Positions 1-64,000 of a stretch of DNA of 64,000 nt are shown in pieces. The notes below the pieces were generated by a model that saw only the letters and a list, made by a program, of their open reading frames with translations, was not told where the DNA came from and ran no database searches. This DNA comes from Xanthobacteraceae bacterium (lineage in GTDB: Bacteria; Pseudomonadota; Alphaproteobacteria; Rhizobiales; Xanthobacteraceae). Made by a program: the position numbers and the translations under genes. Each line of letters starts with the position of its first letter. Position 1 is the stretch's first letter. Where the stretch lies: contig DASRET010000080.1 in assembly GCA_035651875.1 (NCBI GenBank), positions 13,790 to 77,789 of the forward strand, in the 5' to 3' direction.

Positions 1-2619
1 GAAGATCTTGTAGGTGGCGATGCCTTCGGCCTGGATCGCCTCGCGGCTGTCGGTTGACTTCAAATGCTTGGGCACAAAGCCGCCCTTGGCGCCGACCGGC
101 ACGATCACGGCGTTCTTGACGTTCTGTGCCTTCACCAGGCCGAGAATTTCGGTGCGGAAATCCTGCGGCCGGTCGGACCAGCGGATGCCGCCGCGCGCGA
201 CCTTGCCGAAGCGCAGATGCAGCGCCTCGACCCGCGGCGAATAGACGAACACCTCGTAGAGCGGCCGCGGCAGCGGCATGCCGTCGACCTTGCGGCTTGC
301 GAACTTGATCGCGATCGGCTCCTTGGCGCGGCCGGCCTCGTCGAGCTGAAAGAAATTGGTGCGCATCGCCGCCATCACGGCGTTGACGAAGTGGCGCAGG
401 ATGCGGTCCTCGTCGAGGCTCGACACCGCCTGCAACGCCGTGTCGATGGTGGCGGCGATTTCGGTCTCGTTGGCGGCACGCGCCTGCTCGACGAGCGCGA
501 AGCGCGGCGCAAAGCGCACGTGGAATAGCGACACGATAGCGGCGGCGATACGCGCGTGTTTGCGCAGCGTGCCCCACATGTAGTCCTGCGAATAGGGCAC
601 GCGGATCTGCCGCAGAAAACGCGAGATGGTGCGGATCACCGCGACGTCGCGCCAAGCCAGCCCGGCCGTCAGCACCAGCGCGTTGTAACCGTCGTTCTCG
701 GCGGCGCCGCTCATCACAGCGAGGAAGCACGCTTCGAGCTGATCCTTGCGCGCGACGAGCGCGAGCGCCTCGCCGGTCGCGGTCTCGAGCGTCATGTCGT
801 GAAACCAAACCTCCGCGTCCTGCGGCCGGATCGCATAGGTGCGTTCGTCGACGACGCGAAAGCCCATGTTTTCCAGAACCGGCACGCGCTCCGACAGCGG
901 GATTGGGCGGCCGAGGCTGAACACCCGCAATCCGACAACCGCCGGCGCCTCGTCGGCGCTGCGGTAAAGGTCGACGCCGAGCGGATGCTGCGCCGACAGC
1001 GCCTCGATCAGGCCGATGTCGGCGAGCGCGGTCGCCGCCGGATAGACTTCGCGATAGTCGATCGGAAACGCCTCGCGATAGCGGGCGAACAGCCGATGCG
1101 CCGCGTCGCCGTCGTGACCGGCACCGATCGCCTCTTCGAGCCGCTCGACCCAGCTCTGGACGATGGCCTCGACGGCACGGTCGAGCTCGGTCTGGTCCGG
1201 GTTCGGCGTCTCGCCCTCATAGCGTCCGATGATGAAGTGGACGCGCACCAGCGGGCCTTCGGTGAAGAACGGATAAAACGCCCGCAGCCGTCCCTGGTAG
1301 GTCGCCGCCAGATACTCGCCGATCTGCGCCCGGATCGCGCTGTCGTAGCGGTCGCGCGGCACATAGACCAGAACCGAGACGAAGCGGTCGAAGCGGTCGC
1401 GCCGCGGTAGCACCCGCACCCGCGGCCGTTCGCCGAGCTGCAGGATCGTCAGCGCGAAGCGGTACAGCGTGTCTTCGTCGATCTGAAACAGCTCGTCGCG
1501 CGGATAGGTCTCCAGCACATTGACCAGCGCCTTGCCGGAGTGGCCGTGCGGCTCGAAACCGGCGCGGCGGATGATGTGATCGACCTTGCGGCGCAGGTAC
1601 GGGATGGCGCGGGTCGAGCGCGTATAGGCGGTCGAAGTGAACAGGCCGCAGAACCGCCGCTCGCCGATCAGCTTGCCTTCGTCGTCGAAGCGCTTGACGC
1701 CGACATAGTCCATGTTGACGCGGCGGTGCACACGCGCGCGCACCGCGGCCTTGGCGACGATGAGGAGGCGCGGCTCTTCCAGAAACTCGCGGATTTCCGG
1801 CGTGATGGTGACGAGCTGGTTGCCGCGGCGCAGGAGCCGCATGTCACGCGAGCGCAGGAGCCCGAGCCCGGTCTCGAAGATCGGCTGCAGCGCCTGCTCG
1901 TTGTCCGTATAGGCGTAGTCGCGCGAGCCGAGCAGGGTGAAGTTGTCGCCGATCAGCCATTCGAGGAACTGCACTGCTTCGGCAATCTCCTCGACCGGCA
2001 GCGGCGGCGGATTCTTGCGCAGCTCGGCGATCGCCTCGCGGGCGCGCTTGAGCATGGTCTGCCAGTCCTGCACGCAGACGCGGACCTCGTCCAAAATGGC
2101 TTCGAGGGTGCGGATGAGGTCCGCCGTCGCGGCTTCGTCGAGCAGCCCGTCGATGTGGATGTGAATGAAGCTTTCGCGGCGGCCGTCGCCGTGCCGGTTG
2201 TCTTCGAAGCCGGTCAGCGTGCCGGCCGGGTCGCGCTCGACCAGAAACACCGGATGGACCAGCAGCAGGACGTCGAGACCGCGTTCGGTGAGTTCGCCGA
2301 CCACCGAATCGACCAGGAACGGCATGTCGTCGTTGACGACGTCGAGCGCGGTGACGCCGGGCGTCATGGCGGCCGGCGCAAGCCGCACCTTGGGGGTGCC
2401 CGGGCGGCGCGCCGCAAACGTCGCCCAGGACTGCACGGCCAGGGCCGCGAGCTGTTCGGGCCGGTAGCGCTCCAGATCGTCCGGCGCGGCACGGCCGAAG
2501 AATTTGTCGAGAAAATCGGCCGGGATGCCGGGTTCGCGCCGCGCCAAGGCGGCCGCGGCCGCGCCAAGGAGCGACGGGCCGGTGCGGCCGTCGTCGCTGG
2601 GCGTGTCCTGGATGGCCAT
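1..2619 (-). CDS. NAD-specific glutamate dehydrogenase, large (~1600 aa) family; N-terminal 873 codons, 3' end lies beyond the window start
   Basis: Absent from the ORF track because it is open at the window edge. Manual - strand translation (codons ending at nt 1) gives MAIQDTPSDDGRTGPSLLGAAAAALARREPGIPADFLDKFF from ATG 2619. At nt 1-330 it gives ...RFGKVARGGIRWSDRPQDFRTEILGLVKAQNVKNAVIVPVGAKGGFVPKHLK...IATYKIF, the catalytic-core signature of this family. The + ORFs 556-1410 and 1540-2640 are Arg-rich antisense shadows. Confidence 0.85.
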   Translation of the reverse strand, partial: MAIQDTPSDDGRTGPSLLGAAAAALARREPGIPADFLDKFFGRAAPDDLERYRPEQLAALAVQSWATFAARRPGTPKVRLAPAAMTPGVTALDVVNDDMPFLVDSVVGELTERGLDVLLLVHPVFLVERDPAGTLTGFEDNRHGDGRRESFIHIHIDGLLDEAATADLIRTLEAILDEVRVCVQDWQTMLKRAREAIAELRKNPPPLPVEEIAEAVQFLEWLIGDNFTLLGSRDYAYTDNEQALQPIFETGLGLLRSRDMRLLRRGNQLVTITPEIREFLEEPRLLIVAKAAVRARVHRRVNMDYVGVKRFDDEGKLIGERRFCGLFTSTAYTRSTRAIPYLRRKVDHIIRRAGFEPHGHSGKALVNVLETYPRDELFQIDEDTLYRFALTILQLGERPRVRVLPRRDRFDRFVSVLVYVPRDRYDSAIRAQIGEYLAATYQGRLRAFYPFFTEGPLVRVHFIIGRYEGETPNPDQTELDRAVEAIVQSWVERLEEAIGAGHDGDAAHRLFARYREAFPIDYREVYPAATALADIGLIEALSAQHPLGVDLYRSADEAPAVVGLRVFSLGRPIPLSERVPVLENMGFRVVDERTYAIRPQDAEVWFHDMTLETATGEALALVARKDQLEACFLAVMSGAAENDGYNALVLTAGLAWRDVAVIRTISRFLRQIRVPYSQDYMWGTLRKHARIAAAIVSLFHVRFAPRFALVEQARAANETEIAATIDTALQAVSSLDEDRILRHFVNAVMAAMRTNFFQLDEAGRAKEPIAIKFASRKVDGMPLPRPLYEVFVYSPRVEALHLRFGKVARGGIRWSDRPQDFRTEILGLVKAQNVKNAVIVPVGAKGGFVPKHLKSTDSREAIQAEGIATYKIF

Positions 2620-2768
2620 GGCGCTGCGGATTGGCTTTAAGCGATTCGCGCCATCATACCCGCGCGGCGCGCATATCCGCTACGGCCAGATTATACTTGG
2701 CGGGACCCTTGCCGCCATTGATCTCAGGCTGCGGCAGGCAGCCGATGTGAGGCGGAAACGGAGGCAGC

Positions 2769-3401
2769 ATGGCGAAGCGCAGCAACAAAACTGCAGCCAC
2801 AAAGCGGACACCGGCCCGGCCGAGCGCCGCGGCCGGCGACGACACCGAGATCACCGCGTTATCTCTCGATCCGGCGCCGCTGACGCCCGAGATGGCGGCG
2901 TATTTTGCCAAGTGCGAAGAAAAGCTCGGCTTCGTGCCCAACGTGCTCAAGGCCTATGCGTTCGACATGGCCAAGCTGTCGGCCTTTGTCGCCATGTACA
3001 ACGACCTGATGCTGGCGCCGTCGGGCTTGAGCAAGCTCGAGCGCGAGATGATAGCGGTCGCGGTGTCGGCGCAGAACCGCTGCTATTACTGCCTGGTCGC
3101 CCATGGCGCCGCGGTGCGCCAGCTGTCCGGCGATCCGGTGCTCGGCGAATTGATGGCGATGAGCTACCGCGCCGCGCGGCTGTCGAAGCGCGAGCGCGCC
3201 ATGCTGGACTTCGCCGTCAAGCTGACGGGGGAGCCGTGGCGCGTCGAGGACGAGGACCGCGCCGCCTTGCGCCGCGCCGGCTTCTCCGACCGCGACATCT
3301 GGGACATCGCCGCGGTAGCCGGCTTCTTCAACATGACGAACCGCGTCGCCTCGGCAACCGACATGCGACCGAACAGCGTCTATCACGCGCAGGCGCGGTG
3401 A
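2769..3401 (+). CDS. AhpD-like / carboxymuconolactone decarboxylase family peroxidase-related protein
   Basis: Track ORF of 210 aa. CMD-fold core with a CxxC-type motif ...VSAQNRCYYCLVAHGAAV.... Divergent from the GDH gene. Confidence 0.8.
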   Translation: MAKRSNKTAATKRTPARPSAAAGDDTEITALSLDPAPLTPEMAAYFAKCEEKLGFVPNVLKAYAFDMAKLSAFVAMYNDLMLAPSGLSKLEREMIAVAVSAQNRCYYCLVAHGAAVRQLSGDPVLGELMAMSYRAARLSKRERAMLDFAVKLTGEPWRVEDEDRAALRRAGFSDRDIWDIAAVAGFFNMTNRVASATDMRPNSVYHAQAR

Positions 3402-3512
3402 GGCTGCGTAGACCATGTTTGGCCGCTCCCGATGAGCTGCCGCTCGTTGCGTTGCGCCGGCGCCTCGCCGCCTGTAGCCTCCTGAATTGGGGATGCGGGG
3501 CAGGGGACCAAG

Positions 3513-5414
3513 TTGACGAGGATCAGTTTTGGCTGCGTTGCCGTCGCAACGGTGACGGCGGCGGGCTGCTGTTCGGCGGCGGGCCAGTCCTTCAGCCAAT
3601 TCGTCGGGTTTGGCGACAGCACAATCGACAGCGGCTGGTATCGCAATGCCGCGCCGAATTCGACCAATCCGGTCTACAACGCCGACTTCGCCATTGCGGT
3701 GACGCAGGGCGGCGGAAAAGCCACCACCAATCCCGGCTTGGTCAGCTCCGAGTTTCTCGCAAGTTATTTCAACCTGACCACCGCGCCCGCCAATCAGCCG
3801 GGGGGCACCAATTACGCAACCGGCGACGCGCGCAACGCCCAATCCAATATCGGCGTACCCAACAGCCTGCAGGGGGCAGTCCCGACCGTCACCCAGATCA
3901 ACAACTACCTCGCGGCGCACAACGGCATCGCCAATCCCACCGGACTTTATCTGATCGGTTCCGGCGGCAACGACATCTCGTTTGCGCTGGGTAATCTGCC
4001 AGCCGCTGCCCAGAGTCCATACGTTGTCACTGCCGCGAACGATCTCGTCGGCGGCATCGTCCAGCTGCAAGTGGCGGGCGCGCGCTTCATCGTCGTGCCG
4101 GACCAGCCGCAGTCGTTCGGCGCGGCGAACGTGCAGGCCTTGCGTAGCACTTACGATGACGACCTGTGGGGAGGTCTCGCCGCCGCCCACGTCAATTTCA
4201 TTCCGGCCGACGTCAACGCCGTGTTCAAGGCGGTTGCGGCAAATCCGTCGACGTTCGGATTCATTCCCGGCGGCGGTCCTGCCTGTACCCAGCCGGCCAG
4301 CATCCCCAGCGGCTGGGCTATTTTTTGCGCGCCGACCTCCACCATCTCGACGCTGGTGTCGCCGGACGCCGCGCAGACGCACTTTTTTGCCGACGACGTG
4401 CACTTGACGACCGCGGGACAGAAAATCATTGCCGACTACGAATACAGCCTCATTGTCGCGCCGAGCGAAATCTCGCTGCTTGCCGAACTGCCGGTGAAGA
4501 CGCGCGCCACCATGGTCGAAGCCATGTATGCCGAGATCGCCCTGTCCCAGGAGCAACGCAAGGTCGGCAGCTTCAACGCATGGATCAGCGGCGGCGCGGC
4601 GGCGCTTCGTGTCGATTCGAGCGCTCCGGGCCTGCCCGGCGACTCCGGCACGCCGCTCGGGGTGACCGTCGGTCTCGACTATGCGGTCGCGCCTGGGTGG
4701 CTTGTCGGCGGCGCCTTCTCGGCAGGTTATGCGTCGCAAGCGTTCAGCCTCGGCGGCAACTTCTCGCAGGACGAATACACGCTGAGCGCCTACGCGGCGT
4801 TCCGCGGCCGCTCCACCTGGGCCAATTTCATCGGCAGCGCCGGTGTGCTCGACGACAAGGTCAATCGCGTCGTGCCGATCGGCATCACCATGCAATCCAA
4901 CACCGGGTCCACCAGCGGCTCGAATTTTTCGTTCGCGGCTGAAGGCGGATACGACTTCAGGAGCGGCATCGTCACGCATGGACCGTTGGCCGGCGTGCTG
5001 CTGCAGCACATCGATATCGATGGCTATACGGAGACCGACTCGTTTGCCGCCATCGGCGGATTGACCGCGCTGTCGTTTGCCCGCCAGACCCGCAACTCAG
5101 CCGTCACCGAATTCGGCTACCAAGCCCGCGTCGAGCTCGACGCCTGGACGCCGTTCGCCAAGCTCGCCTGGAATCACGAGCTGGTCTCGCCCAACCGTCT
5201 TGTCACCGCCACGCTGACCACCATCAGCGCGCGAAGCTATTCCATGCCGGCATTAGAACTCGGCACCGATTGGGCCACGCTGTCGGCCGGCACCAGTATG
5301 CGTATCCGGCGCAACATCACCGGATCCGCGATGGTCTTGGGCGAGCTCGGACAAGACAAGGAAACGTCGTACGGCGGGCAAGCCGGCATCAACGTCGCGC
5401 TGGACTGGCAATGA
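3513..5414 (+). CDS. SGNH/GDSL esterase autotransporter (EstA-like)
   Basis: 633 aa with a signal-like N-terminus. Block I is FVGFGDSTIDSGWY, followed by LIGSGGNDI and DDVHLT (D-x-x-H). A C-terminal ~280-aa beta-barrel-like domain ends ...GINVALDWQ. The track start is TTG. Confidence 0.85.
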   Translation: MTRISFGCVAVATVTAAGCCSAAGQSFSQFVGFGDSTIDSGWYRNAAPNSTNPVYNADFAIAVTQGGGKATTNPGLVSSEFLASYFNLTTAPANQPGGTNYATGDARNAQSNIGVPNSLQGAVPTVTQINNYLAAHNGIANPTGLYLIGSGGNDISFALGNLPAAAQSPYVVTAANDLVGGIVQLQVAGARFIVVPDQPQSFGAANVQALRSTYDDDLWGGLAAAHVNFIPADVNAVFKAVAANPSTFGFIPGGGPACTQPASIPSGWAIFCAPTSTISTLVSPDAAQTHFFADDVHLTTAGQKIIADYEYSLIVAPSEISLLAELPVKTRATMVEAMYAEIALSQEQRKVGSFNAWISGGAAALRVDSSAPGLPGDSGTPLGVTVGLDYAVAPGWLVGGAFSAGYASQAFSLGGNFSQDEYTLSAYAAFRGRSTWANFIGSAGVLDDKVNRVVPIGITMQSNTGSTSGSNFSFAAEGGYDFRSGIVTHGPLAGVLLQHIDIDGYTETDSFAAIGGLTALSFARQTRNSAVTEFGYQARVELDAWTPFAKLAWNHELVSPNRLVTATLTTISARSYSMPALELGTDWATLSAGTSMRIRRNITGSAMVLGELGQDKETSYGGQAGINVALDWQ

Positions 5415-5492
5415 GCGGCTGAGCGCTCAGACCCAGCGCCAGCCATTGGCACAACGCCAAGCATCCGACGTCGGCCGGGCAGGTGAGATCAA

Positions 5493-7205
5493 TCACCTCG
5501 CGTTAGCGTCGATCAGAGGCGTGATGCGGCGGATGGCGACACGGCGATTGGCGCGTTCGGACCCGCTCGTCTGGACCTTCAAATCCTGTTTTCCGTAGCC
5601 TTGCGTGACGAGATTCTCGGGCGGCACATGGAATTCTTCGCTGAGCGCCACCGCGACCGACTCGGCGCGGCGGTCGGACAGCGAAAGATTGTCGACATCG
5701 TTGCCGACCGCGTCGGTATGACCCTCGATGAGAAAGACCTCTTGTGGGTTGCGGCTGATGGCGCGGCCGAGCGCTTCGGCGATGACCGAGAGCCGCTCCA
5801 CCTGATCGGGCGTGATCTGCCATGACCCGGTGTCGAACGTGATGTCGAGATCCACGCGCGGCATGCGGGCGCGCAACGGCTCGCTGTAGCGCACCTCGTC
5901 CAGTGTGTAGCGCTGCGCGATGGCCTCGACCGGCGGCGCAACGAACACGTCGTAAATGGCAGCTTCGTTCGCCGCATTGGCTTCGAGAATATAGCGGTCG
6001 CGCGGAATGCGAATGACCGGAGGCGGCAGCTCGACAAAGACTTCGCGCGGCCGGGCGCCGGCAAAACTGTTGTCGACCAGGATGATTTCCCGGCCGTTGG
6101 GGTCGCGGCGAACGCGGCGCAGGAGATGCCCTTCGGCGTCGGTGGTGTTGATGATCTGCACGCCGTCCGGGCGGACCACGACCGCCACCGTCTCGTTGCC
6201 GCGCCGGTCGACGTGAATGTCGCGCGCGCCGACGGCGAAGCGGTCCACTTCGTTGTGGCGGATGATGGTCCGATTGCCTTCCTCGACGATAGTGCGGTCG
6301 GGCTCCCTGATGAAGACGCGGTTGCCTTCGCGCACCTCTTGGCGCTGCTGGTGCAGTTGATTGATGTTGGCCGTGGGCGCTTGGCCTTTCGGTGCGATGA
6401 ACTGACCCTTGTTGATCGGCTGTGCCGGCGGCGGCACGGCTCCCGGATTGCCGTTCGGACTGGGCGAGGCGCGCCGCACCGCCGCAGCGCCCGCCCCCGG
6501 CTGCTGCGTTGCCGGCTGCGCCGTTTGGTTCGGTGCAGCCGCCGGTCCTTGCGCGGGCTGATTGCCGGGCGACGCGTTTTGCGCCGGTGCGTGCTGGCCA
6601 CCGCCGGGCTGCTGCGGGGCCGGCTTGCCCGGCGCCGCTTGGCCGGGCTGGGCAACGCCGCGATGTTCCTCGCGATGTTCCTGTTGTGCTGCTGGTGCTC
6701 CGCCGGGCGCTGCCGCCGGACGCCCGCCATTGGGCGGCACATGTTGTTCCGGCCCGCGATGTTCCTCGCGACGTTCCTGTTGTGCCGCGGGTGCTCCGCC
6801 GGGCGCTCCTGCCGGATGCCCGCCATTGGGCTGCACGTGTTGTTGCCCCGGTTGCGGCGCCGCTTGCCGCGGCGGCTGCGAATTTTGCGGCTGTGGATGC
6901 GCCGGTGCTGCTGCGGCGGGTGGATGCTGCTGCGCTGGCGGCTCGACATGGCGTTGCTGAGGCTGCGGATTTGCCGGCGGATGCGCAGCGGCCGGCGGTG
7001 CCTGGTGGGGCGGGGCACCCTGTGGGGCGGGCTTTGCCGGGGCTTTTTTCTCGCCCGGCTTATTGGGCTCGGGCTGCTGCCCCTGACCCACCCCCGCCTG
7101 CGCGAGACGTTCCAAGTCAGCCGGCGCGCTCTGCGCCTGCCAGCCGGTGAGCCCGAGCGTCGACAATACCGTTCCGGCCAAGAGTGCGGATCGAGCGGCT
7201 CTCAT
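5493..7205 (-). CDS. OmpA-family protein with a long Pro/Gln/Ala-rich linker
   Basis: C-terminal OmpA block ...FLIEGHTDAVGNDVDNLSLSDRRAESVAVAL...RANRRVAI. The signal peptide begins at internal Met MRAARSALLAGTVLSTLGL (ATG 7205), so this is preferred to track start 7244. Confidence 0.8.
   Translation of the reverse strand: MRAARSALLAGTVLSTLGLTGWQAQSAPADLERLAQAGVGQGQQPEPNKPGEKKAPAKPAPQGAPPHQAPPAAAHPPANPQPQQRHVEPPAQQHPPAAAAPAHPQPQNSQPPRQAAPQPGQQHVQPNGGHPAGAPGGAPAAQQERREEHRGPEQHVPPNGGRPAAAPGGAPAAQQEHREEHRGVAQPGQAAPGKPAPQQPGGGQHAPAQNASPGNQPAQGPAAAPNQTAQPATQQPGAGAAAVRRASPSPNGNPGAVPPPAQPINKGQFIAPKGQAPTANINQLHQQRQEVREGNRVFIREPDRTIVEEGNRTIIRHNEVDRFAVGARDIHVDRRGNETVAVVVRPDGVQIINTTDAEGHLLRRVRRDPNGREIILVDNSFAGARPREVFVELPPPVIRIPRDRYILEANAANEAAIYDVFVAPPVEAIAQRYTLDEVRYSEPLRARMPRVDLDITFDTGSWQITPDQVERLSVIAEALGRAISRNPQEVFLIEGHTDAVGNDVDNLSLSDRRAESVAVALSEEFHVPPENLVTQGYGKQDLKVQTSGSERANRRVAIRRITPLIDANAR
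6660..6851. repeat. Tandem direct repeat, 2 x 96 bp, inside the OmpA-family linker
   Basis: Units begin at 6660 and 6756 (gcgatgttcctcgcga[t/c]gttcctgttgtgc...). They encode two ~32-aa copies ...PNGG(H/R)PA(G/A)APGGAPAAQQE(R/H)REEHRG.... Confidence 0.85.
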
Positions 7206-7264
7206 CCTGGTTCCCCACGCGTTGTGTCCCGGCGCATGGGTCACCAGTCCAGTGCGACCGAACT

Positions 7265-7843
7265 ATGGCGGCGCTGCGCGCCATGCTGAACCGAATGCGG
7301 CAGCACGGCGACCAACGCGAAGACGCGGGAAGCGAGGCGCCAGTGGACACGGTGACGTTCTTCTTCGACTTTCGGGGCCGCATCAACCGGGCCAGATATT
7401 GGCTGGCGCTGCTGATCTTCCTGATCGTCGACGTGGTGCTGAGTCTGATCGGCCTCGCCGTCGGCAAAGGGTTGACGTTTCAAGTCGTCAGCTATGGACT
7501 CAACCTCGCGATGTTCCTGTCCACCATCGCGCTCAGCATCAAGCGACTGCATGACCGCGACCGCTCGGCGTGGTGGCTGTTGTCGTTCTATATCGTGCCG
7601 GCTCTGATCGTCGCGGTCGGCGGCTTCCTGCTGTGGAACGCGGCCGGCTCCTTCGGCGACGTCAAGGATGTATCGCTCCTTCTCCTTCGCGTCTGCGTGC
7701 TCGGCGGCGTCGCGTTCTGCTTCTGGGGCTTGGCCGAGATCGGCTTTCGTCGCGGCACCACGGGCTACAATCGCTTCGGCCCCGATCCGCTGGCAAGACG
7801 GTCGCGGACCTGGGTCAGGCCCGCCGCGCAACTTGGCCGCTAA
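7265..7843 (+). CDS. DUF805 family inner-membrane protein
   Basis: ...FDFRGRINRARYWLALLIFLIV... and ...LSIKRLHDRDRSAWWLL... are DUF805 (YhaH/YhaI-like) signatures. Start moved to ATG 7265 to avoid overlapping the divergent OmpA gene. Confidence 0.7.
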   Translation: MAALRAMLNRMRQHGDQREDAGSEAPVDTVTFFFDFRGRINRARYWLALLIFLIVDVVLSLIGLAVGKGLTFQVVSYGLNLAMFLSTIALSIKRLHDRDRSAWWLLSFYIVPALIVAVGGFLLWNAAGSFGDVKDVSLLLLRVCVLGGVAFCFWGLAEIGFRRGTTGYNRFGPDPLARRSRTWVRPAAQLGR

Positions 7844-7849
7844 GCGTCT

Positions 7850-8650
7850 TCAAGAATGTCCGGATAAGTCTCCGATCGTCGGCGTTGCGCCGGACAGCGG
7901 ATTGCTCGGGTCCCACTGATAGCGCAGCGTCTCGAAGCGCATGGAGCGGGCGTCGATCATCAACAGGCGCCCGACCAGATTGTCGCCGAAGCCGACGATC
8001 TCGCGAATGATTTCGAGCGCCATCATCGAGCCGATCACGCCGGCGAGCGCGCCCAGAACGCCGGCCTCGGCGCAAGCCGGCACGGTGCCGGGCGGCGGCG
8101 GTTCGGGAAACAGGCAGCGGTAAGTCGGATTGGGCTTGCCGTCGGCGCCGCGCTCGTGGGCGCGGATCGTTGTCAGCGTGGCGTCGAAGGTGCCGAGTGC
8201 AGCGGTCACCAGCGGCTTCTTGGCGAAGTAGCAGGCATCGGAGACGAGATACCGCGTGGCGAAATTGTCGGAGCCGTCGGCGACGATGTCGTAGCGGCCG
8301 ATCAGGTCGAGGGCGTTGCCGGCGACGAGCCGCGTGCCGTGCGCCTCGACCGCGACATGCGGATTGAGCTTGCGGATCGTCGCTGCGGCGCTCTCGACTT
8401 TCGCCATGCCGACGTCGGGCGTTTCGTGGATCACCTGCCGCTGCAGATTGGAAAGCGTGACCACGTCGTCATCGATGACGCCGAGCGTGCCGACGCCGGC
8501 AGCGGCCAGATAGAGCAGCACCGGCGCGCCGAGGCCGCCGGCACCGATCACCAGCACGCGGGCGCGCTTGAGCGCGGCCTGTCCCGGGCCGCCGACCTCG
8601 AGCAGCACGATGTGCCGCGCATAGCGTTCAAGTTCTTCGGCGCTGAGCAT
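7850..8650 (-). CDS. ThiF/MoeB/HesA family adenylyltransferase (molybdopterin-synthase adenylyltransferase-like)
   Basis: MLSAEELERYARHIVLLEVGGPGQAALKRARVLVIGAGGLGAP... carries a Rossmann GxGxxG in an E1-like core. The upstream 92 codons of the track ORF are Cys/Pro-rich and overlap the divergent gene, so ATG 8650 is preferred. Confidence 0.8.
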   Translation of the reverse strand: MLSAEELERYARHIVLLEVGGPGQAALKRARVLVIGAGGLGAPVLLYLAAAGVGTLGVIDDDVVTLSNLQRQVIHETPDVGMAKVESAAATIRKLNPHVAVEAHGTRLVAGNALDLIGRYDIVADGSDNFATRYLVSDACYFAKKPLVTAALGTFDATLTTIRAHERGADGKPNPTYRCLFPEPPPPGTVPACAEAGVLGALAGVIGSMMALEIIREIVGFGDNLVGRLLMIDARSMRFETLRYQWDPSNPLSGATPTIGDLSGHS

Positions 8651-8750
8651 GGCCGCAACCGAACGCCCGCCGGAGCAGCACGTCAAGCTGCCGGCCAAAT
8701 TGCGCCGCGGCGTCGTTGCGCTATCCTCTATGGGTCGGCGGGATGCGGGG

Positions 8751-10124
8751 ATGAACACGCGGGTGACGGGCATCATCGTCTGCGTGGCGCTGGCCGGCGT
8801 GCCGGCGCTGGCGCAGCAGGCCCAAAACGGCACGCAGGGGCACAAGCCCGGCGGGCGGGCCGTGCCGCACGCCGCTACCAAGGTTACGCCGAAAAAACCG
8901 GGCGCAAAGCCGGCTGCTGCACTCACCGACGTCTATGCAAAGCTGCCGGCCGCCGAGCGGTTTGCCATCCAGAGCAACCTCGCCTGGATCGGCGTTTACG
9001 AAGGCCTGCCCGGCGGCGATGTCGACGACCGGACGATCGAGGCGATCAAGCTGTTCCAGAAAGGTCACGCCGCCAAGGATACCGGCATCTTGGACGAGCA
9101 GCAGCGCGCGCAGCTTGCCGCCGCCGCATCCGGGCCGCAGCAGGCGGTCGGCTGGCGCGTGATCGACGATGCGGCGACCGGCGAGCGTTTTGGCTTGCCG
9201 GAAAAACTCGTGTCGCGAAGCGGCGCCTCGCCGGGTGGCAGCCGCTGGAGCTCGGGCCGTGGCCAGATTCAGATCGAAACCTTTCAATTCGGCGAGGCGT
9301 CGCTGCCGGCTTTGTTCGACACGGAAAGAAAGACGCCGCGCAGCCGGCGCATCGAAGCGAGCGTGCTCAAGGCCGACTCGTTCTTCATGGCGGGCACGCA
9401 GGGCCTGAAAAACGTCGTGGTGCGTGCCGACGCCCGCGGCAGCGAAATCCGCGGCATCACGGTTCTGTACGACCAGGCCAACAAGGGCGTGATGACGCCC
9501 GCGGCGATCGCCATCGCCAATTCATTCCAGGGCTTTCCCGATCCGCACGCCGGCCCGCCGCCCGGCCAAAGGCCCGCGGTCGAGTACGGCACCGCGATTG
9601 TCGCCGACGGCAGCGGCATTCTCCTCGCGCCGCGGCCGCTGACGGCCGATTGCGAGACGATCACGGTGCCGGGCTTCGGCCATGCGGTGCGTGTTGCCGA
9701 GGATAGCGCGAACGATCTGGCGCTGCTCCGCGTTTTTGCCTGGCAAACGCTGACGCCGGCGCCGCTTGGGGCTGATGGCAATGGTAATGACACTCTCGCG
9801 CTGATCGGCATCGCCGATCCGCTGGCGCAGCAAGGCGGCCGCGCCGTGACGCACGCTGCCGCACACCGCAACGGACAAATCGTCGAGCCAGGCCCGGCTC
9901 CTGGTTTTTCCGGCGCCACTGCCGTCGACGCCCAGGGCCGCTTCGTCGGCATCGTCGAACTAAAATCGCAACCCGTCGCCGGCCCGGCGGTAGCTGGCGA
10001 TCAGGCGGTTCTCATTCCGGCTGCCGCAGTGCGGGCATTTCTCACGGCGCAAGGCGTTATGCCGGCGGCTGGCTCTGGCGCCACAGATCAATCGGTCGTG
10101 CGGCTGGTCTGCGTGAGAAAGTGA
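8751..10124 (+). CDS. Secreted peptidoglycan-binding-domain / trypsin-like serine protease family protein
   Basis: Signal peptide MNTRVTGIIVCVALAGVPALA. PG-binding-like segment ...DDRTIEAIKLFQKGHAAKDTGILDEQQRAQL.... C-terminal ...APGFSGATAVDAQGRFVGIV... resembles the GxSG block. Confidence 0.6.
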   Translation: MNTRVTGIIVCVALAGVPALAQQAQNGTQGHKPGGRAVPHAATKVTPKKPGAKPAAALTDVYAKLPAAERFAIQSNLAWIGVYEGLPGGDVDDRTIEAIKLFQKGHAAKDTGILDEQQRAQLAAAASGPQQAVGWRVIDDAATGERFGLPEKLVSRSGASPGGSRWSSGRGQIQIETFQFGEASLPALFDTERKTPRSRRIEASVLKADSFFMAGTQGLKNVVVRADARGSEIRGITVLYDQANKGVMTPAAIAIANSFQGFPDPHAGPPPGQRPAVEYGTAIVADGSGILLAPRPLTADCETITVPGFGHAVRVAEDSANDLALLRVFAWQTLTPAPLGADGNGNDTLALIGIADPLAQQGGRAVTHAAAHRNGQIVEPGPAPGFSGATAVDAQGRFVGIVELKSQPVAGPAVAGDQAVLIPAAAVRAFLTAQGVMPAAGSGATDQSVVRLVCVRK

Positions 10125-10128
10125 GGCG

Positions 10129-10902
10129 TTATTTGTTCTCGAACTTCGCCGCTCGCTTCTCGACGAACGCTTTCATGCCCTCTTTCTGATCGCGCGTGGC
10201 GAACAGCGAATGAAAAATGCGCCGCTCGAAGCGAATGCCTTCGGCGAGCGAGGTCTCGAACGCGCGGTTGACCGCCTCCTTGGCGGCGAGCACCGACGGC
10301 AGCGACATCGCGGCGATGGTCTCGGCGACTTTCAGTGCCTCGTCGAGCAGAGTGGCGGCCGGCACCACGCGGGCGACGAGGCCGCAGCGCTCGGCTTCGG
10401 CGGCGTCCATCGTGCGGCCGGTGAGGATGAGATCCATGGCCTTGGCCTTGCCGACCGCATGGGTGAGGCGCTGCGTGCCGCCGATGCCCGGAATGACGCC
10501 GAGCTTGATTTCCGGCTGGCCGAATTTGGCATTGTCGGCGGCGATGATGACGTCGCATTGCATGGCGAGCTCGCAGCCGCCGCCGAGCGCAAAACCGGCG
10601 ACCGCGGCGACGATCGGCTTGCGCGCCTGCGCGACGCGGTGCCACGCCGCGGTGAAGTCGGCGAAGTAGACTTCGGTAAAACTCTTGTCCGCCATTTCCT
10701 TGATGTCGGCGCCGGCCGCGAACGCCTTGTCGGAGCCGGCGATCAGCATGCAGCCGATCGCATCGTCGGCCTCGAACGCGTCGACTGCAGCCGCAAGCTC
10801 GCGCATCAGCGCGCCGTTGAGCGCATTGAGCGCGGCCGGGCGGTTGAGTCGGATCAGGCCGACCCGGCCGCGCGTCTCGACGATGATGTGCTCGGTGCTC
10901 AT
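10129..10902 (-). CDS. Enoyl-CoA hydratase (crotonase family)
   Basis: [29 protein letters not shown]...[15 protein letters not shown]...[15 protein letters not shown].... ATG 10902 is preferred to track start 10944. Confidence 0.9.
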
Positions 10903-11015
10903 GTTGCGGTGCTCATGGCCGATCCCTCGGCGCTGGTCATTCATGCACGGATCGGCCTAGCCGATATTTTTGCTTTGGGCCACACTGGCCGGGCTCGTGC
11001 GCAAGGGAGAACGCC

Positions 11016-12197
11016 GTGCCTTACGGAAATAGCGCCGCCCGGTTCGGCCTCAAAACCGCTCTTGTCATTGCAACGATATTCGGAGCTGCAGCCATGGCGC
11101 CATCCGCGCAAGCGGCCGACGACCCGCCCTACACGCTCGCCCGCGAGGGCTTCTTCTATGTCGGCGGCACGCTGGAGACCGCGAACGGCCACAGCCACGT
11201 CGTCAACCAGATGTACGTCGAATTCCGCATCCCGGCGGCGCAGACCCATCGCTATCCGATCGTCATGGTGCATGGCGGCACGCGCTCCGGCACGACCTAT
11301 CTGGGCACGCCCGACGGCCGCGAGGGCTGGGCGCAATATTTCGTGCGCCGCGGCTACGCCGTCTACGTGGTCGACCAGCCGGGCCGCGGCCGCTCCGGCT
11401 ACGCCACCGCGCAGTACGGCCCGAGCAAAGTCGCCGACATGGAGGGCGGCCAGCGCCGCTATCTGTCGCAGGAAAAATACCAGCTGTGGCCGCAGGCGCA
11501 CCTGCACACGCAATGGCCGGGCAGCGGCGCGCCCGACGATCCAGTCAGCGTGCAGATGGTGTCGGGCTACGTGCCGGAGATCGCCGATTTCACCACGCAG
11601 CAGGTTCTCAATCGCGACGCGCTGGTGGCGCTGTTCGACAAGATCGGCCCGGCCGTCCTGATGGTGCATTCGCAAGCCGGCGCATTCGCCTGGCCGGTCG
11701 CCGACGCGCGGCCGCAGCTCGTCAAAGCCATCGTCGGCGTCGAGCCGAACGGCCCGCCGTTCTACGAAGTCAGCTTCGTCGGCGCGCCGGATTACTTCAA
11801 GCAGGGCAAGCTGGCGCTGCCGTACGGCTTGAGCGCGGTGCCGCTTTCGTACGAGCCCCCCGTCAAAGACGCGTCCGAGCTGGCGATCTTTCAGGAAGAC
11901 AAAGCTGACGGCCCCGACCTGGTGCGCTGCTGGCTGCAGAAGTCGCCGGTGCGGCAATTACCCAACCTGCAGAAGATGCCGATCATGGTGCTGACCTCGG
12001 AAGCGTCCTATCACGCGCCCTACGACCATTGCACCGTGAAGTATCTCGCCCAGGCCGGCGTCAAGGCCACCCACATCCACCTCGCCGAGCTCGGCATCCA
12101 CGGCAATAGTCACGTCATGATGAACGAGAAGAACAACAAGGAGATCGCGGCGGTGATAGAGAAGTGGCTGGGCGAGGCGGTGAAGGAAAAAGATTAG
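11016..12197 (+). CDS. Secreted alpha/beta-hydrolase fold protein
   Basis: Signal-like N-terminus, ...PIVMVHGGTRSGTTY..., and a nucleophile elbow ...VLMVHSQAGAFAW. Confidence 0.7.
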   Translation: MPYGNSAARFGLKTALVIATIFGAAAMAPSAQAADDPPYTLAREGFFYVGGTLETANGHSHVVNQMYVEFRIPAAQTHRYPIVMVHGGTRSGTTYLGTPDGREGWAQYFVRRGYAVYVVDQPGRGRSGYATAQYGPSKVADMEGGQRRYLSQEKYQLWPQAHLHTQWPGSGAPDDPVSVQMVSGYVPEIADFTTQQVLNRDALVALFDKIGPAVLMVHSQAGAFAWPVADARPQLVKAIVGVEPNGPPFYEVSFVGAPDYFKQGKLALPYGLSAVPLSYEPPVKDASELAIFQEDKADGPDLVRCWLQKSPVRQLPNLQKMPIMVLTSEASYHAPYDHCTVKYLAQAGVKATHIHLAELGIHGNSHVMMNEKNNKEIAAVIEKWLGEAVKEKD

Positions 12198-12211
12198 TTC
12201 TCGATGTTGTC

Positions 12212-12287
12212 ATCATCCGCGCATGCGGATGATCCAGTAATCACCGATAACATCGCGTTTACTGGATGGTCTGCTTTCGCGGACCAT
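12212..12287. repeat. REP-like intergenic element with two hairpins
   Basis: Hairpins atcatccgc-gcat-gcggatgat (12212-12233) and atggtctgc-tttc-gcggaccat (12266-12287). Same two-hairpin design with a tttc loop as 21667-21715. Lies between convergent genes. Confidence 0.7.
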
Positions 12288-12305
12288 GACAGGCACGTGT
12301 TGATA

Positions 12306-13187
12306 TTACTTCTGACACGTCGGACAAAAAAACGTCGACCTCCCGTTCTGCACGATGCGCTTGACGGTGCCGCTGCAGCCCGGCGTGTGGCACGGCTGGC
12401 CTTCGCGGTCGTAAACGCGGAAGTGATGCTGAAACATGCCGAGCCCGCCGTCGGTCAGCTTGTGGTCGCGCAGCGATGAGCCGCCGTCCTTGATGGCGTC
12501 GTTGAGCGTGCGCTTGATGGCGTCGACCAGCCGCTCTGCGCGGTCGTTCGGCGCGCCGCTGCGGCTGGCGATGGTCGAGGCGAGGCGCTTGGGCGACAGC
12601 AGCGCGCGGTGCAGCGCTTCGCAGACATAAATGTTGCCGAGCCCGGCGACGACACGCTGGTCGAGCAGCGCCGCCTTGAGACTCGTCTTCTTGCCCCGGC
12701 AGGCGCGCGCAAGCATGGCGGCGTCGAATTCATTGCCGAGCGGCTCGGGGCCGAGCCCGCGCAGCAGTGGCTCGGCGTCGAGATTTTGGCGCGGCACGAT
12801 CTTCATCGAGCCGAAGCGGCGCGGATCGTTGAAGGTCACGATCGCGCCGGAAGTCATGTGAAACACCACGTGGTCATGGGTCACGTGCTGCGCCCGCTCG
12901 TGATAATAACGGCCGAGCGCAGCCGCGCCGCGTTGCTCGAACACATGAAACGAGCCGGACATGCCGAGGTGCATCATCAGCACGTCGCCTGACGAGAGAT
13001 CGGCCAATAGATATTTGGCGCGGCGGCCAAGCCCGGTGACGGTGCGGCCCTCCAGCCGCTTGACGAAATCCTTGGCCAGCGGCCAGCGCAGGTCGCCGCG
13101 GTGTACGTCGACCTTGGCAAAACGCGCGCCTTCCATGACCGGCTCCAGGCCGCGGCGCACGGTTTCGACTTCGGGCAGTTCGGGCAT
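12306..13187 (-). CDS. mutM: Formamidopyrimidine-DNA glycosylase
   Basis: Starts [14 protein letters not shown] (catalytic N-terminal Pro-Glu). C-terminal zinc finger ...[28 protein letters not shown]. Confidence 0.95.
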
Positions 13188-13201
13188 CTAACCCATCGCG
13201 C

Positions 13202-13585
13202 TCATGCCGCAGGCTTCGCCGTCGGCTCGCCGAAGGTGATGCGATTGCCGAACGGATCGTTCACCGTCAATTCGAGCATGCCCCATTCCTGCTCCTGCAG
13301 TCCGGGGCGGTTGTAGCGGTACTTCTTGTCGGCGAGTTCGCGATGCAACTCGCGAACGCCGGTCACCGCGACAAAGACCTTGGAGCCAGGCGTGGCGTCG
13401 CCGTGGTGCTCGCTGAGATGGATGGCTAACCCGTCTCGCGACACCTGCATGTAGAGCGGCAGATCTGGCGCGAAGCGGGCTTCCCAATCGACCTTGAACC
13501 CGAGAAAATCGAGGTAGAACTCGCGGGCCTTCTCCACGGAGAACATGCGGAACACCGGGATAACCCGCTCGAACGCAATGGTCAT
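13202..13585 (-). CDS. Glyoxalase/bleomycin-resistance (VOC) family protein
   Basis: 127 aa. ...VEKAREFYLDFLGFKVDWE...LAIHLSEHHGD...ELTVNDPFGNRITF is typical of the VOC fold. Confidence 0.8.
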   Translation of the reverse strand: MTIAFERVIPVFRMFSVEKAREFYLDFLGFKVDWEARFAPDLPLYMQVSRDGLAIHLSEHHGDATPGSKVFVAVTGVRELHRELADKKYRYNRPGLQEQEWGMLELTVNDPFGNRITFGEPTAKPAA

Positions 13586-13677
13586 TTTAACTGCCCTTTG
13601 CGGTTAAGTTTGCTCCGTCGGCACTCTTTGTAGCGCCGGCGGCCCCGCCGCGCTATCGTTGAGGCCTAGGATGCACC

Positions 13678-14439
13678 ATGACTGACACCGACCGCAGAGC
13701 GGCCGATTTCGGCTACCGCCAGGTGCCGCTTGGCGACAAGCAGGCGCTGGTCGACGACGTATTCCGCAGCGTGGCGCGGCAGTACGACCTGATGAACGAC
13801 TTGATGTCGTTTGGGCTGCATCGCGCCTGGAAGGACGCGCTGGTCACCGCGGTCGATCCGCCGAGGAGCCGGCCGTTCGCGCATCTCGACATCGCCGGCG
13901 GCACCGGCGACGTGGCGCTGCGCGTGCTCCAGGCCGGCGGCGACCGGACGCGGGTGACGGTCTGCGACATCAATGCCGACATGCTCGCGGTCGGCCGCGA
14001 GCGCGCTGCGGCGAAGGGCTATGGCGACGCGCTCACCTTCATCGAGGCCAATGCCGAAGCGCTGCCGTTTCCCGACCGCAGCTTCGATGCCGCCACCATC
14101 GCGTTCGGCATCCGCAACGTGACGCGGATCGACGCGGCGCTGGCCGAAGCCTTCCGCGTGCTCAAGATCGGCGGCAAATTCTTGTGCCTCGAATTCTCGG
14201 CCGTCGATGTGCCGGGCCTCGACCGGCTGTACGACCTCTATTCCTTCAACGTTATCCCGGCGCTCGGCCGCGCCGTGACTGGCGATGCGGAATCCTACCG
14301 CTACCTCGTCGAATCGATCCGGCGCTTTCCCAACCCGCAGGCCTTCGCCGGCATGATGCGGGCCGCCGACTTCGCGCGCGTGAACCATCAAATCATGAGC
14401 GGCGGCATCGTCGCGCTGCATTCCGGCTGGCGCTTGTGA
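13678..14439 (+). CDS. ubiE: Ubiquinone/menaquinone biosynthesis C-methyltransferase
   Basis: ...[24 protein letters not shown]...LDIAGGTGD...FGIRNV.... Confidence 0.95.
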
Positions 14440-16004
14440 TCAGCGGCCCGGCGCATCTCGTTCGGCTCGCCCGCGCCGGCTTCGTGTTCGCCCGCGAGGG
14501 CGTGTTCGGCGTCATCGATCCGGCGCTGGTGCCGGGGCCGGCGCGCTTCGGGCTTCGCGTGGCGCGGCTGATCGAACGGCCGAGCCGCGACACCGCGGAG
14601 GCGCGGCTGTCCACGGCGCTGACCCGGCTGGGGCCGAGCTACGTCAAGCTCGGCCAGTTTTTGGCGACGCGCCCGGACGTGGTCGGCATCGCGTTCGCCC
14701 GCGATCTCGAGCGCCTGCAGGACCAGATGCCGCCGTTCCCGCAAGCCGAGGCGGAAGCCGCCGTCGCCGCCTCGCTCGATCGGCCGATCGGCGCGGCATT
14801 CGCGAGCTTCGGTCCGCCGGTCGCCGCCGCCTCGATCGCGCAGGTGCACCGCGCCGAGGTCGCGACCGCGGCGGGGTTGCGCCCGGTCGCGGTGAAAGTG
14901 CTGCGCCCCAATGTCGAGCAGCGCTTCCATGCCGACCTGCGCGCCTTCACCTTCGCGGCGCGTCACGCCGAAAGCTATTCCGCCGAAGCGCGCCGGCTGC
15001 GCCTGATCGAAGTCGTCGACACATTGCGGCGCTCGGTCATGGTCGAGATGGATTTCCGGCTGGAAGCAGCGGCACTCTCCGAAATGGCGGAGAACACCAA
15101 GGACGATCCGGATTTCCGCGTGCCGGCGGTCGATTGGGACCGCACCAGCAAGGAAGTGCTGACGCTCGAATGGATCGACGCCACGCCGATGTCCGATCGC
15201 GCCGCCCTGCAGGCCAAGGGCTTCGATCTGCGCCAGCTCGCCCGCTCCTTGATCCAGACCTTCCTGCGCCACGCCCTGCGCGATGGCTTTTTCCACGCCG
15301 ACATGCATCCCGGCAATCTGTTCGTCGACCACGAGGGCCGGCTGATCGCGGTTGACTTCGGCATCATGGGCCGGCTCGGCGTCAAGGAGCGGCTGTTCCT
15401 CGCCGAAATTCTGCACGGCTTCATCACCCGCGATTATCACCGCGTCGCCGAGGTACACTTCGAGGCCGGCTATGTGCCGCGCCACCATTCGGTGGAGAAT
15501 TTCGCTCAGGCGATCCGCGCCATCGGCGAGCCGATCCACAGCCGCACCGCCGAGGAAATCTCCATGGCGCGGCTCTTGGCGCTGCTGTTCGAGGTCACCG
15601 GCATTTTCGACATGCGCACACGGCCGGAATTGCTGCTCCTGCAGAAGACCATGGTGGTGGTCGAGGGCGTGGCGCGCTCGTTCGACCCCAAGCTCGACAT
15701 GTGGAGCACGGCGGAGCCGGTGGTCGGCGAGTGGATCGCGCGCCATCTCGGTCCCGCCGGCAAGCTCGAGAACGCCGCCGACGGCGCGCTCGAGCTCGGC
15801 CGCTTCGCCGGCAACCTGCCTGGCCTGTTGACCCGGGGCGCCCGCGTGCTCGACCAGCTCGACGAAGCGACCCGCGACGGCCTGGTGCTGGCCGAGCACA
15901 CCATCAACAAGCTCGACAAGGACGAGGCCCGCCGCGACGCCTGGATCATCGGCGCGCTGTACCTGATCGCGCTGTTGCTGCTGGTGCTCATCCTGACCCG
16001 ATGA
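14436..16004 (+). CDS. ubiB: Ubiquinone biosynthesis regulatory protein kinase UbiB
   Basis: GTG 14436 overlaps the ubiE stop (GTGA). ...[20 protein letters not shown]...ASIAQVHRA...[13 protein letters not shown].... The first 84 codons of the track ORF lie inside ubiE. Confidence 0.9.
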
Positions 16005-16028
16005 TTGCATTGATTGCAGTGCAATCAT
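16001..16028. promoter_or_regulatory. Candidate operator: three TGATTGCA half-sites (two direct, one inverted)
   Basis: aTGATTGCAtTGATTGCAgTGCAATCAt, ending 31 nt upstream of the coaBC ATG and overlapping the ubiB stop codon. Confidence 0.4.
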
Positions 16029-16058
16029 AAGGTAAAGCTGGGCGGTAAGGGTCCCAGC

Positions 16059-17498
16059 ATGGCACGCCTCGCCAGTCTCACCGTCCGCCGGCTCGACGCA
16101 CGGCTCAAGCAGCAGCTCCGCCTGCGCGCCGCCGCCAACGGCCGCTCCATGGAAGACGAAGTGCGCGCGATTTTGCGCAGCGCGACCGGCAGCGCTGCGG
16201 ATGCGGAGCTCGCGAGCGGCGAAACACTGCGGCCTGAACACATTCAACATGTGCGCCGGGACGAGGAGCACGCCCAGGACGCGGCGCTCGCCCGCTGGCG
16301 CGTCCTGCTCATCATCGGCGGCGGCATCGCGGCCTATAAATCCCTCGACCTGATCCGCCGCTTGGCGGACCGCGGCGCACGGGTGCGCTGCATCCTCACC
16401 CAGGCGGCCCAGCATTTCGTCACGCCGCTTGCCGCCGGCGCGCTCTGCGGCGAGCGCGCCTTCACCGACTTGTTCGATCCGCACAGCGAATTCGACGTCG
16501 GCCACATCCGCCTCGCCCGCGACACCGATCTGATCGTGGTCGCACCCGCGACCGCCGATCTGATGGCCAAGATGGTGGGCGGCCATGCCGACGATCTCGC
16601 CAGTGCGGTGCTGCTCGCCACCGACAAGCCGATCCTGCTCGCGCCGGCCATGAACCCGCGCATGTGGGCTGCGAAGGCGACCCAGCGCAATCTGGTGCAG
16701 CTTGTGGCCGACGGCGTGCGCATGGTCGGTCCGGGCAGCGGCGAGATGGCCGAGCGCGGCGAAGCCGGTCTCGGCCGCATGGCCGAGCCGTTCGACATCG
16801 CCGCTGCTGCTGCCGCGCTGCTGCCGCGCGACGGAGCACTTTCCGGCAGGCGCGTGCTGGTGACGTCCGGGCCGACCCACGAGCCAATCGATCCGGTGCG
16901 CTTCATCGCTAACCGCTCCTCCGGCAAGCAGGGCCACGCCATCGCGGCCGCGGCCGCGGCGGCCGGAGCCGACGTCGTGCTGGTATCGGGGCCGGTTGAC
17001 GTGCCGGACCCGCCCGGCGTCGCAGTCGTGAAAATCGAAGCCGCGAACGAGATGCTGACGGCGGTCGAAAAAGCATTGCCGGCCGACATCGCGATCTTCG
17101 CCGCCGCCGTCGCCGATTGGCGCGTCGAGCGGCCAAGCCCCAGCAAGATCAAGAAACAAGACGGCCGGCCGCGCGATCTCGGGCCTCTCGTGGAAAATCC
17201 CGATATTCTTTCAACCATCGCGCATCTGAAAACGAAGCGCCCGCGGCTGGTCGTCGGCTTTGCGGCGGAGACCGACGACGTGGTCGGCAACGCCAAGGCC
17301 AAGCGCATCAAAAAGGGTTGCGACTGGATTTTGGCCAACGACGTCTCTCCGGAAACCGGCATCATGGGCGGCGACAGCAACACCATTCACCTGATCACCG
17401 CGACCGACGTCGAAGACTGGCCGCCGCTGTCCAAGGACGCGGTGGCGCGCCGGCTGATCGCGCGCATCGCCACGGCGCTGCAGGGCCAAAAACCGTGA
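16059..17498 (+). CDS. coaBC: Bifunctional phosphopantothenoylcysteine decarboxylase / phosphopantothenate-cysteine ligase with an N-terminal ribbon-helix-helix-like extension
   Basis: Flavoprotein part ...[21 protein letters not shown]...APAMNPRMW.... CoaB part ...[27 protein letters not shown].... Preceded in frame by [42 protein letters not shown]. Confidence 0.9.
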
Positions 17499-17959
17499 GC
17501 GAGGCGCCCATCGACATCCGCGTGCTGCGCCTGCCGCATGCCGCCGGCCTGCCGCTACCGGCCTATCAGAGCGCGCTCGCCGCCGGGCTCGATCTCGTTG
17601 CCGCCGTGCCGGCGCAAGCGCCCGTCACCATCCCGCCGGGCGGCCGCGCCATGATCCCGACCGGCATCGCGCTCGCGCTGCCGCGCGGCCACGAGGGTCA
17701 GATCCGGCCGCGCTCCGGTCTGGCGGCGCGCCACGGCGTCACCGTGCTCAACACGCCCGGCACCATCGATGCCGATTACCGCGGCGAGGTGCAGGTCATT
17801 TTGATCAACCACGGCGCCGAGCCGTTCATCGTCGAGCGCGGCATGCGCATCGCGCAGCTCGTCGTCGCCCGTGTCGAACGCGCGACGCTGGTCGAGGTCG
17901 ACAGTTTGGATGCGACAGAACGCGCATCAGGCGGCATCGGCTCGACCGGCACGTCCTAA
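17495..17959 (+). CDS. dut: dUTP diphosphatase
   Basis: GTG 17495 overlaps the coaBC stop (GTGA). ...AAGLDL...[10 protein letters not shown]...[28 protein letters not shown]...ERG.RIAQLV.... Confidence 0.9.
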
Positions 17960-18033
17960 AAGCCCCGTTCACGATCTGGACTCTTTCGGCGCGATTCCCG
18001 TTGAGAGTAAAGTGAATCGATTCGCCGGCGGCG

Positions 18034-20601
18034 GTGGGCCGGCAGAGGCGACGGGGTATGCCGGACACGATCCGGGCGAGCGGGGGCTCGGCTCATCCGC
18101 GGCGACGCGGATTCTTGAAGACTGCATGGCCCGTGGCCTGCTCGACGGCGCTCCTCGGCGGCGGCGCGCCCGCGCCGGCGCGCGCCAATGAGCAGCCGCT
18201 GTTCGCGCTGCATGCGCTAGCGGTCAATGCGTATCGCGGCTTCGGCAGCCACGAGCTTGCCGTTCTTATTCCGATGCTCGGGCTGATCGCGTTCGCCGCC
18301 GTCACGGCGGTGCTGCTCGTGCGCACGCGGGCCCGCGCCGCGCGGCTGGAAAGCGCGGCGCGTGACGAGATTGCCGGATTGCGCGACCGGCTCGACCGCG
18401 CCCAGGCGCTGCTGCTCGCCGAGCCGCAAGTCATCGTCGACTGGCCGGCGGCATCGGAAAATCCCGGCATCGAAGGCGAGCCCGACATTCTCGGCGTCGG
18501 CGAGCCGCATCGCGTACTGGCCTTCGGTAGCTGGCTCGACGCCGCCAAGGCGAGCGCGATGGAGCACGCGGTCGAGGCGCTGCGCAGCCGCGGCGAACCG
18601 TTCGCCCTCATGCTCACCACGCTGTCCGGCCGCTTTGTCGAGGCCTATGGCCGCGCCATCGGTGGCCGCGCCGTGTTGCGGCTCAAAGACGCCGGCGAGA
18701 CCACGCGCGAGTTGGTGCAGCTCACCGAGCACCACGAACAACTGCAGACCGAGACCGCGGCGCTGCGCACCTTGATCGAAACTTTGCCGTCGCCGGCCTG
18801 GACTCGCGATGCGGTCGGCCGGCTCACCTTCGTCAACTCGGCCTACGCGCGCGCCGTCGAAGCCAAAGACGGCGCCGAGGCGGTCGTGCGCCGCGTCGAG
18901 TTGCTCGACAGCGCCGCCCGCGACACCATCGCCCAGGCGCGCATCCAGACCGGCGCCTATGCGGGCCGCCTGCCGGTAGTGGTCGCCGGCGCGCGGCGCG
19001 CTTTCGACGTTCTGGAATTCCGCACCACAAGCGGCAGCGCCGGCATCGGCACCGACGCCACCGAGGCCGAAAGCATGCGCGGCGCGCTGGCGCGCCTCGT
19101 CGACGCACACCGCCGCACGCTCGACCAATTGCCGATCGGCGTTGCCAGCTTCGATGCCAAGCAGCGGCTCACGTTCTACAACGCCGCCTATCGGGCGTTG
19201 TGGGATCTCGACGCCGCGTATCTCGATCAAGGGCCGACCGACTCGGCGCTGATCGAAGAGCTGCGCGCCGCCGGCAAGCTCCCTGAGCAGCTGGACTTCC
19301 GTAATTTCCGCGCCTGGAAGGCGCAGCTCCACGAAGCCTATCGGGCCAACGACCCGAAGGAGCACATCTGGCATCTGGCCGGCGGCCGCACCGTGCGCGT
19401 CGTCACCACGCCCAATCCGGACGGCGGCGTGACGTACCTGTTCCACGATGTCACCGAGCGGCTCGAGCTGGAGCGGCGCTTCGAGGAGATGATCCGCGTG
19501 CAGGGCGAGACGCTGGATAATCTCGCCGAAGGCGTCGCGGTGTTCGCCAGCGACGGAAGGCTGCGGCTCTCCAATCCGGCCTTCGCCGCGATGTGGCGGC
19601 TCGATAGGGCCGCGCTCGCCGAGCGGCCGCACATAGAGACCATTACGGCCTTGTGCCGGCCGCTGCACGGCGGCAATCCGCTCTGGCAGTCGGTGCGCGA
19701 GGCGGTCACCGCGATGGACGGCCGCACCGCGGTCGCCGGCCGGCTCGAACGCCGCGACGGCAGCGTGGTCGATTGCTCGACCGTGCCGCTGCCGGGCGGC
19801 GCCACGCTGGTGGCGTTCCACGACGTCACGGACTCGGTCAACGTCGAGCGCGCGCTACGCGAGCGCAACGAGGCGCTGGAGGACGCCGACCGCATCAAGA
19901 TCAGCTTCGTGCACCACGTCTCCTACGAGCTGCGCTCGCCGCTCACCAACATCATCGGCTTCGTGCACCTGCTCGCCGATCCGACCACCGGCCCGCTTGC
20001 GCCCAAGCAGCGCGAATATCTCGACTACATCACCGTGTCGTCGAACACGCTGTTGGCGCTGATCAACAACATCCTCGATCTCGCCACCATCGATGCCGGC
20101 CGCATGCAGCTCAGCCTCGGGTCGGTCGATATCCGTAACGCCATGCAGGCGGCCGCCGAGGGCGTGCAGGACCGCCTCGTCAGCGCCGGGCTTGTGCTCG
20201 ACATTCGCGCCACGCCGGACATCGGCAGCTTCGTCGCCGACGCCGCGCGGCTCCGCCAAATTCTATTCAACCTCCTCGCCAACGCGGTGAGCTTCTCGCC
20301 GGGCGGCGCCACCATCACGCTCACCGCCGAGCGCCGCGACGGCGAGGTGGCGTTCTCCGTCACCGACAAGGGCCCGGGCATTCCGCCCGACGTGCTGGAA
20401 AAAGTCTTCAACTGGTTCGAGACGCATTCGCTCGGCTCGCATCATCGCGGTCCCGGCATCGGCCTGTCGCTGGTGCGCTCGTTCGTCGAGCTGCACGGCG
20501 GCACCGTGACCATCGCGTCGGAGGTCGGGCAGGGCACCACGGTGACCTGCACGTTCCCGACCGGCGAAGGCGGCGCCGCTGCCGCGCGCAGCGCGGCCTG
20601 A
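18034..20601 (+). CDS. PAS-domain sensor histidine kinase (no adjacent response regulator)
   Basis: One TM segment (LAVLIPMLGLIAFAAVTAVLLV). H-box ...KISFVHHVSYELRSPLTNI.... ATP-binding blocks ...NLLANAVSFSP..., ...DKGPGIPPDV..., ...GPGIGLSLV.... Exact start uncertain. Confidence 0.8.
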   Translation: MGRQRRRGMPDTIRASGGSAHPRRRGFLKTAWPVACSTALLGGGAPAPARANEQPLFALHALAVNAYRGFGSHELAVLIPMLGLIAFAAVTAVLLVRTRARAARLESAARDEIAGLRDRLDRAQALLLAEPQVIVDWPAASENPGIEGEPDILGVGEPHRVLAFGSWLDAAKASAMEHAVEALRSRGEPFALMLTTLSGRFVEAYGRAIGGRAVLRLKDAGETTRELVQLTEHHEQLQTETAALRTLIETLPSPAWTRDAVGRLTFVNSAYARAVEAKDGAEAVVRRVELLDSAARDTIAQARIQTGAYAGRLPVVVAGARRAFDVLEFRTTSGSAGIGTDATEAESMRGALARLVDAHRRTLDQLPIGVASFDAKQRLTFYNAAYRALWDLDAAYLDQGPTDSALIEELRAAGKLPEQLDFRNFRAWKAQLHEAYRANDPKEHIWHLAGGRTVRVVTTPNPDGGVTYLFHDVTERLELERRFEEMIRVQGETLDNLAEGVAVFASDGRLRLSNPAFAAMWRLDRAALAERPHIETITALCRPLHGGNPLWQSVREAVTAMDGRTAVAGRLERRDGSVVDCSTVPLPGGATLVAFHDVTDSVNVERALRERNEALEDADRIKISFVHHVSYELRSPLTNIIGFVHLLADPTTGPLAPKQREYLDYITVSSNTLLALINNILDLATIDAGRMQLSLGSVDIRNAMQAAAEGVQDRLVSAGLVLDIRATPDIGSFVADAARLRQILFNLLANAVSFSPGGATITLTAERRDGEVAFSVTDKGPGIPPDVLEKVFNWFETHSLGSHHRGPGIGLSLVRSFVELHGGTVTIASEVGQGTTVTCTFPTGEGGAAAARSAA

Positions 20602-20614
20602 CGTGCGCGCACAA

Positions 20615-21634
20615 TCAGCTCTTCGCCAGCGCCTGCACGGCGGCGAACAGGTCGCGCACCTGACGTTCGGCAATGTTGCGGGTGATGAAAACGATGCGGC
20701 TGTTGCGGCCGTCGTCGGGCCAGCGTTCCAGCTCGACCGGCGGATGCGCCAGATGCTGGACGTACTGGATCACCACCGGCCCGCGGCAGCCGGCGACATT
20801 AAGCAGACCCTTGACGCGCAACAGGTCGGCGCCGCGTAGCGCGCTCAGCGTTTCCATGGCGCGCGTAAATGTCGGCCATTCGAGCGGCTCGGCGGTTTCG
20901 ATGACGAAGCTCGCGATGCCGTCGGAATGCTCGGCCTCGGCCACGAAGCCGGAGCGCTCGCTGTCGGCCGGCGTGATCATGCGCTCCGGATCGAGCGCGC
21001 CGGCGATCGCCACGTCGATGTCGGCGCGCGGATTGAGCTGGCGTAACCGGCGCTTCAAGCTGTCCACGGCGGCCGCATCGGCCAAATCGGTTTTCGAGAT
21101 CACGATGCGATCGGCGAGGATCGCTTGCTTGCGCGCCTCGGCGGTGGCGGCGAGATTGGCTTCGCCGTTGACTGCGTCGACCACCGCCAGCACGGCGTCG
21201 ACGTGAAACTCGCCGCCGAGCGCGCGGTCGGTGGAGAACGTCTGCAGGATCGGTCCCGGATCGGCGAGGCCGGAGGTTTCGATCACCACGCGACCGAACG
21301 GCGGCACGCTGCCGCGCTCGCGGTCGAAGATGAGCCGGCGCAAAGCGAGCTGCAGGTCGCTGCGCGTAATGCAACAGATGCAGCCATTGCCGAGCAGCAC
21401 GGTCTCGTCGGCGCTGCCGCGCACCAGCGCGTCGTCGATGCCGACGGCGCCGAATTCGTTGACGATGACCGCGGTGCCGGCGCCCTGCGGCGACGAAAGA
21501 AAGCGGCGCAACAGCGTAGTCTTGCCGGCGCCCAGAAACCCGGTGACGACGCTCACCGGAATTTTTGCACCGCGCTCACGCTTTTGCCGCCGCCCGAACG
21601 GGCCGGCCTCACGCGAGGGGAAGAGGTCGAGCAT
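20615..21634 (-). CDS. COG0523 / CobW-family GTPase metallochaperone
   Basis: P-loop ...VVTGFLGAGKTTLL..., metal motif ...GNGCICCI..., C-terminal CobW_C-like domain. Confidence 0.85.
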   Translation of the reverse strand: MLDLFPSREAGPFGRRQKRERGAKIPVSVVTGFLGAGKTTLLRRFLSSPQGAGTAVIVNEFGAVGIDDALVRGSADETVLLGNGCICCITRSDLQLALRRLIFDRERGSVPPFGRVVIETSGLADPGPILQTFSTDRALGGEFHVDAVLAVVDAVNGEANLAATAEARKQAILADRIVISKTDLADAAAVDSLKRRLRQLNPRADIDVAIAGALDPERMITPADSERSGFVAEAEHSDGIASFVIETAEPLEWPTFTRAMETLSALRGADLLRVKGLLNVAGCRGPVVIQYVQHLAHPPVELERWPDDGRNSRIVFITRNIAERQVRDLFAAVQALAKS

Positions 21635-21666
21635 GGTAGCTTCGCGGGTCGCGTCTCTAACCGCTC

Positions 21667-21715
21667 ATTCCCGCGTAAGCGGGAATCCAGCCTGGGTCCC
21701 CGCTTTCGCGGGGAC
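21667..21715. repeat. REP-like element, two hairpins
   Basis: Hairpins attcccgc-gtaa-gcgggaat (21667-21686) and gtccccgc-tttc-gcggggac (21696-21715), immediately 3' of the LVIVD gene. May act as a terminator. Confidence 0.7.
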
Positions 21716-21747
21716 GAGCGGAAGCTGGGCGCGGTGCCTCAACATCA

Positions 21748-22989
21748 TCAAAAATCCATCTCCAGGATGTACAGCCCGCCGACGTGGCGATCGACGGTGT
21801 AGACGATGGCGCGCTCGTCGACGAATACGTCGTTCATCTGGATGGTGCCGGTCGGCGCGCCGGACGGCGCCGGCGGCATGAAGATGCCGACTTCCTTGGG
21901 CTGGAACGGATTGGAGATGTCGTAGGCGCGCAAGCCGCCGTTGAAGAACGTGCCGAGCACGATCTGGTCGGATTGCCACGCCGTCGGCAACGGCACGTTC
22001 TCGTGGATGTTATGGGCGCCGAAGCGGCCGGCCTTGGCATAGATGGTGTGGTCCGGCATCGGACAGGTCGCGATCGGGACCAGATTGGTCTCCTCGCGGG
22101 CGTCGAGGATCCAGATCAGCTTCGGCCAGTCCTTGCAGTTATTCTCGGTTGCCTCGTCGGTCACCAGCATCAGGCCGCGGTCAAACAGCGGCACGATGGT
22201 GTGCATGAAGCCGGTATAGGGCGGCGAGTTGGTCCACTGCGAAATTTTCTTCGGGTTCGCCTTGTCGGAGATGTCGAGCACGAACATGCCGCCGTCGATA
22301 TAGGCGAGGTAGCAGCGGTCCGGCCGCTGCGGATAGACGTTGCAGTTGTGGGCGCGATAGCCCTTGTCGAGCGGATGGCGTGGCGGCGGCATGACATTAT
22401 CGCCCTGCCGGGTGCCGGGCATCCACCAGCGGCCGACCTCGACCGGCTTCGACGGATTGCGCACGTCGACGCAGCGGTAGAACTGGTCGTCCTGCGGATG
22501 GGTCGGCGTGAAGTCGCGCGAGCCCGAGGCGCAGTGCACGTATTCGCCGTCGCAGAACCACAGCTGGTGCACGCCGCGCGAATGCGGGCCGGAGCAGTCG
22601 AAGAACGAGATCGATTTCGGATTTTCCGGCTTGGAGATATCGAACAGCTCGAAGCCCGCAGGCTGCACGTCCTTCTTCTGGGTCTGATAGGCCACCGCCA
22701 TCAGGTTGCCGCAGGTCTCCAGCGAATTCGACCGCATGTTGGCGTGCGGCAGATCGGTCTGGCACACTACCTTGGGCTTGCGCGGGTCGGACACGTCGAC
22801 CGCTGTGAAATTCTTCGGCGCGCTCTCGTGCGCGAGCCAGATGATGCGCCGCCCATCCGGCGCGATCTGCACCGACATGCCTTCGCCCATGCCGCCGAAG
22901 CCCGCCAGCATGTCGTGCGCCAATAGCTTGAAATTCCAGGTGACGGGTTGATAGGTCGAGGTCAGCGGGCTTGTTTCAGTGGCGGCCAT
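21748..22989 (-). CDS. LVIVD-repeat beta-propeller protein
   Basis: Recurrent x-D-(I/V)-S-(D/N/K)-P-x-x-P units: FTAVDVSDPRKPKVV, FELFDISKPENPKSI, CVDVRNPSKPVEV, MFVLDISDKANPKKI, LRAYDISNPFQPKEV, ending GGLYILEMDF. Confidence 0.7.
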   Translation of the reverse strand: MAATETSPLTSTYQPVTWNFKLLAHDMLAGFGGMGEGMSVQIAPDGRRIIWLAHESAPKNFTAVDVSDPRKPKVVCQTDLPHANMRSNSLETCGNLMAVAYQTQKKDVQPAGFELFDISKPENPKSISFFDCSGPHSRGVHQLWFCDGEYVHCASGSRDFTPTHPQDDQFYRCVDVRNPSKPVEVGRWWMPGTRQGDNVMPPPRHPLDKGYRAHNCNVYPQRPDRCYLAYIDGGMFVLDISDKANPKKISQWTNSPPYTGFMHTIVPLFDRGLMLVTDEATENNCKDWPKLIWILDAREETNLVPIATCPMPDHTIYAKAGRFGAHNIHENVPLPTAWQSDQIVLGTFFNGGLRAYDISNPFQPKEVGIFMPPAPSGAPTGTIQMNDVFVDERAIVYTVDRHVGGLYILEMDF

Positions 22990-23039
22990 TTAGGGGTCTC
23001 CTCCAGTTCTAGCTTGCGTTCGGTGATTGGCGCAGAATT

Positions 23040-23398
23040 TTATAGGTCGCCTTCGCGCCGAAGTCTCTCCAGCGCCGATTGGATCGCAGCTCTTAACGGT
23101 TGCAGATCTTCGTTGACTATTCTCCAGATGAAGATGGGATCGACGCGATCATATTCGTGTCGCAATATATTTCCCACCGCACGATTTGTCCCCAAGGCTG
23201 GTCTGGTATGATGCTCTCGATCGGGCCTTTCAGCTTGCTCGCGGCTTCTGAAATTCGCGATATACATCGTTCCACGGCGTCCTGGCACATACGATCCTGT
23301 ACAAAAGTCTCGTATGAATGATTTTTCGCATAGCCTTCGATGAGTTCGATATTTGCTAGAATGTCTTCAAGGCGCGAAATCGGATTTTCAGAAGGCAA
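23040..23398 (-). pseudogene. hepT: HepT (DUF86/HEPN) toxin, disrupted by a 1-nt frameshift
   Basis: The N-terminal half (...ISRLEDILANIELIEGYAKNHSYETFVQDRMCQDAVERCISRISEAASKL...DQPWGQIV) is in the frame of ORF 23117-23461. The C-terminal half (...AVGNILRHEYDRVDPIFIWRIVNEDLQPL...) is in the frame of ORF 23040-23288. The switch lies near 23180-23200. A candidate TTG start at 23398 overlaps the mntA stop. Confidence 0.7.
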
Positions 23399-23696
23399 CG
23401 ACGCGGTCCTTCTCAATCTCGCGTCGCAACCGATCCTTCTGGATGGGCTCGGCAACGACATCGACCGGTCGTTCGAGTATCTCCGACAATCGACGGATTA
23501 GCGAGTCGAGCCGGCCAAAATACGCAAACCCGCCGCTGCGGGCTTCCTCCGTCAACCCGACAACGACATCGACGTCCGAATCCTCGCGCTGCTCGCCGCG
23601 GGCGGCCGAGCCGAACAGCGCCAAGCTGGTGACGCCGGCGGCCCGGAGTTCGCGCTCGTGGGCCCGCAGTTTGGCTATGATATCGTCGCGGCTCAT
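23388..23696 (-). CDS. mntA: MntA-type nucleotidyltransferase antitoxin
   Basis: 102 aa with the GSx10DxD motif ...LALFGSAARGEQREDSDVDVVV.... Confidence 0.85.
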   Translation of the reverse strand: MSRDDIIAKLRAHERELRAAGVTSLALFGSAARGEQREDSDVDVVVGLTEEARSGGFAYFGRLDSLIRRLSEILERPVDVVAEPIQKDRLRREIEKDRVVAF

Positions 23697-23711
23697 AAGC
23701 GCATAATACGC

Positions 23712-24713
23712 CTAGCCGCGGGCCTTTTCCATGAAATCCGGACGCAGCGCCTTGCTCCAGTCCGGCACCGACTTGATGGTGTTGTTCTTGAGCAGGATGT
23801 CGGCCTGCTGCTGCATGTAGGACTTCATGTCGGGAAAGCCGGGCTTGACCTCGACCCGCGACAGCGCGGTGGAGAAGGTCTCGGGGGACATCTTATAGCC
23901 CTTGCTGGCATAAAACTGGTAGATCGTGTCGTTGACCTTCTTGGCGTTGTTTTTGAAGTCATTGGCGGCGTCGAGCCAGGCCTTCAGGTAGGCGACGATG
24001 ACGTCGGGCCGCTTCTCCACCATGTCGGGGGTGGCGGCCATGAATACCGGCATCGGGTCGAAGCTGGAAAAATCGACCAGGTCGCTGCCGATGCCGTCGT
24101 TCACGGCGATGACGTTATAAGGCTCGACGTTGACCATGGCGTCCACCGTCTTGGCGGAAAGCGCGGCCACCATGTTGGTGATGTCCATGCGGATTTCCTG
24201 GTAGTCGCCCTTGTGCAGGCCATAATGCGGCAGGACGACGTCGACCAGATCGTTGCCGACCGACGAGCCGGTCAGGTTGGCGATGCGCTTGCCGCGCAGC
24301 TGTTCGGGCTTGGTGATGTTCAAGTCCTTGCGCGTGGTGATGCGCGCGGTCTTGCCGACGGTCTCGATCACCGCGATGGCGATCAGCCCGCCCTTGACGT
24401 TACCGATGATGAACGACGGCCCCGCATAGGTGCCGAGATCGACCTGCCGCGCCACCATCTGCTGCATGGTGACATTGCCGGACGGCACGGCGAATTCCTC
24501 GACCGCAAGGCCGTGCTTCTGCAGATAGCCGGACTCGATCAGATAATAGGTCGGCATGCCCCAGATGTTGGTCTGGTAGCCCTGGCGGATCGTTTCCGCC
24601 GCGGCGGCGCGGCGCGGCGCGCCGAGCCCGGCAGCGACCAGGCCGGCGCCGGTCGCGGCGAGATAATTGCGGCGGGTGATGAGCGTTTGTTCGGTCTGTG
24701 ATTGCTTGGCCAT
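23712..24713 (-). CDS. ABC transporter substrate-binding protein (NMT1/NitT-TauT type) with Tat-like signal
   Basis: MAKQSQTEQTLITRRNYLAATGAGLVAAGLGAP.... SD GGAGGA lies upstream of ATG 24713. Co-directional with the ATPase gene. Confidence 0.8.
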   Translation of the reverse strand: MAKQSQTEQTLITRRNYLAATGAGLVAAGLGAPRRAAAAETIRQGYQTNIWGMPTYYLIESGYLQKHGLAVEEFAVPSGNVTMQQMVARQVDLGTYAGPSFIIGNVKGGLIAIAVIETVGKTARITTRKDLNITKPEQLRGKRIANLTGSSVGNDLVDVVLPHYGLHKGDYQEIRMDITNMVAALSAKTVDAMVNVEPYNVIAVNDGIGSDLVDFSSFDPMPVFMAATPDMVEKRPDVIVAYLKAWLDAANDFKNNAKKVNDTIYQFYASKGYKMSPETFSTALSRVEVKPGFPDMKSYMQQQADILLKNNTIKSVPDWSKALRPDFMEKARG

Positions 24714-24751
24714 GGGCGTCCTCCGGAAATTTATCGAAACGAGCGTCGTCT

Positions 24752-25732
24752 TCATTGATCCTGCTGCAGGCCGAATTCTTTGACCGCCGGCACCACGTCG
24801 TCCAGGGTCTTCTGCATGACTGCGCCGAATTCACGCGGGCTGGACGAGACCGGGATCGAGCCGGCGGTCTCGATCAGCGACCGGTAGCCCGGCGAGGCGA
24901 CGATCGGCGCGATGGCGGCATTGAGTTTGTCGATGATCGGCTCGGGCGTGCCGGCGCCGGCGCAGACGCCGAGCCAGCCGAAGCGGACGAAATCGAAGCC
25001 GACCTCTTTGAGCGTCGGCACTTCGGGCAGATTGTTCAGCCGCTCCGGGCTGGTGGTCGCCAGAATTTTCAAATTCCCGGCTTTGTAGTGCGGCATGATG
25101 GCGAGCGTCGGCGAGGGATAGAGATCGACGCGGCCGGCGACCAGCTCCTGCACGATCTGAATGCCGCCGCGAAACGGAATGCGGTTCATGGTGACGCCGG
25201 CAAGCTTGCCGAGCTCGCGCGCCATGATCTCCTGTGCCGAGCCGGCGCCGACGGTCGCGTAGGTGACTTCGCCGGGATGCGCCTTGGCGTAGGCGACGAA
25301 CGATTTGAAACCCTGCGCCGGGATCGCGTTCGACAGGGCGAGGCCGTAATAATACTTGGCGATCAGCGTCACCGGCGCGATATCGGCGAGCTTGTAGCCG
25401 AGGTTGCGGTAGACGGCGACATTGGTGGCGTCGAAATGCGTGCAGAGCAAAAGCGCGTAGCCGTCGCGCGGCTGTGCCAGCACGTCGCGCGTGGCGACGA
25501 TGCCGCCGGCCGCCGGCTTGTTCTCGACCACCACCGGCTGGCCGAGCGCGGCGCCGAGTTTGTCGGCGATGAAACGCGCCGGAATGTCGGTCGGCCCACC
25601 GGCGCCGAAGCCGACCACGAGGCGGATCGGGCGGGTCGGATAGGTGTCGGCGGCCTGCGCTGAGGATGCACAGAGCGCAAACGTCGCGAGAACGACCGCG
25701 GCGCATCGTGCAGATGAAACATGAAGCGGCAT
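24752..25732 (-). CDS. Bug/TctC-family (tripartite tricarboxylate transporter) substrate-binding protein
   Basis: ...AADTYPTRPIRLVVGFGAGGPTDIPARFIADKLGAALGQPVVVENKPAAGG... is the canonical Bug N-terminal signature. Confidence 0.85.
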   Translation of the reverse strand: MPLHVSSARCAAVVLATFALCASSAQAADTYPTRPIRLVVGFGAGGPTDIPARFIADKLGAALGQPVVVENKPAAGGIVATRDVLAQPRDGYALLLCTHFDATNVAVYRNLGYKLADIAPVTLIAKYYYGLALSNAIPAQGFKSFVAYAKAHPGEVTYATVGAGSAQEIMARELGKLAGVTMNRIPFRGGIQIVQELVAGRVDLYPSPTLAIMPHYKAGNLKILATTSPERLNNLPEVPTLKEVGFDFVRFGWLGVCAGAGTPEPIIDKLNAAIAPIVASPGYRSLIETAGSIPVSSSPREFGAVMQKTLDDVVPAVKEFGLQQDQ

Positions 25733-25733
25733 A

Positions 25734-26510
25734 TCAGTGGCTCTGCATTGGCTGCGCCGCCGTATCCTGGCCGAGCAGGCGCAGCAGCTCTTTCTGCTGC
25801 TCCAAAAACTCGACGCTCAATGGATCGCGCGGCCGCGACAGGCGGATTTTGACCTCGGTCTTCACCGTGCCCGGATGCGGCGTCATCACCAGGACGCGAT
25901 CGGCGAGATAAACGGCTTCGGCGACGTTGTGGGTCACGTAGATCACCGTCTTGCGGGTGGTGCGCCAGACCTCGGCGAGCAGCCGCTGCATGTCGTCACG
26001 CGTCAACGCATCGAGCGCCGCGAACGGCTCGTCCATCAGAAGCACCGCCGGATTGTAAGCCAGCGCGCGGGCGATCGCGACCCGCTGCTGCATGCCGCCG
26101 GACAGGTGATGCGGATAGGAGCGGGCGAAGTTTTCCAGCTTGACCAGGCGCAACTGCTCGAGCGCGATGCGCTCGCGTTCGGCCTTGGGCAACCCTTTCA
26201 TCTCCAGCCCGAAGGCGACGTTGCCGAGCGCGGTGCGCCACGGAAACAGCTGGGCGAAATCCTGAAACACCACGCCGCGATCCATGCCGTAGCCGTGCAC
26301 TGGCCTACCGCCAACGTGGATTTCACCGGCGCTCGGGGTGAGAAAGCCGGCGATGATGTTGAGCAGCGTTGATTTGCCGCAGCCGCTCGGCCCGACGATG
26401 CAGAGGAATTCGGACGCCTCGATCGCGAAGCTGACGCCGCGCACGCCCGGCACCGCACCGCCCGGCGTGTCGTAAACCAGCGTTATGTCGCGCGCCTCGA
26501 TATGGGCCAT
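25734..26510 (-). CDS. ABC transporter ATP-binding protein (NitT/TauT family)
   Basis: Walker A GPSGCGKST, signature LSGGMQQR, Walker B LLMDEPF. Confidence 0.9.
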   Translation of the reverse strand: MAHIEARDITLVYDTPGGAVPGVRGVSFAIEASEFLCIVGPSGCGKSTLLNIIAGFLTPSAGEIHVGGRPVHGYGMDRGVVFQDFAQLFPWRTALGNVAFGLEMKGLPKAERERIALEQLRLVKLENFARSYPHHLSGGMQQRVAIARALAYNPAVLLMDEPFAALDALTRDDMQRLLAEVWRTTRKTVIYVTHNVAEAVYLADRVLVMTPHPGTVKTEVKIRLSRPRDPLSVEFLEQQKELLRLLGQDTAAQPMQSH

Positions 26511-26645
26511 CGCGGCTTCCTCGGTCGCTTTCCCTCAACTAACATGCGGCTTCTTGCAAAGGCGCGCATTGCTGCCGGCGGGCGGCGCCCGCTTTGTGCC
26601 AGAAGCCGCCGGGCCGGACCAGCCGGCAAAACGGGGAGCGTCATC

Positions 26646-27644
26646 GTGTCAAGGATCGTGCAAAGCATCGGGACCATCGGCGCCATTGTGGTTGCGGCGA
26701 TCGCGTTAACGGTCGGCGCCGCGCCGGTCGCGGTGCGGGCGCAGACCTATCCGAGCCGGCCGATCCATCTGATCGTCAATTTTGCACCGGGCGGTGCCGG
26801 CGACATTTTGGGTCGCATCATCGGCAACCAGCTCAGCGCCGAGCTCAAGCAGTCGGTCGTGGTGGAGAACCATTCCGGCGCCGGCGGCACCATCGGCGCC
26901 CGCGACACGGTCAACGCCGCGCCCGACGGCTACACGCTCGCGGTAGGCCAGACGCCCGAGATCGCCATCAATCCGTATTTCATGAAAAACGTCGGCTACG
27001 ACACGCTCAAGGATTTGCAGCCGATCGCGCTCGCCGGCGTCATGCCGCTGGCGCTGGTGGTGCCGCCGCAATCGCCGTATGCGACCGCTGCGCAATGGGT
27101 GGCGGCCTTGCGCGCCAACGCGCCGATGAATTTTGCCTCCGCCGGCATCGGCACGCCGGGCCATCTCGCCGGCGAGTTGCTCAAGCTCAAGCTCGACCCA
27201 AAGCTCGTGCACGTGCCCTACAAGGGCGCCGGCCCGGCGCTCAACGACGTCGCCGGCGGCCAGGTCGACTTCTATTTCCCGGCGGCGGCGAGCGGCATGC
27301 CGCTGGTGCAGGGCGGCCGCGTCAAGCTGCTCGCGGTGTCGAGCGCCAAGCGGGCCAGCGTCGTTCCTGATATCCCGACCGTGGCCGAGGCGACCGGCAT
27401 TTCCAATTTCGATTTCACGCTGTGGGTCGGCTTCTTCGCGCCGCGCGCGGTGCCGAAGGACATCGTCACGCGGCTTCACGACGCAATCAACAAGATCATC
27501 CTCGAACCCGACATCAAGAAGAAGCTCGAAAGCACCGGCTCCAACGTCGAGGCGATGTCGATCGAGCAATTCGACGCGTTCGTGCGCGCCGACATCGGGC
27601 GTTACCGCGCGATCATCGAGCAGGCCAATCTGAAGCCCGAGTAA
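26646..27644 (+). CDS. Bug/TctC-family substrate-binding protein
   Basis: GTG 26646 follows SD GGGGAG. ...AQTYPSRPIHLIVNFAPGGAGDILGRIIGNQLSAELKQSVVVENHSGAGG.... Confidence 0.85.
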   Translation: MSRIVQSIGTIGAIVVAAIALTVGAAPVAVRAQTYPSRPIHLIVNFAPGGAGDILGRIIGNQLSAELKQSVVVENHSGAGGTIGARDTVNAAPDGYTLAVGQTPEIAINPYFMKNVGYDTLKDLQPIALAGVMPLALVVPPQSPYATAAQWVAALRANAPMNFASAGIGTPGHLAGELLKLKLDPKLVHVPYKGAGPALNDVAGGQVDFYFPAAASGMPLVQGGRVKLLAVSSAKRASVVPDIPTVAEATGISNFDFTLWVGFFAPRAVPKDIVTRLHDAINKIILEPDIKKKLESTGSNVEAMSIEQFDAFVRADIGRYRAIIEQANLKPE

Positions 27645-27685
27645 AGCGCGACAGATAAAATCGGTACTTCCGCGCGGTGTGGGGG

Positions 27686-28471
27686 TTACCCCTTCGCCAT
27701 CCGCGCCATGCCCCAGCGGTAGATCGTGGCGCGTTCGAGCGCGCCGAATACCAGGCGCTCGGTGGCGAAGCCGATCAGCCCGATCACCACGATCGAGGCG
27801 AGCATGATATCGGCGTTGAGAAATTGCTTGGCGTCGAAGATCACCCAGCCCAGCCCCCAGTCGGACGCCGCCAGCATCTCGGCGCCGATCACCGCGATCC
27901 AGGCGCGCAGGAACGATTGGCGCAGGCCGGCGATGATGAAGGGCGAGGCGCCGGGCACGATCACCTTCCAGAACAGTTTTCGCTCGGTGGCGCCCATGGC
28001 GCCGGCGGCGCGCAGCCAGATCGGATTGACCGCGCGCACGCCCGACCAGGTATTGAGCAGCATCGGAAACAGCGCGGCGTAGAACACGATCAGCACCGTC
28101 ACCGTATTGCCGAGCCCGAACCACAGGATAAACACCGGAATCCAGGCGAGCGACGGGATCGGCATCAGCGCGCTGGCAAGCGGCAGCACGAATTGCTCGA
28201 CCGGGCGGAAGCGGCCCATCAGCACACCGACGATCAGGCCGATGAGAACCGCGAACGAGAACCCGAACAGCACGCGATAAAGCGTCGCCGCCGCGTGGCC
28301 CAGCATGGTGCCGTCGGCGAGCATGCCGACGAACGTTTGCGCCACATCGACGAGCGACGGCATCAGCGCCGGCGCAAAGGCGCCGCTGCGCGCCACCGCC
28401 TCGTAGATCGCCGCCACCACCACGATGCTGGTGGCGCCGCGCCGCCATGACCGGATGCGCTCGGCATTCAT
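27686..28471 (-). CDS. ABC transporter permease (NitT/TauT family)
   Basis: 261 aa from MNAERIRSW.... ...WSGVRAVNPIWLRAAGAMGATERKLFWKVIVPGASPFI... is the EAA-loop region. ATG 28471 overlaps the upstream permease stop (ATGA). Confidence 0.85.
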   Translation of the reverse strand: MNAERIRSWRRGATSIVVVAAIYEAVARSGAFAPALMPSLVDVAQTFVGMLADGTMLGHAAATLYRVLFGFSFAVLIGLIVGVLMGRFRPVEQFVLPLASALMPIPSLAWIPVFILWFGLGNTVTVLIVFYAALFPMLLNTWSGVRAVNPIWLRAAGAMGATERKLFWKVIVPGASPFIIAGLRQSFLRAWIAVIGAEMLAASDWGLGWVIFDAKQFLNADIMLASIVVIGLIGFATERLVFGALERATIYRWGMARMAKG

Positions 28472-29289
28472 GTTGTCACCATGCCCCAGCGCACGACGGT
28501 GTAGGTTTCGAGTTTCGCAAACACCAGCTTCTCCAGCGCGAGCCCGATCGCGGCGATCACCGCGATGCCGGCGAGCATGACGTCGGTGTTGAGAAATTCC
28601 TGGGCGCCGAAGATGAGCCAGCCGAGCCCCCACGGCACGGCAGCCAGCATCTCGACCGCAACGAGGATGCGCCAAGCCTGGGCGAGTCCAAGGCGCAGCC
28701 CGGTCATGATGTAAGGGAGCGCGCCCGGCAGGATCACGTGGCGGAACAGCCGGCGGTCGTCGGCGCCCATGGCCTGCGCCGAGCGCAGCCAGATCTCCTT
28801 GACGGCTTTCACCCCGGTCCACGAATTGTAGATGATCGGGAACGCCGAAACGAAGGCGACCAAGAGCACCGACGGCACGTTGCCGGGGCCGAACCACAAC
28901 AGAAACAGCGGCGCATAGGCGAGGCCGGGGATCGGCGCGCCGATGGCGATCAGCGGCAACAGATAATCCTCGGCGGCGCGCGAGCGGCCCATCAGCACGC
29001 CGGCGGCGACGCCGAAAGCGGCGGCAAGCGCAAAGCCGGCAAGGAGCCGCAGCACGGTATCGAGCGCATGATGCGGCAGCACGCCGCTCGCCGTCAGCCG
29101 CACGAACGTGGTGCCGATCGTCTCCAAGGTCGGAAAAAATTGCGCTGGAAACAGCCCAAGATGCGCGACCGTTTCCCAGATCGCGCCGACCACGACAAAC
29201 GGCAGCGCGTTGCGCCACACGAGCTGCAGCGCGCCGCGCTCGGCGGCGGGCTGCGGCGCGATCTCGTAGGTCTGCGCGACGTTGGCCAT
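28468..29289 (-). CDS. ABC transporter permease (NitT/TauT family)
   Basis: 273 aa. ...WTGVKAVKEIWLRSAQAMGADDRRLFRHVILPGALPYI.... Confidence 0.85.
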   Translation of the reverse strand: MANVAQTYEIAPQPAAERGALQLVWRNALPFVVVGAIWETVAHLGLFPAQFFPTLETIGTTFVRLTASGVLPHHALDTVLRLLAGFALAAAFGVAAGVLMGRSRAAEDYLLPLIAIGAPIPGLAYAPLFLLWFGPGNVPSVLLVAFVSAFPIIYNSWTGVKAVKEIWLRSAQAMGADDRRLFRHVILPGALPYIMTGLRLGLAQAWRILVAVEMLAAVPWGLGWLIFGAQEFLNTDVMLAGIAVIAAIGLALEKLVFAKLETYTVVRWGMVTT

Positions 29290-29383
29290 GCGGCTTCAGT
29301 TTACGGCGGGCGCTGCGCCTTCGACAACATTGCAGCGGTCGCACGCTGTGCTAGGTAAAGTCTCGAAAACAGGGAGTTTCCGG

Positions 29384-30346
29384 ATGGCGACGCAGAAAAA
29401 CGCGCAGAAAATCGGCTGGATCGGCATGGGCCGCATGGGCGCGCCGATGGCGGAGCGGCTGGTCAAGGCCGGCCACGACGTGGCGGTGTGGAATCGCACC
29501 AAGGCCAAGGCCGAGCCGCTGCAAAAACTCGGCGCCAAGGTGGTCGACCGCCTCGCCGATCTCGCCAGCGTCGACGTCCTGTTCTCCATCGTCGCCACCG
29601 GCAAGGACGTCGAGGAAGTGCTGCTCGGCAAGGACGGTGTCGCCTCGGGCGGCAAAGTGCCGCCGGTCGTGGTCGATTGCTCGACCATCGCGGTCGAAGA
29701 ATCGAAGGCGATCCGCGAGCAGCTCAAACAACGCGGCGCTGATTTCGTTGCCGCGCCGGTGAGCGGCAACGCCAAGGTGATCAAGGCCGGCAAGCTGTCG
29801 GCGGTGGTGTCCGGCGTCGAGAGCGCGTGCCAGGCGGCGATGCCGCTGATCGAGGTGTTCGCACCGCAGGGCGTGTCCTACGTCGGCGAGGGCGAGCTGG
29901 CGCGGGTCTGCAAGATCGCCCACAACGTCATGCTCGGCGTGGTCATCGAGAACCTGATCGAGATCACGCTTTTGACCAACAAGATGGGCGTACCGCGCCA
30001 TGCGTTTCTCGCCTTCCTCAACAACGGCGTGATGGGCTCGATGTTCACGCGCTACAAATCGCCGGCTCTGGTCAATCTCGACTGGACCACGACGTTCACG
30101 CCGGAGCTGCTGCGCAAGGACCTCGACCTCGGCCTCGAAATGGGCCGCGAGATCGACGTGCCGATGCCGGTGACGGCGGCGGCGCGCGAGATGCTGCAGA
30201 GCCATTTCGGCGCCGCCACGCTGCAAAAAAATCCAGCGGAGTATCTGCAAAAGGATTTCGCCGCGCTCGCCGAAACCATGGCCCTCGCCGCCGGCATGAA
30301 GCTGCAAAGCGAGAACAAGAACGTGCCGACCGGATTGGAGAGCTGA
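29384..30346 (+). CDS. NAD(P)-dependent beta-hydroxyacid (3-hydroxyisobutyrate-type) dehydrogenase
   Basis: ATG 29384 follows SD AGGGAG. ...KIGWIGMGRMGAPMAERL... dinucleotide fold, plus ...APVSGN... and ...CKIAHN... blocks. Confidence 0.85.
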   Translation: MATQKNAQKIGWIGMGRMGAPMAERLVKAGHDVAVWNRTKAKAEPLQKLGAKVVDRLADLASVDVLFSIVATGKDVEEVLLGKDGVASGGKVPPVVVDCSTIAVEESKAIREQLKQRGADFVAAPVSGNAKVIKAGKLSAVVSGVESACQAAMPLIEVFAPQGVSYVGEGELARVCKIAHNVMLGVVIENLIEITLLTNKMGVPRHAFLAFLNNGVMGSMFTRYKSPALVNLDWTTTFTPELLRKDLDLGLEMGREIDVPMPVTAAAREMLQSHFGAATLQKNPAEYLQKDFAALAETMALAAGMKLQSENKNVPTGLES

Positions 30347-30367
30347 ACGCGGCGTGAGACGATAAAC

Positions 30368-30396
30368 TCTCCCTCCCCCTGAAAGGGGGAGGGAGA
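30368..30396 (+). promoter_or_regulatory. Perfect 12-bp stem hairpin whose 3' arm contains the Shine-Dalgarno of the next gene
   Basis: tctccctccccc-tgaaa-gggggagggaga, followed 4 nt later by ATG 30401. Confidence 0.5.
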
Positions 30397-30400
30397 AAAT

Positions 30401-31384
30401 ATGAGTTGGGGAAACAGCATGCGCATGAAGCCGCTTTATCTGCTTGTCTCGGTGTTCACATTGATCGTGGCGGCCGTGACCTCGGCCGCTGCGGCCGACT
30501 GGCCGACGCGGCCGGTGAAATTTCTCCTCACGCTCGGCGCCGGCAGCGGCTCCGATATCGGCGCGCGGCTGTTCGCCGACCGTTTGAGCAAGCGCTGGGG
30601 CCAGCCGGTGATCGTCGAGAACCGGCCGGGCGGTGACGGGCTTGTCGCCATCAACGCGTTCGTGCAGGCGCACGACGATCACGTCCTGCTGTTCGCGCCG
30701 TCGTCGTCGTTCACCGCGCATCCGTATCTGCATGACAATCTGCCCTACCGGCCGAGCGATCTCGTGCCGATCGCGCGGGTGTCGAACACCTTCATCTCGA
30801 TCTCGGTGCCGACCAGCGCCAATGTCGATACGCTGCCCGATCTCGTCGCGCGCATCCGCAAGGAGCCCGGCAAGCTCAACTGGGCCGGCGTCACCGGCGC
30901 GCTCGATTTCATGTTTGCCGGCTGGCTGAAGAGCGAAAATCTCGACCTGATCAAGGTGCCGTACCGCAACCCGGTCGACGCCGCCAAGGATCTCGGCGAA
31001 GGCCGCGTCCAGGTCTACGAGGCGGCGCTGGCGATCGTGCGGCCGCAGCTCGATTCCGGCAAGATCAAAATCCTGGCCATGACCAACACGTCGCGCTCGC
31101 CGGCGCAGCCCAACATTCCGACCGTGCAGGAAGTCGGCTTTCCGGCGCTCACGCTCGACGGCCTGGTCGGGCTGTTCGGTCCGACCGGCATGCCGCTCGA
31201 CTTGCGCAAACGTATCGCCTCGGATTTCGCGGCCGCGGCCGACGACACGATCAAGAGCCGGCTCGACACCACCGGCCAACTCATGAATATCGGCGGCCCG
31301 GAAGAGTTCGGCCAATCGATCGACGATCAGCGCGCCAAGATCGACGCCTTCGCCAAGTTGCTCGGTATCAAGCCGCTGCAGTGA
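30401..31384 (+). CDS. Bug/TctC-family substrate-binding protein
   Basis: ...AAADWPTRPVKFLLTLGAGSGSDIGARLFADRLSKRWGQPVIVENRPGGDG.... The start could instead be Met at 30419 or 30425. Confidence 0.85.
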   Translation: MSWGNSMRMKPLYLLVSVFTLIVAAVTSAAAADWPTRPVKFLLTLGAGSGSDIGARLFADRLSKRWGQPVIVENRPGGDGLVAINAFVQAHDDHVLLFAPSSSFTAHPYLHDNLPYRPSDLVPIARVSNTFISISVPTSANVDTLPDLVARIRKEPGKLNWAGVTGALDFMFAGWLKSENLDLIKVPYRNPVDAAKDLGEGRVQVYEAALAIVRPQLDSGKIKILAMTNTSRSPAQPNIPTVQEVGFPALTLDGLVGLFGPTGMPLDLRKRIASDFAAAADDTIKSRLDTTGQLMNIGGPEEFGQSIDDQRAKIDAFAKLLGIKPLQ

Positions 31385-31474
31385 GGCGCCGCGATTATGC
31401 GCGTTTCCCGGATGCGGTGCAGCATAAGCGCGTTTACGCGCGTCTTCGACGCGCTATGGCGATGCACCGCTGAT

Positions 31475-31554
31475 CCGGGATCGTTACAAACTCGGAGTTC
31501 GTAACGATCCCGGGTCTGCAGCGCACCACTTCGTGCTGCGCTGCGCCCGGGAAC
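31475..31554. repeat. REP-like composite element, copy 1
   Basis: 13-bp inverted repeat ccgggatcgttac/gtaacgatcccgg, then a 46-nt core tcccgggtctgcagcGcaccacttcgtgctgcgctgcgcccgggaa (31508-31553). Confidence 0.8.
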
Positions 31555-31564
31555 AGAATGAGAG

Positions 31565-31873
31565 CTAATGCCCGTGATGGTGCCGCGTGTGATGCGTGCG
31601 GTGCCGATAGGTGCGGTGCCCACGCGTCGCCACGCGGCGTCCGCCGAGCGCGGCGGCACGACACTCCGGGCTCCATTGCCGGCGATGCACCTTCATGCAG
31701 GCTTCGACCTTGGCGCGGTCGGGGATGAATTGCCCGCACAGCCGCATGGCGTCCGGCGTACAGGCCTGCTGAACGTCCGGGGCCTGGGCGCTAGCCACAC
31801 CGGCCGCGCCGGCCGCGCCGACAACGATAAGGACCGGCAACGCCAGCCAGAACACAAAACGCATGCTGCGCAT
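31565..31873 (-). CDS. Small secreted Cys-rich protein with a His/Arg-rich tail
   Basis: Signal peptide MRSMRFVFWLALPVLIVVGAAGAAGVASA, four Cys in ...ACTPDAMRLCGQFIPDRAKVEACMKVHRRQWSPEC..., C-terminus RGHRTYRHRTHHTRHHHGH. Confidence 0.55.
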   Translation of the reverse strand: MRSMRFVFWLALPVLIVVGAAGAAGVASAQAPDVQQACTPDAMRLCGQFIPDRAKVEACMKVHRRQWSPECRAAALGGRRVATRGHRTYRHRTHHTRHHHGH

Positions 31874-32048
31874 GAAGCTTTTCCTTCTGAGGCTTCAATG
31901 TCCCCGCGCCAAGCTAGCGGCAGTCGCTGGCGCCGTCGATGGGCTTGACAAGGTCGATTGGGGCCGCCGCTCACCGCTCACCCCGCGGCCAGTAACGGCG
32001 CTGCAGCGGGAGAAGTTCCCTAGGCGGGTTAGGCGCTGCTGCTGAAGC

Positions 32049-32462
32049 TCAGCGCTGGCCCCAGTGGAATTTGCCGGGCTCCGGCCCGTCGGCAACGCCG
32101 ATCGCGCCCGGACAGCGCTCGACAGCGACGCTGGTGACCTCGGCGGTGGCATTGTCGAATGCCATGCGCCGGCAGAACACGCCGTCCGGCATGGCATAGA
32201 CGATGGAGCCGGTGCGGTCCGTGTCCGACGCATTCGCGCCGTTGTGCAGCAGCAGCGGTGCGATCGTGATACGGCCGCCGAACATCACGGCGCCGGCGAC
32301 CAGCACGAACAACAGCGCGGCGGTGACGGCAAATGCCAGCGAATTGATGCGCTCGTCCGTGCGCCGTCGCTGCCGCGACAATGCGGTGCGCCGCGCCGCG
32401 AAATGGTCCGGTTCGACGTACCAGTCCATGGTCTCGCCGTGCTCGGTCCTGCCCGCGCTCAT
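32049..32462 (-). CDS. Single-pass membrane protein, unknown function
   Basis: 137 aa. Basic N-terminus, then TM segment SLAFAVTAALLFVLVAGAVMF, then a ~85-aa C-terminal domain with 2 Cys. Confidence 0.5.
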   Translation of the reverse strand: MSAGRTEHGETMDWYVEPDHFAARRTALSRQRRRTDERINSLAFAVTAALLFVLVAGAVMFGGRITIAPLLLHNGANASDTDRTGSIVYAMPDGVFCRRMAFDNATAEVTSVAVERCPGAIGVADGPEPGKFHWGQR

Positions 32463-32548
32463 GCCGGCAGTAAAGCCGACAAAGTTTGCCCGGCCGATAA
32501 AGAAAATGCTGCGAATTGATTCGAAATTCAGGGGTGTGGCACCGCATC

Positions 32549-32627
32549 AGGGATCGTCCGAAACGCGGCGTTTATGACGGTCCCGGGTCTGCAGCACACC
32601 ACTTCGTGCTGCGCTGCGCCCGGGAAA
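32549..32627. repeat. REP-like composite element, copy 2 (same orientation as copy 1)
   Basis: The 46-nt core at 32581-32626 has one mismatch to 31508-31553. An imperfect inverted repeat gggatcgtc/gacggtccc lies upstream. Confidence 0.8.
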
Positions 32628-32710
32628 CGCCGGTTCTTGATCACGACCCGGATTTCGTCCGCGCCAAATCCGGGCTACGCTTTGCCGGCCATCGCCAAGG
32701 AGAAAGCGCC

Positions 32711-33970
32711 GTGCTCACCGCTGCCCGCAACGACATGCTCACCCGCGTCGGCAAGGGCACGCCCATGGGCGAATTGCTGCGGCGCTATTGGCAGCCGGTC
32801 GGCGGCGCCGGCGAACTCGACGACAAGAACCCGATCAAGCCGGTGCGCATCCTCGGCGAAGATCTCGTGCTCTATCGCGATCTCTCCGGTCGCTACGGCC
32901 TGATCGACCGCCATTGCCCGCACCGCCGCGCCGACCTCGCCTACGGTTGGGTCGAGGAGAACGGCCTCCGCTGCTCGTATCACGGCTGGCTGATGGATGA
33001 GACCGGCCATTGTCTCGAGCAGCCCTACGAGGACACCACCAATCCAAAACCGTCGAAGGCCGGCTGCGAGATCGCCGGGTATCCGGTCAAGGAATGCGCC
33101 GGTCTGCTGTTCGCCTATATGGGCCCGCTGCCGGCGCCCGAACTGCCGGTCTGGGAGCCGTTCACCTGGAAGAACGGCTTTCGCGAGGTCGTGCTCGCCG
33201 ACATCCCGTGCAACTGGTTTCAGTGCCAGGAGAACTCGATCGATCCGGTGCACTTCGAATGGATGCACGACAATTGGGGCGCGCGCATGCGCGGCGCCGA
33301 CAACAACGTCGCGCCAAAGCATCTTAAACTGAAATTCGAGGAATTCGAGCACGGCTTTGTCTACAAGCGCGTGCGCGAGGGCCAGAGCGAGGAGGACCGC
33401 TACTGGACCGTCGGCCGCGTCGCGCTATGGCCGAACGGCTTTTATCTCGGCAGCCATTTCGAATGGCGCGTGCCGGTCGACGACGAGAACACGCTGTCGG
33501 TCGCCTGGTTCTTCATGCGCGTGCCGCGCGGCCGCGAGCCTTACGTGCAGGAACGCGTGCCGGTGTGGAAAAGCCCGATCCAGGACGACACCGGCCGCTG
33601 GATCACCAGCCACGTCATCAACCAGGACATCGTCGCCTGGGTCGGCCAGGGCCGTATCGCCGACCGCACCAAGGAGCACCTGCGCTCGAGCGACGTCGGC
33701 ATCACGCTGATGCGCCAGCGCTTCTACGCCGAGCTCGAAGCGATGGCCGAAGGCAAGGAGCCCGGCGGCATCATCCGCAGCGCCAACGCGGCCGCCTGCA
33801 TCGCGCTGCCCAACATGGCGCGCGAGCAAAACACCGAGGGCATCCCGCTCGCCGATTACGAAAACGATCCGATCCTGCGCCAGCGCCTGCGCGAATTCCG
33901 CCACCACTACGGCCAGCCCGCCGCGGTGCGCCGCGAGTTCGTCGAGGCGATGGGGATCGCCGGGCCATGA
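32711..33970 (+). CDS. Rieske [2Fe-2S] non-heme iron oxygenase, alpha-subunit type
   Basis: GTG 32711 follows SD AAGGAG. Rieske motif ...DRHCPHRRADL...LRCSYHGW.... Mononuclear iron motif ...NSIDPVHFEWMH.... Confidence 0.85.
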   Translation: MLTAARNDMLTRVGKGTPMGELLRRYWQPVGGAGELDDKNPIKPVRILGEDLVLYRDLSGRYGLIDRHCPHRRADLAYGWVEENGLRCSYHGWLMDETGHCLEQPYEDTTNPKPSKAGCEIAGYPVKECAGLLFAYMGPLPAPELPVWEPFTWKNGFREVVLADIPCNWFQCQENSIDPVHFEWMHDNWGARMRGADNNVAPKHLKLKFEEFEHGFVYKRVREGQSEEDRYWTVGRVALWPNGFYLGSHFEWRVPVDDENTLSVAWFFMRVPRGREPYVQERVPVWKSPIQDDTGRWITSHVINQDIVAWVGQGRIADRTKEHLRSSDVGITLMRQRFYAELEAMAEGKEPGGIIRSANAAACIALPNMAREQNTEGIPLADYENDPILRQRLREFRHHYGQPAAVRREFVEAMGIAGP

Positions 33971-34953
33971 AACTCCACCGCCGCAACGTCCTTGCGCTCG
34001 CCGCCGCCGCGGCGCTACCGGCGCTGCCGCGCACCGCCGCCGCGCAAACCTATCCGACGCGTCCCATCACCATGATCGTGCCGTTCGCGGCCGGCGGACC
34101 GACCGACGTCATCGGCCGGCTGATGGCCGAGCACATGGGCCGCACGCTCGGCCAGAACGTCGTGGTCGAGGACGTGACCGGCGCCGCCGGCACCATCGGC
34201 GTCGGCCGCGCGGCGCGCGCGCCGGCCGACGGCTACACGCTGAGCCTCGGCCACTGGAGCACGCACGTGGTCAACGGCGCCTTCTACGCGCTGCCGTACG
34301 ACCTTGAGCGCGACTTCGTGCCGATCGCGCTCCTGCCGTCGAACCCGATGATGATCGTCAGCAACAACAAGGTGCCGGTCAAAAATCTCTACGACTTCGT
34401 GCTCTGGATCAAGTTCAGCTCGCGCCACATCACCTGCGGCACCGCCGGCGTCGGCTCCAGCTCGCACATCGCCGCCGCGTATTTCGAAAAGCAAGCGGAG
34501 CTGGCGCTGCAAATGGTGCCGTATCGCGGCACCGATCCGGCCCTGCTCGATCTGTTGGCCGGCCGCATCGACATGATGTTCGACCAGGTCTCCGAAGCCA
34601 TGACGCGGCTGCGCGACGGCTCGATCCGCGCCTACGCGGTCACCGCCGCCGCGCGCTCGCCGGTGGCGCCCGACGTGCCGACCGTCGACGAGGCCGGCCT
34701 GCCCGGCCTCTACATCAACATCTGGTACGGCCTGTGGGCGCCCAAAGCCACACCGCCCGACGTAATCGCGAAGCTCAACAACGCCGCCAAAGCCGCGATG
34801 GCCGATCCCACGGTGCAAAAGCGCTTCGCCGATCTCGGCCTGCAAGTGCCGCCGCCCGAGCAGCAGACCCCAGAGGCCCTCGGCGCGCTGCAAGCAGCCG
34901 AGATCAAAAAATGGTGGCCGATCATCAAGGCCGCCGGCATCAAGGCGGAGTAG
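33967..34953 (+). CDS. Bug/TctC-family substrate-binding protein
   Basis: ATG 33967 overlaps the oxygenase stop (ATGA). Tat-like MKLHRRNVLALAAAAALPAL. ...AQTYPTRPITMIVPFAAGGPTDVIGRL.... Confidence 0.85.
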   Translation: MKLHRRNVLALAAAAALPALPRTAAAQTYPTRPITMIVPFAAGGPTDVIGRLMAEHMGRTLGQNVVVEDVTGAAGTIGVGRAARAPADGYTLSLGHWSTHVVNGAFYALPYDLERDFVPIALLPSNPMMIVSNNKVPVKNLYDFVLWIKFSSRHITCGTAGVGSSSHIAAAYFEKQAELALQMVPYRGTDPALLDLLAGRIDMMFDQVSEAMTRLRDGSIRAYAVTAAARSPVAPDVPTVDEAGLPGLYINIWYGLWAPKATPPDVIAKLNNAAKAAMADPTVQKRFADLGLQVPPPEQQTPEALGALQAAEIKKWWPIIKAAGIKAE

Positions 34954-34973
34954 TTGTGTTCGTAGTTCGTAGG

Positions 34974-35054
34974 GTGGGCTGAGCGAAGCGAAGCCCACGC
35001 TGTCTTGAGACGAAATTGCTTAGGTGGGCACGGCGCTTCGCGCCTTTGCCCACC
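34974..35054. repeat. REP-like hairpins between convergent genes
   Basis: gtgggc...gcccac (34974-34998) and ggtgggca-cggcgc-ttc-gcgcc-tt-tgcccacc (35023-35054). Probable bidirectional terminator. Confidence 0.65.
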
Positions 35055-35069
35055 CTGCGAGCCAGCTCG

Positions 35070-36050
35070 CTACTCCACCTGCAGCCCGCTTGCTCTGACC
35101 ACCTTGCCGAAGCGCTCGCTGTCGGTACGGATGAGCGCGGCCATCTCGTCGGCGCTCGTAGCAAACGGCTCGCCGGAGCCGGCGGCCTTGAGCTTTTCGG
35201 CAAATTCAGGTTGCCGCACCGCCGCGTTTGCCGCTGCCCGCAACCGCGCGATGATTGCAGGCGGCGTTGCTGCGGGTACGAACAGTCCCTGCCATATGGT
35301 CACGTCGTAGGCCGGATAGATTTCCGAAATCGACGGCAGGTCGGGAAATAGCGGCGACCGCTTGCGGCCGCTGATGGCGAGCGCGCGCAGCTTGCCGGCC
35401 TGCACCAGCGGCGTTGCCGACCCGCCGCCGAACATGACCGCCACCTCGCCGCCCATGACGCCGAGCGCCGCCGGGCCGCCGCCCCGATAGGGCACGTGCG
35501 TCATTTGAATTCCGGCCTGCTCTTTCAGCAGCTCCATCGCCAGATGGTGTTCGCTGCCGTTGCCGATCGACCCGTACAGCAGCGGCGGCTTGGCGCGGCG
35601 CGCGTAATCGATGAAGTCGCGAAAGTTTTTCGGCTCGAGCGCGGGATTTTCCGTCAGCAGCAGCTCGTCCGATGTGACGGTCGCGACCGGCGCGAGACCC
35701 TTGAAGGGATCGAACGGCATTTTGGCATAGAGGTGCGGATTGACGGTGAACAGCGACCCCGCCGACTGCAAGACCGTGTAGCCGTCGGCGGCCGCGTGCG
35801 CGACCACTTCGCCGGCAACATTGCCGTTGGAGCCCGGCCTGTTCTCCACCACGACGGCCTGCCCGAGCTGCGCCGACAGCAATTGCGCCAGCAGACGCGC
35901 GACGAAATTGGCGCCGCCGCCCGGCGGAAACGCCACGAGCAGGTGAACGGGGCGGTCCGGATACGATTGGGCCAGCGCTGCATTTGCAAACAATGCCGCG
36001 AATGCCAACGCAGCGAATGCCGAACCAGCGAAGCGAGCGAACCATTTCAT
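35070..36050 (-). CDS. Bug/TctC-family substrate-binding protein
   Basis: MKWFARFAGSAFAALAFAALFANAALAQSYPDRPVHLLVAFPPGGGANFVARL.... ATG 36050 is preferred to 36086. Confidence 0.85.
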   Translation of the reverse strand: MKWFARFAGSAFAALAFAALFANAALAQSYPDRPVHLLVAFPPGGGANFVARLLAQLLSAQLGQAVVVENRPGSNGNVAGEVVAHAAADGYTVLQSAGSLFTVNPHLYAKMPFDPFKGLAPVATVTSDELLLTENPALEPKNFRDFIDYARRAKPPLLYGSIGNGSEHHLAMELLKEQAGIQMTHVPYRGGGPAALGVMGGEVAVMFGGGSATPLVQAGKLRALAISGRKRSPLFPDLPSISEIYPAYDVTIWQGLFVPAATPPAIIARLRAAANAAVRQPEFAEKLKAAGSGEPFATSADEMAALIRTDSERFGKVVRASGLQVE

Positions 36051-36125
36051 TGTCAGAGCCCCACGTTTAAAGCAGACCTCGGCCAAGGGGGCCGAAACAG
36101 GGCGGCCGAGAAAAATCTCCGCCGT

Positions 36126-37136
36126 CTACTGCGGCTTGATATTCGCGGACTTGATCACTCTCGCCCACTTCTCGGTTTCGTCGGCAATGAACTTGCCGAA
36201 CTCTGCCGGCGTCCCGCCCATCACGTCGCCGCCCAGCTCGGCAAGCCGCGCTTTGATTTTGGGATCGGCGAGGACGGCATTGATCTCGCCGTTGAGCTTG
36301 TCGATGATCTCGGCGGACGTCTTCCTGGGCGCGCCGACGCCTTGCCAGCTGCTCGCTTCGTAGCCGGACACGGTTTCGCCTATGGCCGGAACGTCCGGCA
36401 GTGCAGGCGAGCGCGCCGCGGTGGTCACCGCCAAGGCGCGCAGCGTGCCGGCCCTGATATATCCGATCGTCGAAGGCAGCGGACTGAACACCACCTGCAC
36501 CTGTCCGGCGATCAAATCCGAAAAGTAGCTGCCGCGATACGGCACGTGCAGCATATTGACGCCGGCCATCATCTTGAACAATTCGCCGAAAACATGCGGC
36601 GCGGTCCCGTTGCCCGCCGAGGCCATGTCGATCTTGCCTGGATTGGCCTTGGCATAGGCGATGAATTCGGGAAGCGTCTGCGCCGGGACTGCCGAATTGA
36701 CCACCATGACGTAGGGATAGCGGAAAATGCCCACCACCGGCGCGATGTCGCGGATGAAATTGAAACTGAGGTTGCTGAAGAGCGTCGCATTGATCGCATT
36801 CGGCGAAGCGGCCTGAAGCAGCGTGTAGCCATCGGGGTCGGCCCGCACGACCGCCTCGGCGGCGATATTGCTGCCCGCCCCCGGCCGGTTCTCGACGATG
36901 AATTGCTGGCCGAACCGCTCCGACAGCGATTGGGCCATCAGGCGTCCGACAATGTCGGTCGCGGACCCGGCCGGAAAGCCGACGACGAAGCGAACCGGCC
37001 GCGTCGGATAATCGAGCGCCATTCCGGCCCGCGGCAAAATCGTGAGCCCGACAGACGTGGCGGCCAGATGCAGAAATTTTCGGCGGGGAAGTCTCACGGA
37101 AGCACCCTCAAGAGCTGGCATTCCAAGAGCTGGCAT
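36126..37136 (-). CDS. Bug/TctC-family substrate-binding protein
   Basis: ...LDYPTRPVRFVVGFPAGSATDIVGRLMAQSLSERFGQQFIVENRPGAGS.... Start uncertain: ATG 37136, ATG 37121 and GTG 37097 (VRLPRRKFLHL, Tat-like) are all possible. Confidence 0.8.
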   Translation of the reverse strand: MPALGMPALEGASVRLPRRKFLHLAATSVGLTILPRAGMALDYPTRPVRFVVGFPAGSATDIVGRLMAQSLSERFGQQFIVENRPGAGSNIAAEAVVRADPDGYTLLQAASPNAINATLFSNLSFNFIRDIAPVVGIFRYPYVMVVNSAVPAQTLPEFIAYAKANPGKIDMASAGNGTAPHVFGELFKMMAGVNMLHVPYRGSYFSDLIAGQVQVVFSPLPSTIGYIRAGTLRALAVTTAARSPALPDVPAIGETVSGYEASSWQGVGAPRKTSAEIIDKLNGEINAVLADPKIKARLAELGGDVMGGTPAEFGKFIADETEKWARVIKSANIKPQ

Positions 37137-37826
37137 TCCCAGTGCAAACCTCGCTCACAGGTTAGCGCAATCCCGCCGTCGCGAGTAGGGTCCCATGTTG
37201 ACGCACTGCCTCCGATATCAATGTCCGTTGCCACCGCAGCTCACAGGGCAAAGCCGACATCGAGCTGATCGTATGCCAGTGCCTGCAGTGATGCGGTAGC
37301 CTCGACATCGAGATGGCGCCGCAATCGGGGCATAGCCTCACGATGTTTGGACGGTCAGATGGATTGAAAACTTGGCCCGTGTCGTTCTTGCAATATTCTT
37401 AGCGACAGCCCTTGGGCTTTTTTCCCAATTCGCCTGGGCGCAGGACCAAAGCACTTTCCTTTATCAGGACCCAAGGATGCCGGTGACCATTTACGCTGAC
37501 TGCCTTTCGGTAAGCAACTGAAACAAGGCCGCGATCTTCTCCGGCAATGTCGCCGTGACGCAGGGAGCCGTTCGCATCCGGTGCGCGAGGGTCGTGGTGC
37601 ACTACCGTTCCGAAGGGCCGGGCCGGCATGACATGGTCGATCGCTTCGAGTGCAAGCAAGATTACCTGCACCTGGTGGATTGACGCCGATTGTTTGCAAA
37701 GAAGCCAATCTACAATCCCCTGACCGAACATTCAGGAGTTTGGGCGGATGTTCGCTTTCGATCTGGAAGAGCCATCCATTGTGGTGCGTCCTCGCCACGC
37801 TGCCATCGGACACGTTGATCGCGGTC

Positions 37827-38270
37827 TCACCGTGCCACTTCGGTGATCTTGAACGCGCCCGATTGATTGCCGTTCGCTGCGGTCTCGAGGATCATCCCGG
37901 TAAGGCCGAACATGCCGGCGGCCATGTGCTCGCCGCGCCTCGACACCTCAAACGCGTAGCTCCTGCCGGCAACCGCGTTGAACTTCAGGTCGTACTGGCC
38001 GATGTCCATGTTCGCGGTCACGGTCATGGCGACCGGGCCCGGCGGCAAACCGCCGCTGTAGCTTTGACCCGGCGCGAGCTCGGCCACGTGAGCGCCGTTT
38101 ATCGCGATCTGGGCCGCGGCGCCCCACGATGGCCCCTCATCGGTCCGCCTGATCGTAATTCGCGCTTGTCCGGGCGCGACGGCAGATACCAGCGGCGCGG
38201 CCGGTTGCGAAGCACACCCGGCACAGCAAGCGACCATGAGGAGCAGCGCTCCCCAAATCCCCAAACGCAT
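37827..38270 (-). CDS. Lipoprotein, unknown function (DUF2846-like impression)
   Basis: MRLGIWGALLLMVACCAGCAS has a lipobox-like A-G-C. 147 aa, in the lower-G+C patch. Confidence 0.6.
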   Translation of the reverse strand: MRLGIWGALLLMVACCAGCASQPAAPLVSAVAPGQARITIRRTDEGPSWGAAAQIAINGAHVAELAPGQSYSGGLPPGPVAMTVTANMDIGQYDLKFNAVAGRSYAFEVSRRGEHMAAGMFGLTGMILETAANGNQSGAFKITEVAR

Positions 38271-38312
38271 CGTTTCCCCCGATCCCCGACGACTTATGTT
38301 TCAAAACAGTTT

Positions 38313-38330
38313 GTCCGCTTGCAAGCGGAC
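38313..38330. promoter_or_regulatory. Perfect 18-bp palindrome upstream of the lipoprotein gene
   Basis: gtccgcttg|caagcggac, 43 nt upstream of ATG 38270 in an AT-rich spacer. Confidence 0.35.
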
Positions 38331-38632
38331 TTATCTAATAGCTTGATAGAATTTTTGTGGGAAGAGGACGTAACTCATCGTGGCCTAATTCTTTGCTGCA
38401 GCCTGACCCGCAATTATCAGGACGATTTATGGGATATAAATTTTGGCATGGTTGGGATCGATCTTGCGCCGGGCGCAGATTGCTAATTACAATGGAGTTG
38501 GGTGTCCGGTGCGTTCCAGAACAAGCCTCATCCAGGAAGCCGCTTCGGTTAATCTAAAAATCAAACATTCCGTTGACTGACGCGGCTTCGCATGTTCGCG
38601 CCGGACCCGACATCGACAGGGGGGCGGAAAAT

Positions 38633-39052
38633 ATGACCTTACGCACAAGGTCGGGGTTCGCGGCGATGGCCGTCTTGGCCGTGATCGTATCGGGCGTTAA
38701 AACCGCACACGCGGTCGTCCAGATTTGCGACGTCATGCCGGAGCGGTGTTACTACAAACCCGATGGCGGGTGGTATTACACGCCTCCTCCTCATCCCGTG
38801 CCGGATTTCACGCGGACGCCCCGGAACAGGGCAGTCCAACCTTCCAGCAGAGGCGTCTGGGGTTGCGGTGCGACGGACGGAAAAGCGCGGGGCCGGTCGT
38901 GGAGCTATCCGAACCGAGCCGCTGCCATGTACAGCGCGCTGTCGGCATGCAGCAGGTACAGTCCGCAGGCGAAGTGCCGCATTGTCAGTTGCCGTCCCTC
39001 GGTCCACTCATCGTACGAGGCCGAGGCGATCTGGGGGAGGGCGCATCCATAA
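38633..39052 (+). CDS. Secreted DUF4189-like protein
   Basis: Signal MTLRTRSGFAAMAVLAVIVSGVKTAHA. ...VWGCGATDGKARGRSWSYPNRAAAMYSALSACSRYSPQAKCRIVSC... resembles the DUF4189 pattern. Confidence 0.5.
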   Translation: MTLRTRSGFAAMAVLAVIVSGVKTAHAVVQICDVMPERCYYKPDGGWYYTPPPHPVPDFTRTPRNRAVQPSSRGVWGCGATDGKARGRSWSYPNRAAAMYSALSACSRYSPQAKCRIVSCRPSVHSSYEAEAIWGRAHP

Positions 39053-39095
39053 CGGACTTGATCGGGCGAGCAATTCGGCGCGCGTGCAATGAAAG

Positions 39096-39341
39096 TCAGC
39101 GGCGTTCAACTCGCTTGCGTCCTGGCCGTTTCAGGAACCATCTCGTCACACAGTATGGAATGGTAAAACCGAGCAGGACGACGAGAGTCCCCACGCTTTT
39201 CCATTCCTCAGGATCAAACCACCGAGCCTGGAATGCATAACGGGTGAGCGGCCAGGTAACTGCCAAACCGACTAGACCCGCAATTCGGGCTCCGCGCGGC
39301 TCCAGCACATCGTACCACTGTGGGGCTTTCATGCTCGGCAT
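39096..39341 (-). CDS. Small two-TM membrane protein (hypothetical)
   Basis: 81 aa from MPSMKAPQW.... Hydrophobic segments IAGLVGLAVTWPL and VGTLVVLLGFTIPYCVTRWFL, with a basic tail. The rest of the 314-aa track ORF is Arg-rich antisense. Confidence 0.35.
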   Translation of the reverse strand: MPSMKAPQWYDVLEPRGARIAGLVGLAVTWPLTRYAFQARWFDPEEWKSVGTLVVLLGFTIPYCVTRWFLKRPGRKRVERR

Positions 39342-39347
39342 ATAGGC

Positions 39348-39917
39348 ATGGCAGACGGCAATTTTTGGTCCGGACTTGGAACGGTGACGCGTCGCCGCTT
39401 CGTGTCCATCGGCGCGGCGACCGGAATGGCGACGTGTGCGTGGGAATCTGCGTGTGCCGTTGTATTCCGCCACCCGGTTGAGAGATCGGCGGTCCGCATT
39501 GCGCTGCCGGGTTTTCTCGCCGCCACACCCGCCGACGCCGAGCCGGCGCGCCTCATGCGGGAAGTGATAGCCGCCAACCTCGCGCGCAACGGACGGTTCG
39601 TGCTGATCGATCCGGCGGCCTTCCCCGAGAAGGTGCCGAGCGTTGACGAGTGGCCGCGCTTTTCGGATTGGCGCGCCATCAAGGCCGCGGCGCTTCTGGT
39701 GGGACGCGTTGCCCGTCAGTCCGATGGCCGCATCAAGGTGGAGTTTCGGCTTTGGGATGTGTCCGGTGACGTGTCCGGCGCAACGCAGCTCGTCGCGCAG
39801 CAATTTCTCGGCGCGCCGGGCAAATACGCTGACATCGCCAACATCATCGCCGACGACGTTTATGACGCCGTGCTCGGTGAACCGGGCCATTTTTATGCGG
39901 GCGCTTCGGCGCGGTAG
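39348..39917 (+). CDS. TolB N-terminal-domain-only protein (no beta-propeller) with Tat-like signal
   Basis: ...TRRRFVSIGAATGMA.... ...VIAANLARNGRFVLIDPAAFPEKVPSVDEWPRFSDWRAIKAAALLVGRVARQSDGRIKVEFRLWDVSG...ADIANIIADDVYDAVLGEPGHF is collinear with the TolB N-domain. The ORF stops where TolB would continue G(Y)FDTRI.... Confidence 0.7.
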   Translation: MADGNFWSGLGTVTRRRFVSIGAATGMATCAWESACAVVFRHPVERSAVRIALPGFLAATPADAEPARLMREVIAANLARNGRFVLIDPAAFPEKVPSVDEWPRFSDWRAIKAAALLVGRVARQSDGRIKVEFRLWDVSGDVSGATQLVAQQFLGAPGKYADIANIIADDVYDAVLGEPGHFYAGASAR

Positions 39918-40014
39918 ATCGAAACGAATCGCCTCGCGTCGTCTCTGTGGTACAACATTGCCCGCAGCTTGCGGGTTGGAACGGCGCGATACCTGGTGCC
40001 GCCCCCTACGTTCG

Positions 40015-40842
40015 ATGGAATTCAAAGTGGCTATTGGCAAGCGTCATCTTATTCCAGTGCAACCCGGCCTCGATTTTTCACGCGTCTTCGGTTATCCGCA
40101 GTCGTGTGCCGTGGAGGCGGGAGGCCTCATATTTTTTTCCGGAATGGTGGCCGTTAATCCTGATACGGGAGAGCGTGAGCACGGCACCGTCACGAGCGAA
40201 ACCCGCCGCATCTTCGAAAATCTCAAAATACTGCTCGAGGCCAACGGCTCGGATCTCGCGCGAATCGTCCAGGTTCACGCGCTGCTTTACAGTCGGATCG
40301 AGTATGACGTTCTCAACAGAATTTATCGGCAGTATCTGCCGGAACGCCCGCCGGCCCGAATGGTCTGGCAGGTTGTTATCGAAAGCGGCTTCAAGGTGCA
40401 GCTCGACGTCGTGGCGGCTGCCGGGAACGGGAACACGAAGATGACGCTGACGCGGCAGGTTATCGAGCCAAGGAATGAGAAGCTCAACACCTCGAAGAAC
40501 CGCGGGCTGCCGCATTCGCCCGGCATCCGCGTCGGCGATTTCTTGTTCCTGTCCGGGATGGTATCCACCGATCCGCAAACGGGAGAATTAAAGCAGGGCA
40601 CGCTCACTGCCGAAGCTCAGCAAATTCTGGAGAATATCGGCCATCTTTTGGACTCCTCCGGTTCTTCCCTGAGGAACATCGTCAAGATGACTGTCTTCGT
40701 TTATGACATGCTCGAACTTCAGAATGTCCATGGCGTTTTGCGAAAATTTTTCCCGGAGGCGCCGCCCGCCCTGACGGTATGCGGCGCGCAATTGAGCTTC
40801 GGACTGAAAATTGAAATTGAGTGCATTGCCGTCGTTGAATGA
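40015..40842 (+). CDS. Tandem (two-domain) RidA/YjgF/L-PSP family protein
   Basis: 275 aa. Domain 1 ...AGGLIFFSGMVAVNPDTGE...TRRIFENLKILLEANGSDLARIVQVHALL.... Domain 2 ...VGDFLFLSGMVSTDPQTGELKQGTLTAEAQQILENIGHLLDSSGSSLRNIVKMTVFV...IEIECIAVV. Confidence 0.8.
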   Translation: MEFKVAIGKRHLIPVQPGLDFSRVFGYPQSCAVEAGGLIFFSGMVAVNPDTGEREHGTVTSETRRIFENLKILLEANGSDLARIVQVHALLYSRIEYDVLNRIYRQYLPERPPARMVWQVVIESGFKVQLDVVAAAGNGNTKMTLTRQVIEPRNEKLNTSKNRGLPHSPGIRVGDFLFLSGMVSTDPQTGELKQGTLTAEAQQILENIGHLLDSSGSSLRNIVKMTVFVYDMLELQNVHGVLRKFFPEAPPALTVCGAQLSFGLKIEIECIAVVE

Positions 40843-40897
40843 GAGCGGGCGCTACGCCACGCGCCGGGTGCCATGACACGCGCGGGATAATGGCCGT

Positions 40898-40995
40898 GGA
40901 CAGCCCGCGCTCGGCGTTCCGTCCATTCGGCCGACCTGTCCAGCCACGAACGCGAGCCCGACATGACTGACGCGCCGCAAGACACGCCGTCGGCC
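40898..40995 (+). repeat. Direct repeat copy A: duplicate of the yghU leader and first codons
   Basis: Manual alignment to 43224-43321. The 65 nt upstream of the ATG differ at 7 positions, ATGACTGAC is identical, and similarity fades ~30 nt into the coding sequence. Confidence 0.75.
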
Positions 40996-41049
40996 GATGA
41001 CCCGAAGCGACCGGCCGTTCGTTCGCCGCTGTTCCGGGCGCGCGGATGA
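40963..41049 (+). pseudogene. 5' remnant of a yghU-like gene (28 codons then stop)
   Basis: MTDAPQDTPSADDP... compares with the intact MTDTPHYTPPDVW... at 43289. It diverges and stops at 41047-41049. Confidence 0.5.
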
Positions 41050-41466
41050 TTCCCACAGCCTCGATTCGCGGCAAGCGATTCTTCCCCCGCTTGGATTGCC
41101 GCCGGAGGTATTCTTTAGTAAGCACCTCGCTAAATCCGCGTTCCGTCGACGGACCGAAGTCGCATGCTTTTCTTGTCTTATGTGTATTTCGTTCTGGCTT
41201 TCGCTGAAACCCTGGTGCTCTTTGCGTCGATCATTGGTCTGCTGGCGCTCGCCGTGAGGCTGGCCGTAAGGGGAATCAACGGCTTGGCAGACGCGATCGA
41301 TTCGCACTGGCCCGGTACCGAACCTCGCGTCAGGAGACCGAGTCGCCTTGGCCTGGCAGTCGAAAGAGGCTCGCACGAAATTGCAGGCGGACACAACGAA
41401 CGTTTGTGACGCCCAACCCGGCATGTAGCGTGCTTACCGCGAGACTGGCGGCGTTTGGAGAGGAGC

Positions 41467-42123
41467 ATGTTTGGCTGGTTTCAAGCGCTGATGCCCAAAG
41501 AGGAGCGTTTCTTTCCGCTCTTTGAGAAGCACGCGGCGATCGTCGTGGCCGGAGCGGAAGCCCTGCGCGGCCTCTTGCAGGGCGGCGACACGATCGAGTC
41601 GTATTGCCAGCAGATCTTCCGCCACGAAAACGCGGCCGACGATGTGACGCGCGAGGTGCTTGTGGCGGTTCGGCGCACCTTCGTCACGCCATTCGACCGC
41701 ACCGACATCCAGGACCTCATCAGCTCGATGGACGATGCCATCGATCAGATGAACAAGACCGCAAAGACCATCGTGATGTTCGAGGTGAAAACCTTCGAGC
41801 CGCAGATGCAGGAGATGGCGGAGATCATCGTCGAGGCTGCCAAGCTGGTGCTCGAAGCCGTGCCGCTGTTGAGCTCGATCAGCAGCAATGCCGGCAAGCT
41901 CAATGCTCTGACCGCGCGCATCATCGCCATCGAGGAGCAGGCCGACGAGGTGCACGACCGCGGGCTGAAGGCGCTGTTCGTGGCCAACCGCCAGCCGGAC
42001 GGACCCGGCAATGCCCTTCGTTTCATCGTCGGCTCGGAAATTTACGATCATCTGGAAAAAGTCGTGGACCGCTTCGAGGACGTCTCCAACGAGATCAGCT
42101 CGATCGTCGTCGATCAGCTTTGA
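41467..42123 (+). CDS. DUF47 / PhoU-like phosphate-transport regulator (TIGR00153-type)
   Basis: MFGWFQALMPKEERFFPLFEKHA...HENAADDVTREV...TPFDRTDIQDLISSMDDAID...IEEQADEVHD.... Immediately upstream of pit. Confidence 0.85.
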   Translation: MFGWFQALMPKEERFFPLFEKHAAIVVAGAEALRGLLQGGDTIESYCQQIFRHENAADDVTREVLVAVRRTFVTPFDRTDIQDLISSMDDAIDQMNKTAKTIVMFEVKTFEPQMQEMAEIIVEAAKLVLEAVPLLSSISSNAGKLNALTARIIAIEEQADEVHDRGLKALFVANRQPDGPGNALRFIVGSEIYDHLEKVVDRFEDVSNEISSIVVDQL

Positions 42124-42136
42124 ATGGCGCGCGGTG

Positions 42137-43141
42137 ATGAACGCCATCCTCAGCCTGCCCGTGTTGATCGGCCTGATCGCCGTCGCGCTCGTCTTCGATT
42201 TTCTCAACGGCCTGCACGACACCGCGAACTCGATCGCGACGCTGGTCTCGACCCGCATGCTGCGCCCGCGCTACGCCGTGATGTGGGCGGCGTTCTTCAA
42301 CTTCATCGCGTTTTTGATCTTCGGGGTGCACGTGGCGCGCACCGTCGGCGTCGGCATCGTGTCGGCCGACACGATCGACGCGCATGTCATCTTCGGCGCG
42401 CTGATGGGCGCCATCGTCTGGAATGTGGTGACGTGGTGGGCCGGGATTCCGTCGTCGAGCTCGCACGCCCTGATCGGTGGCCTGGTCGGCGCCGGCATCA
42501 CCAAGGCCGGCATCGCCGCGATCGTCTGGCCCGGCCTGATCATGACCGGTGCCTTCATCGTGCTGTCGCCGCTGTTCGGCTTTTTGCTGGCGCTTTTTCT
42601 GGTGCTGGCCGTCTCCTGGGCGTTCCTGCGCGCCAACCCGCGTGCGGTCGAGGGCACGTTTCAGTGGCTGCAATTCGCCGCCGCCTCGCTCATCTCGCTG
42701 GGCCACGGCGGCAACGATGCGCAGAAGACCATGGGCATCATCGCCGTGCTGTTGTTCTCGCAAGGCCATCTCGGCGCGAACTTCTATGTGCCGTTCTGGG
42801 TGGTGCTGGTGTGCCAGGCGGCGATGGCCCTCGGCACGCTGGTCGGCGGCTGGCGCATCGTCAACACCGTCGGCTCCAAGATCACGCGTTTGACGCCGGT
42901 GCAGGGCTGCTGCGCCTCGACCGCCGGCGCCACCTTGTTGTTCGTCGCAACCTTCCTCGGCATCCCGGTCTCGACCACCCACACCGTGACCGGCTCCGTG
43001 ATCGGAGTCGGCGCCGCGCGCAAGGCATCGGCCGTGCGCTGGAATGTTGCGAGCAACATCGTGATGGCGTGGATTATCACCTTGCCGGCTTCCGCATTGG
43101 TGGCGGCGTTATGTTATCTGGCCACGAGCGCGTTTCGCTGA
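42137..43141 (+). CDS. pit: Inorganic phosphate transporter, PiT family
   Basis: Two PHO4 signature blocks ...FDFLNGLHDTANSIAT... and ...SLGHGGNDAQKTMG.... Multi-TM protein. ATG 42137 lies 14 nt after the DUF47 stop. Confidence 0.9.
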   Translation: MNAILSLPVLIGLIAVALVFDFLNGLHDTANSIATLVSTRMLRPRYAVMWAAFFNFIAFLIFGVHVARTVGVGIVSADTIDAHVIFGALMGAIVWNVVTWWAGIPSSSSHALIGGLVGAGITKAGIAAIVWPGLIMTGAFIVLSPLFGFLLALFLVLAVSWAFLRANPRAVEGTFQWLQFAAASLISLGHGGNDAQKTMGIIAVLLFSQGHLGANFYVPFWVVLVCQAAMALGTLVGGWRIVNTVGSKITRLTPVQGCCASTAGATLLFVATFLGIPVSTTHTVTGSVIGVGAARKASAVRWNVASNIVMAWIITLPASALVAALCYLATSAFR

Positions 43142-43223
43142 AGGTCCGCTTTTTGACGCTGGCTGCGACGCACCCGGGTGGGGGAAGCCGCCGCAGAACG
43201 TGACAACGCCGACAGCCGCGATT

Positions 43224-43321
43224 GGACAGCCCGCGCTCGCCGCTCTATCCATGCGGCCGACCTGTCCCGCCACCAACGCGAGCCCGACATGACTGACACC
43301 CCGCACTACACGCCGCCGGAC
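43224..43321 (+). repeat. Direct repeat copy B (native yghU leader and start)
   Basis: See copy A at 40898-40995. Confidence 0.75.
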
Positions 43322-44173
43322 GTCTGGGTCTGGGAGAAGAACGACACGCCCAACTGGCGCTATAGCAATACCAATCGCCCCATCGCGGGCGCGACGCATG
43401 ACAAGGAATTGCCGCGCGGCAAGCATCCGCTGCAGCTCTATTCGCTGGCGACGCCCAACGGCGTCAAGGTGACCATCATGCTGGAAGAATTGCTGGCCGC
43501 CGGTCACAGCGGCGCCGAATATGACGCCTGGCTCATCAAGATCGGCGAGGGCAACCAGTTCGGCAGCGGCTTTGTCGGGGTGAACCCGAATTCCAAAATC
43601 CCGGCGCTGATGGATTACAGCGGACAGAAGCCGCAACGCGTGTTCGAATCCGGCGCGATTCTGCTCTATCTGGCGGAAAAATTTGGGGCCTTTCTGCCGA
43701 AGGATCGCGGCGAGCGCGCCGAGGCGCTGAACTGGCTGTTCTGGCAGATGGGCTCGACGCCCTATGTGGGCGGCGGCTTCGGGCATTTCTTCGCCTATGC
43801 GCCGGTGAAGATCAAATACGCCATCGACCGTTTCACCATGGAGGTTAAGCGCCAGCTCGACGTGCTCGACCGGCAGCTTGCCGACCATCGCTTCATCGCC
43901 GGCGACGAATATACCATCGCCGACATGGCGATCTGGCCGTGGTACGGCAACGGCATGTTGAACGGCGCCTCATACAACGACCCGCGCAAGTTCCTGCAGA
44001 CGCACGACTATAAAAACCTGACGCGCTGGACCAAAGAGATCGGCGAACGCCCGGCGGTCAAGCGCGGCCGAATGGTCAACCGCGCCAGTGGGCCGCCCGA
44101 ACAACAATTGCACGAACGCCACGACGCCGCCGATTTCGCGACCAGAACGCAGGACAAGATCGGCGCGGGGTGA
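43289..44173 (+). CDS. yghU: Glutathione-dependent disulfide-bond oxidoreductase (nu-class GST)
   Basis: ...LPRGKHPLQLYSLATPNGVKVTIMLEELLAAGHSGAEYDAWLIKIGEGNQFGSGFVGVNPNSKIPAL...GGGFGHFFAYAPVKIKYAIDRFTMEVKRQLDVLD... is collinear with YghU as I recall it. Confidence 0.85.
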   Translation: MTDTPHYTPPDVWVWEKNDTPNWRYSNTNRPIAGATHDKELPRGKHPLQLYSLATPNGVKVTIMLEELLAAGHSGAEYDAWLIKIGEGNQFGSGFVGVNPNSKIPALMDYSGQKPQRVFESGAILLYLAEKFGAFLPKDRGERAEALNWLFWQMGSTPYVGGGFGHFFAYAPVKIKYAIDRFTMEVKRQLDVLDRQLADHRFIAGDEYTIADMAIWPWYGNGMLNGASYNDPRKFLQTHDYKNLTRWTKEIGERPAVKRGRMVNRASGPPEQQLHERHDAADFATRTQDKIGAG

Positions 44174-44346
44174 CCCCGTCATCAGATATACCAAGTCGAA
44201 GTGGCATTTCGGCAACACTGGTCATCTGTTTAATGCCTAGAGGAATGAATCGGTGACGGACTGGACCCGTCCGGCTGTCCGCCGCCGGCCCTACCTGATA
44301 ACTTGCGACGTTCTGGAATCACGCGCGGCGGGCGGGGAACGTTGGC

Positions 44347-47202
44347 ATGCCCAGAATGGCACGCGGGGGTCGGCGAAGAGTGTGGCGGGCATCGCCTGTC
44401 GGCGTGGCACTGCTCACCACCGGCGCTCTATGTAGCGCTGCCCATGCGCAGAGCGCGACCTGGAACGGAAGCACCCCGGATTGGAATACGCCGACCAACT
44501 GGACCCCCAACACGGTGCCGACCGGCACCGCCACTTTCGCAGCGACCGGGAGTGCGTCCGTCAATAACGCCAGCGATCCGGTCACGATCGGCGCCATCAA
44601 TTTCAATGCGGCCGCGCAGGCCTACACCATTACTGTCGAGAAGTTGCTCACGGTCAACGGCACCGGCATCGCCAACAACTCGGCCAACGCCCAGACATTC
44701 GCCCTCAACGTCTTCATCGTGGGCGGCAACCCCTCGTTGATGTTTCAGAACGCCAGCTCAGCGAACAGCGGGACCGGGACGGTTAACTACGTCAACGCTG
44801 GAAACATCGCTTTCAACGACACAAGCACTGCCGGTAGCGCGCACTTTCTGAATTCAGGAAGCCTCATCGCCATAAGCTTCGGCACTCTCGGCGGCACCGA
44901 GACGGCAAATGCCGGCACGGCCGTCATCCAGAACGGCCTGCATTCTGAATTGGGTAACATCTTCGCTAGAGGGGAAAACTTGGAGTTTTTCGCCCACACG
45001 TCGGCGGCAAACGCCACCATCACCAACGATGGCAAGGGCTTCGTCATCTTCCGGGATCAAAGCACTGCGGGCCATGCCAGCATCGTCAACGTCAGCAGCC
45101 AAATCGTGTTTGGCGCCCTCGGGGGCACCGACACCGCCACCGCCGGCAACGCCTCCATCGAGAACCATGCCGATACGTTCTTCTTCGCGCACACCACCGC
45201 CGGCGAGGCGTTCATCACGACCAACCAATTTGGCCGGGTGTCGTTTTTCGACAGCAGCACCGGCGGCAACGCTCGGTTCGCCGTCGGCGCAGGCGGCGTC
45301 TTCGACATCTCGACGCTGACCGATGGCGGCATGACGGCGGGCTCGATCGAGGGCGCCGGCACCTTTTTCCTTGGCAGCAAAGCACTTACCGTCGGCAGCA
45401 ACAACCTGTCCACCACGGTGAGCGGCTTGATCAGCGATTGCGTCGGCGCTCCCTCCGTTCATTGTAACGTCCCGGGCGCCACCGGTGGCTCGCTGGTCAA
45501 GGTCGGCAGCGGCACGCTGACCTTATCGGGCACCAACACGTATACGGGCAACACCACCGTCAACGACGGCATGCTCGAGGTCGACGGCTCGATCGCGACC
45601 TCGCACCTGACCACAATCAATAACAACGCCACGCTCCTTGGCACCGGCACCGTAGGCAATCTGCAGATCAACAGCGGCGGCACGTTCGCGCCGGGCGCGT
45701 TTGCCACGCCAGGCACGTTCATGACGGTCCAGGGCAATCTCACGTTCCAGCCCAACGCGCTGTATCTGGTGCAGGTCGATCCGACCGCCTCCACCTCGGC
45801 CACGGTGACCGGCCAAGCCGCGCTTGCCGGCGACGTCGGCGCCACGTTCGCCAGCGGCCACTACATCACCAAACAATACGACATCCTGCACGCCGGCTCG
45901 ATCAACGGCACGTTCGACACGCTGGAGACGCTCAATCTGCCGGCCGGCGTGCTGGCGAGCCTGGTCTACACGCCGACCGACGTGTTTCTCGATCTGAGCG
46001 CATCGCTGCCGACGCAGGGCCTGAACCTCAATCAGCTCGCGGTCGCCAATGCCATCGATAACTTCTTCAACAATGGCGGTTCGCTGCCGCCGGGCTTCCT
46101 CAGTATTTTCGGTCTCACCGGCGCCGATCTCGGCAATGCGCTCACCGCACTCGATGGCGAGAACGCGACCGGAGCCGAGCATGCCGCTTTCCAGCTGATG
46201 AACGAGTTCTTGAACCTGATGCTGGATGCCAATGTGGACGGCCGCAGCGGCGGCGGCGGCCTGCTGCCCTTTGCGCCGGATCAGGAAGCGAACTTCCCGT
46301 CCGACATCGCGCTCGCCTATGCGGGCGTGCTGAAGGCGCCGCCGAAGCAAACCTTCGCGCAGCGCTGGACCGCCTGGGCCTCAGGCTTCGGCGGCAGCGC
46401 CCGAACCAACGGCGATCCGGTCATCGGCTCGAACAACGTCACCACCAACACCTTCGGTTACGCGGCCGGCATGGATTATCACTACTCGCCCGACACCGTG
46501 CTCGGCTTTGCGCTGGCCGGCGGCGGCACCGGCTGGAACCTGGTGCAGGGGCTCGGCACCGGACGCAGCGACGCCTTCCTGGCCGGCGTCTATGGCGTGA
46601 CCCATCAGGGTCCGGCCTACATCGGCGGGTCGCTCGCCTTCGCCAACAACTGGTTCACCACCAACCGCACCGCCTTGGGCGACCAGCTCAGCGCCGGCTT
46701 CCAGGGCCAGAGCTACGCCGGGCGGCTGGAGGGCGGCTACCGCTTCGCAGCCCCCGTCGCGCACAACGCCATCGGCGTCACGCCCTACGCGGCGATCCAG
46801 GTACAGAACTTCCACACCCCGGCCTACAGCGAGACCGATCTGACCGCCGGCGGTTTTGGGCTGACCTATGCGGCGATGAACGGCACCGATACGCGCGGCG
46901 AGCTTGGCGCGCGGTTCGACGACCACACCGCGCTCAACGCCATGCCGCTCATCCTGCGCGCCAGGGCGGCGTGGGCGCACGACTGGGTCAGCAATCCTGC
47001 GCTCAATGCCAGCTTCCAGGCGCTGCCCGGCGCCGGCTTCACGGTGTTCGGCGCGCCGATCCCGCACGACTCGGCGCTCACCTCGGCCGGCGCACAGCTG
47101 TTCTTCACGCCGAACTGGTCCCTGCTCGGCAAGTTCGACGGCGAGTTCGCCAAGGGCTCACAGACCTACGCCGGCACCGGCACGCTGCGCTACACGTGGT
47201 GA
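44347..47202 (+). CDS. Autotransporter outer-membrane protein with beta-strand-repeat passenger
   Basis: Signal ...VGVALLTTGALCSAAHA. PATR-type repeat ...GSGTLTLSGTNTYTGNTTVNDGMLEVDGSI.... C-terminal beta-barrel ends ...GTGTLRYTW. Confidence 0.85.
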   Translation: MPRMARGGRRRVWRASPVGVALLTTGALCSAAHAQSATWNGSTPDWNTPTNWTPNTVPTGTATFAATGSASVNNASDPVTIGAINFNAAAQAYTITVEKLLTVNGTGIANNSANAQTFALNVFIVGGNPSLMFQNASSANSGTGTVNYVNAGNIAFNDTSTAGSAHFLNSGSLIAISFGTLGGTETANAGTAVIQNGLHSELGNIFARGENLEFFAHTSAANATITNDGKGFVIFRDQSTAGHASIVNVSSQIVFGALGGTDTATAGNASIENHADTFFFAHTTAGEAFITTNQFGRVSFFDSSTGGNARFAVGAGGVFDISTLTDGGMTAGSIEGAGTFFLGSKALTVGSNNLSTTVSGLISDCVGAPSVHCNVPGATGGSLVKVGSGTLTLSGTNTYTGNTTVNDGMLEVDGSIATSHLTTINNNATLLGTGTVGNLQINSGGTFAPGAFATPGTFMTVQGNLTFQPNALYLVQVDPTASTSATVTGQAALAGDVGATFASGHYITKQYDILHAGSINGTFDTLETLNLPAGVLASLVYTPTDVFLDLSASLPTQGLNLNQLAVANAIDNFFNNGGSLPPGFLSIFGLTGADLGNALTALDGENATGAEHAAFQLMNEFLNLMLDANVDGRSGGGGLLPFAPDQEANFPSDIALAYAGVLKAPPKQTFAQRWTAWASGFGGSARTNGDPVIGSNNVTTNTFGYAAGMDYHYSPDTVLGFALAGGGTGWNLVQGLGTGRSDAFLAGVYGVTHQGPAYIGGSLAFANNWFTTNRTALGDQLSAGFQGQSYAGRLEGGYRFAAPVAHNAIGVTPYAAIQVQNFHTPAYSETDLTAGGFGLTYAAMNGTDTRGELGARFDDHTALNAMPLILRARAAWAHDWVSNPALNASFQALPGAGFTVFGAPIPHDSALTSAGAQLFFTPNWSLLGKFDGEFAKGSQTYAGTGTLRYTW

Positions 47203-47230
47203 GAAGCACTTCGGGCCGCTGATTGCGCCG

Positions 47231-47548
47231 CTATTTCTTCCCGTCTGCGGCGTTGCGTTTTGTCTTTGCTAAATCTTCGGTCAGTCTGGCCACAGCCGAT
47301 TTGAGCGCCGCAATCTCGGCGCGGGCGGCGGCAAGGTCGCGCTCGGCGGCGGCCATCTTGTGCTCGGTCTCACGGGTCAGCTTGTTGAGCGCCTGCTGCA
47401 GGAATTCGACGTTCGCCTGCAGGCAGCTCGTGCGACGCTCCATCTGCTTCTCGGCCGTGCAGACTTCCATGCCGCGAATGTCCTGCGCCGCCGCGGGAGA
47501 GGGCAGTGTAGCCTGGATCGCCGCCGCAAGGAGCAGGAGCCGTATCAC
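47231..47548 (-). CDS. Small secreted coiled-coil protein (hypothetical)
   Basis: Signal MIRLLLLAAAIQATLPSPAAA, then heptad-like ...LQANVEFLQQALNKLTRETEHKMAAAERDLAAARAEIAALKSAVARLTEDLAK.... Confidence 0.5.
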   Translation of the reverse strand: MIRLLLLAAAIQATLPSPAAAQDIRGMEVCTAEKQMERRTSCLQANVEFLQQALNKLTRETEHKMAAAERDLAAARAEIAALKSAVARLTEDLAKTKRNAADGKK

Positions 47549-47750
47549 GTTTGGCCATCGCCTTTAAAATGGGAAACAAGTTCAGAGGGCCTTGCTGAAG
47601 TTCAAAACGCTACAACGAGTTGGCCACGCGCACAATCGTCGTATTTCCCGCCGCCATGAGCATCGCGGCTTTTCCAATGGACATTTGCCGGCATCGGGCG
47701 AATGTCCGCTTGCATGCCGTTCGCGGTGGCGCACTCCAAAGCTACGCTTA

Positions 47751-48251
47751 CTACTCCTGGCTTCCCGAAATCGGATTAAACCTGGCGCCATGAAGATCGA
47801 TCCCATTGGGAACGGTTGCACTCGCATCGATGACCTGGGCCGTGCACACTATGTTTGTGCTCGTCGCAGAAATTCCGAGTACGCCCTGGTTTATTGCGTG
47901 GGTAACCATCACGCTTGCAGGGTAGATATTGGTTGAGTGAGTTGTTACCGTTAAAGTCTGGAATTGGTTGATGTCTGTCGTCGAAGTTGCCTCAAGTGCC
48001 CCCTGAGAATTGCGCACGACGTATTGGATACTTTCCTCACTAGGGCTGAAGCTGAAGCAGTGAACGGCGGTGGCTACTCCGTCCGGCGTCGGGCCGCCAC
48101 TATCGGTGACTCCGGGGAAGATGTAGAGAACCTGGAACGGACCACTGTCAGCGAGCGCGGAAGCAGTAAGAGGCGCTGCGAGAGCGATCGGCGCTAACAG
48201 GACACCGGCTGTGATGAGCGAACGAACACACGTTATACAGCGCGACGGCAT
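47751..48251 (-). CDS. Secreted protein, unknown function
   Basis: MPSRCITCVRSLITAGVLLAPIALAAPLTASALA signal, then a Ser/Thr-rich ~130-aa domain. Visibly lower G+C than the flanks. Confidence 0.5.
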   Translation of the reverse strand: MPSRCITCVRSLITAGVLLAPIALAAPLTASALADSGPFQVLYIFPGVTDSGGPTPDGVATAVHCFSFSPSEESIQYVVRNSQGALEATSTTDINQFQTLTVTTHSTNIYPASVMVTHAINQGVLGISATSTNIVCTAQVIDASATVPNGIDLHGARFNPISGSQE

Positions 48252-48660
48252 AGTATCCTCCATACGGCGACCCGGATTTACGTTGCGCCCGTTTGTCGTC
48301 TCGGCCGCTGTGGAAATAGCGACCGCTGATCATGGAGGATGGCGCGCGCCCGGCATTCGCGCTTTCAGAATGTCTTAGCGCGGGCTTACGGCCGGCATCA
48401 TTTTTTCTCTAGGCCGCCTGGGTCAGTGTGCTGGCTGGCGCACTTCGGCCGTCACACCCTTGCTGCCGAACGCGAAACGCACAGCGCGCTACGCCCTTCC
48501 CGGATCGCGCCTGACGCGATGCCGCCTGCCTGATCGCCGCAGCCTTCAAGGCGCCCCGCGGATGACGGCCATGCCGTGAGCGGGCTGTTATCGCCGCCGC
48601 GTCCGTGGCACTTTGCCGGTCTTCGCCAATCGCGGGTATTTGCCAATACGGGTGTGTGCC

Positions 48661-49512
48661 ATGAGCCAGTCTCGTCCCTCGACCGCCGACAAGCGCAAGA
48701 CATTTCGCAAGCTGCACGAGAGCGGCTGCTTCGTCATTCCCAATCCGTGGAACGTCGGCAGCGCGCGTTATCTGCAGGGCCTCGGTTTCAAGGCCCTGGC
48801 GACGACCAGCTCGGGCTTTGCCCATGCGGAGGGCTATGCGGACGGCGCGCAAAACCGCGAGCAGGTGCTGGCACATTTCGCCGAGATCGCCGCCGCCACC
48901 GACGTGCCGGTCAACGCCGATTTCGAGGACTGCTACGCCGACACGCTCGATGGCGTCGCCGACAGCGTCGCCAAATGCATCGCCACCGGCGTCGCCGGCC
49001 TGTCGATCGAAGATTCGCCGAACGACGGCAAGATGCCGCTCTACGACCTCGACACCGCCGTCGCCCGCGTCAAGGCGGCGCGCGCCGCCATCGATCGCGC
49101 CGGCGGCGACGTGGTGTTCACCGCGCGGGCGGAGAATTTCGTGCGCGGCGTCAACGATCTCGACGATGCGATCCGCCGCCTGAAGGCTTACGCCGCGGCC
49201 GGCGCCGATTGCCTGTACGCGCCGGGCATCAAGACCCGCGACGAGATCGTGGCGGTGGTCAAGGCGGTGGCGCCGAAGCCTGTCAATTTTCTCAACAGCG
49301 GCGCGTTCGGCTTCACGGTGGACGATCTCGCCCGCATGGGCGTGCGCCGCATCAGCGTCGGCGGCTCGCTCGCCCGCGTCGCCATGCACGCCTTCATCCG
49401 CACCGCCACCGAGATCGCGCGCGAGGGCGTGTTCGATGGTTTTGGCGGCGTCATCACCAATGCCGAGCTGAACAAGTTCTTCGGCGAGGATCGAAAGAAG
49501 CTCTCGCCATGA
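48661..49512 (+). CDS. Isocitrate lyase / PEP mutase family protein (2-methylisocitrate-lyase-like)
   Basis: ...FVIPNPWNVGSARYLQGLGFKALATTSSG...DADFEDCY...AGLSIEDS...ARAE.... Confidence 0.8.
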   Translation: MSQSRPSTADKRKTFRKLHESGCFVIPNPWNVGSARYLQGLGFKALATTSSGFAHAEGYADGAQNREQVLAHFAEIAAATDVPVNADFEDCYADTLDGVADSVAKCIATGVAGLSIEDSPNDGKMPLYDLDTAVARVKAARAAIDRAGGDVVFTARAENFVRGVNDLDDAIRRLKAYAAAGADCLYAPGIKTRDEIVAVVKAVAPKPVNFLNSGAFGFTVDDLARMGVRRISVGGSLARVAMHAFIRTATEIAREGVFDGFGGVITNAELNKFFGEDRKKLSP

Positions 49513-50216
49513 CCGCCGCCTCCGAGCCGCATCCGCGAACCGGCCAGCCGGTCGGCTTGCCGGTCGATCCGACGCCGGCGCCGTGGCCGGGTCCGGTTAC
49601 GCGCAAGGGACGCTACGGCCATATCGAGAAGCTCACGGCCGGCCATGCGGCCGATTTGTGGCGTGTGTTCGAGGGCCACGACGAGGTCTGGACCTATATC
49701 GGGACCGCCGGCCCGTTCGCGAACTTCACCGAGTTTGCGGCGTTTACCGAGATGCGCGCCGCGGCGAACGACCCTTATGCGTATGCGATCGTCGATACCG
49801 CCGGACGCGCCGTCGGCTATTTCACGCTGCTGCGCATCGAACCGCAGATGCGGGTCATCGAGGTCGGTCACGTGATGTATTCGCCGTCGCTGCAACGCAC
49901 GCCGCTCGGCACCGAAGCGCAATATCTGTTGGCCTGCTACGTGTTCGAAACGCTCAACTATCGGCGCTACGAATGGAAGTGCGATTCGCTCAACGCGAAA
50001 TCGCGGCGCGCGGCGCTGCGTTACGGCTTCATCTACGAGGGCACGTTCCGCCAGCACATCATCGCCAAGGGCCGCAACCGCGACAACGCCTGGTTCTCCA
50101 TGCTCGACAGCGAGTGGCCGGTACGCAAGGCGAACTTCGAGCGCTGGCTGGCGCCTGACAATTTCGACGGCGACGGCCGGCAAAAACTCAGCCTCGCGGC
50201 CTTGAACAAACAATAA
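49509..50216 (+). CDS. GNAT family N-acetyltransferase (RimJ/RimL-like)
   Basis: ATG 49509 overlaps the upstream stop (ATGA). ...IEVGHVMYSPSLQRTPLGTEAQYLLACYVFETLNYRRYEWKCDSLNAKSRRAALRYGFIYEGTFRQH.... Confidence 0.8.
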   Translation: MTAASEPHPRTGQPVGLPVDPTPAPWPGPVTRKGRYGHIEKLTAGHAADLWRVFEGHDEVWTYIGTAGPFANFTEFAAFTEMRAAANDPYAYAIVDTAGRAVGYFTLLRIEPQMRVIEVGHVMYSPSLQRTPLGTEAQYLLACYVFETLNYRRYEWKCDSLNAKSRRAALRYGFIYEGTFRQHIIAKGRNRDNAWFSMLDSEWPVRKANFERWLAPDNFDGDGRQKLSLAALNKQ

Positions 50217-50230
50217 CGCATGAGGATCGG

Positions 50231-50989
50231 ATGACGAATCGCCTGCAGGGCAAAGTCGCGTTGATCACCGCCGCCGGCCAGGGCATCGGCCGCGCCATTG
50301 CCGAAGCCTTCATTGCCGAAGGCGCCGGCGTCGTCGCCACCGATCTGGCCGAGGACAAGCTCGCCGGCCTGAAAGCGAAAAAGTGCAGCAAGCTCGACGT
50401 GCGCGCGACGAACGATATCGAGGCGCTGGCCCGCGACGTCGCCGGCGCGCTCGGCCCGCTCGACATTCTGGTCAATTGCGCCGGCTATGTGCATCACGGC
50501 AGCATCCTCGACTGCGGCGACCGCGACTGGGATTTTTCCTTCGACCTGAACGTCAAGTCCATGCATCGCATGATCAAGGCGTTCCTGCCCGCCATGCTGG
50601 AGAAGAAGCGCGGCTCGATCGTCAACATTTCGTCGGCGGTGTCGTCGATCCGCGGCGTGCCGAACCGCTACGCCTACGGCGCCACCAAGGCCGCGGTCAT
50701 CGGGCTCACCAAGGCGGTCGCCGCCGACTTCATCAAGCAGGGCATCCGCAGCAACGCCATCTGCCCCGGCACGATCGAATCGCCGTCGCTCGACGAGCGC
50801 GTCGCGATGCTGGCGAAAGAGACCAGCCGAACGCTCGACGCGGTGCGCGCCGACTTCGTCGCCCGCCAGCCCATGGGCCGGCTCGGCACGCCGACCGAAG
50901 TGGCCGCGCTCGCCGTCTTCCTGGCCAGCGACGAGGCGAGCTACATCACCGGCCAGGCCCACCTCGTCGACGGCGGCATGGCGCTGTAG
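50231..50989 (+). CDS. SDR family oxidoreductase
   Basis: TAAGQGIGRA (TGxxxGxG), NISS, YGATKAAV (YxxxK). Confidence 0.9.
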   Translation: MTNRLQGKVALITAAGQGIGRAIAEAFIAEGAGVVATDLAEDKLAGLKAKKCSKLDVRATNDIEALARDVAGALGPLDILVNCAGYVHHGSILDCGDRDWDFSFDLNVKSMHRMIKAFLPAMLEKKRGSIVNISSAVSSIRGVPNRYAYGATKAAVIGLTKAVAADFIKQGIRSNAICPGTIESPSLDERVAMLAKETSRTLDAVRADFVARQPMGRLGTPTEVAALAVFLASDEASYITGQAHLVDGGMAL

Positions 50990-51166
50990 CGCCATACGCG
51001 TCGATGGGTGGGAAAGCAGGGTCGGGACATAAGACCCGGATTCGGCATGTCGGGACGGCAGAATTCGACAAAATTCTGCTTTGCCACGGGACAACGGCAT
51101 CAAGACACCGCGCCCTCGCCGCAGCATCATCGCATCCTCGTTCCGCAGTTTGGGAGAACAGGACAA

Positions 51167-52234
51167 ATGGACAGGGTGCTGGGCGCATCGCGACAATTCA
51201 CGGCTAGACCCGCGGTTCGGTCGAGAACGCCGGACAGAGATGGCGCAGTGCGGCCGGCGCGGCTCGCATGTTTGGTTGCCGTACTGGCAGGTCTTGGAGC
51301 GTTCGACGCCGTGCTGCCGGGCGCCGCGCTCGCGCAAGCCGACTATCCCGCTCGGGCGGTCAGGCTGGTTGTTCCGACGCCTCCCGGCAGTACCTTGGAT
51401 ACCATCCCCCGGATCGTCGCCGACAAGTTGTCGCAACGCTGGAACGAGCCTGTTGTCATCGAGAACAAGCCCGGCGTCGCGCAGAACCTGGGCGCCGAAT
51501 ATGTCGCCAAGGCCGAGCCCGATGGCTACACGCTGCTCGCCACGCCGCAGGGGCCGCTGACCATCAGCCAATATTTCTTCCCCAAGCTCGGCTTCGATCC
51601 GACCGCCTTTGTGCCGATCTCGGTATTCGCCCAACAGCCGCTTTTGTTGGTCGCCAATCCGCGCTTTGCCGCGGCGACCTTGCCGGCGCTCATTGCCTAC
51701 GCCAAGGCCAATCCCGGCAAGATCAACTTTGCATCGCCCGGCATCGGCAGCTCGCCCCATCTCACCGGCGAGATGCTCCAGCGCGACGCCGGCATCCGCT
51801 TCACGCATGTGCCCTACAAGGGCATGACACCGCTGGTCACCGATCTCCTCGCCGGCCGCGTCGACATCGCCTTCAACAATCTCAGCAACACGGTGGAGCT
51901 GATCCGCGATGGCAAGCTCAAGCCGCTCGCGGTCGCAAGCGAAAAGCGAATTCCCGAGTTTCCGGACGTGCCGGCCGTCGCCGAACTGTATCCCGGCTTC
52001 TATGCAACGAGCTGGTTCGCGCTCGTCGCCCCGCCGCGCACATCGGCCGCCATTGCTGCAAAGATCGGGCGGGATCTCGCCGAGGTGCTGCGGCAGCCGG
52101 ACGTCGCCGCGCGGTTCAAACAGCTCGGCGTGACACCGGTCGACATGTCGCGGTCGCAAACCGCCGCGTTCTTGAAGGAGGAGAGCGAGCGCTGGCGCCA
52201 GGTCATCACAGCGGCCGGCATCAAGGCGCTGTGA
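51167..52234 (+). CDS. Bug/TctC-family substrate-binding protein
   Basis: ATG 51167 follows SD GGGAGAA. ...AQADYPARAVRLVVPTPPGSTLDTIPRIVADKLSQRWNEPVVIENKPGVAQ.... Confidence 0.8.
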   Translation: MDRVLGASRQFTARPAVRSRTPDRDGAVRPARLACLVAVLAGLGAFDAVLPGAALAQADYPARAVRLVVPTPPGSTLDTIPRIVADKLSQRWNEPVVIENKPGVAQNLGAEYVAKAEPDGYTLLATPQGPLTISQYFFPKLGFDPTAFVPISVFAQQPLLLVANPRFAAATLPALIAYAKANPGKINFASPGIGSSPHLTGEMLQRDAGIRFTHVPYKGMTPLVTDLLAGRVDIAFNNLSNTVELIRDGKLKPLAVASEKRIPEFPDVPAVAELYPGFYATSWFALVAPPRTSAAIAAKIGRDLAEVLRQPDVAARFKQLGVTPVDMSRSQTAAFLKEESERWRQVITAAGIKAL

Positions 52235-52386
52235 ACGCCATGCGTGCCGGCTGGACTAATGTCACTGCCGCCGCGTGGACCGCGGTTCTGGAGGCCGTGC
52301 CGGGCGCGGTGAACCTTTAGCCGCGCACTTCGCCGCAATTCGCTGCTCTCGCCCGTGCTGATGCTCCGCGCTATGATCGCGCGGTG

Positions 52387-53487
52387 ATGGCGCATGCGAC
52401 CGAACAGATTCGCTTCTGCACCAGCCGCGACGGCGGCCGCATCGCCTACGCGGTATGCGGCAGCGGGCCGCCGCTGGTGTGGCTTGGGCAGTTCGTTCGC
52501 CATATCGAGCTCGATTGGGACAGTCCGGTCTGGCGTCCGTGGCTATCGTTTCTGAGCCGCCGGCATACGCTCGTTCGCTATGACTTCCGCGGCTGTGGCC
52601 TGTCCGATCGCGACGGAGTCGAATTCTCCCATCAGCGGCACGTCGAAGATTTAGAGGCCGTGATGGATGCCGCCGGGCTGAAGCGATGCATCCTCTTCGG
52701 CATGGCCGGCGGCGGCGCCAAGGCCGCAAGCTATACGGTGCGCCATCCGGATCGGGTGAGCCATCTGGTCCTTTATGGCTCCCCCACATGCGCGCGCCTG
52801 GCGGACCACCCGACGCCCAAACAGCTGGAGGAAGCCGAAACCCGGCTGCGGGCGATTGAATTGGGATGGCCGAACGCGCTTCCGGCTTACGGTCACTTCT
52901 ATTCTTCACTGCTCATTCCAGATGCCGGCCCGGAGGTGTTCCATTCATTCAACGAGTTGCTGCGCCGGACGCTGTCAGCCGCGCAGATGGTGGCGCTGTT
53001 GCGCGGCTACTGGCAGGTCGACGTCAGGGAGATTTTGCCGAAGATCGGCCGCCCGACCTTGGTGATGCATGCGCGTGAGGATTCGACCATTCCCTTCGAA
53101 CAGGGACGCAGGGCCGCGGCTTTGATTCCCGATGCGCGGTTCGTGCCGCTCGAAACCCGCAACCACATTCTGGTCGAGAGCGAACCGGCCTGGCGGCAGT
53201 TCGTCGACGCCTGCAATGATTTTTTGCCGACGGAATCGACAAAGCCGAATAACAGCGCCCCGCCGCTCGCGGACGATCTTACCGTCCGCGAGCGCCAGGT
53301 GTTGGAGCTCGTTGCCGAAGGCCTCGACAACGACACCATCGCTGGCCGGCTTGGAATCAGTCCGAAGACTGTGCGCAATCAGGTCTCGACCATTTTTTCC
53401 AAGCTGGGGGTCAACAGCCGCGTTCAGGCGGTGGTGCGCGCCCGCGATGCAGGCTTTGGCCGCAAGGCCGCAGCCGGAGACTCCTGA
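52387..53487 (+). CDS. Alpha/beta-hydrolase-fold domain (Ser-to-Ala nucleophile) fused to a LuxR-type HTH
   Basis: The elbow reads ...CILFGMAGGGAKAA... (G-M-A-G-G). Acid and His positions are retained (...MHAREDSTIP..., ...ETRNHILVESEP...). C-terminal ...LTVRERQVLELVAEGLDNDTIAGRLGISPKTVRNQVSTIFSKLGV.... Confidence 0.8.
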   Translation: MAHATEQIRFCTSRDGGRIAYAVCGSGPPLVWLGQFVRHIELDWDSPVWRPWLSFLSRRHTLVRYDFRGCGLSDRDGVEFSHQRHVEDLEAVMDAAGLKRCILFGMAGGGAKAASYTVRHPDRVSHLVLYGSPTCARLADHPTPKQLEEAETRLRAIELGWPNALPAYGHFYSSLLIPDAGPEVFHSFNELLRRTLSAAQMVALLRGYWQVDVREILPKIGRPTLVMHAREDSTIPFEQGRRAAALIPDARFVPLETRNHILVESEPAWRQFVDACNDFLPTESTKPNNSAPPLADDLTVRERQVLELVAEGLDNDTIAGRLGISPKTVRNQVSTIFSKLGVNSRVQAVVRARDAGFGRKAAAGDS

Positions 53488-53537
53488 TCGAGCCGATCTT
53501 CTGCCGAAGCAATGACGAACTGAAGGGCCGCTCTGCC

Positions 53538-54521
53538 ATGCACATTCTCATCACCGGCGCGGCCGGCATGATCGGACGCAAGCTGACGGCGCGGCTGGTC
53601 GAGGCCGGCGCGCTCAACGGCCGGCCGATCGACACGCTGACCCTGGTGGACGTCGAGGCGCCGGACAAGCCGCAAAGCTTCGCCGGCAACCTCGTCACCG
53701 CCGCGGCCGATATCGGCGATGCCGCGGCCGCACCGGCGCTGGTCAGCGCACGGCCGGACGTCATCTTTCATCTCGCCGCCATCGTGTCGGGCGAGGCCGA
53801 GCTCGACTTCGAGAAGGGCACGCGGGTCAATCTCGACGGCTCGCGGGCACTGCTCGAAGCGATCCGGGCCACGGGCGACGGCTATCGTCCGCGGCTCGTT
53901 TTCACGTCGTCCATCGCGGTGTTCGGCGCGCCGTTTCCCGAGGCGATCGGTGACGACTTTTTCCAGACGCCGTTGACCTCGTACGGCACCCAGAAGGCGA
54001 TCGTCGAGCTCCTGCTCGCCGATTACACCCGCCGCGGCTTCGTCGACGGCGTCGGCATCCGGCTGCCGACCATCAATGTGCGGCCCGGCCGGCCCAACAA
54101 GGCGGCGTCGGGGTTCTTCTCCTCGATCATCCGCGAGCCGCTCGCCGGGCAGGAGGCGGTGCTGCCGGTCGAGGACAGCGTCATGCACTGGCATGCCAGC
54201 CCGCGCGCCGCCGTCGGCTTTCTCATCCACGCCGCCGGGCTGAAGGCCGAGCAGCTCGGGCCGCGCGTCAACCTGACCCTGCCGGGCGTTTGCGCCACCG
54301 TGGCCGAGCAGATCGCGGCGCTGCGCCGGATCGCCGGCGACAAGGTGGCGGCGCGCATCCGCCGGGCGCCCGATCCCCTGGTCGAACGCATCGTCGCCGG
54401 CTGGCCGCGCCGGTTCGATCCGCGCCGAGCGCTGGCGCTCGGCTTCCGCGCCGAGGGTTCGTTCGACGACATCATCCGCGTGCATATCGACGACGAATTG
54501 GGCGGCAAAATCGCTTTGTGA
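53538..54521 (+). CDS. NAD-dependent epimerase/dehydratase family (extended SDR) protein
   Basis: MHILITGAAGMIGRKL (GxxGxxG) and ...YGTQK... (YxxxK). Confidence 0.85.
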   Translation: MHILITGAAGMIGRKLTARLVEAGALNGRPIDTLTLVDVEAPDKPQSFAGNLVTAAADIGDAAAAPALVSARPDVIFHLAAIVSGEAELDFEKGTRVNLDGSRALLEAIRATGDGYRPRLVFTSSIAVFGAPFPEAIGDDFFQTPLTSYGTQKAIVELLLADYTRRGFVDGVGIRLPTINVRPGRPNKAASGFFSSIIREPLAGQEAVLPVEDSVMHWHASPRAAVGFLIHAAGLKAEQLGPRVNLTLPGVCATVAEQIAALRRIAGDKVAARIRRAPDPLVERIVAGWPRRFDPRRALALGFRAEGSFDDIIRVHIDDELGGKIAL

Positions 54522-54562
54522 CGGAAGTAAAAAAGCCTTTCCAGCGCCGCGCCCAAGCGTCT

Positions 54563-55291
54563 ATGAGTGCGGCCATGCGGTTCGGCACTCCGCTCATTCC
54601 CGCCATGCTGGCGCGCCGTTACAAACGCTTTCTCGCCGACGTGATGTTCGAGTCGGGCGAGATGGCGACGGTGCACGTCGCCAATCCGGGCGCCATGACG
54701 GGGCTCAACCGGCCCTATTCGCGGGTCTGGGTGTCGGATTCGCAGAACCCGATGCGAACGCTGCGCTACAGCTGGGAGCTGGTGGAGACCGATCTCGGCA
54801 GCGGTCCGGAGCTGGTCGGCGTCAACACCGTGCTGCCCAACCTTTTGGTCGCCGAGGCGCTCGAGGCCGGGCTCATTCCCGAGCTGCGCGACTATTCGTC
54901 GATCCGCCGCGAGGTGAAATACGGCACCAACTCGCGCGCCGACTTCGTGCTCGAGCACGACAAGCGCCCGACCTGCTACGTCGAGATCAAGAACGTGCAT
55001 CTGATGCGCAAGCCGCATCTGGCCGAATTTCCCGACTGCGTCACGGTGCGCGGCGCCAAGCATCTCGACGATCTGGCGCTGATGGTCGGAGCCGGCGCCC
55101 GCTCCGTGCTGCTCTTCGTCATCCAGATTCCGTCGGCCGAGCGCTTCACCGTGGCGCGCGACATCGACGCGGTCTACGGCGCGGCGTTCGACCGCGCGCG
55201 GCAAAAAGGCGTCGAAATCCTGGCATGGCGCTGCAAGATTGCCACCGAAGGCATCGAGATCGCCGCTCCGGTTCCGGTGGTGGAGGGGTGA
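54563..55291 (+). CDS. sfsA: Sugar fermentation stimulation protein homolog
   Basis: ...LIPAMLARRYKRFLADVMFESGEMATVHVANPGAM...REVKYG.NSRADFVL...CYVEIKNV...EFPDCVTVRGAKHL.... The start is ATG 54563 or 54575. Confidence 0.9.
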   Translation: MSAAMRFGTPLIPAMLARRYKRFLADVMFESGEMATVHVANPGAMTGLNRPYSRVWVSDSQNPMRTLRYSWELVETDLGSGPELVGVNTVLPNLLVAEALEAGLIPELRDYSSIRREVKYGTNSRADFVLEHDKRPTCYVEIKNVHLMRKPHLAEFPDCVTVRGAKHLDDLALMVGAGARSVLLFVIQIPSAERFTVARDIDAVYGAAFDRARQKGVEILAWRCKIATEGIEIAAPVPVVEG

Positions 55292-55430
55292 GGCGTCGCC
55301 GACTGTAACTTTGCTTGCGTTGCGCGGCGGTATGCTTACATTGCAACTCAACTGACGGTGTGCACCCGCTCGCCTCGCGGCTGACATTCTTTGGCGCCAT
55401 GATACTTCAGGACCATAACTCTTTAGCATC

Positions 55431-56255
55431 ATGACTTACGTAGAAGCGGCCTCGGCGCCGCTGCGCAAAACCGGACAGATCAAGATCCACGGTGCGGCCG
55501 CATTCGAAGGCATGCGCAAGGCCGGCCGGCTGGCGGCCGAATGCCTCGACATGCTGGTCGGCGAAATTGCGCCCGGTATCTCGACCGAGCGGATCGACCG
55601 GCTGGTCTACGAGTTCGGCCGCGACCACGGCGCGCTGCCGGCGACCTTGATGTATCGCGGCTACCGCAAATCGACCTGCACGTCGGTCAATCACGTGGTC
55701 TGCCACGGCATCCCGTCCGACAAGCCGCTGCGCGATGGAGACATTCTCAACGTCGACGTGACGCTCATCCTCGATCATTGGCACGGCGATTCGAGCCGCA
55801 TGTACGCGGTCGGCGAAATTCCGCGACGCGCCGAGCGGCTGATCGAGGTGACTTACGAGGCGATGATGCGCGGCATCGCCGCCATCCGGCCCGGCGGCAC
55901 CACCGGCGACATCGGCCACGCCATCCAGACCTACGTCGAGGCGCAGCACATGAGCGTGGTGCGCGATTTCTGCGGCCACGGCGTCGGCCGGCTGTTTCAC
56001 GACGAGCCCAACATCGTCCATGTCGGCCGCCCGGGCGAAGGCATCGTGCTCAAGCCCGGCATGTTCTTCACCGTCGAGCCGATGATCAATCTCGGCCGTC
56101 CGCACGTGAAGGTGCTGTCCGACGGCTGGACCGCAGTGACTCGCGACCGCTCCATGTCGGCGCAATTCGAGCACTCGGTCGGTGTCACGCAGACCGGCGT
56201 CGAGATTTTCACGCTGTCGCCCAAAAACCTCGACAAGCCGCCGTATCCGCGGTGA
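55431..56255 (+). CDS. map: Type I methionine aminopeptidase
   Basis: ...CTSVNHVVCHGIP...GDILNVDVT...HWHGDSS...GHGVGR.FHDEP...FTVEPM...AQFEH.... Confidence 0.95.
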   Translation: MTYVEAASAPLRKTGQIKIHGAAAFEGMRKAGRLAAECLDMLVGEIAPGISTERIDRLVYEFGRDHGALPATLMYRGYRKSTCTSVNHVVCHGIPSDKPLRDGDILNVDVTLILDHWHGDSSRMYAVGEIPRRAERLIEVTYEAMMRGIAAIRPGGTTGDIGHAIQTYVEAQHMSVVRDFCGHGVGRLFHDEPNIVHVGRPGEGIVLKPGMFFTVEPMINLGRPHVKVLSDGWTAVTRDRSMSAQFEHSVGVTQTGVEIFTLSPKNLDKPPYPR

Positions 56256-56397
56256 GGCGGCGCTCGCCGGCGTAGAATGCGCGGCAGCGTCCGCGGCTGC
56301 TTGCCAAATTGTCGGCGCATCGATCGCGCGCTATAGTGCGCGCAACCATAACCGTTGCGGTGTCGCCGGGCGAAGCGGGCACGCAGGGGGGAGCGCC

Positions 56398-56868
56398 GTG
56401 GTGGTCTTCTGGTCCGTTCTTCTCCTCGTCCACATGCTGTTCGCGGTGGCGCTGATCGGCGCCATCACCCATCAGGCGGTCAGCGTGTGCTGGCCGAACA
56501 CCGGCCGCTCGAAGTCGTTCGTCGGCGCGTTCCGCGGCGTCAACGGCATGACCTATGTCAACGCCATCATCGTGCTGTTTCTGTGCACCGCGGTGCTCGG
56601 CGCCATCGTCTATCCGAACTACCGGCTCAACGTGCGCACGGTGCTGCACATTCGCCATTTCTACAAGCCGGAGGGCTCGTTCGAGTTCAAGGAGCACGCG
56701 GTGGCGCTCGGCGCCGCGCTGTTGCCGGCCTATTGGTACTTCTGGCGTTATCCGGTCGAGGGCAACCGCGGCACCCGCAATGCCGTCACCGTCATGCTGG
56801 CGCTGATAGTGTGGTGGGCATTTATGGTCGGCCACGTCCTCAACAACATCCGCGGATTCGGCTTATGA
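56398..56868 (+). CDS. Four-TM membrane protein with conserved-looking His residues, unknown function
   Basis: GTG 56398 follows SD GGGGGGAG. TM1 ...LLLVHMLFAVALIGAITHQAV.... Further His residues occur in ...HIRHFYKPEGSFEFKEHAV... and ...MVGHVL.... Confidence 0.6.
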   Translation: MVVFWSVLLLVHMLFAVALIGAITHQAVSVCWPNTGRSKSFVGAFRGVNGMTYVNAIIVLFLCTAVLGAIVYPNYRLNVRTVLHIRHFYKPEGSFEFKEHAVALGAALLPAYWYFWRYPVEGNRGTRNAVTVMLALIVWWAFMVGHVLNNIRGFGL

Positions 56869-57188
56869 AGATCGCCCGCCTGTTTCCGGTGTTCAGCGCC
56901 GCCTTCGCGGCGATCTACGCGCCGGCGCTGTATTACAATTGGCCGGTGTTCACCTATCAGCCGGCGACGATGGAATGGAATCTCGGCGCGGTGACCAAGC
57001 AGGGCCCGCCGATGTTCTGGTACGGCATCCTGGTCACGTGTTTTGTCGGCGCCTGCGGGGTGGCGGCGCTGGCGGCGTTGGTGCCCCAACGCGTGGCGCA
57101 GCGGGTATGGCCGGGCCTGACCTGGCTGGTGCCGGTAGCCGCGCTCGTCTTCATCGCCTACATTCTGCGGCCGTATTACCTGAACTGA
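56865..57188 (+). CDS. Three-TM membrane protein, unknown function
   Basis: ATG 56865 overlaps the upstream stop (ATGA). 107 aa. Confidence 0.6.
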   Translation: MKIARLFPVFSAAFAAIYAPALYYNWPVFTYQPATMEWNLGAVTKQGPPMFWYGILVTCFVGACGVAALAALVPQRVAQRVWPGLTWLVPVAALVFIAYILRPYYLN

Positions 57189-57596
57189 GTGACACGCATG
57201 CCGCTTGACCGCGCCGGTCCGCTCGCTGTCCTTGTCGCCGCGCTGTTATTGGCCGCGCCATCGGCCGGGCGTGCCGGCGGCACCGGCTTCACCGACGAGG
57301 ACATCAATGCCTCGGACGGGCCGGCATTCTTCGGCTTCGTGCGCGAAGTCGGCGGGGCCGGCATTGGCGACGCCAAGGTCACCGCCGAGCTGAAAGACCG
57401 CGGCGCGCTGGTGACCCGCACCGACATCATGGGCGTGTACAAAATTCCGGGCTTCGGCCAGGACATCAATCCCGACGACGTGACCATCTCGTGCGCCAAG
57501 GACGGCTACAAGCAGGCCAACGTGGAGCGCCAACCGCATGCAGCCGGCGATACCAAGGACCCGATCGAGATCGAGTGCTATCTGCAAAAGCAGTGA
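57189..57596 (+). CDS. Secreted carboxypeptidase-regulatory-like (CarboxypepD_reg-type) domain protein
   Basis: Signal ...LAVLVAALLLAAPSAGRA. ...FFGFVREVGGAGIGDAKVTAELKDRGALVTRTDIMGVYKIPGF... resembles the small beta-sandwich domain. The start is GTG 57189 or ATG 57198. Confidence 0.55.
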   Translation: MTRMPLDRAGPLAVLVAALLLAAPSAGRAGGTGFTDEDINASDGPAFFGFVREVGGAGIGDAKVTAELKDRGALVTRTDIMGVYKIPGFGQDINPDDVTISCAKDGYKQANVERQPHAAGDTKDPIEIECYLQKQ

Positions 57597-57618
57597 GGCG
57601 GCGCGGGGAGAGGGGCTC

Positions 57619-58137
57619 ATGACCAAATATTCCGCGCCGGCCGCGGCGTTCGCGGCGGCTGTCCTGATCGCCGCCGTATTGGCGGCTCGCGCCCAACCGG
57701 CGCCGCCCGGGCCGCAAGCCGCTCCGGCGCCCGCCGGACCGACCGCCGCGCCCTACGCGATGACCATGGGCGACCTGATGAACACGCTGGTGCAGCCGCG
57801 CCACGCCAAGCTCGGGCTTGCCGGCCAGGCGCACAACTGGCCGCTTGCCGGCTACGCGCTGGTCGAAATCCGCCAGGCCTTCGCTGGCATCGCCAAAGCC
57901 ATCCCGAAATTCCGCGGCTATCCGGTCGCCGAACTCGCCGATGCGGCGCTGAGCCAATCGGAGAGCGCCTTGCAGGGCGCCATCAAGCTGCAGGACCCGC
58001 AAAAATTTGCCGCCGCCTACGACCAGCTCACCCAAGGCTGCAACGCCTGCCACGCCACGCTCTTCCACTCGTTCGTGGTCATCAAGGCGCCCGACGCCTC
58101 GGCGTTTCCGAATCAGAAGTTCAATACCGGGCCTTGA
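57619..58137 (+). CDS. Periplasmic class II (cytochrome c'/c556-like) c-type cytochrome candidate
   Basis: Signal MTKYSAPAAAFAAAVLIAAVLAARA, a helical ~120-aa body, and a single C-terminal CxxCH (...LTQGCNACHATLF...). Confidence 0.55.
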   Translation: MTKYSAPAAAFAAAVLIAAVLAARAQPAPPGPQAAPAPAGPTAAPYAMTMGDLMNTLVQPRHAKLGLAGQAHNWPLAGYALVEIRQAFAGIAKAIPKFRGYPVAELADAALSQSESALQGAIKLQDPQKFAAAYDQLTQGCNACHATLFHSFVVIKAPDASAFPNQKFNTGP

Positions 58138-58260
58138 ACCCGCGCCCGGCGCGACCGACACAAAGCGGCGCCGCGGGCAGGCCGATTGCAAATTCCGTTT
58201 ATCAGGTCATGCTCAGGACGGGCGCGCCACGATGATGGGCGTGGCGCGTGCGGGGCATCG

Positions 58261-58863
58261 ATGGCGGACAACAAACCCGCGGACAAAGACGCAGCCGAGC
58301 CGGCGCCGCATTATCACGGCCATCGCGAGCGGCTGCGCGACCGCTTCCGCGGCGCCGGCGCCGATGCGCTCTCGGACTACGAGCTGCTCGAGCTCCTGCT
58401 GTTCCGTGCCTTGCCGCGGCGCGACGTCAAGCCGCTCGCCAAAGCGCTGCTCGAGACGTTCGGCTCGTTTGCCGAAGTCATCACCGCGCCGCCGTCCCGG
58501 CTTGCCGACGTCAGGGGCATGGGCGATGCCGCGATCACCGAGTTGAAGATTGTGCAGGCTGCGGCCAGCCGGCTCTTGCGCGGCGAAGTCAAGAAGCGGC
58601 CGGTGCTGTCGTCATGGTCGGCGGTGCTCGACTATTGCCGCACCGCGCAGGCCTTCGCCGACCGCGAGCAGTTCCGCATCCTGTTCCTTGACAAGCGCAA
58701 CCAGCTGATCGCCGACGAGGTGCAGCAGACCGGCACCGTCGACCACACCCCGGTCTATCCCCGCGAAGTGGTCAAGCGCGCGCTGGAATTATCCGCCACC
58801 GCGATCGTGCTCGTGCACAACCATCCTACTCAGTCATTTTCAGTCACGCTCAGTCACGCGTAA
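58261..58863 (+). pseudogene. radC: radC (JAMM-family) truncated inside the H-x-H-P motif by island insertion
   Basis: Normal RadC sequence runs up to ...[14 protein letters not shown], then [11 protein letters not shown]-stop. The expected SG...PS..D half of the motif and the C-terminal ~40-50 aa are missing. Confidence 0.75.
58830..58856 (+). repeat. Three TCAGTCA direct repeats with 10-bp phasing at the island junction
   Basis: TCAGTCAtttTCAGTCAcgcTCAGTCA at 58830-36, 58840-46 and 58850-56, starting 4 nt after the last radC-like codon. Confidence 0.8.
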
Positions 58864-58986
58864 TCACTGCAAATCATCCTGATTTTATTGCACATCCGCA
58901 CGCTCGGGTGTACGCCTCGTTCCTGAGCAGCGGCGCAAAAACCGCCCCCAATTAGCGTCCCCTGTTCGCGACGGATGGTGCGTGGG

Positions 58987-60228
58987 ATGACGAGCCTCAC
59001 CGACAGCGTGATTAAACACGCCATTAAGCGCGTCGAGCGATCGCGCCGGCAAACCGTGCTTGCTGATGGCGATGGACGCGGCACGGGCCGCTTGGTCCTC
59101 ATCGTTAAGGCGATGCCTAAGCGCGTCACCGCCGAATGGATGGCGCAGCAGTGGCGCGACAGTCGGCGGATAAAGTCCAAGATTGGAGACTACCCTACCC
59201 TTTCGCTTGCCGACGCACGCGAAATTTTCAAACGTGACTTCGCTCAGGTCATACAGCGAGGCGCGAGCATCAAGACCGCAAGTGACGCCCGGCCAGGTAC
59301 AGTCGGCGACCTGTTCGACGGCTACATTGCCCATTTGAAGGATACGCAGAAATCATCGTGGAGAGAGGCCGAGAAAGGCCTCAACAAAATTGCCAAGACA
59401 CTCGGGCGCAATCGGCTTGCGCGCGATATCACACCAGACGATGTGCTCGACGTTATTCGGCCGATATGGGAGCGCGGTAAGCGCGCCATGGCGGACCATG
59501 TGCGCAGCTACATCCGCTCAGCGTATTCATGGGCGATCAAATCGGAACACGACTACCGCAAGACATCGCCGCGCCGCTTCAAGATGGTCGCCAATCCGGC
59601 CGCCGGCATTCCAACCGAACCTAAGGTGCCAGGCACCCGCTGGCTCGACGAAGCAGAGTTTGTGCAGCTCTACCGCTGGCTCGAATGCCCTGACGCTCCC
59701 GTGCATCCGCCCTACACGCGCGCGGTTCGCATTCTGATGCTGACGGGGCAGCGCGTGGAGGAGATCGCACGGCTACACGTTGATCAATGGGACGCCAAAG
59801 AACGGATTATCGACTGGTCTCGGACCAAGAACGGGCAACCGCACGCAATCCCGGTCCCGGTGCTTGCCGCCGAGCTCATTGAGGGAATAATCCCAAACCA
59901 GTACGGCTGGTTTTTCCCTTCAGCCACGGACCCCTCACGGCCAGTGAGCCACAAGACGCTGTACGCGTTCATGTGGCGCCAGCGGCAGCGCGATGTGATC
60001 CCGTTCGTTACCAACCGCGACCTCCGCCGCACGTGGAAGACCCTCGCCGGGAAGGCTGGTGTGCCCAAGGAAATCCGGGATCGTATTCAAAACCACGCCC
60101 TCCAGGACGTGAGCTCGAGGAGCTACGACCGCTGGACCTATATGCCCGAAAAGCGCGCCGCCATGGAGCGATGGAACACCTTCGTCCTATCCCTGCTCCA
60201 CAAGCCGCGTCTGACGATTGCCGCTTAG
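58987..60228 (+). CDS. Tyrosine-type site-specific integrase (P4-like, DUF4102-type N-terminus)
   Basis: N-terminus ...LTDSVIKHAIK...LADGDGRGTGRLVLIVKA...IGDYPTLSLADAREIF.... Catalytic blocks ...LMLTGQRVEEIARL..., ...HAIPV..., ...RDLRRTWKT..., ...IQNHAL...SYDRWTY.... Confidence 0.9.
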   Translation: MTSLTDSVIKHAIKRVERSRRQTVLADGDGRGTGRLVLIVKAMPKRVTAEWMAQQWRDSRRIKSKIGDYPTLSLADAREIFKRDFAQVIQRGASIKTASDARPGTVGDLFDGYIAHLKDTQKSSWREAEKGLNKIAKTLGRNRLARDITPDDVLDVIRPIWERGKRAMADHVRSYIRSAYSWAIKSEHDYRKTSPRRFKMVANPAAGIPTEPKVPGTRWLDEAEFVQLYRWLECPDAPVHPPYTRAVRILMLTGQRVEEIARLHVDQWDAKERIIDWSRTKNGQPHAIPVPVLAAELIEGIIPNQYGWFFPSATDPSRPVSHKTLYAFMWRQRQRDVIPFVTNRDLRRTWKTLAGKAGVPKEIRDRIQNHALQDVSSRSYDRWTYMPEKRAAMERWNTFVLSLLHKPRLTIAA

Positions 60229-61269
60229 GCTGACGCAGCCGCGGCTCCCGTCGATTTCTCTACCAACGGCAACAGGGGTGTAGTGCTCATCGAAAAGCCC
60301 GAGGACATTTGGATTGTAAAATTTTTGTTTTGCAGTCCTCGGATTTTTCGCGTCAAGACGGCGAGTATGACAGTAGCGCGTGTCACGCTCAGCTGCCTTT
60401 CTTATCCTGTGGAACTTTTCACTCTCTTTGAAATCCGAATAGCGCCGGCGCAGCGCACGTCGTAAATCTGCGTATGTCCACGGAAAGGCCTTACGCGCAT
60501 CCTCTTCTGTAATCGTTATCGGAACCGCCTGCGGATCGCCGGGCGCTACGCGCACGGTAATTGCGCCATCAGTCGCCTTGCGAGAAAATCGTAATTCGAT
60601 CTCGACCCCCACGTTGAACGGGCGCATGGGGTCAAAAGGGTTTGCCTGCGTGGCGTCGGTCAGCAGCTTCCGCAATCTTGCAGTGGGTCCTTTCACATCA
60701 TCCGCAAAAACGGTTTGGAGAATGCCAGCCGGGGACTCAAAGGCGAACGGCATCAAGGCAAAATCGTACTCACTCAGATTGCGGCCAAACCATTCGCGCG
60801 CCGCAAAGGAGAAGTTGCGGAGTGCCGCTGATCCTATCTCTTGAACTCGTTTTTGCAGACCGCGCCCGGCGTTGTGAAAATGAATTGCGTTATCACGAAT
60901 TTCCATCAACAGAGCAAGATTCTCCATGCCGCGCTGATCGATGGGGTTTTTTGGATACTGACGGACAACCTCGGCCGCGGCGAGTATACCGATGGTCATC
61001 GGATTTCCCGCTCTATTTCGCTTGGGCGTCAGCTTCTTCGACGGCTCGCCTGCCTTTGTCGTCTTCCGCTCCCAGACCTCAATACTCGCAATTCGGTTGT
61101 GATTCTCTTTGAGTATTCTCGCCTTCAGCAGCAGCTCCCAGGCATTCAACATAAGAACCGCGAAACTTTCTTCACGGTACCGGAAGGCGGGCTTGTTGTA
61201 GATTTCGATGGCGCCGACTGCCGCATCGATCGCCTTGTCCAAAAGAGAAATGTACCGAGGGGGGCGCAT
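60187..61269 (-). CDS. DUF3644-like protein
   Basis: N-terminus ...LLDKAIDAAVGAIEIYNKPAFRYREESFAVLMLNAWELLLKARIL... matches my recollection of the DUF3644 signature. 360 aa. Its 3' end overlaps the integrase 3' end by 42 nt. Confidence 0.65.
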   Translation of the reverse strand: MRPPRYISLLDKAIDAAVGAIEIYNKPAFRYREESFAVLMLNAWELLLKARILKENHNRIASIEVWERKTTKAGEPSKKLTPKRNRAGNPMTIGILAAAEVVRQYPKNPIDQRGMENLALLMEIRDNAIHFHNAGRGLQKRVQEIGSAALRNFSFAAREWFGRNLSEYDFALMPFAFESPAGILQTVFADDVKGPTARLRKLLTDATQANPFDPMRPFNVGVEIELRFSRKATDGAITVRVAPGDPQAVPITITEEDARKAFPWTYADLRRALRRRYSDFKESEKFHRIRKAAERDTRYCHTRRLDAKNPRTAKQKFYNPNVLGLFDEHYTPVAVGREIDGSRGCVSLSGNRQTRLVEQG

Positions 61270-61687
61270 TTTTACGTCGAAGCTGTCGATCTATATCCGC
61301 ATCTTACATGATGAATGCTCGTTATACTAGAACAGCGATTTATCATGGTGTGCGGCCCTCAAGGTGTGCGAACAAAACACGTAGCATTCACCCAGCGATG
61401 GGCCGCATTAAGTCCCATAAGATCCCACTTCGACTGGTGCGATACCGGGCGCGAGGTGGAGGCGCGCCGTTTCGGAACCCCTCGCCGGGGGCAGTCGGTC
61501 CCGCGTCCCGCCTTTAGCGGCGCTATGCTGACGCTCCTGCGGCTGCCCTGTTAACCGGTCGCGGGGCTAGCGAATGGTCTCGCTTTCTGCCCGATGGCAC
61601 TCGCCCATACGCCCATCGTTCCGCTCAGCTATTCAGCCGAGCGCCAGTGATCAGGGATTCTCTTGTTGTTGAGATGCCGTACACGGG

Positions 61688-61849
61688 CTACGAGCGGGTG
61701 ATGACCGTTCTTTTAGCCCATCCGATCGCCTCATGCTGAGTACTGGATGTGTGCAACACATGGTCCGCGTGATCTTCGACCACATAATCGTCGATATGAG
61801 TTCCTTCAGGACGGCCTTTCGGCCGCGCCTCGCTATACACATTCGCCAT
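61688..61849 (-). CDS. Small DUF2188-like protein (53 aa)
   Basis: SD GGAGGAG lies 6 nt upstream of ATG 61849. MANVYSEARPKGRPEGTHIDDYVVEDHADHVLHTSSTQHEAIGWAKRTV loosely fits the DUF2188 pattern (...T..eAi..Ak). Confidence 0.45.
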   Translation of the reverse strand: MANVYSEARPKGRPEGTHIDDYVVEDHADHVLHTSSTQHEAIGWAKRTVITRS

Positions 61850-61921
61850 AGCGTTCTCCTCCGTTCTCTCTACATGGCTCAGCCAGGGCACGCCTGTCGG
61901 GTTGAACTCTACTAACTTCAC

Positions 61922-63046
61922 TCATGCCGCCGCCTGAACGGCTTTCGGTTCGATGCCGATTTTGGACGAAAGCACTTCGGCCATAGCTCGCCTTGTTTGG
62001 TGAGAGTTACGAACCGTCAGTTTCGTCTCGCCTTTCTTGTTCACAGCAGGCACAATGATGCCAGCCTTCTGGAACACAGGATTGGTCCACGCGAAGAAAT
62101 TGTACGTTTTGCCCTTTTCATCCTTTTCCTTAGCCGCCAGCTTCCTGAGGACCTCAAGGTTTAGTTTCGCGTCATAGAGCCGACGAGCAAGTCGGATATA
62201 CCCCTGGATTGCTATCGCCCATCCGGCGAGAGATTCCCTGCGCGATCGTTGCCGCTCCGGCAGAGGAAGCCGCTTAAGTTCAGGAAGCACCTCAACCAGC
62301 TTTTCCCAGAATGACAAGAACCAGGTGACCACCTCTTCTACATCGCCGCTGGGAGTGTCTGCCCATGCCTCTTCGAAACCGGCAGCAAAGGTATTGAAGG
62401 CGGCCAGCCGTGGATTCTTGATCGAAAGATTGTTAGTAACAGTTTCCACATTAGCCTCGCCTAGATGGGGCGAGCGTCGGACGATTTCGCGCGCAATTTT
62501 TTGACCTTCGTTCTTCTGCGCGAGCCATTTCGAACGCGTAGCATCGGCTTTATCATGTTCCATATTCATCGCGTAAAAGATTGAGTTTTCGAATTCCTCC
62601 GGGACACGCCAGATTCTCAACGAAAAACGCCGTCCCGGATCGAAGCTCGAACCGGCCGCAACGGATTCGACTGCACGTCTAATTGCGTGATGACGGTGAA
62701 CCGAGTCGGGAAGATAAGCTGTCCCACTCCTGACCACGAGGGTGCCGTGCGCCGGGTTCTCCTGATCTGGGACGAATTCGATGTCCGAGTGTTGCGGACG
62801 AAAATTCCATGTGAGCTGACCGAAGATGGCTGTGTCGTCCTGCAGCTCCCGTGTCCAGCGCTCCACCTTGTCGGTTTTCAGCACGTACTTGCCGGTAACA
62901 GAGTTCTTGCCGCGCTGACGTTCGGGGTCGACCTCTAGCAGGCCGTATTTGAAAGCCTTTGCGATATCCCGCGCCGTGATCGTGGTGTCCCAGCAGTCCT
63001 GTCCGCCATCGCGGGTAATCACAACGTTTGTAATCCGTGTTTCCAT
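61922..63046 (-). CDS. DGQHR/DndB-like (ParB-sulfiredoxin fold) family candidate with divergent core motif
   Basis: SD GGAGGAA lies 7 nt upstream of ATG 63046. Ordered blocks are ...EVDPERQRGK..., ...GTAYLPDSVHRHHAIRRAV..., ...FYAMNMEHDKADATRSKW..., followed by a ~200-aa helical C-terminal half. Confidence 0.55.
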   Translation of the reverse strand: METRITNVVITRDGGQDCWDTTITARDIAKAFKYGLLEVDPERQRGKNSVTGKYVLKTDKVERWTRELQDDTAIFGQLTWNFRPQHSDIEFVPDQENPAHGTLVVRSGTAYLPDSVHRHHAIRRAVESVAAGSSFDPGRRFSLRIWRVPEEFENSIFYAMNMEHDKADATRSKWLAQKNEGQKIAREIVRRSPHLGEANVETVTNNLSIKNPRLAAFNTFAAGFEEAWADTPSGDVEEVVTWFLSFWEKLVEVLPELKRLPLPERQRSRRESLAGWAIAIQGYIRLARRLYDAKLNLEVLRKLAAKEKDEKGKTYNFFAWTNPVFQKAGIIVPAVNKKGETKLTVRNSHQTRRAMAEVLSSKIGIEPKAVQAAA

Positions 63047-63176
63047 GTCGAATTCCTCCAAAATAAGAAGGGCTTAGGCCCGAGGCGCTGGTACGCGTTA
63101 TTTTTACTGCATTAGGGTCCAGTACGTATACTTGAACCTCCATATATAGCATGAGCTCATCTGTGTAAATAGCAAA

Positions 63177-63198
63177 GTACGCAAACTTTTTTGCGTAC
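63177..63198. promoter_or_regulatory. 9-bp perfect inverted repeat in the divergent promoter region
   Basis: GTACGCAAA-cttt-TTTGCGTAC in the AT-rich 269-nt spacer between the DGQHR-like gene and the ATPase gene. Confidence 0.4.
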
Positions 63199-63315
63199 CG
63201 CTGTTGAGTAATCATGCAGCGGGTGATATTTGATGGTTAATTCGCGCGGTGCGGGTGGAGCTCCGGGGAGTCCTCGTGCCATTAAGTCGACGGTCCCCGG
63301 GCCTGGGGAGTTACA

Positions 63316-64000
63316 ATGCCAAAATGGGAGTTTGAACGGCTTCCACCTGCCCTTGTTGAGCAAGGCCTTACGCAACGAGACCAATTTAATAATGACGACG
63401 TTGAGCTTGCCGAGGCGCTTGTCCGGGAGGTCATCCAAAATTCCAACGATGCGGCAGCGGGAGGAGGAGGCGTTAAGGTTCGCTTTGGCATCCGGAGTTT
63501 AGGAACCGGCGAGGCTCTACGCCTACGCCAATATTTCACCGATCTACTGCCGCACCTCGCAGCGTGCAGCATTGACCCAGCTCCCCTTACGCGTCCGGAC
63601 GTGCGCGTTCTGGTAATTGAAGATTTCGGCACCAAGGGCCTGACCGGCAGTCCCGCTGCACGCGATAACGACAACTTCGATCGTTTTTGGCGCCAACACG
63701 GAATTTCTGGAAAGGGCGGCCGTGCCGGCGGCAGATGGGGTCTCGGAAAGCTTGTGTTTTCCTCAGCTTCGGAAATCAGGGCTTTCTTCGGGTTGACCAT
63801 CAGAATCGGGCAGACGCAGCCGCTTTTGATGGGCCAAGCCGTTCTTTCAAATCATCAGCTCGCAGGCGTTCGCTATCCAGCACACGGATTCTGGTTCGCA
63901 GATCGAGCGGCAGACAATCTTCAGCTGCCCATCACAGACGCCACCGTTATCTCCGCCCTTGCTAACCTTGCCGGTGTCAGCAGGACGAACCAACCGGGGC
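63316..64000 (+). CDS. GHKL (Bergerat-fold, Hsp90/MutL/MORC-like) ATPase, N-terminal 228 codons; continues beyond window end
   Basis: Not in the ORF track because it is open-ended. SD GGGGAG lies 5 nt before ATG 63316, and I translated to nt 64000 with no stop. N box ...LVREVIQNSNDA..., DxGxG-type ...VLVIEDFGTKGLTG..., G2 ...GKGGRAGGRWGLGKLVFS.... Confidence 0.7.
   Translation, partial: MPKWEFERLPPALVEQGLTQRDQFNNDDVELAEALVREVIQNSNDAAAGGGGVKVRFGIRSLGTGEALRLRQYFTDLLPHLAACSIDPAPLTRPDVRVLVIEDFGTKGLTGSPAARDNDNFDRFWRQHGISGKGGRAGGRWGLGKLVFSSASEIRAFFGLTIRIGQTQPLLMGQAVLSNHQLAGVRYPAHGFWFADRAADNLQLPITDATVISALANLAGVSRTNQPG

Follow-up and report, generated by a model that had tools for sequence, protein, structure and literature searches.

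The genes on either side of the spacer at 63047-63315, near the end of the window (the whole 64,000-nucleotide stretch of DNA that was analysed), are best read, with somewhat better than even confidence, as two separable modules arranged head-to-head. Module A is a restriction-modification (R-M)-type ATPase module and module B is a DndB-like module, while the 53-codon ORF beside them would be unrelated. The features of the region are as follows.

58975-60228, + strand: tyrosine integrase, giving the island context
60187-61269, - strand: DUF3644 gene, matching the PADLOC single-gene candidate PDC-S19
61688-61849, - strand: 53-codon ORF of a small-protein family, seemingly truncated at its 3' end (from its translation and relatives)
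61922-63046, - strand: DndB-family (ParB superfamily) gene of the PDSxHR subfamily, 374 aa (from Pfam, motifs, and fold)
63047-63315, unstranded: divergent control region of 269 nt, with a conserved promoter/operator-like block in the half closer to the DndB-like gene
63090-63098, unstranded: ACGTAC box 3, GGTACGCGT (CGCGTACC on the DndB-like strand), from a 7-locus alignment
63121-63129, unstranded: ACGTAC box 2, AGTACGTAT (ATACGTACT on the DndB-like strand), invariant in 7 of 7 loci
63151-63160, unstranded: conserved palindrome ATGAGCTCAT, from the 7-locus alignment
63164-63169, unstranded: TGTAAA (TTTACA on the DndB-like strand, -35-like), from the 7-locus alignment
63176-63198, unstranded: ACGTAC box 1 with the inverted repeat GTACGCAAA-N4-TTTGCGTAC, from the 7-locus alignment
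63316-64000, + strand: first 228 codons of a 602-aa ATPase, GHKL plus S5-transducer, MORC/paraMORC-like (from motifs, contig L003, and a model)

Island setting and extension of the locus

The GC profile falls from ~66% to ~55% at ~59000, beside the integrase, which supports the integrase-island setting given to these genes in the original prediction. Each flagged coding sequence has a family of homologues and is a real gene rather than a chance ORF. A metagenome contig, L003, equals window positions 58001-64000 at 6000 of 6000 nt and carries the locus past the window end. Past the spacer, it encodes in order the ATPase, a 256-aa protein, a 266-aa protein, Vsr, a C5-cytosine methylase, and a putative nuclease. 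Extension beyond 64000 on this 100%-identical contig thus recovered the whole ATPase and its downstream genes. The absence of a methyltransferase or obvious nuclease, remarked on earlier, arose because the window ends at 64000 and is overturned by these downstream genes. Profile searches with Pfam, NCBIfam, and PADLOC returned no curated model for most of the locus proteins.

Motifs and predicted fold of the ATPase

The ORF that runs from 63316 on the + strand carries EVIQNSNDA, IEDFGTKG, and GGRWGLGKLVF and is open at 64000, as first described. The whole protein (602 aa) lies at 7923-9731 (-) of L003, with 100% identity across the 6-kb overlap. Residues E38, N42, D45, D103, G108, and G139-K145 are invariant in 44 ATPase homologues (motifs I-III present). 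The AF2 model of P0227, which is 80% identical to the window ATPase, has a pLDDT of 84, and its Foldseek matches in the PDB include Topo VI-B (3e-10), SMCHD1 (4e-6), PMS2 (2e-5), and GRP94 (4e-5). As modelled on this homologue, the ATPase is a Bergerat-fold protein with a transducer domain, and its C-terminal 100 residues are predicted to form beta strands. Collectively, the invariant motifs and the fold matches bear out the GHKL assignment.

Public data contain at least 1482 members of this ATPase family, which has neither a name nor a Pfam or NCBIfam model. The full 602-aa protein gives no match to Pfam HATPase_c or HATPase_c_3 at E<=0.1; the latter is the model that we take to cover MORCs and paraMORCs. 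As judged by these Pfam models, the ATPase therefore lies outside the modelled MORC/paraMORC families. In contrast to the view that no named system corresponds to the locus, its N-terminal domain matches the catalogued PADLOC component PDC-M33A (1e-15 for the fragment, 3e-23 for the full protein, M33A positions 31-288 of 627); that view holds for the partner genes, which match nothing.

A three-gene operon adjoins Dcm and Vsr

In L003, the ATPase heads an overlapping operon, with a 1-nt overlap between the ATPase and 256-aa genes and a 4-nt overlap between the 256- and 266-aa genes. The Vsr and Dcm genes also overlap by 4 nt on the same strand, and their products match Vsr (7e-28) and DNA_methylase (4e-58). 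The convergent gene encodes a 375-aa DUF3883-like protein with weak nuclease-type matches (TmtA C-terminus, 2e-10; PDC-S36, 7e-9), for which no link to EcoRII-C was found. Of the parts expected in a type II R-M cassette with Vsr, the methylase and Vsr are clear, and the cognate restriction endonuclease is putative. For the 256- and 266-aa proteins, profile searches recognised neither a nuclease domain nor a DNA-binding one.

The three-gene operon adjoins Dcm and Vsr in 11 of 11 informative homologous loci, which span 36-80% identity and five arrangements (the window, L005, the P0229 contig, L097-99, L118, L100 of Bradyrhizobium betae, L120 of Dongia, L112, L102-111, L002 of Marinobacterium, and L115/116). 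The conserved unit is thus the ATPase, a ~256-aa and a ~262-aa protein, Dcm, and Vsr, and not the DndB-like gene, small ORF, and ATPase grouped originally. Because Dcm and Vsr adjoin it in the informative loci, the operon is, as judged from gene context, probably part of a restriction-type anti-phage system rather than of a DndB-ATPase module. No separate nuclease gene was seen in L118, L115, or L002, and the Dongia operon has an added PLDc_2 gene within it. Frameshifted or truncated copies occur in L002, L097 (266-aa gene), L005 (DndB-like gene), and L001; therefore, activity at any given locus is putative.

Adjacency of this kind could come from defence-island clustering rather than joint function; its counterpoint is the occurrence in all 11 loci across unrelated Dcm lineages.

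In an unlikely alternative, the operon would be a defence system in its own right, found near Dcm-Vsr R-M cassettes only through clustering in defence islands, and would make no use of the methyl mark. In its favour, defence genes do cluster; the related component PDC-M33A has partners, M33B and M33C, other than methylases; and in canonical loci the operon starts with its own ~76-aa lead gene and runs divergent from the R-M cassette. However, the adjacency persists through five arrangements whose Dcm proteins are only 23-30% identical between types, and in the window clade Vsr-Dcm lies in the same direction as the operon at a distance of only 232 nt. Moreover, L118 is a minimal insertion among ribosomal protein genes with nothing else defence-like, and L001, which alone lacks Dcm, has no partner genes and an ATPase that is truncated.

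The presence of Vsr in all 11 loci also speaks for a reading that is nevertheless very unlikely, in which the operon is a repair accessory whose MutL-like ATPase stimulates very-short-patch repair by Vsr of Dcm-derived T:G mismatches. The P0227 model does match the MutL homologue PMS2, and MutL works with Vsr in E. coli, as cited in PMC2292703. Topo VI-B and SMCHD1, however, are better fold matches than MutL homologues; the loci lie in islands that also hold integrases, further defence genes, and restriction nucleases; and the added gene in Dongia encodes a PLD nuclease. Additionally, most bacterial Dcm-Vsr pairs work without such genes.

Comparison of module A with known systems

The possibility that the locus is a new module is weakened by a prediction made in 2008 that MORC/paraMORC ATPases with GHKL and S5 domains occur in operons with Dcm, Vsr, and EcoRII-like nucleases, for which DNA looping was proposed (PMC2292703; Iyer, Abhiman & Aravind 2008). 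Similar to those proteins, the ATPase has an N-terminal GHKL domain with intact ATP motifs and a transducer-like middle domain, its neighbours are cytosine methylase, Vsr-family, and EcoRII-like nuclease genes, and its distribution is patchy and island-borne. In contrast, it has no SF2 helicase, is accompanied by two family-specific partners and mostly by the ~76-aa lead gene, and has a beta-rich C-terminus in place of a nuclease or TIR domain.

The plan of PDC-M33 (A, GHKL ATPase; B; C, DUF6339) is the same, namely a small gene, a GHKL ATPase, and two proteins, and in Marinobacterium a true PDC-M33 module stands in tandem with the studied operon and is preceded by a homologue of the 76-aa lead gene. 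However, only the first half of M33A aligns to the ATPase, and the 256- and 266-aa proteins have no match to M33B or M33C (hhalign probability <=0.1%). Identity with PDC-M33 was rejected, since all three components are required. PDC-M33 is itself a computational candidate, of which no mention was found in the literature searched.

Shedu I-D/paraMORC3 (VcSduA) is a GHKL-nuclease fusion with proven anti-phage activity, and its ATPase-site and nuclease-site variants are both inactive (PMC12137116). It is a single polypeptide with a C-terminal DUF4263 nuclease of the PD-(D/E)xK type; this identity was rejected because the ATPase here has no DUF4263 nuclease and no Shedu match in PADLOC.

Proposed action of module A

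Module A (63316 onward), whose operon structure, GHKL motifs and fold, and Dcm/Vsr adjacency in five cassette arrangements are described above, has as its core the 602-aa ATPase, the translationally coupled ~256-aa and ~262-aa proteins, Dcm, and Vsr. Dcm would mark the cell's own DNA, and Vsr would repair T:G mismatches that result from deamination of 5-methylcytosine. The ATPase dimer and its two partners may form an ATP-driven DNA clamp or looping machine, which would be either the restriction component itself or a helper of a separate nuclease. At the present locus, that nuclease would be the 375-aa DUF3883-like protein; in Dongia it would be the operon-fused PLD, and in other loci EcoRII-C or McrC-like proteins. 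The role as restriction component is argued from gene context because the partners have no recognisable nuclease or DNA-binding domain.

With its strict Dcm/Vsr linkage, the family provides a concrete example on which the 2008 prediction, in which MORC-like ATPases power restriction systems, can be tested; that prediction has so far been verified only for the nuclease-fused Shedu form. EcoRII-type enzymes require several sites simultaneously, and such an ATPase could also explain how they are aided when phage DNA is poor in sites.

The DndB-family gene

Translation of 61922-63046 (-) gives the 374 codons with the QRG, PDSVHR, and FNT blocks that had been noticed. The protein matches Pfam DndB (PF14072) with 64.8 bits against a gathering cut-off of 29.1 (E 9.7e-18, profile positions 4-337 of 338), and PF14072 is also found on nearly all DndB-like homologues among the matches listed. 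Homologues number 168 at E<=0.001, and the best 120 of the 168 are 47-100% identical. In the family alignment, Q44, R45, G46, P113, D114, H117, R118, F217, N218, and T219 are invariant. The AF2 model (pLDDT 84) has 26 BFVD fold matches at E<=0.001 (best 1e-11), annotated as "DNA-sulfur modification-associated", GmrSD_N/DUF262, and ParB-like nuclease proteins, and no significant fold match in the PDB (SspE at E 1.7). Based on this model, the predicted fold is ParB/DUF262-like. The Pfam match and the fold matches to viral DndB, DUF262, and ParB uphold the DndB-type family call.

According to PMC10853773, which cites He 2015 and Xia 2019, DndB acts as a negative regulator that depends on ATP. The present protein shares with DndB of dnd systems the full-length Pfam family, the ParB/DUF262-like fold, repeated upstream boxes, and a position at the head of a DNA-modification/restriction locus. 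It differs in having PDSxHR for DGQHR and in its partner modification, which is 5-methylcytosine or none. Identification as a true DndB of dnd was rejected: the score with the NCBIfam DndB equivalog TIGR03233 is 27.2 bits, far under the cut-off of 328; DGQHR occurs in 0 of 26 family members (the window copy reads LPDSVHR); and the 21-kb L003 locus contains no dndACDE, ssp, or dpd (dpdA TGT) genes, which also speaks against a DpdB or SspE system.

A conserved block upstream of the DndB-like gene

The 269-nt spacer is AT-rich as reported, lying inside the lowest-GC 500-nt window (0.51) of the last 12 kb profiled, and it holds the perfect 9-bp inverted repeat at 63177-63198. The repeat arm nearer the DndB-like gene (63176-63186) is kept in 7 of 7 loci, and the far arm can be made out in just three of them, the window, L018, and L021. 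The block reads AAAAAGTTTACGTACT .. CTTTACA .. TGAGCTCA .. ATCATACGTACT .. GCGCGTACC, and its elements keep constant distances to the start of the DndB-like gene. The seven aligned loci include L017 and L021, in which the ATPase is not nearby; in L018 and L020 the flank is too short to tell. By this alignment, the block travels with the DndB-like gene whether the ATPase is present or absent.

Positional conservation argues for the ACGTAC boxes as candidate operators; the strict heptamer ACGTACY is not enriched across the window (5 observed, 3.7 expected). Module B (61922-63315) would comprise the DndB-family gene and its own block of three ACGTAC boxes, TTTACA, and TGAGCTCA. By analogy with DndB, the ATP-modulated dnd repressor, the DndB-like protein may bind the ACGTAC boxes and control both its own gene and the divergent ATPase operon.

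Co-occurrence of the DndB-like gene, the ATPase, and the 53-codon ORF

The DndB-like gene is divergent from the ATPase in the window, L005, the P0229 contig, and L097-99, where the ATPases form a clade of 67-80% identity; two more short contigs (P0110/P0230 and P0113/P0231) appear to carry both genes. The loci that share the DndB-like gene are those of the closest ATPase relatives, and their islands occupy different insertion sites. Among the loci examined, the DndB-like gene is never beside ATPase operons of 36-65% identity, and DndB-like genes of 69-80% identity occur without the ATPase in L017, L021, L023, and L025. The pairing put forward in the original prediction is therefore restricted to the closest ATPase clade.

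The 53-codon ORF does lie 72 nt past the stop of the 374-codon gene and has a strong Shine-Dalgarno sequence, GGAGGA preceding its ATG. Its family has 396 relatives among 1.84 billion representative proteins, which have in common MANVYVEARPKGRP..DDYVVEDHADH..TQxEAIDWAKK. Four of 10 relatives match DUF2188 (PF09954) below threshold (E 0.007-0.07, 13.7-16.9 bits at profile positions 12-45; gathering score, 22 bits), and the window ORF has no match to DUF2188 at E<=1. The label "DUF2188-like" thus holds as a weak resemblance of a real family, although below the Pfam threshold and without a match for the window copy. The ORF is absent 3' of the DndB-like gene in L005, L097, and the P0229 contig, as in every other locus compared. 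It looks like an unrelated, truncated DUF2188-like gene, unlinked to the modules on either side.

These distributions argue against a single new conflict module of DndB-like gene, DUF2188-like ORF, and GHKL ATPase. The recurrence of the divergent pair at different insertion sites speaks for such a module, which is nevertheless highly improbable and largely refuted by the co-occurrence data: each of the two larger genes is found without the other, the small ORF joins the DndB-like gene nowhere else, and the upstream block follows the DndB-like gene alone.

Neighbours of more distant DndB-like relatives

The cargo beside the DndB-like gene and its block varies: it is the ATPase operon in the window clade, and relatives of ~52% identity lie beside MTaX1-Dcm-Vsr cassettes. 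At ~40% identity, they lie upstream of CBASS, TIR, HORMA, PIN-TPR, and helicase operons, together with a GhoS-like partner gene; the 59 ORFs downstream of such GhoS-paired relatives include 16 Cap15 and 14 SMODS. This placement upstream of CBASS and other defence operons suggests a portable regulator. CapW/BrxR and CapH-CapP are portable regulators upstream of varied immune operons. CapK-CapS is similarly a one- or two-gene cassette immediately upstream of unrelated defence operons (PMC13373217). Here, the cargo comprises CBASS, TIR, HORMA, PIN-TPR, helicase, R-M, and GHKL operons; the fold is ParB/DndB in contrast to WYL, HTH-protease, and kinase-STAS, and the regulatory role is putative.

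Alternatively, the DndB-like protein could be an effector (a ParB-type nuclease or NTPase) or could form a toxin-antitoxin-like pair together with the GhoS-like protein, and would then be an island passenger here, which we regard as doubtful. ParB-superfamily proteins can be nucleases or NTPases (PMC10853773), as are the ParB/DUF262 folds of GmrSD and SspE, and the same has been proposed for DndB. Some homologues (L023 and L025) adjoin housekeeping genes, and the Pfam family GhoS, matched by the partner protein, is named as an endoribonuclease. GhoS is an antitoxin. However, the window copy has no GhoS-like partner, and regulator cassettes usually show the features seen here, namely a conserved multi-box upstream region and a location directly ahead of varied operons or divergent from them. 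The DndB-like protein is probably a portable DNA-binding regulator or sensor.

A more ambitious joint reading is offered tentatively, as a possibility well short of even. The ATPase and its two orphan partners would be a new ATP-driven restriction machine that reads or depends on Dcm 5-methylcytosine, with nucleases interchangeable or none; the PDSxHR branch would be a new class of portable ParB-fold regulators or sensors with ACGTAC operator boxes, which plugs in upstream of CBASS, TIR, HORMA, PIN-TPR, R-M, and GHKL operons. Recurrence of a DndB-like gene together with its operator ahead of CBASS and other systems would add a ParB-fold protein to the few portable regulators of immune operons and widen the view of DndB protein roles outside phosphorothioation.

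The DndB-like genes of the ~40% clade point in the same direction as the operons downstream of them and are not divergent. Instead of a regulator, the DndB-like protein could therefore be a component or part of a two-gene system that is independent.

Gene content of the extended locus

An exact-protein look-up led to an ENA metagenome contig of 59 kb, of which L003 is a segment. Over the last 6000 nt of the window, L003 agrees at every position (6000/6000); it runs on 9 kb further, and the whole ATPase and its downstream operon were recovered on it. The features are as follows; positions past 64000 are window-equivalent (73047 minus the L003 coordinate).

Features of the locus
61688-61849, minus strand: 53-codon ORF, 72 nt downstream of the DndB-like gene, preceded by a GGAGGA Shine-Dalgarno sequence
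61922-63046, minus strand: DndB-like gene, 374 aa, with QRG, LPDSVHR and FNT blocks
63047-63315, unstranded: divergent spacer, 269 nt
63090-63098, unstranded: GCGCGTACC, conserved upstream block
63121-63129, unstranded: ATCATACGTACT, conserved upstream block
63151-63160, unstranded: TGAGCTCA, conserved upstream block
63164-63169, unstranded: CTTTACA element, conserved upstream block
63176-63186, unstranded: box 1, AAAAAGTTTACGTACT, conserved upstream block
63316-65124, plus strand: ATPase, 602 aa, running off the window at 64000 and completed on L003
65124-65894, plus strand: 256-aa gene, 1-nt overlap with the ATPase
65891-66691, plus strand: 266-aa gene, 4-nt overlap with the 256-aa gene
66924-67349, plus strand: Vsr, after a 232-nt gap
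67346-68827, plus strand: C5-cytosine methylase, 493 aa, 4-nt overlap with Vsr
68829-69956, minus strand: 375-aa gene, convergent

The original prediction had seen no methyltransferase and no obvious nuclease because the window ends at 64000; the methylase, Vsr and the 375-aa gene all lie past that point. The C-terminus of the 375-aa protein resembles that of TmtA as well as PDC-S36, a PADLOC candidate system, and by eye also DUF3883-type nucleases. A single-sequence search of this protein against PDB sequences gave nothing usable, and an hhalign comparison with EcoRII-C found no relationship. The 256- and 266-aa proteins have no match in Pfam, NCBIfam, PADLOC or, in profile searches, PDB sequences. 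Beyond the 375-aa gene, runs of a ~10-nt unit (CGTTCGCGxC-like) form two blocks 241 nt apart at L003 2586-2967 (window-equivalent ~70080-70461); they lie inside a 221-aa gene for a coiled-coil-like protein, which also follows the 375-aa gene in L097, a related locus.

Fold and family of the ATPase

The ORF that starts at 63316 and is open at the window end carries the GHKL motif blocks originally described (EVIQNSNDA, IEDFGTKG and GGRWGLGKLVF), and these motifs are invariant across 44 homologues. The ATPase has no match in Pfam or NCBIfam, and its family profile found nothing usable among PDB sequences. A structural model of an 80%-identical homologue (pLDDT 84) matches the Topo VI-B subunit (3e-10), the SMCHD1 ATPase module (4e-6), PMS2 (2e-5) and GRP94 (4e-5), so that the GHKL assignment is borne out by both motifs and fold. 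In the predicted architecture, a disordered linker joins the GHKL and transducer domains to a beta-rich domain at the C-terminus. At least 1482 full-length homologues of ~600-612 aa exist, all without a protein name. Neither the ATPase nor the DndB-like gene was found in phages or on viral contigs, and plasmids gave one weak match for the ATPase family; therefore, both modules are chromosomal-island cargo rather than phage or plasmid genes.

Gene context of the ATPase

Gene context was obtained at 11 informative ATPase loci; at L117 and L119, the contigs end and the loci are uninformative.

Informative loci and identity of their ATPase to that of the window
Window / L003: 100%
L005: 80%
P0229 contig: 69%
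L097-99: 69%
L118: 65%
L100, Bradyrhizobium betae: 61%
L120, Dongia soli: 52%
L112-114: 51%
L102-111: 50%
L002, Marinobacterium: 37%
L115/116: 36%

Wherever the sequence continues, homologues of the 256- and 266-aa genes follow the ATPase, and a C5 methylase and Vsr both adjoin the operon at all 11 loci. The adjoining cassettes are of several kinds: the window type, with the 375-aa gene; a divergently transcribed HTH-Dcm, Vsr and EcoRII-C cassette; a 518-530-aa Dcm with Vsr and no recognisable nuclease (L118, L115 and L002); and the Dongia type. Between these types, the methylases are just 23-30% identical. Additionally, a strongly conserved lead gene of ~76 aa is present in most non-window-type loci and absent from the window clade. 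Only L001 lacks a methylase, and there the ATPase is truncated and the partner genes are missing.

In Dongia soli (L120 998-11172), genes for an RHH protein, Dcm, a weakly McrB-like AAA protein, an McrC-like protein (DUF2357 + PDDEXK_7) and Vsr are divergent from the ATPase operon, to which an overlapping gene for a PLD-family (PLDc_2) nuclease is appended. A methylase adjoining an McrBC-like pair is an odd combination.

Relation to catalogued systems

The sole defence-database match of the ATPase is PADLOC candidate PDC-M33A, over the first half of that model, and the partner proteins match nothing. In Marinobacterium aestuariivivens (L002 5847-13311), the ATPase operon has a genuine PDC-M33 module (76-aa gene, GHKL ATPase, B, and C = DUF6339) in tandem just upstream of it, and Vsr and Dcm come after the operon. 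This tandem arrangement, the homologue of the 76-aa gene that precedes the PDC-M33 module and the M33A match mark the two modules as sisters. The 256- and 266-aa proteins were rejected as counterparts of M33B and M33C, as their profiles show no similarity to either (hhalign). Several genes of both modules in L002 are frameshift-split, which may reflect decay or assembly errors. No mention of PDC-M33 was found in the literature search.

GHKL+S5 ATPases were predicted alongside cytosine methylases, Vsr-family nucleases and EcoRII-like nucleases by Iyer, Abhiman and Aravind (2008; PMC2292703), who also proposed ATP-driven DNA looping. The present locus, with its GHKL ATPase, cytosine methylase and Vsr, fits these MORC/paraMORC operons conceptually. 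For the nuclease-fused paraMORC3 (Shedu type I-D), anti-phage defence has been shown, and ATPase-site and nuclease-site variants are both inactive (PMC12137116). Overall, the locus belongs with the methylase-linked ATPase systems of paraMORC type, as a widespread, uncharacterised variant whose two partner proteins are orphans.

The DndB-like protein and its surroundings

The 374-aa gene carries the sequence blocks originally described, and its product is a full-length member of the Pfam DndB family (64.8 bits against a cut-off of 29.1). As it reaches just 27 bits against the NCBIfam DndB equivalog (cut-off 328), the protein is not orthologous to DndB proper. It belongs to a large, well-conserved family in which the QRG, PDSxHR, FNT and RNSHQTRRAM blocks are invariant or nearly so. 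The family profile gave nothing usable against PDB sequences, and a fold search of the PDB with the AlphaFold model (pLDDT 84) found no significantly similar solved structure. Among predicted viral structures, the model has 26 matches at E<=0.001, including DndB-like, GmrSD-N/DUF262 and ParB-like nuclease proteins. On these matches the predicted ParB fold stands, and the proposed DndB-family assignment holds on the Pfam match.

The 53-codon ORF, with its strong Shine-Dalgarno sequence, was found where it had been described. Its family has 396 representatives, with identity over residues 1-47 reaching 83%, and 4 of the 10 relatives tested have sub-threshold DUF2188 matches on the same profile segment; the DUF2188 likeness is thus fair. 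The operon proposed for it is not supported: the ORF is absent beside the DndB-like gene in all other loci. Of eight relatives read, P0358 (375 aa) is the longest and extends beyond residue 47 with ...NGHSLLVARVRHLNDKKKPDHWR, whereas the other relatives read and the window copy diverge after about that residue, so that the window copy is probably truncated.

The AT-rich spacer agrees with its original description: it sits in the lowest-GC 500-nt window (0.51) of the last 12 kb profiled and contains the perfect inverted repeat GTACGCAAA-N4-TTTGCGTAC at 63177-63198. Across seven loci of the close clade, the DndB-like start is preceded by 200 nt of conserved sequence, with AAAAAGTTTACGTACT, CTTTACA, TGAGCTCA, ATCATACGTACT and GCGCGTACC spaced at fixed distances. 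The inverted repeat consists of box 1 and a second arm that can be recognised in the window, L018 and L021 alone; with just one arm conserved, the repeat was rejected as the key operator in that form. The comparison includes L017 and L021, which have ample flanks and lack the ATPase (at L018 and L020, the sequence is too short for this to be judged); the control region therefore belongs to the DndB-like gene. Promoter and terminator scans gave chance-level results, and Rfam had no match in 58000-64000.

The DndB-like gene as a portable module

Genome and metagenome scans for the DndB-like gene yielded 92 loci. The ATPase adjoins it only in the window clade (L003/L004, L005, L097-99, the P0229 contig and two short contigs that, from their matching lengths, seem to carry the same pair). 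At L017, L021, L023 and L025, DndB-like genes 69-80% identical to that of the window have ample flanks and no ATPase. Among homologues of ~47-54% identity, Dcm and/or Vsr adjoin the DndB-like gene in five loci. Three of these (L030, L031 and L034) also carry an MTaX1-domain-related gene, Pfam-confirmed in L030 and L034; the flanks of L032 and L038 are too short to show more. A 607-aa gene near the DndB-like gene in L030 was considered as a divergent lead gene of an ATPase operon and rejected: its product has a Walker A motif (GTGKT) and no ATPase-profile match, and is read as a P-loop ATPase similar to conjugative coupling proteins.

At ~36-45% identity, a gene for a conserved 95-aa protein (MAQFTVRVELH...LPWAEY...; L011 11178-11465) always follows the DndB-like gene, ~40-120 nt after it, in >45 loci. 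Pfam places this partner as GhoS-like (1e-5) and NCBIfam as YmfI-like (2e-12, below the cut-off; YmfI is from the e14 prophage). Tightly spaced operons follow, and their content varies between loci: Cap15 domains occur in 16 and SMODS domains in 14 of 59 downstream ORFs, and further cargo includes bacterial HORMA, CAP12-type TIR, PIN-TPR-GreABC and ResIII/DEAD helicases. A PADLOC scan of the DndB-like gene neighbours in L017, L006 and L007 gave no notable known defence match. In L017 (3635-9417, minus strand), where the DndB-like gene is 80% identical to that of the window, a divergent operon-like run of 871-, 548- and 455-aa ORFs may represent a further uncharacterised cargo that this rider accompanies; the first has no Pfam, PADLOC or NCBIfam match and the other two no PADLOC match.

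Taken together, these contexts indicate that the DndB-like gene is a separate, portable module. DndB has been described as repressing its own operon in an ATP-modulated manner (PMC10853773), and on this precedent the DndB-like gene is most simply read as a portable regulator, which here also faces the ATPase operon; alternatively, the DndB-like protein may have an effector or toxin-antitoxin role. A DndB-like rider recurrently upstream of CBASS and other immune operons is described in no paper from the full-text search; judged by title or abstract, the papers in which DndB and CBASS are both mentioned do not seem to deal with this link. The DndB-like protein and the GHKL ATPase are not a categorically new pairing: the new paired module of the original prediction gives way to an ATPase operon linked to Dcm and Vsr and a DndB-like gene that is portable. 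In the closest related island (L005 10001-11123), the DndB-like gene (84% identity) is frameshift-split beside an intact ATPase operon, Vsr and Dcm; the split gene in L097 is that for the 266-aa protein.

Proposed mechanism

The genes present, their operon structure, the family and fold assignments and the linkage statistics on the sampled loci are established. In the mechanism that we propose, Dcm would mark the host's own DNA and Vsr would limit the mutational cost of methylation. The GHKL dimer and its two partners would manipulate DNA in an ATP-dependent manner and thus restrict unmarked DNA, alone or with exchangeable nucleases, while the DndB-like protein, as the putative regulator, would control transcription from the shared spacer. 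We lean slightly towards this picture as a whole, with much more confidence in the architecture and much less in the molecular details.

Island setting

The G+C content falls from ~66% to 55% at ~59000, exactly where a tyrosine integrase begins. Convergent with the integrase and overlapping its 3' end by 42 nt is the gene for a 360-aa DUF3644 protein (60187-61269, minus strand), which matches the PADLOC single-gene defence candidate PDC-S19 almost end to end (E 1e-121). The radC gene (58186-58863, plus strand) stops within the usual HNHPSG JAB motif, immediately ahead of the integrase, and on this basis the 3' part of radC appears to be where the island inserted. The right end of the island, an attR copy and the displaced radC 3' end were sought and not found in the 9 kb that L003 adds, and the window contains no tRNA genes. 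A 32-nt imperfect direct repeat (28/32, AAACGGCGCGCCTCCACCTCGCGCCCGGTATC) at 61441-61472 and L003 2980-3011 flanks 8.6 kb of sequence spanning the 53-codon ORF through the 375-aa gene; it was found only at this locus and could be the trace of a nested insertion or of a recombination joint. Furthermore, a 22-nt unit (CTTGTGTCAAAGCCCCCAC...) is repeated three times in tandem at L003 712-774 (window-equivalent ~72273-72335), near a rise in G+C to ~68%, and possibly lies close to the right end of the island.
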